A stretch of DNA of 20,380 nucleotides, from assembly GCA_034190465.1 (NCBI GenBank), contig JAXINV010000051.1, forward strand, positions 1 to 20,380, in the 5' to 3' direction. Positions 1 to 20,380 of the stretch are shown here, one piece after another. The notes below the pieces were generated by a model, which was given only the letters and a program-made list of their open reading frames with translations, was not told the origin of the DNA and ran no database searches. The position numbers were made by a program, and so were the translations under genes. Position 1 is the first letter of the stretch; the number at the start of each line of letters is the position of its first letter. The stretch comes from Candidatus Asbonarchaeum danakilense. GTDB lineage: Archaea; Nanohalarchaeota; Nanosalinia; Nanosalinales; Nanoanaerosalinaceae.

Positions 1-310
1 AAAGCGGATCGTGAGCTGGGTTTAGATCGGCGTGAGCCAGATCGGTTGCTATCTACTGGGAGTGTTCGGTGGCTGAGAGGAAGATTCGGACAGTACGAAA
101 GGAACCCCGAATCGGAGCCTCTGGTGCAGCAGTCGTCCGGAAGGGCGTGCTGCGTAGCTACGCTCTAAGGGGAAAGGGCTGAAGGCATCTAAGCCCGAAA
201 CCCGCCTCAAAAATAGCCACCACAGGTGCCTGCACAAGACGGGTTTGATAGAGTGGCGGTGTAAGCAGCGAGGCAACGAGCTGTTCAGCCGACCACTACT
301 AAGAACCACT
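1..310 (+). rRNA. rrl: 23S rRNA, 3' portion (partial; end of domain V and domain VI)
   Basis: GTGAGCTGGGTTTAGA..CGTGAG.CAG (PTC/H93 region, 11-45), sarcin-ricin loop AGTACGAAAGGAAC (92-105), GCTGAAGGCATCTAAG (178-193). The 3' end is approximate. Confidence 0.97.
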
Positions 311-313
311 TCC

Positions 314-396
314 GGACACGTTGATCCGTGTCTTAGACAGCTACGGTTTCCACACCGGGTAGACAAGACCTACCTCTTTCCCCTGTTCTTCTTCCC
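314..396 (+). terminator. 23S trailer: three short hairpins followed by a pyrimidine tract (putative processing/termination region)
   Basis: GGACACG/CGTGTCT (314-333), CGGT/ACCG (344-357), GGTAG/CTACC (358-374), then TCTTTCCCCTGTTCTTCTTCCC. Confidence 0.35.
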
Positions 397-455
397 ACAC
401 CTCATCCCCTTCTCCAAAAAACTCCCCGCCGCCGTTGTCACGGTGAAGGAACAAC

Positions 456-463
456 TTTATATA
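456..463 (+). promoter_or_regulatory. TATA box for 489..992 (probably leaderless mRNA)
   Basis: TTTATATA in a GC-rich context, about 25 nt before ATG 489. Confidence 0.7.
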
Positions 464-488
464 CAAGAGAGGGTCATCAGGGCCCGAG

Positions 489-992
489 ATGGACCTCGAC
501 CAACTGTACGGGGACGGCCCAGACCAGACCGTCGAAACTTTCCGTAACAAAACACGGGAACTCGACGACGGCCAGGTCTTCGCACACAAAGAAGCAGCAT
601 TAATCCATGCGGTAGAAAACAACCTGGACGCCCACAAAGAAGCGCTCGAAGAAGCATACTGGGAAGACATCGTCCAGCACGCCCGCGAAGACTACGTCGC
701 CGACAGGACCGCCGCCAAAGAAGCACTGTACTGGCACAACAAACACGGCCTGTTCGACGAATACGAGGTCAAAGACCTCTGCCACAACGAACTCGACGTC
801 AAACAGGCCTACAGCGACCTCACAGACCAGATCGACGACACCGGCAGCCTGGACAACATCGAGAACAGGGCCGCCTACCACGTCGTCCAGCCCGCAGAGG
901 TCGCCCACCGGGCCGAGACCACCGACGACCACGTCATCGAAGAAGTCGAGGCCATGCAGGAACAGCTGGAGACCCCCTACCTCGACAGCTAA
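489..992 (+). CDS. Acidic hypothetical protein (167 aa)
   Basis: D/E-rich halophile-type composition, C-ending codon bias, TATA box upstream. No family recognised. Confidence 0.85.
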   Translation: MDLDQLYGDGPDQTVETFRNKTRELDDGQVFAHKEAALIHAVENNLDAHKEALEEAYWEDIVQHAREDYVADRTAAKEALYWHNKHGLFDEYEVKDLCHNELDVKQAYSDLTDQIDDTGSLDNIENRAAYHVVQPAEVAHRAETTDDHVIEEVEAMQEQLETPYLDS

Positions 993-994
993 CC

Positions 995-1003
995 TTTTAA
1001 ATA
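995..1003 (+). promoter_or_regulatory. TATA box of the RNase P RNA gene
   Basis: TTTTAAATA about 21-25 nt upstream of the predicted P1 5' strand. Confidence 0.75.
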
Positions 1004-1023
1004 ACGTAGCAGCATAGTCAGAC

Positions 1024-1437
1024 GTGTGGAGGAGGCGATCCTCACCCCCTCGCACCAGCGTAACAGCCGTTGCACGCGGGCAGACGCCCGCAGAGGGAAG
1101 AAAGTCCCGCCTCCCCCGGAACACTCCGGGAGTCACGTGCGCCGGGGAAAGCCCGGGCGGTGAGAGCCGTGTCAATGCAGCAGAAACGACACGTCCACGT
1201 GCACATCATGCGATGAAGCCCAGAACAAAACAGCACGTCTCGCCTGGCCGCGAGACAGCTGCAACGGGCGGAGGACGCATGTGGGAACGTTGAAACGGGC
1301 AGACCGCACGGAGCAAGCCTGAAACGGTGCTCAGTCGAATGAGGAATGCCGTCATGGCGGGTTCGCGTAGCGGACCCGCCTGGCGTGATTGAACGCCGCG
1401 GCGTTCAATAGAAGCGGGCTTACGTCCTCCACCACAC
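1024..1437 (+). ncRNA. rnpB: RNase P RNA (archaeal, type A-like)
   Basis: CR-I GAAGAAAGTCCCGC (1097-1110) pairs with CR-V AATAGAAGCGGGCTTA (1407-1422) to form P4. CAGAAAC and TGAAACGG..GGAGCAAG motifs are present. Termini GTGTGGAGGA / TCCTCCACCAC pair as P1. Confidence 0.93.
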
Positions 1438-1460
1438 ACCCTTCCTCCTCCCAGGCGCGA

Positions 1461-1470
1461 TTTTTATAAA
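1461..1470 (+). promoter_or_regulatory. TATA box upstream of Sec61beta/tRNA-Arg
   Basis: TTTTTATAAA about 33 nt before ATG 1504. Confidence 0.7.
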
Positions 1471-1503
1471 GCTGGCAGGCGCTTCCCGAGACAGGTCGGT
1501 ACC

Positions 1504-1662
1504 ATGGCCAACAACGAACAGCAGATGCCCTCCTCCTTCGGCGGCCTCGTCCAATACTTCGACGAAGGTGAGCAAAAATTCCAGCTCGATCCCAAGGTCG
1601 TCACCGCCAGCGTCATCGGCGTCATCACCCTGGAGATCATCGTCAAACTCGCCGCAGGATGA
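1504..1662 (+). CDS. secG: Preprotein translocase subunit Sec61beta/SecG (52 aa)
   Basis: Hand translation MANNEQQMPSSFGGLVQYFDEGEQKFQLDPKVVTASVIGVITLEIIVKLAAG*. Shows the GGLVxYFDE..lxP motif and one C-terminal TM helix typical of archaeal Sec61beta. Below the ORF-track length cut-off. Confidence 0.9.
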   Translation: MANNEQQMPSSFGGLVQYFDEGEQKFQLDPKVVTASVIGVITLEIIVKLAAG

Positions 1663-1672
1663 TGACAGCAAA

Positions 1673-1896
1673 GGGCCCGTAGCTCAGCCTGGACAGAGCG
1701 CTCGGCTTCTACCTTAGGAGCGAACCCTTCCTCCCGAAGGTCACCATGGCCCCCTCCCTCGACTCCGTCTCAGTCGGGTCGGATCGGATTCGAGCGACCA
1801 TGGGAGCGAGAATGGAACCTTACCAGACTGAAACGGGAAGGACCTCCTATTTAGGGAGGGACCGAGTAGTCGAGGGTTCAAATCCCTCCGGGTCCG
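1673..1896 (+). tRNA. tRNA-Arg(UCU) with intron at 37/38 (exons 1673-1711 and 1861-1896)
   Basis: Acceptor GGGCCCG/CGGGTCC, D arm GCTC..GAGC, anticodon stem CTCGG/CCGAG with CT-TCT-A|A loop, T arm GAGGG-TTCAAAT-CCCTC, discriminator G1896. CCA is not directly encoded (TCACCA follows). Confidence 0.93.
1712..1860 (+). other. 149-nt tRNA intron with bulge-helix-bulge splice motif
   Basis: Central helix CTTC(1706-1709)/GGAG(1855-1858), 3-nt bulges TA|C and GG|A, then stems TAGGAG/CTCCTA and CCTTCCT/GGGAAGG. Confidence 0.88.
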
Positions 1897-1904
1897 TCAC
1901 CAAA

Positions 1905-1967
1905 GAGGGATTCTGAACCAGAGAAAACCTGTACCAGGTTTTCGACGTTCAAATCCCTCCGGGTCCG
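1905..1967. repeat. tRNA-derived hairpin element: antisense T-arm copy, inner palindrome and 21-bp direct repeat of the tRNA 3' end
   Basis: GTTCAAATCCCTCCGGGTCCG at 1876-1896 and 1947-1967. GAGGGATT(C)TGAAC 1905-1918 is the reverse complement of its first 13 nt with one extra base. GAAAACCTG-TAC-CAGGTTTTC at 1923-1943. Confidence 0.9.
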
Positions 1968-2126
1968 CTCACTTCGGTTCGCTTCCCCTCCCTCTCCCCG
2001 CGTGATTTGATAGGTTCCCGCTTCCCTTCTAAAGCACTCCACAGTTCAGATCTCTCCAGTCTGCCAGTATAGATCCCCCGATGAAGTCCCCTCCACAGAC
2101 AGTCTGCACCACCAGGCCGCCAAGAG

Positions 2127-2134
2127 TTTATAAA
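2127..2134 (+). promoter_or_regulatory. TATA box for the RND/COG1361 operon
   Basis: TTTATAAA about 28 nt upstream of ATG 2163. Confidence 0.7.
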
Positions 2135-2162
2135 AGTTTGTTGAAAGTTATTGCACAATCAA

Positions 2163-3230
2163 ATGAAGGAACCGGTGCTACAGCGACTCACCACCATCCA
2201 GGAAGACCATGCACTCGAGGTCGTCCTCCTCTTCACGTTCCTCACAGCAGCCATGGCTCCCGGTATGGCAAGGGTCGAGACAATAGTCGCGCTCGAGAAC
2301 ATGATGCCCGCAAGCAGCGATCCCGTCCAGGGATTCAACACTCTCAGGGCAGAGGGGATCGGCAAAGACACCATCGCCGTACAGCTCACCGCCGGCCAGA
2401 CAGAACACGGCATCCAGGACATCACCAACGACAGGGCAGAGCAGTACATCGCCGGCCTCACAGACGACATCCGCGACATCTACGGCATCACCGCTGTCCA
2501 CAACCCTTTCCAACGACCCGGCCTCATCAGCCGCGACCGGCAGACCGCCGTCATCGTCGCCTCCACCTACATGGGCGACAGCGGCCAAGCCATGGAACGG
2601 ATGTTCAACGAGATCAGAGAACAGACCCGGTACGAACGTCCCGAAGGTATCAAAGCAACACTCTCCGGCGTTCCCGCCGTCCAGCAGCGCCTCGCATCCA
2701 TGGTCCAGCACGACAAGAACCTCACAACCGCCATCTCACTCCTCCTCGTCTTCCTCATCACCCTCGCCCTCTTCCAGGGCTCGCTCACCGCCTCATTCAT
2801 GCCCTTGCTCGTCGTCGCGCTCAGCGTCATCTGGCTCTACGGCACCATGGGCTATCTCGGCATCCCCCTTTCCACCCTCGCCGGCTCCGTCGCCGCCCTC
2901 GTCATCGGCATCGGGATCGACTACTCCATCCACATCCTCAACACCTACCGCTACCACCGCCATGAGACCTCCGTCAAAGAAGCACTCTCCGAAGCCGTCG
3001 GCGAGACAGGGGTCGCACTCATCGCCACCTCCGTCACAACCATCAGCGCCTTCATGGCCTTCCTCAGCGGCGCCATGCCCGAGATGCACCGGTTCGGCCT
3101 CATCATGTCCATCGGCATCGGCTACGCACTCATGTTCAGCTTCTTCCTCCTCCCCGCCGTCTTCGTCCTCGAAGAACAGGTGCTCGAAACCATCCACGAC
3201 AGGCTCCAGTGGAGGCACGACTTCCCATGA
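2163..3230 (+). CDS. RND/MMPL-family (HAE3-like) transporter, half-size subunit 1
   Basis: N-terminal TM, extracytoplasmic domain, then 5 TMs. GIGIDYSIHI motif and TGVALIATSVTTISAF. ATG 2163 preferred over TTG 2151 on TATA spacing. Confidence 0.9.
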   Translation: MKEPVLQRLTTIQEDHALEVVLLFTFLTAAMAPGMARVETIVALENMMPASSDPVQGFNTLRAEGIGKDTIAVQLTAGQTEHGIQDITNDRAEQYIAGLTDDIRDIYGITAVHNPFQRPGLISRDRQTAVIVASTYMGDSGQAMERMFNEIREQTRYERPEGIKATLSGVPAVQQRLASMVQHDKNLTTAISLLLVFLITLALFQGSLTASFMPLLVVALSVIWLYGTMGYLGIPLSTLAGSVAALVIGIGIDYSIHILNTYRYHRHETSVKEALSEAVGETGVALIATSVTTISAFMAFLSGAMPEMHRFGLIMSIGIGYALMFSFFLLPAVFVLEEQVLETIHDRLQWRHDFP

Positions 3231-4267
3231 TCGAACCGCTCGCGCGACAACTCGTCCGGCTGCAGACCGCGAAACCGTTCCACGTCCTCGCCGCCCTCGG
3301 ACTCGTCACAGCACTCCTCGTTCCCGGCATACTCCAGCTCCAGATCAGGCCCAGCACCGAGGCCATCCTCCCGGAAGACGACCCTGTCGTCGAATCTCTC
3401 GACACCCTGCGGGCCAAGTTTTCCGGCGACAGCACCTACATCCTCGTCCGTGACAGCCACGACATCCGCCGCCACGACTTCATGGAGAAACTCCAGCGGA
3501 TAGAGAACCGGCTTATCCGGCTCGAGAACGTGGCAGGCGTCACCTCCCCCGCGTCCATCCTCGAACAGCAGTACGGCAGGATCCCAGAGCAGAAAGAACG
3601 CCTCAGCATCGACTACCGTGGCCTCGCCACCGACGACTACAGGACCGCCGTCATCACCGTCAGGGCCGACACCCAGGCCGACGCCAGCGAGATCCGGCAG
3701 CTCCACAATCAGATCACCCGTATCATGCAGGCGGAGGCTCTCGGCGAAGGCTTCCAGCTCACCGGCTACAACATGATCAACCTCGCCACCTTCCAGGTCA
3801 TCATCAGCGACTTCATCAAGATCACCGCCGTCGCCTTCCTCGCCGTCCTCACGGTCCTCTACGCGGTCTTTCGGGACGTGAAACGGATGCTCATGCCCGT
3901 GACACCCGTCATCCTCGCCCTTATCTGGATGCTCGGGCTCGGCGGCTACCTCGGCGCCGACCTCACCATCATTTCCATGGTCTCCGCCGCCATGATCATG
4001 GGGCTCGGCATCGACTTCGGCATCCACGTCACCAAGCGATACTACGGTTCCACCCGCGACCGCGAAGGCCTCGAAACGACGATGGAAGAACTGGCACGTG
4101 GCCTGCTCGGCGGCTCCACCACCACAGGCGTCGGCTTCCTCGCACTGCTCGCCGCCAACCTCGCCGGCATGCACGCGCTCGGGATCTTCCTCTTCACCGG
4201 CATCATGTCCGCTTACATGGGGGCCGTCATCCTGCTCCCCACCATCATCGTACTTATCGACCTCTAA
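3227..4267 (+). CDS. RND/MMPL-family (HAE3-like) transporter, half-size subunit 2
   Basis: Same 1+5 TM layout, GLGIDFGIHV motif, GGSTTTGVGFLAL. ATGA overlap with the upstream stop. Confidence 0.9.
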   Translation: MIEPLARQLVRLQTAKPFHVLAALGLVTALLVPGILQLQIRPSTEAILPEDDPVVESLDTLRAKFSGDSTYILVRDSHDIRRHDFMEKLQRIENRLIRLENVAGVTSPASILEQQYGRIPEQKERLSIDYRGLATDDYRTAVITVRADTQADASEIRQLHNQITRIMQAEALGEGFQLTGYNMINLATFQVIISDFIKITAVAFLAVLTVLYAVFRDVKRMLMPVTPVILALIWMLGLGGYLGADLTIISMVSAAMIMGLGIDFGIHVTKRYYGSTRDREGLETTMEELARGLLGGSTTTGVGFLALLAANLAGMHALGIFLFTGIMSAYMGAVILLPTIIVLIDL

Positions 4268-4290
4268 TCGATACAACGAAACACGATACC

Positions 4291-5559
4291 ATGACACCGA
4301 CACTCTACAACAAGACGGCAGCACTCTTCATCGTCCTCGCACTGACAGCGGGGACAGCAACAGCAGTACCCCAGCTCGACGGGGTCAGCTTCGATCCCGC
4401 CTTCATCGCCGCAGGCGACCGGGTCAACATCTCCGTCAACCTGCGCGAGCCACAGACCCCCGACGAGATCTGGCACCCCGACAGACAGCTCCGCGTCGTC
4501 CTCAAACCCGGCAACCACCTGACAGAGGAGTATGTCACCATCGAAGACGCACGTGACACCACCATCGGCTTCCTCTACCCCAACGGCGTCTGGAACAAAA
4601 AGTTCCAGGTCAACGTCAAAAGCGGGGCACCGACCGGGAGCTACGACTTCGAGCTCCACATCAGCTACCTGAAAGACGGAGAGCCCGTCACCCTCGACGG
4701 CAACACCACCGCCACATTCATCCGGACGTTCAGCATGCCGGTCGAGACCGAGGGCGTCGACATCAGCTCCACAGTCCTCGGGACACAGCCGGACGAGCCA
4801 CGGCCCGGCGACGATTACGTCGACATCCGGTTCGCCATCACCAACACCGGCAGCAAGCCCATCGAAGAACTCGACCTGAGGCCCACCACGCCACGCCACA
4901 TCAAGGCCTCGCATTCCAGCGACGAGAAGTTCAGCGTCAGCCTCCTCAAGCCAGGCCAGACAGCGACCAGGACCCTGAGCGTCGACCTCGACGAAGACCT
5001 GGCCCCCGGCCTCCACTGGATCGACCTCGACGCCAGCTACGAGGACCGTGACGGCAACCCGTACAGCGAACAGCTCCAGCTCCCGCTGCGTGTCGAGGGA
5101 CGGCCCGACCTGGAGATCAGCAACGCCCAGCTCACCATGCAGGCCGGCGGCACACGGCAGCTCCGGTTCACCGTCACCAACACCGGCAGCCAGGACGCCG
5201 AGGCCGTGACAGCCCGTGCCATCGTCGAGAGGACCCAGCCCTTCTCCCTCGCCGACCGGTCCGCCTACATCGGTGAGATCGAGGCAGGGGAACAGGCAGC
5301 GACCGTCCTCAGACTGTCCGCCAAGCGGGCGGCGACCCTGCAGCCCCACCAGCTCAAGCTGCAGCTCCGGGCTCTCGGTGACAGCGAGGAAGGTGACAGT
5401 TCGGTCTACACCACGACAGCGACCGCAGCGATCACACTTGACGGCAGGACACAGTCCCCGCTCATCCCGCTCGGGCTCGGTGCAGCCCTCCTCGTCGTGG
5501 CTGGAGCAGGGTACCGCTACCGCAAACAGTCGGACAACGACAGCAACGGAGGTGAGTGA
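4291..5559 (+). CDS. COG1361-type S-layer-domain / Ig-like repeat surface protein
   Basis: Signal peptide, repeated 'F.ITNTGS' Ig-like (CARDB-like) units, C-terminal TM plus basic tail. This family commonly neighbours archaeal RND transporters. Confidence 0.82.
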   Translation: MTPTLYNKTAALFIVLALTAGTATAVPQLDGVSFDPAFIAAGDRVNISVNLREPQTPDEIWHPDRQLRVVLKPGNHLTEEYVTIEDARDTTIGFLYPNGVWNKKFQVNVKSGAPTGSYDFELHISYLKDGEPVTLDGNTTATFIRTFSMPVETEGVDISSTVLGTQPDEPRPGDDYVDIRFAITNTGSKPIEELDLRPTTPRHIKASHSSDEKFSVSLLKPGQTATRTLSVDLDEDLAPGLHWIDLDASYEDRDGNPYSEQLQLPLRVEGRPDLEISNAQLTMQAGGTRQLRFTVTNTGSQDAEAVTARAIVERTQPFSLADRSAYIGEIEAGEQAATVLRLSAKRAATLQPHQLKLQLRALGDSEEGDSSVYTTTATAAITLDGRTQSPLIPLGLGAALLVVAGAGYRYRKQSDNDSNGGE

Positions 5560-5750
5560 CAGTGCGGCCCAAGAAAAAGTTCATGCGTCGGCTCGCCGGC
5601 AGCCTCGTCACCGCCGGCGTCCTCGGCGGCTGGTTCATCCACCCGTACCTCTACGCGGTGGACCTGTTCGTCGGGCTGAACATGATCCAGAGCTCGTTCA
5701 CGGATTTCTGCCCGCCGGAAAAATTCTACGACCGGTACCCCGGGGAGTGA
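5556..5750 (+). CDS. DUF2892 / YgaP-like small membrane protein
   Basis: R.lAG..V..G...FVGLNMIQSSFTDFCP signature with two TMs. SD GGAGGTGA at 5548-5555 suggests the start may be GTG 5562. Confidence 0.85.
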   Translation: MTVRPKKKFMRRLAGSLVTAGVLGGWFIHPYLYAVDLFVGLNMIQSSFTDFCPPEKFYDRYPGE

Positions 5751-5785
5751 AAGCCTCTTCCCCCGCTACCGACAAGACCCACAAC

Positions 5786-5822
5786 TTTTTTATATTTCTG
5801 TGCATATATGTGCATATATGCA
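5786..5822 (+). promoter_or_regulatory. arsR promoter (TATA) and 10-2-10 inverted-repeat operator
   Basis: TTTTTTATAT at 5786-5795. TGCATATATG-TG-CATATATGCA at 5801-5822 overlaps the ATG. Confidence 0.75.
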
Positions 5823-6120
5823 AGTATTCAAGGCATTGTCGAGCGACACCCGGCTCCACGTCCTGGAACTCATCATGAAGCACGAGCCGGTGTGCATCTG
5901 TGAGCTGGACGAGATGTGTTCCCGCGATAGGTCGGTGATCTCCCGCCACATCCAGAAGCTGGACGATGCAGGTATCATCGAGACAAGGAAAGACGGCAGG
6001 AAGCTCATCTCCACCGTCCCAAAACGAGAAGTTGTCGAAGATCTCATCGAAGCCAAGGAGGTGTTGGAAGATGAAAGTGCAGATCCTGGGAAGGGGCTGT
6101 CCGAAATGCAAGAAGCTTGA
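5818..6120 (+). CDS. arsR: ArsR/SmtB-family metalloregulator
   Basis: FKALSSDTRL.., alpha3 CICEL Cys motif, SVISRHIQKLDDAGII..RKDGR winged HTH. ATG 5818 fits TATA spacing. Confidence 0.9.
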   Translation: MQVFKALSSDTRLHVLELIMKHEPVCICELDEMCSRDRSVISRHIQKLDDAGIIETRKDGRKLISTVPKREVVEDLIEAKEVLEDESADPGKGLSEMQEA

Positions 6121-6337
6121 GGAAAACACGAGGGACATGCTGGAGCAGATGGAGGAGGAAGAGGATCCGCCCCTTGATCCGGACGACATCAAGATCGAGA
6201 AAATCTACGACCTTCAGAAAGCCAGCAGCATGGGGATGATGTCCGCACCGGGCCTCGCCATCGACGGCGAGCTCAAGAAACAGGGGAACGTGCTCAACCC
6301 CGGGGAGATCAGGGAGGTCATAGAGGACGAAGCATGA
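6071..6337 (+). CDS. Small redox-active disulfide protein (thioredoxin/MTH895-like)
   Basis: MKVQILGRGCPKCKKL (CxxC), GMMSAPGLAIDGE. SD GGAGGTG at 6057-6063. The track's longer N-terminus is spurious. Confidence 0.9.
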   Translation: MKVQILGRGCPKCKKLEENTRDMLEQMEEEEDPPLDPDDIKIEKIYDLQKASSMGMMSAPGLAIDGELKKQGNVLNPGEIREVIEDEA

Positions 6338-7230
6338 CTGCTCCCCTCTCCTCGTTCCTTTCCTCACTCGGAGTACCGGAGTCGATCGCTGGAGTCATGT
6401 CCTTCTGGATCTTCGACTCCCTGAAGATCCTGGCCCTGATGTCCGTCCTGTTCTTCGGACTGAACTACCTGCGAACCTACCTTACACCTCAGAAAATCAG
6501 CGAGTACCTTGAAAGGCATAAAACAGTCCAGTACCCGCTGGCCTCAGTTTTCGGAACACTGTCGCCCTTCTGCTCCTGTTCCACGATCCCGCTCTTCATG
6601 GGCTTCCTACGCGCAGGTGTATCTATAGGGCCGACGCTTACATTCCTACTGACTTCGCCCATAGTCAACCTTGTAGCGATCCCAATATTGCTGACAGCAT
6701 TTGGATGGAAGATAACACTGCTCTACACTGTCATAGGCCTGTCTATCAGCATGATAGCCGGTTTTTCACTAGAGAAACTTGGCTTCGAGAAAAATATCGA
6801 GCGAGGGGATGTAGCAGAGACAGCAGTAGACAACAGATGGAAAGAAGCCTACAGAGACACCTACGACCAGATGAAACGGTTCACACCGTACGTCCTCGTA
6901 GGCACAGCACTGGGAGCCTTGATCCACGGCTACCTACCGACAGACCTCCTCAAAAAATACGCCATCACAGTCTGGGCCATCCCTCTGGCAGTATTACTAG
7001 CGGTACCAGTCTACACCAACATCTTCGCCGTCATCCCTGTCGTCGAATCCTTGATGGCGAAGGGTCTGCCAGTCTCCGTAGCCGTAACATTCATGATGGC
7101 CGCTGCCGGTCTGTCACTCCCCGAGTTCATCATGCTGAAAGACGTGATGGACAACAAGATGCTCGGAGCACTGATAAGCGTCGTCACAGCCTCCATCGTC
7201 CTGACAGGATTCCTGATCCAGCTCGTCTAA
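6334..7230 (+). CDS. ArsP/DUF318-family permease
   Basis: About 8 TMs, PFCSCSTIP and FLLTSPIVN motifs, LSLPE in the second half. ATGA overlap with the thioredoxin gene. Confidence 0.9.
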   Translation: MTAPLSSFLSSLGVPESIAGVMSFWIFDSLKILALMSVLFFGLNYLRTYLTPQKISEYLERHKTVQYPLASVFGTLSPFCSCSTIPLFMGFLRAGVSIGPTLTFLLTSPIVNLVAIPILLTAFGWKITLLYTVIGLSISMIAGFSLEKLGFEKNIERGDVAETAVDNRWKEAYRDTYDQMKRFTPYVLVGTALGALIHGYLPTDLLKKYAITVWAIPLAVLLAVPVYTNIFAVIPVVESLMAKGLPVSVAVTFMMAAAGLSLPEFIMLKDVMDNKMLGALISVVTASIVLTGFLIQLV

Positions 7231-7242
7231 GCCCTTCACGGA

Positions 7243-7572
7243 TCAAAGCTCATCCAGCACATCCATCTTGTCGTCCTCCCACTCCTGCATCCGCTGCCTG
7301 ATCCGTTCCTTCATCTTCCCCTTGTCCGGGACCGTGTAGACGTAGTAGCGGCCGCGTTTTCCATCCTCAACCACCGCCTCACGTTCGACCAGACCCGTCG
7401 ACCGGAGCTTGGACAGGTAGCGCTGCACCGTCGACCGGTCCTTACCCAGCTCGTCAGCGATCTCCGAGGCCCGTGCCTCCACATCGCAGAGATAGTACAG
7501 TACCTGGGTCTCCGAGCCGGACAGGTTGTACAGCACCTTCAACAACTGCTTCATCTCAGCAGGGCACTCCAT
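7243..7572 (-). CDS. Winged-HTH transcriptional regulator (COG3355/TrmB-like)
   Basis: LYNLSGSETQVLYYL..ASEIADELGKDRSTVQRYLSKL...GLVERE..GRYYVY. Confidence 0.88.
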   Translation of the reverse strand: MECPAEMKQLLKVLYNLSGSETQVLYYLCDVEARASEIADELGKDRSTVQRYLSKLRSTGLVEREAVVEDGKRGRYYVYTVPDKGKMKERIRQRMQEWEDDKMDVLDEL

Positions 7573-7663
7573 GTACTACCATGCCCTCGACAACGTAAAA
7601 CAGTTGCCGGTCCAGGGCAAGCTTCTTAACCGTCACCCTCCCACCCCGGCAAGGGTCACAACG

Positions 7664-7894
7664 ATGACAGAATACACAGTCGACGATATCCTCGACGAAC
7701 TCGACGACGGCCTCAGGTTCAGAGACCTCGACCGCGAACTCCGCAGGCACGGCATCACCGACACGCCAGCACAGTCAGCCGAATACAAACAGGAACTGCT
7801 CGACCAGGGCGTGCTCGAACCCCAGGACAAAGACCATCCACGCGAAGAAGAACAGTACACCATCGACCAGAGCTACGACGAACTCAACCTGTAG
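7664..7894 (+). CDS. Small acidic hypothetical protein (76 aa)
   Basis: MTEYTVDDILDELDDGLRFRDLDRELRRHG..., genome-typical codon bias from ATG 7664. Ends 2 nt before the next gene. Confidence 0.75.
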   Translation: MTEYTVDDILDELDDGLRFRDLDRELRRHGITDTPAQSAEYKQELLDQGVLEPQDKDHPREEEQYTIDQSYDELNL

Positions 7895-7896
7895 CC

Positions 7897-8697
7897 ATGC
7901 GACTCAGCCCCAAGGACGCCCGGACCATCCTTCTCAAGTGCCCGTCAGACATCGGCATCCGCAACACCGGGCGGAAAGGCACCCTCGACGCCCCCGGACA
8001 GCTGCTCCAGGACCACGGCTACGACAACGTCTACATCGACGAAGTCTTCCCCCACGAATTCAGCCTTCCCGACAACCAGCAGCGGATCCGTGACAGGATC
8101 GACGAATTGCTCCAGCACCAGCCTCCCGTCATCTCACTCGGCGGCGACCACTCCGTCAGCTACCCGCTCATCAGCGCGTTCCGCGACGCCCATCCCGGCC
8201 TCAAGCTCGTCTGGATCGACGCCCACTACGACCTCAAAGAGGTCCGGCTCGACGAAGGTGTGCCGCATGACGCCGTCATCCGGGCCCTGCTCGACGACGG
8301 CCTCGACCTCGAGGACATCCTCTTCGCCGGCGTCCGGGAGAGCGACCCTGACGAAGACGACTTCCTCCTCCAGCGCCAGACCAACGAACTCAGCGTCGAC
8401 GAGATCGAGGGAAACAGCCAGGGAGCGCTGCAGGACCTGGTCGACGAGCGGCTCACCCCCGGCAGCGACCCCGTCTACGTCTCAGTCGACATCGACGTCC
8501 TCGACGCCGACCGCGTCCCCGGCACCACCTTTCCCTCCCAGGACGGTGTCTCGCTGGAAGCAGCAGAGAAGCTCGTCAGGAGCTTCAAGGACTACAACAT
8601 CGTCGGGTGGGACCTCGTCGAGATCGCTCCCTCGCTCGACCAGGGTGGAAAGACACTCGAAGCAGGGAGGACCCTCCTCGACACCATGCTGGACTAG
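7897..8697 (+). CDS. Ureohydrolase (arginase/agmatinase/formimidoylglutamase family)
   Basis: Mn-binding motifs GGDHS, DAHYD and SVDIDVLD, plus PGT and DLVEIAP. Confidence 0.92.
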   Translation: MRLSPKDARTILLKCPSDIGIRNTGRKGTLDAPGQLLQDHGYDNVYIDEVFPHEFSLPDNQQRIRDRIDELLQHQPPVISLGGDHSVSYPLISAFRDAHPGLKLVWIDAHYDLKEVRLDEGVPHDAVIRALLDDGLDLEDILFAGVRESDPDEDDFLLQRQTNELSVDEIEGNSQGALQDLVDERLTPGSDPVYVSVDIDVLDADRVPGTTFPSQDGVSLEAAEKLVRSFKDYNIVGWDLVEIAPSLDQGGKTLEAGRTLLDTMLD

Positions 8698-9248
8698 CCC
8701 AGCCGGTCGTTCAGCAGCTCGAACGCCTCAACCGAATCGCTCGCGTCCACGACCAGGTGCGTGTCCTCGCGGCACGACACCAGCTCCGTCACATTGATCC
8801 CGTGACCCTCCAGCGTCGAAAGCACGTACGACACCACCCCCGGCGTCTCCTCCAGCTCTTCCGGGCTCCGGAGCGTTATCAGCACCTGCTTCTCGATCAG
8901 CTCCCCGTCACAGTCCTGCTCGTCCTGCACACAGGTGTAGCCGTGCTCGGTCTTCGCCACGACCTCACCGTCGCACGGCCCGTCAGACTTGCAGACCGAC
9001 ACCCCGCCCTGCAGCGTCACACTCGTCGCCGCCAGCACATCATCGATCGCCGCCACGTCCTCCTCGCGCTTCCGGGAGAGATCCTTCGCTGTGCGGCGGA
9101 GCGCCACCTTCACCGCCTCGAAGCTGCCATCGACATCCTCCTGCACCTTCCGGGCCAGCGCTGCATAGTTCACGATCTCCTGGACCAGCGCCTCCTGGAC
9201 GTACGGCCGGCGCCGCACCCACCGCTCAACCTGTTCCGCCACCGACAT
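8694..9248 (-). CDS. ACT-domain-containing protein, putative amino-acid-responsive regulator
   Basis: N-terminal helical 'IVNYAALAR...AVKVALRR' region and C-terminal ACT-like 'TPGVVSYVLSTLEGHGINVTELVSC.EDTHLVV'. Confidence 0.78.
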   Translation of the reverse strand: MSVAEQVERWVRRRPYVQEALVQEIVNYAALARKVQEDVDGSFEAVKVALRRTAKDLSRKREEDVAAIDDVLAATSVTLQGGVSVCKSDGPCDGEVVAKTEHGYTCVQDEQDCDGELIEKQVLITLRSPEELEETPGVVSYVLSTLEGHGINVTELVSCREDTHLVVDASDSVEAFELLNDRLG

Positions 9249-9361
9249 AGATGTACGTTATCGTGCATCAGATAAAAATATGTGCCATCAATGTCACAGC
9301 ACATAAATGCGTGTCGTGACAATGTAGTGGCACAGGTGACCAGCAATGGAACTCGCACAGG

Positions 9362-10594
9362 GTGACCACGAAAGACACGATCGGAACGTATGAAGCAGAC
9401 CAAACCATCGACACAGTCGTCCTGCTCTATTCTGGCGGGCTCGACACCTCCTGCATGGTAAAGTACATCCAGGACGCCTACGACGCCGACGTCATCACAC
9501 TGACACTCGACCTCGGCCAGCCAGGCGTCGACCTGGAACAGGCCAAGCAGAAAGCACTCGACCTCGGCGCGAAAGACGCCGTCGTGGTCGACGCAAAAGA
9601 CGAGTTCGCCGAGGACTACCTCGCCAAGGCCATCAAGGCCAACGCCCAGTACCAGGGCTACCCGCTCAGCACCGCCATCGCACGGTACCTCACCGTCGAG
9701 AAGGCGGTCAAGGTCGCGGAAGAACACGGCGCGGACGCGATCGCGCACGGCAGCACCGGGAAGGGCAACGACCAGGTCCGGTTCGACGCCGCCATCCAGA
9801 ACCTCAGCGACCTCGACGTCCTCGCACCCGTCCGTGAATGGAGCATGACGCGTGACAAGGAGCTCGAATACGCCAAAGAGCACGGCATCCCCGTCGAGGC
9901 CGAGGAAGGCTCCCCGTACTCCACCGACGAGAACCTGTGGGGCAAGTCCTCCGAATGCGGGCCGCTCGAAGATCCCGCGACAGCACCGCCGCAGGACGTG
10001 TTCCAGTTCGTCACACCGCCCGAACACGCGCCGGACCAGCCGGAGACCGTCTCGATCGGCTTCCAGGACGGCATCCCCGTCAGCCTCGACGGCGAGAAAC
10101 TCTCCCTGGCCGACCTCATCCAGCAGCTCAACGACCTGGCCGGGAAGCACGGCGTCGGGATCATCGACGTGACCGAGGACCGCGTGGTGGGCCTCAAGTC
10201 GCGCGAAGTCTACGAATGTCCCGCCGCCGTCACCCTGCTCCAGGCACACGAGGCACTCCAGCACTACTGCTCCACCAAGCACGAGAACCAGCTCAAGGAC
10301 TTCCTCGAGCAGCAGTGGGCAGAGCTGGCGTACAGCGGACTGTGGCACGACCCTGCCATGACTCACCTCGACGCCTTCATCGACTCCATCAACCAGGGCG
10401 TCACCGGCACCGTCCACGTCAAGCTGTACAAAGGCCAGGCACAGGTCGTCGGCCGTGCATCGGACAACGCACTATACGACCACAACCTCGCCACCTACGA
10501 GGAAGGCGAGACCTTCAACCAGGACGCCTCACCCGGCTTCATCGAACTGTGGAACCTCCAGACCAAGCTGGCCAACCAGGTGGACCAGCAGTGA
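9362..10594 (+). CDS. argG: Argininosuccinate synthase
   Basis: PP-loop YSGGLDTS, YPLSTAIAR, HGSTGKGNDQVRF, YSTDENLWG, GLKSREVYECP. GTG start. Confidence 0.97.
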   Translation: MTTKDTIGTYEADQTIDTVVLLYSGGLDTSCMVKYIQDAYDADVITLTLDLGQPGVDLEQAKQKALDLGAKDAVVVDAKDEFAEDYLAKAIKANAQYQGYPLSTAIARYLTVEKAVKVAEEHGADAIAHGSTGKGNDQVRFDAAIQNLSDLDVLAPVREWSMTRDKELEYAKEHGIPVEAEEGSPYSTDENLWGKSSECGPLEDPATAPPQDVFQFVTPPEHAPDQPETVSIGFQDGIPVSLDGEKLSLADLIQQLNDLAGKHGVGIIDVTEDRVVGLKSREVYECPAAVTLLQAHEALQHYCSTKHENQLKDFLEQQWAELAYSGLWHDPAMTHLDAFIDSINQGVTGTVHVKLYKGQAQVVGRASDNALYDHNLATYEEGETFNQDASPGFIELWNLQTKLANQVDQQ

Positions 10595-11865
10595 CCCTCT
10601 GGCAGCACGACACCAGCCCCGACAGCTTCACCGCCGGGCAGGACGCGGCACTGGACCAGCAGCTGCTGGAGCCAGACATCCTCGTCAACCTGGCGCACAG
10701 CCAGATGCTGCACGAACAGGGCTACCTGGAGCAGCAAGAGCTTGCAGCGCTGCACGAAGCGCTGCTCCAGCTGCTGGACGACCCACCGGACGTCAGCCAG
10801 TACGAGGACGTCCACACCTGCTGCGAGGAGCAGGTCACCGCGGCGACCGACGCCGGGAAGAAACTGCACACCGGCCGCTCCCGCAACGACCAGGTCGCCG
10901 CCGACACCCTGCTCTGGATCCGCCAGCAGACCATCCAGACCGCCGACAAGGTCCTCGACCTGATCGAGGCGCTCGAAGAGCTGGGCGACGGGACCGTCGT
11001 GCCCGGCCAGACCCACACACGCCAGGCGATGCCGACAACCGCCGAGAACTGGGCGGGCAGCCACGCCGCAGCGCTGCTCGACGCGCTGGACCAGCTGGAA
11101 CAGGTCCACGAGCAGTGCCTGGCCTGTCCGCTCGGCGCGGCCGCCGGGTTCGGCACCCACCTCAACCTCGACCGCCAGCGCGTCGCCGACCTGCTCGGGT
11201 TCGAGGAACCCGCCAGCAACACCATCCACGCCGTCCAGCTCCGCGGCCAGGCCTCCCTCGGCATGCTGCAGGCCGTCCAGTCCCTCGGACTGGCCGCGGC
11301 CAACTTCGCCGACGATCTGGTCACACTGACGAAGCCGGGGTCGTGGCTGGAGTTGGACGACGACATGACGACCGGCAGCAGCATCATGCCGCAAAAGCAA
11401 AACCCCGACGGCCTGGAGCTGGTCCGCGCCCGCGGGAAACAGCTGCTCCAGCAGCCGGGAACGGTCGCCTCCGTCCTGACAGGCGGCCCGACCGGGTACA
11501 GCCGCGACACCCAGCAGACCAAGCCCGTCCTCATGCAGTCGGTCGGCACGCTGCAGGACTGCCTGGAGGCGCTGACGGAGCACGTCCAGCACACTGCGGT
11601 CGACGGAGAAGCGGCCGACGAGCTGCTGCACGACGACATCACCGCGGCGCAGGAGGCGAACCAGCTGGTCGAGGACGGCGTCCCGTTCCGCGAGGCGTAC
11701 CATCAGGTCAAACAGCAGGGAGGAACTGCCAGCGAGCCGGTGCCAGCCGCCTCCTCATTCCCCGACGCCAGCAGCCACGCCGAAACATGGCAGCAGCTGC
11801 AGGAACAGGAGAACGCCTGGAAGCAGGAGCTGCTGGACCTCGCCGCGGCAGCGTCCGACGGGTAA
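10591..11865 (+). CDS. argH: Argininosuccinate lyase
   Basis: EDVH, LHTGRSRNDQV, PGQTHTRQAMP, PLGAAAGFG, fumarate-lyase signature GSSIMPQKQNPD. GTGA overlap with the argG stop. Confidence 0.95.
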   Translation: MTLWQHDTSPDSFTAGQDAALDQQLLEPDILVNLAHSQMLHEQGYLEQQELAALHEALLQLLDDPPDVSQYEDVHTCCEEQVTAATDAGKKLHTGRSRNDQVAADTLLWIRQQTIQTADKVLDLIEALEELGDGTVVPGQTHTRQAMPTTAENWAGSHAAALLDALDQLEQVHEQCLACPLGAAAGFGTHLNLDRQRVADLLGFEEPASNTIHAVQLRGQASLGMLQAVQSLGLAAANFADDLVTLTKPGSWLELDDDMTTGSSIMPQKQNPDGLELVRARGKQLLQQPGTVASVLTGGPTGYSRDTQQTKPVLMQSVGTLQDCLEALTEHVQHTAVDGEAADELLHDDITAAQEANQLVEDGVPFREAYHQVKQQGGTASEPVPAASSFPDASSHAETWQQLQEQENAWKQELLDLAAAASDG

Positions 11866-11909
11866 GCTACAAAAACCTGGCCGGGAACCGTTCCACGGAG
11901 CGATACCAG

Positions 11910-13565
11910 ATGGCACGCATCAAGCACCTGCTGGCCGACGAACTCAGCGACGCGCTCGGAACCGATATCGCCCCGCGCGACGTCGAGGAACCCGATCCCG
12001 AACACGGCGACTACGCCTACCCCGTCATGCAGGCAGCGGCGGAGATAGGCGACAACCCGCGCGAGATGGCGGAAGCGGCAGCTGACGAGCTCGAGGAAGG
12101 CGACATCATCGCTGACGTGGACGTCGCCGGCCCCGGCTACCTGAACATGTGGCTGGACCGGGAGGCGTTCGCCCGGGAGATCGTCGATACCCTGGAGCAG
12201 GACAGCTTCGGCGTCGAGCAGCGGGACGGCAGCGTGCTGGTCGAATTCTCCTCCCCGAACGTCGCCAAGCCGATGCACGTCGGCCACTTCCGGAACAACG
12301 CGCTGGGCGATGCACTGCAGCGCATCCTCCGGTTCGTCGGCTACGATGTCACCTCGGAGAACTACCTCGGCGACTGGGGGACGCAGTACGGCAAGCTGAT
12401 CTACGCGTTCAAGGAGTTCGGCAGCGAAGAAGCGTTCGAAGAAGCTCCCATGGAGCACATGTACGAGCTGTACGTCAAATTCCACGACGAGATGGAAGAG
12501 AACAAGGAGCTCGAGGAGAAAGGCCGTGCATGGGCCGCGAAGATCGAGGACGGTGACGAAGAGGCCGTCGAGCTGTGGGAGCGGTTCCGTGACGCCTCTA
12601 TCGAGTACCACAAGAAGGACTACCGCCGCATGGGCATCGACTTCGACCGGTGGACCGGTGAATCAACGGTCGTCGAGCCGGCACGAGAACTGATCGAGCA
12701 GTGGCTGGACGCCGGCAAGCTGGAGCGGGACGACGACGGCTCCGTGTTCATCGAGTTCCAGGACCACGACCTGCCGGGGACCGTCCTGCTGAAGGCTGAC
12801 GGCTCCACACTGTACATCACGCGGGACCTGTACAACCTCAAGAAGCGGAACGAGGAGGGCTTCGACCACAACCTGTACGTCGTCGGATCTGAGCAGGAGC
12901 TGCACTTCCAGCAGGTCTTCGCCACCGCCGATGAGATGGGCCTGGACCCAAGCGGCTCGGAACACATATCGTACGGCCTGCTATCGCTCCCTGAAGGCAG
13001 CATGTCGTCCCGTGCCGGACGGATCGTCCGTCTGGAGGACGCGATGGACGAGGCAACCAAACGCGCAAAGGAGAAAGCGGAGGAGAAGATGGACCGGACC
13101 GTCGAGAACGCCGAGGCGATCGGCATCGGCGCATTGAAGTACGCCAACCTGGCCGTGTCCCGGACCAAGGACATCGAGTTCTCCTGGGACCGTGCGCTGT
13201 CGTTCGAGGGCGATTCCGGGCCGTACCTGCAGTATTCCAACACGCGGGCGAAGAGCATCACCGCGAAGGCAGAGACGGACGGCGAGCTTGTAGGTGAGCC
13301 GACCGACGAGGAAACGGAGCTGCTGCGGAAGCTTGCAGCGTTCCCGGATACCGTCGAAGCGGCTGCCGAGCAGCGGGAACCGGCGAACCTGGCCAACTAT
13401 CTTTCAGCGCTATGTGAGGAGTTCAACAGCTTCTACCATTCGTGTCCCGTCATCCAGGCGGACGAGGAGACGAAGAAGCGGCGGCTGAAGATCGTCGAAA
13501 CGTTCATCGACGTCACCGACCAGGGGATGGAGCTGCTCGGGATCGAGCCTCTGGCCGCGATGTAG
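11910..13565 (+). CDS. argS: Arginine--tRNA ligase
   Basis: HGDYA, AGPGYLN, VEFSSPNVAKPMHVGHFRN (HIGH), YLGDWGTQYG, MSSRAG, EGDSGPYLQY, FNSFYHSCPVI. Start ATG 11910. Confidence 0.97.
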   Translation: MARIKHLLADELSDALGTDIAPRDVEEPDPEHGDYAYPVMQAAAEIGDNPREMAEAAADELEEGDIIADVDVAGPGYLNMWLDREAFAREIVDTLEQDSFGVEQRDGSVLVEFSSPNVAKPMHVGHFRNNALGDALQRILRFVGYDVTSENYLGDWGTQYGKLIYAFKEFGSEEAFEEAPMEHMYELYVKFHDEMEENKELEEKGRAWAAKIEDGDEEAVELWERFRDASIEYHKKDYRRMGIDFDRWTGESTVVEPARELIEQWLDAGKLERDDDGSVFIEFQDHDLPGTVLLKADGSTLYITRDLYNLKKRNEEGFDHNLYVVGSEQELHFQQVFATADEMGLDPSGSEHISYGLLSLPEGSMSSRAGRIVRLEDAMDEATKRAKEKAEEKMDRTVENAEAIGIGALKYANLAVSRTKDIEFSWDRALSFEGDSGPYLQYSNTRAKSITAKAETDGELVGEPTDEETELLRKLAAFPDTVEAAAEQREPANLANYLSALCEEFNSFYHSCPVIQADEETKKRRLKIVETFIDVTDQGMELLGIEPLAAM

Positions 13566-13605
13566 CAGCACATAAAAGCTCCCAGGGACAAGCACAGGGT
13601 GGACG

Positions 13606-14121
13606 ATGAACATCATTCTCACCGGCGCCCCGGGGGTCGGCAAGACCCGGCTCGTCAACGAGGTGGTCGAGGAGCTCGACGTCGACATCGGCGGCCTCGT
13701 CGCCAAACGCGACGAGGACAACGGCGAGATCCAGGAGTTCACACTCAAGGACCTTGAGACCGGTGACGAGGACGTACTCGCCTCACGGGACGGTGACAGT
13801 GGACCCGTGGCGAAAGGCTTCCACATCAATACGGAAACGCTGAACAGAATGTCAAAAGATGCCATCGAGCAGGCCATCCGCCGCGGCGACCTCATCGTCA
13901 TCGATATGATCGGTACCATCGAGATGCATTCATCTCTATTCCGTGAAAGTGTCAGAGACGCGTTTCGAGGAAGCGAGCATGTCCTGGCTGTCGTGCAGCA
14001 AGAGTACGTCGACGAATACAAGGATGAAGGCGAGGTCATCGAACTGACCCACGATAACTACGACGAAGTCAAGGAACAGGTACTGGAAAAACTGGAGTCA
14101 AGGACAGGGCCCACCGGATAA
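13606..14121 (+). CDS. Nucleoside-triphosphatase, THEP1/NTPase_1 (COG1618) family
   Basis: MNIILTGAPGVGKT Walker A, DLIVIDMIG..E Walker B region, 171-aa size and the ELTHDNYD tail typical of the family. Confidence 0.85.
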   Translation: MNIILTGAPGVGKTRLVNEVVEELDVDIGGLVAKRDEDNGEIQEFTLKDLETGDEDVLASRDGDSGPVAKGFHINTETLNRMSKDAIEQAIRRGDLIVIDMIGTIEMHSSLFRESVRDAFRGSEHVLAVVQQEYVDEYKDEGEVIELTHDNYDEVKEQVLEKLESRTGPTG

Positions 14122-14164
14122 AATATAAACCAGCAGTACTCCAAATGGGTTAGTAGGTGATGAA

Positions 14165-14863
14165 ATGGGAACAGATGACGTTCCACGCGTATCTTCAGGC
14201 GTCAAGGGACTAGACAACCTTATCGAAGGAGGCTTCCCGAAAGGGTCAGTGACACTGATCTCCGGTGGCGCTGGCTGTGGTAAGACCATCTTCTGCAACC
14301 AGTACCTCTGGGACGGCCTCCAGGAAGGCGAGAAGGTCCGGTACATCTCCCTTGAAGAGCCGGTGGACGACATCATGGGCGACGCAGAGGTCTTCGGCTG
14401 GGAGTTCCGCGACTACGAAGAGGACGGCCAGTTCAAGATCGACTACATCAAGCCCTCATCCGGTTCCCGCGGATTCATCGACAAGATCAACGAGATGGCG
14501 AGCGAGGAAGGCGTTTCCCGTCTCGTCATCGACTCGATTTCTGTCATGCTGGGCGCCTACGGAGGGACACAGGCGAAGAAGCGTGACAACCTGTACGACC
14601 TGCTCCGTAACATCAAGCGCGCAGGCCCGACCACGCTGCTGACATCCGAGATCCCGGAGAACGACGAGAAGGCACTGTCACGGTTCGGGGTCTCCGAGTT
14701 CGTCGCCGACGGCGTCGTCGTGCTGTACTACACCGGTGTCGGCGAGGGCACGTTCAGGAACCTTGAGGTCAGGAAGATGCGCCGTACCGACCATACACCG
14801 GGCACCCATCCATTCCAGATCACGGACCAGGGCATCAACCTGACAAGCGAGGCCGGCTTCTAG
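14165..14863 (+). CDS. KaiC-like / RAD55-family ATPase, single domain
   Basis: RVSSGVKGLD..GGFP, GGAGCGKT, SLEE, LVIDS, LLTSE, EFVADGVVVL, VRKMRRTDH. SD AGGTGA upstream. Confidence 0.93.
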   Translation: MGTDDVPRVSSGVKGLDNLIEGGFPKGSVTLISGGAGCGKTIFCNQYLWDGLQEGEKVRYISLEEPVDDIMGDAEVFGWEFRDYEEDGQFKIDYIKPSSGSRGFIDKINEMASEEGVSRLVIDSISVMLGAYGGTQAKKRDNLYDLLRNIKRAGPTTLLTSEIPENDEKALSRFGVSEFVADGVVVLYYTGVGEGTFRNLEVRKMRRTDHTPGTHPFQITDQGINLTSEAGF

Positions 14864-14902
14864 ATCCCGGACCCGGCACAGCGGTAGAAGGACGACCTGC
14901 GA

Positions 14903-17143
14903 TCAGCCAGTCGGCGCGCCGGACACATCGAAGATCTTGATGCCTTCAGGCGTGATGTCGAACGGGAAGATCTCCACATCGTGGTCCGTCCGACGCATCT
15001 TCCGGATCGCCAAGGTCCGCTTGTGGTCCTCCGCGACCGGCACGAACTCCAGCAGTATGACCGTATCCACCAAGAACTCGATGATCCCGCCACCGGACAG
15101 ACCCTCCGACGTCTCCGGGACCGTTCCCGTCAGCAGCGCTGTCACGTCCGCTTCACGGAGCTTGTTCAGCAGCGAGGCCAGCGCCACCCGCGCCATGTAC
15201 TCGTCCCGGATGAACATCTCGATGATCGACACTGAATCGATGATAACGCGTTCCGCACCGATCTCCTCGACCGCCTCCATCACCTGATCCAGCAGGTTGG
15301 AGATGTACGACCGGACCAACCGGTTCAGGTTGTCGATCTCCTTGCTCGGAAAGATCGGCTTGATCGACAGGATCTTGACCAGTCCCTGCTCCTCCAGATC
15401 CTCAAAGCTCCAGCCGAACATGGCCTCGATGTCGGCGCGTATATCCTCCTGGCGCTCCTCGGTCGTCACATACACGCCGGGCTCGCCCTTGTCGGCACCG
15501 CCCTTCAGGAAGTTGGCGCAGAACGCGGTCTTACCCGTCCCTGTCTTCCCGGTGACGAGATTCATCGTGCCCTGAACGAACCCGCCCTGCATCTTCTCGT
15601 CCAGCCCCATCACACCCGTGCTGACACGCTCGACCTGCATGCTGGGCGGCAATTCCTCGGGCTCCTGCTCCTCCTCGGGCTCTTCCGCTTCCTCAGCCCC
15701 CTCAGATCCCTCAGGCTCTTCCACCTCCTCTTCCGGTTCCTCGGTTTCCTCTTTCTTCGACTTGCCGAAGATATGGTCGACGACCGACTTGAGCATGTTC
15801 TCGCCTTCCGGCTCTGCCCCCGCTTCCTCCCGCTCCTTCTCCTCGAACTCACGGACCTTACGCTCGACCTCGCTCTCCGCTTCGCCGGCCGGCTCAGGCT
15901 GACGTCCCTCCGCCTGGATCGGCTCCGTCTCCTGTACAGTCTCGGTCTCCTCGGCGGCCGGTTCCTCCTGTTCCGCCGCTTCCCCAGCCGTCCCGGAAGC
16001 CTCGCCGGACTCCTCCGGTTCAGGAGGCTCCAGCGGCTCTTCAGGCTTCTCGACAGTATCGGGTGTTTCCTCCGTCTCTTCAACCGGTTCAACCCCTCCT
16101 TCTTCTTCCTCGGCCTCAGATTCCTGTGGTTGTTCCTCTTCTTCACCGGCTTCTTCACGTTCCTCTCCCGTCTCACCCTCCGGCGGACGCTCAGGTTGGC
16201 GTTCCTCAGCAGGATGCTCGACAGAAGGTTCCTGCTCCTCGGTCGTCTCCTTCGGCTCGGCAGCCTGCTCCTCTGCGGGATGTTCCTCTTCCGACAGTGT
16301 TTCGGAGGGTTCTTCAGCTTCCTCCGCTTCAGAAGGCTGCTCCGGCCCTTCCGGTTGCCCCGCCGCTGTCTCTTCTGCATTCTCCTCTGTTTCCGTCGGT
16401 CGTTCCTCTGCTTCAGGGCCTTCCTGCGGTCGTTCTTCCTCCGTTCCTCCAGCCTCCTCACCGGCTTCTGGCTCCTCGACAGGAGGCCGCTCTGCTTCGG
16501 GCGGCTGGGACGACGGCTCTTCTTCGGCCTCCGACGGCCTCGCCTCAGCAGGTCGTTCAGCTGATGGCGGTTCCGCGGCCTCGACCTCCTGCGGCTCGCC
16601 CCTGTCGGCTGATTTGAGTTTCTCGTACTCCTCCTTCAACCGTTCAAGTATCTTTTTCTTCTCCTGTTTCTCGCCGGAGAGCTCCTCGTACTCCTCCTCC
16701 AGCTTATCCCACTGCTCCTCGGAGATCTCCTGCTCCGTCAGCTCCTCGACCTCCTCACGGATCTCACGGGGCGCGCCAGCGACCTTCCGCTCCGGCTCCT
16801 CCTCGACCTCGCCTTCCGGCATCGAGAGGATGTTCCCGATAGCCTCCTCGAAGATGATCCCCTGTTCCCGGTCCTCCGTCGTCAGGACGACCTCATCGTC
16901 GGGAGAAACAGTCCTGCCGTTCGCCTGGAACTCGATGGTATAGCTTTCCCCGGGTTCCAGGTGCATGTACTCCAGACCAACGTACAGTGGGCCGACGTAC
17001 ATCTTCACGAACTCGTAGAGCTTCGCGTCCCCGCCGTTACCGATCTCGAACCGGAAGTTGATCATGCCGTCCTCCCGGCTCACAGAAAACTCCTCAACCT
17101 CGAGAGCGGTCGTGGGGCTCAATGCTGGCACCTGGGTTAGCAA
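14903..17143 (-). CDS. KaiC-like / RAD55-family ATPase with long N-terminal extension (beta-rich domain, coiled coil, Glu/Pro-rich low-complexity region)
   Basis: C-terminal ~245 aa (14903-15640): RVSTGVMGLD, GKTGTGKT, TTEE, IIDS, EFLVDTVILL, IRKMRRTDH. The frame is open to 17143; GTG 17131 fits TATA spacing better. Confidence 0.88.
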   Translation of the reverse strand: MLTQVPALSPTTALEVEEFSVSREDGMINFRFEIGNGGDAKLYEFVKMYVGPLYVGLEYMHLEPGESYTIEFQANGRTVSPDDEVVLTTEDREQGIIFEEAIGNILSMPEGEVEEEPERKVAGAPREIREEVEELTEQEISEEQWDKLEEEYEELSGEKQEKKKILERLKEEYEKLKSADRGEPQEVEAAEPPSAERPAEARPSEAEEEPSSQPPEAERPPVEEPEAGEEAGGTEEERPQEGPEAEERPTETEENAEETAAGQPEGPEQPSEAEEAEEPSETLSEEEHPAEEQAAEPKETTEEQEPSVEHPAEERQPERPPEGETGEEREEAGEEEEQPQESEAEEEEGGVEPVEETEETPDTVEKPEEPLEPPEPEESGEASGTAGEAAEQEEPAAEETETVQETEPIQAEGRQPEPAGEAESEVERKVREFEEKEREEAGAEPEGENMLKSVVDHIFGKSKKEETEEPEEEVEEPEGSEGAEEAEEPEEEQEPEELPPSMQVERVSTGVMGLDEKMQGGFVQGTMNLVTGKTGTGKTAFCANFLKGGADKGEPGVYVTTEERQEDIRADIEAMFGWSFEDLEEQGLVKILSIKPIFPSKEIDNLNRLVRSYISNLLDQVMEAVEEIGAERVIIDSVSIIEMFIRDEYMARVALASLLNKLREADVTALLTGTVPETSEGLSGGGIIEFLVDTVILLEFVPVAEDHKRTLAIRKMRRTDHDVEIFPFDITPEGIKIFDVSGAPTG

Positions 17144-17157
17144 TTGCTGTCCTCGGT

Positions 17158-17165
17158 TATTAAAA
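17158..17165 (-). promoter_or_regulatory. Putative TATA box for the extended KaiC-like gene
   Basis: TTTTAATA on the minus strand, about 26 nt upstream of GTG 17131. Confidence 0.55.
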
Positions 17166-17182
17166 TTTCCGCACAGCCCCCG

Positions 17183-20100
17183 CTACTCAGAAGATTCGCG
17201 CTCAGCGACCATCTTGTTCCTCCTAGACTCGATCCACCTGTTGATCTCCCGCACAGCTTTGATCGGAGCCTTGATATAGTTCTCCGCCGTCAGTCTGCTC
17301 TTAATGGCGGTATCAAGCTCCTCCTGCAGTTCATCGCGCTCACTGCGCAGCTCAAGGATCTCATCCTGCCGCTCTGTCATGATATCCATGAACGTGTCCC
17401 GGTCGATCTGGCGCTTGAAGTACTGCCGCTCCGCCTTCTTCCTGGCCTGCGTCGCCGACTCCAGCTTCTCCTTGACAGTCAGGTAGTCGGTCCTGAGCCG
17501 GTAGTACGGTACTGCGACCATCGTCAGCAGGAAGAACAGCGTGTAGATGGCTATGCCACCGAACAGCCACTTCCACCAGTTCTCCAGCACATAGTTCTTG
17601 AAAGCCAGTGCCCGCAACTTGCCTTTGATCTCATTAGCCTTCGTGTCCGCTTGATCAAGGGTATTAGCCAGCACCTGGCGGTCATCCTGTGCTACCGCCT
17701 GTTCCGCGTAGCCTATCAGCTTCTGCAGACGCTGGTAGTCCTGCATCAGTGCCGAGGTATTGATCCCGGATCGTCGATAGTTCCTGATCTGCTGGACGAG
17801 CTGCTGGGCGCGCTGTTTCAGGTTCTCCAGTCGTCGTATGTCCGTGCCCTTCACCACTCGCATCTGTACCGTCTTTTCACGGACCCGGCCTCCGCTGGCG
17901 AACGAGAGTCCTGCGGTATACGAGCCAAGCGACGTATTGAGCGGTACATCCACGTTGATAGTCAGGCTCTTCTCCGACCCAGGTGTCAGCGTCACAGTAT
18001 CGACACGTGTTGACTCGTTACTGATCCATGCAGAACAGCACCGCCGGACCACTGCATCCACATCTATCTGAATCGACTCACTACCGTTGTTGTAGATGGA
18101 GAACGGTGCTTTGCCAACCGAGCCCTGCTCCACACCGGAACCGTCAGGTGGGATCGTGTCAGGGATGAACAGTCCGAAGCTGGCCACGGTCTCCGGCTCG
18201 ATGGAGAACACCACCTCCAGCGTCGCGTTGCCGCCTGTCGACTGCTGGCAGAATACGTTGTACCGGTACGTCCTGCCCGGCTGCGTCGACACCACGGCCC
18301 AGTGCAGCGTGCCGCCGGTCCGGTTGAACCGGTTCATCGCATCGACCCGGACGATGCTGAGCGAGCGGTTCGTGTAGCGGCAGCTCGCGGCCAGGTTCGT
18401 CGAGACCGACAGATTGACCTGCGACGTGTTCGACGGCAGTGAGACCTGCTGCGGCGACTGCTTCTCGATCTGGAACCTGGTGCCGAACCCACCGCCACCA
18501 CCGCCCCCGCCACCGGCACCGGTCCCGCCCGTGCCGGACTCGTTGCCTACGTTGATCGTGATGGCCGGAGCAGCTGAAAGCGGCCCCGAATCCTGGCTCT
18601 CCGTGTTGCCCTGCAGGTCTGAGGCGAACACGCGGATCAGCGCCGAATCATCGTCCTGCGGTGCCGTGAAGTTCTGTACAAACACACCACCGCCAGCAAA
18701 ATTCAGGAATTTGTACTGGCTGGGGCACTGCTCGCACCTGGCGTACATGATACCTTCGACGACTTCACCGTTCGGCCCCGTGATATTGACCCGGAGCCGG
18801 AACTCACTGCCCGGCGCGACCGTATCACCCTGCTCCGGGCTGAGGAACGAGACGTCCAGCAGTCGTGTCACGTTGAACGTGTAGGCCGTCCTTCCGATAT
18901 TTCCCGCCTTCGACACGTTGACATACAGCGTGTACTGCTTCGGTACCTCGGACGCCACCGGGGACGGTGGATCCGAGCGCTTGAACGTGTACTTGAAGAG
19001 GTCCTTGAACCCGTCATCGAACATCGTGACATTCGTCCCCGCCTTGTCCATGACGATCGTCGTGTTGTAGCCGTCGATGACATCGCCGTTCACGTCGCGG
19101 ACCGTGATATCGAAACTTCCCGTGTCCGCCTTCTTAAACAGCTGGCGGGCCGACGTCACGTTGACACTGAACTGCTCCTTGACATCGAACGAGTTCGAAT
19201 GGATCGTATCGTTGTTCAGCGCGATGTCCCACGCCCTGATCCTGTACGTGTAATGCCCCGTCTCACTGGTGTTCGTGAACCTGTACCGGTACGTGCCGCG
19301 GTCGACCTGCTCCATCGCCACCGGCGCCTCCGTGTAGTTCGAACCGTTGACCGGGTGCTGGACGACCAGCGTCAGGTTCTTCACAATCGAATTCTCCTCC
19401 ACCGTTGCGGTGATCGTCACCGGCTGGTTCTTGTTCACCTCGGAGGGTGACTCATCGTAGCTCGTGATGTTCGGCGCCTGCGCGTCCTCACCGACCACCG
19501 TGACGTTGATCGGGACATACAGCTGCTGGTCGCCGTTCGACGCGTTGACAGACAGGTTGAACACCGTCGAGCCAACATCCCTGCCGTTCAGCCCGTACGT
19601 CACACGAGTATCACCCGCCTCGTACGTCACGTTGCCGACATCCCGTCCCGGCGTCGCGTCCTGGAGCTCGATGACCGACGTATTGTTGACCGACGCGTTC
19701 GCCCACACATCGATCAAATCGCCCGTATCCGGCGTGATGCTCCACGACAACTGGTACGGCGAGGCGTCAAGCGGCAGCGTCAGGTGCGTCCCGTTGCCGG
19801 ACAGCGGCTCCGCGGCCAGCTGCCCGAAATCGATAGCGAACAGATTACGGGTCATGTTCGAGACCGTCACACCGGCGGTCACGGAGACGTTGACATCGTA
19901 GCTCCCGGAACGTGATGTGTTACCGTACACGACCGCATATTCGCTCGCCATTTCCGGCTCAAGCTGCATGTCAACCGTCTCGACGTAGGAACGTGGCTTC
20001 GTGATTTTCGCCACCACGTCCGTCGTCCTCGTGATGTTCCCCGAGACATTGACACCGATGACCACGTTGTCATCGATCGAGGTTGACTGTGGCGAGGCAT

Positions 20101-20380
20101 CGATCGTCGTCGACAACCGCCCGACCTCAAACGCTCCAGAGACGTTCGTTACGTTCAGGTTGCCGTACGTATCGTGGACGAACAGCTTCGTCAGGTTGTA
20201 GAATCCCTCGGCCTGCGTGCGGTTGAAGTCAGCTCGCCAGGTGCCGTCGACCGCAGTGCCTGTCAGCCGGTCCATCGTCGCGTTGACCAGGGCGCCTGTC
20301 GCGTTCCGCAGCGTCACGTTGATCGTCTCCACACCCAGGTTGTCACGTGCATCGACCTCTATCGGAACAGTGTCATTGAT
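17183..20380 (-). CDS. Very large membrane-anchored surface glycoprotein (5'-partial, >1065 aa)
   Basis: Frame stays open to the window edge (INDTVPIEVDARDNLGVETI...). Tandem beta-rich Ig-like segments, dense N-x-S/T sequons, Gly linker, coiled coil, TM (WWKWLFGGIAIYTLFFLLTMVAVPYY) and ~105-aa helical cytoplasmic tail. Confidence 0.88.
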   Translation of the reverse strand: MNDTVPIEVDARDNLGVETINVTLRNATGALVNATMDRLTGTAVDGTWRADFNRTQAEGFYNLTKLFVHDTYGNLNVTNVSGAFEVGRLSTTIDASPQSTSIDDNVVIGVNVSGNITRTTDVVAKITKPRSYVETVDMQLEPEMASEYAVVYGNTSRSGSYDVNVSVTAGVTVSNMTRNLFAIDFGQLAAEPLSGNGTHLTLPLDASPYQLSWSITPDTGDLIDVWANASVNNTSVIELQDATPGRDVGNVTYEAGDTRVTYGLNGRDVGSTVFNLSVNASNGDQQLYVPINVTVVGEDAQAPNITSYDESPSEVNKNQPVTITATVEENSIVKNLTLVVQHPVNGSNYTEAPVAMEQVDRGTYRYRFTNTSETGHYTYRIRAWDIALNNDTIHSNSFDVKEQFSVNVTSARQLFKKADTGSFDITVRDVNGDVIDGYNTTIVMDKAGTNVTMFDDGFKDLFKYTFKRSDPPSPVASEVPKQYTLYVNVSKAGNIGRTAYTFNVTRLLDVSFLSPEQGDTVAPGSEFRLRVNITGPNGEVVEGIMYARCEQCPSQYKFLNFAGGGVFVQNFTAPQDDDSALIRVFASDLQGNTESQDSGPLSAAPAITINVGNESGTGGTGAGGGGGGGGGFGTRFQIEKQSPQQVSLPSNTSQVNLSVSTNLAASCRYTNRSLSIVRVDAMNRFNRTGGTLHWAVVSTQPGRTYRYNVFCQQSTGGNATLEVVFSIEPETVASFGLFIPDTIPPDGSGVEQGSVGKAPFSIYNNGSESIQIDVDAVVRRCCSAWISNESTRVDTVTLTPGSEKSLTINVDVPLNTSLGSYTAGLSFASGGRVREKTVQMRVVKGTDIRRLENLKQRAQQLVQQIRNYRRSGINTSALMQDYQRLQKLIGYAEQAVAQDDRQVLANTLDQADTKANEIKGKLRALAFKNYVLENWWKWLFGGIAIYTLFFLLTMVAVPYYRLRTDYLTVKEKLESATQARKKAERQYFKRQIDRDTFMDIMTERQDEILELRSERDELQEELDTAIKSRLTAENYIKAPIKAVREINRWIESRRNKMVAERESSE

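Follow-up and report, generated by a model that had tools for sequence, protein, structure and literature searches.

Archaeal tRNA introns are removed by an established pathway in which EndA cuts the pre-tRNA at a bulge-helix-bulge (BHB) motif and RtcB ligates, and the intron of the euryarchaeal tRNA-Trp gene encodes a box C/D guide. Related intron sequence has been reported from tRNA genes of different isotypes in the Thermoproteales (Fujishima et al. 2010, as cited in PMC4090602), the mechanism of this transposition being described as unknown in the relevant passage of PMC4090602, and a 2026 preprint on Asgard archaea, in the text available, found no general route by which tRNA introns arrive (10.64898/2026.10.13.758758). 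In Caldiarchaeum, according to PMC3293823, a tRNA gene is disrupted by a 1.8-kb integrating element that encodes a recombinase. For two cultivated Nanohalarchaeota, introns are listed in 15 of 39 and 4 of 38 tRNA genes (PMC10266531). Aside from introns, REP and REPIN sequences are characterised in PMC3337134 as short, non-coding, imperfect palindromes that are multicopy, non-autonomous and found as inverted doublets with a spacer, and the PATEs and SMRs of the halophilic archaeon Haloquadratum walsbyi as transposase-free short mobile repeats with near-terminal palindromes, a conserved terminal oligonucleotide and nested insertion of hairpin modules (PMC3119063).

The DNA analysed here, referred to as the window, is a stretch of 20,380 nucleotides from Candidatus Asbonarchaeum danakilense. 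It is contig C18 of a 1.2-Mb, 92% complete genome (G000), for which a genome of the same genus (G001) served as the close comparison; repeat searches covered 70 genomes of the order, and the phylum-level search comprised the same 70. Its first feature is the 3′ part of an archaeal 23S rRNA gene, after which come RNase P RNA, a secG-like gene and tRNA-Arg(UCU). The intron of this tRNA gene is, in our judgement, probably a BHB-removed carrier of two copies of a non-autonomous mobile repeat, without a dedicated RNA function of its own. This repeat, a non-coding sequence of ~65 bp dispersed in the Nanohalarchaeota, contains two hairpins and has a single outer end that is sharply delimited.

By analogy with the systems above, the repeat would behave as a passenger of the REP, REPIN or PATE type within a normal BHB intron. 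It resembles the transposed introns of the Thermoproteales, as outlined in PMC4090602, in occurring across tRNA isotypes and in the requirement for a BHB, but it is a sub-intron unit, present singly or as inverted pairs, and also stands at start and stop codons outside tRNA genes. All the features just listed for REP and REPIN sequences recur in it, whereas no Y1/RAYT gene is present in G000 or flanked by the repeat, copies number tens at most rather than the hundreds given in PMC3337134, singlets are conserved at least as well as doublets, the main niche is the tRNA intron, and target duplications are long and variable. The listed features of PATEs and SMRs are likewise shared; unlike the present repeat, these are reported without target duplication, and the portion of PMC3119063 consulted does not mention tRNA introns. 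No link of the repeat to IS605 ends was seen at the six Y1 loci, and the PATE terminal sequences in tables S8 and S9 of that work may bear on kinship. A MITE reading is contradicted by the single repeat unit with unlike ends and by the lack of a fixed-length target duplication. Because there is no RAYT, no IS605 end and no terminal inverted repeat, the repeat is placed outside the REP/REPIN, PATE and MITE classes. Like the Caldiarchaeum element of PMC3293823, it links mobile DNA, tRNA fragments and intron gain, but it is ~65 bp long and non-coding. The Arg(UCU) intron itself is long, lies at 37/38 and would be removed at a BHB like the euryarchaeal tRNA-Trp intron, yet has neither a box C nor a guide. 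In the literature searched, from which most subscription journals are absent, neither the repeat nor nanohaloarchaeal introns built from repeats were found to be described.

Alignment to the Rfam tRNA model (E 1.2e-6) delimited a tRNA gene at 1673-1896 with an insertion after A37, which establishes the intron that the earlier note had proposed (Table 1). Its canonical BHB at 37/38 was confirmed as well: a 4-bp central helix with the pairs C-G, U-A, U.G and C-G lies between two 3-nt bulges and is adjoined by an inner helix of 2 bp. ARAGORN at default settings returned no gene for this tRNA; a relaxed run gave 719 calls, mostly false, and was discarded. Genes for EndA and RtcB are both present in G000, so that, with these enzymes acting on the BHB of the pre-tRNA, the passenger repeat would be removed. 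The EndA is a single 176-aa unit, which is probably of the type requiring a strict BHB, as far as the classification in PMC5829648 goes. In the folding model, the anticodon arm, when unconstrained, adopts a structure that has no BHB and is more stable by 6.3 kcal/mol than the one with it, which would count against easy splicing. Two sets of apparent intron-skipping joints (runs X1 and X2) were rejected, as they came from other tRNA genes or had unknown letters between the joined parts, on contigs not covering 1724-1858.

Table 1. Features of the tRNA-Arg(UCU) locus, in window coordinates.
Feature	Position	Strand	Basis or remark
Upstream secG / Sec61-beta gene	1504..1662	+	PF03911 E 2e-5, just below cut-off; syntenic in G001
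tRNA-Arg(UCU) 5′ exon, positions 1-37, anticodon TCT 1708-1710	1673..1711	+	Rfam tRNA alignment, stems checked
BHB 5′ half: central helix strand 1706-1709, bulge 1710-1712, inner helix 1713-1714	1706..1714	+	
Intron at 37/38, 149 nt	1712..1860	+	Rfam tRNA alignment, BHB check
First repeat copy	1713..1766	-	Covariance model E 8.6e-5, HMM E 1.3e-3; absent from training sets
Spacer between copies	1767..1785	.	Gap between both covariance-model matches
Second repeat copy	1786..1854	+	Covariance model E 2.4e-13 (copy in training set), pattern match
Hairpin 1 of second copy: 4-bp stem, then nested tandem GA/GA mismatches	1788..1813	+	Covariation, 18 copies
CTGA	1828..1831	+	Not a working box D by antisense and self-guide tests
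BHB 3′ half: inner helix 1853-1854, central helix strand 1855-1858, bulge 1859-1861	1853..1861	+	
tRNA-Arg(UCU) 3′ exon	1861..1896	+	Rfam tRNA alignment, stems checked
Flanking cassette: partial inverted T arm 1905-1918; 9-bp hairpin closed by GA/GA 1921-1945; 21-bp direct repeat of tRNA 3′ end 1947-1967	1897..1967	+	

Two covariance-model matches fall inside the intron, which is thereby shown to begin with a single nucleotide, followed by the inverted copy, the spacer and the forward copy, and to close with 6 nt completing the BHB; the copies are arranged head-to-head. The outer end of the first copy is 1 nt from the 5′ splice site and its inner hairpin has decayed, while the outer end of the second directly meets the central helix strand of the BHB and lies 6 nt away from the 3′ splice site. 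In the repeat generally, hairpin 1 combines a 4-bp stem with tandem GA/GA mismatches and often a three-base loop, and hairpin 2 has a 6-bp stem close to the outer end; the unpaired core between them is strongly conserved across three families. Among 18 copies, 8 of the 11 pairs display double changes, and the covariation score was 0.33 compared with 0.154 for shuffled and at most 0.145 for slid control structures. Since the structure was derived from the scored copies and these are related, the shuffle control overstates this covariation, which is taken as sequence-based support without a P value. Folding favours one strand only weakly (14 of 18 copies as RNA, 13 of 18 as DNA), and in the present pre-tRNA hairpin 1 has a low pairing probability of 0.04-0.07.

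The HMM yielded nine rows in G000 and none in the reversed genome. With 75 candidates scored per genome, the covariance model matched in 26 of the 70 genomes and gave no match in the other 44; G000 has 8 matches, of which this intron holds two, and no genome has more than 17. Mean column identity between copies is 51%, and no very recent jump is therefore demonstrated. A search of 41 genomes found the interior of the intron again in the G001 orthologue and in tRNA-Lys(UUU) and tRNA-Ser(UGA) introns of another family; a strict motif was also encountered beyond introns and, in a further intron, on the opposite strand. There are at least 10 doublet introns, the arrangement being common to G001 and at least eight others. 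When genome contigs were searched with the strict core pattern, four stretches emerged, two titled Nanohalarchaeota or Asbonarchaeaceae and two uncultured archaeon. The pattern was absent from viral contigs, and plasmids and phages gave no match to the repeat; 24 strict-core stretches in metagenome contigs, none with the repeat's flanks, were treated as chance.

The positions of the copies were surveyed in a census of 84 de-duplicated HMM rows, drawn from fetched loci and G000 and thus not a random sample, whose classes were corrected by eye. Introns account for 48 rows, equivalent to 47 copies in genes of 17 anticodons and 9 amino acids. Of the remainder, 13 rows are located at tRNA ends or at duplicates of these, 11 immediately precede a start codon, 5 stand at stop codons and 5 are enclosed by long direct repeats; 2 are probably chance. 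Ends of intron copies, which the automatic end finder had mis-set in 18 of the 48 rows and which were reset by eye, coincide closely with splice sites: the distance to the 5′ splice site is 0-3 nt for all 27 copies on the minus strand, and that to the 3′ splice site is 1-6 nt for 19 of the 20 on the plus strand, 12 of these 20 stopping exactly 2 nt before it as judged by eye. An end of the repeat thus lies at the splice site in 46 of 47 copies, and it is always the same end that faces host sequence. Doublets were found exclusively in introns, the copies seen elsewhere all being single. Five Trp introns that keep their guide also contain the repeat, which therefore colonises already existing introns; as judged from sequence, colonisation of old introns and not the creation of new ones is what is shown. 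A duplicated anticodon-arm remnant inside single-copy introns was ambiguous by eye.

Outside tRNA genes, a filled and an empty site could be compared at the rpl2-rps19 junction, the one locus for which this comparison is available. The spacer measures 95 nt in G000, where it contains the old start codon that was left behind, the repeat and a new start codon, versus 6 nt in G001; the repeat is present in 1 of 29 readable loci, with L215 left out. In other genera, L217, L219, L232 and L234 carry independent insertions upstream of rps19 at which the start codon is doubled, and hairpin modules are clear in three of the four. Direct repeats of ~20-55 bp flank L174, L176, L178, L118 and a copy on G000:C9, and target duplications overall vary from a few to ~55 bp. 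Uninterrupted start-adjacent copies are 1 nt shorter in all six cases tested, and each of the six forms a 9-codon ORF whose stop lies one base ahead of the next ATG, a property found in none of 26 other copies parsed (2 were not parsed). A stop codon occupies the same place at the end of four more start-adjacent copies, into which modules are inserted. This pattern fits selection for termination-reinitiation (PMC6728339); it may also represent one subfamily by descent.

Several readings in which the RNA itself matters were weighed against this. The excised 149-nt circle might have a function as an ncRNA, or the repeat might be an RNA motif that has been domesticated and is bound by a protein of the host; both the conservation of the unpaired core and the doublet shared by so many introns would suit such a role, as would the open frame kept in start-adjacent copies. 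There is no folding signal: the intron alone folds at -54.9 kcal/mol with a z score of -0.42, 66 of 200 shuffles being equally good, and as a circle at -48.7 versus -48.6 +/- 4.2 kcal/mol for shuffles. The rod-like structure of the earlier note survives insofar as all six named stem pairs exist in the sequence, but it is neither a favoured nor an unusual fold, reaching -36.2 kcal/mol as drawn and -47.7 with extra pairs allowed, about 8 kcal/mol worse than the best fold with the BHB enforced (-55.8). Under that constraint TAGGAG/CTCCTA is the sole well-supported stem (pair probability ~1), CCTTCCT/GGGAAGG reaches 0.34-0.64 and the inner stems at most 0.33; the CTCCC and CTCGA stems cannot both be complete because base 1758 is common to both. 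What had been drawn as nested stems is largely the two inverted repeat copies pairing together. Nor is the length out of the ordinary, as had been suggested: 149 nt ranks third among 16 parsed introns of G000, which span 37-265 nt. Absence of conserved structure or length among orthologues was named in the earlier note as the first of two observations that would speak against a stable circular ncRNA, and orthologous introns do vary in length (37-182 nt in 24 Arg(UCU) introns), in content (the core in 4 of the 24) and in presence (4 Arg(UCU) genes without an intron). A related strain keeps the intron with several indels and at least 15 substitutions, and no exon change, among the rows listed; its change at 1856 improves the BHB helix, and both partners 1790 and 1811 of hairpin 1 are altered to give a mismatch. 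Apart from tRNA, Rfam contained no family over 1712-1839 at E <= 5, with one chance-level match (E 2.4) overlapping the 3′ end of the intron, and no match to a group I or group II intron or another curated covariance model was obtained. The transcribed strand, moreover, differs by copy, and a functional ncRNA or domesticated motif is regarded as improbable. A degenerate box C/D guide resembling the tRNA-Trp intron appears more improbable still. Fibrillarin is encoded, guide-type introns exist in the lineage, and the earlier note was right in observing one CTGA and no clear box C, but the intron, in G000 as in G001, contains no box C within 2 mismatches, whether it is read linearly or through the junction of the circle, and base 1831 of the CTGA differs in the related strain. 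The complementarity to rRNA and tRNA that had been put forward for checking lies at shuffle level: the longest antisense to the 16S-23S of G001, used because family searches found no rRNA in G000, is 9 nt (shuffles 8-13), or 7 nt for the 12 nt before the CTGA, and to G000 tRNA exons 10 nt (shuffles 8-14). In a self-guide test, which scores the antisense run against the gene's own position 34, the run is 0 in this intron and at most 3 in the 24 Arg(UCU) introns, none of which is a self-guide, compared with 6-9 bp in 5 of 5 Trp introns; runs of at least 8 occur in 5 of 107 introns versus 0.04% of shuffles.

The removal of nested introns in two steps can be discounted to much the same extent. A UUU bulge at 1850-1852 adjoining the 2-bp inner helix gives a partial BHB look, yet it has no matching 3-nt bulge opposite and no 4-bp central helix, the folds contain no second BHB with two 3-nt bulges, and the strict BHB probably needed by a single-unit EndA (see PMC5829648 for the class) would not be provided. 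A more serious competitor, though still an unlikely one, is that the repeat moves as RNA: pieces of excised intron would be joined into other pre-tRNAs where EndA has cut these and would then be copied back into DNA, along the lines suggested for the transposition of whole introns. The clustering of ends within 6 nt of splice sites in 46 of 47 intron copies across 17 anticodons, the combination of one precise and one ragged end with variable-length duplications, as expected of retroposition, and the presence of RtcB all favour this idea. It is opposed by the 34 of 84 rows outside introns, many at start or stop codons without an evident BHB, by the occurrence of both orientations in pre-tRNA, and by the reverse transcriptase not found in G000. 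Among the readings offered in the earlier note, the remnant of a mobile intron comes closest, with the correction that the mobile unit is the ~65-bp repeat, which is present twice here and also exists outside introns. Other interpretations were dropped: hammerhead and group I readings had no Rfam support, and an H/ACA reading found no ACA at the 3′ end and no Rfam match.

Returning to the intron as a carrier of two repeat copies, we infer that the repeat is a non-autonomous mobile element whose insertion would join its outer end precisely and duplicate a variable stretch of target. Copies would survive only where this outer end leaves a host boundary working, and the boundaries tolerated would be the BHB of an intron, the end of a tRNA, a stop codon, and a start codon to which a short ORF leads in frame. 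Once excised, the intron would have no dedicated RNA function. As to the route of movement, a single-stranded-DNA step catalysed by a trans-acting HUH-like enzyme is tentatively preferred. Host recombination or conversion is possible but doubtful, an RNA intermediate somewhat more doubtful, and a route of another kind improbable. The tandem GA mismatches and short GNA loops on one strand are taken by us as pointing to a hairpin of single-stranded DNA. Searches of G000 (92% complete) yielded neither a Y1 nor an IS110 transposase and no reverse transcriptase; the genome encodes one tyrosine recombinase. Y1 genes were found in 4 of the 70 genomes, G000 not among them, the completeness of the genomes examined for Y1/RAYT genes being 61-99%, and the 6 Y1 loci of the order gave no match to the repeat. 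A bolder and rather unlikely version is that the repeat is an intron-seeding element which makes new tRNA introns at 37/38 and is moved by an enzyme not yet recognised. Its terminal four bases would then serve as a BHB helix strand or as a stop codon next to a start codon, and because they are usable in both ways, insertion would neutralise itself at the RNA level.

A single defined repeat thus connects the edges of introns with the ends of tRNAs and with start and stop codons, and close relatives offer sites both with and without it; it constitutes a concrete lead on the growth and spread of archaeal tRNA introns. Since some members of the phylum are in culture, according to PMC10266531, splicing and mobility are testable. 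For annotators, the locus is a warning that default tRNA scans miss such genes and that long structured introns are not necessarily ncRNAs.

Introns of other genes yielded observations of their own. Those of tRNA-Lys(UUU) on G000:C12, tRNA-Glu(UUC) on G000:C31 and tRNA-Lys(UUU) at L045 (G017) have a stretch of 8-11 nt complementary to the anticodon loop of their own tRNA, together with a box D-like tetramer in the position-34 register and a box C-like heptamer downstream, like Trp introns, and from sequence they are candidate intron-encoded C/D guides beyond Trp; three other Lys(UUU) introns are without this pattern. No literature report of Lys(UUU) or Glu(UUC) intron guides was found among the titles searched. 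In the tRNA-Ser(CGA) intron on G000:C10 the self-guide run is weaker (6 bp); it precedes a CTGA, and a box C-like motif lies downstream. The 265-nt intron of tRNA-Thr(CGU) on G000:C9 (L204), the longest parsed in the genome, contains a perfect box C-like heptamer and no repeat match. In the tRNA-Ser(UGA) gene of G017 (L031), an intron of ~315 nt combines a repeat doublet with several nested hairpin modules and ends in a 5-nt direct repeat of the anticodon loop. At L031, L086 and L109, all tRNA-Ser(UGA) introns, the BHB helix misfits the 37/38 register (1 of 4 pairs), and this BHB may be shifted by one base. Ile-UAU tRNA is rare in archaea; at ~6760-6935 (-) of G000:C11 (L205), a tRNA gene with the anticodon TAT has a long intron with a BHB and a repeat copy directly at its 5′ end. 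Cassettes similar to that at window 1897-1967 stand behind many tRNA genes of G000.

Elsewhere in the window, the 23S rRNA 3′ end (1-322) is without a 5S gene behind it, and in G001 (L240) the 16S and 23S genes lie directly upstream of the same RNase P-secG-tRNA block. The archaeal RNase P RNA at 1096-1430 scores 81.9 bits against a gathering score of 84 and has long insertions, with a 5′ part that matches poorly. Two KaiC-family ATPase genes are convergent, at 14165-14863 (+) and 14903-17143 (-), the N-terminal 500 aa of the latter being unannotated. An ORF of 1049 aa at 17183-20332 (-), with only a weak MG2 domain match, possibly encodes a surface protein.
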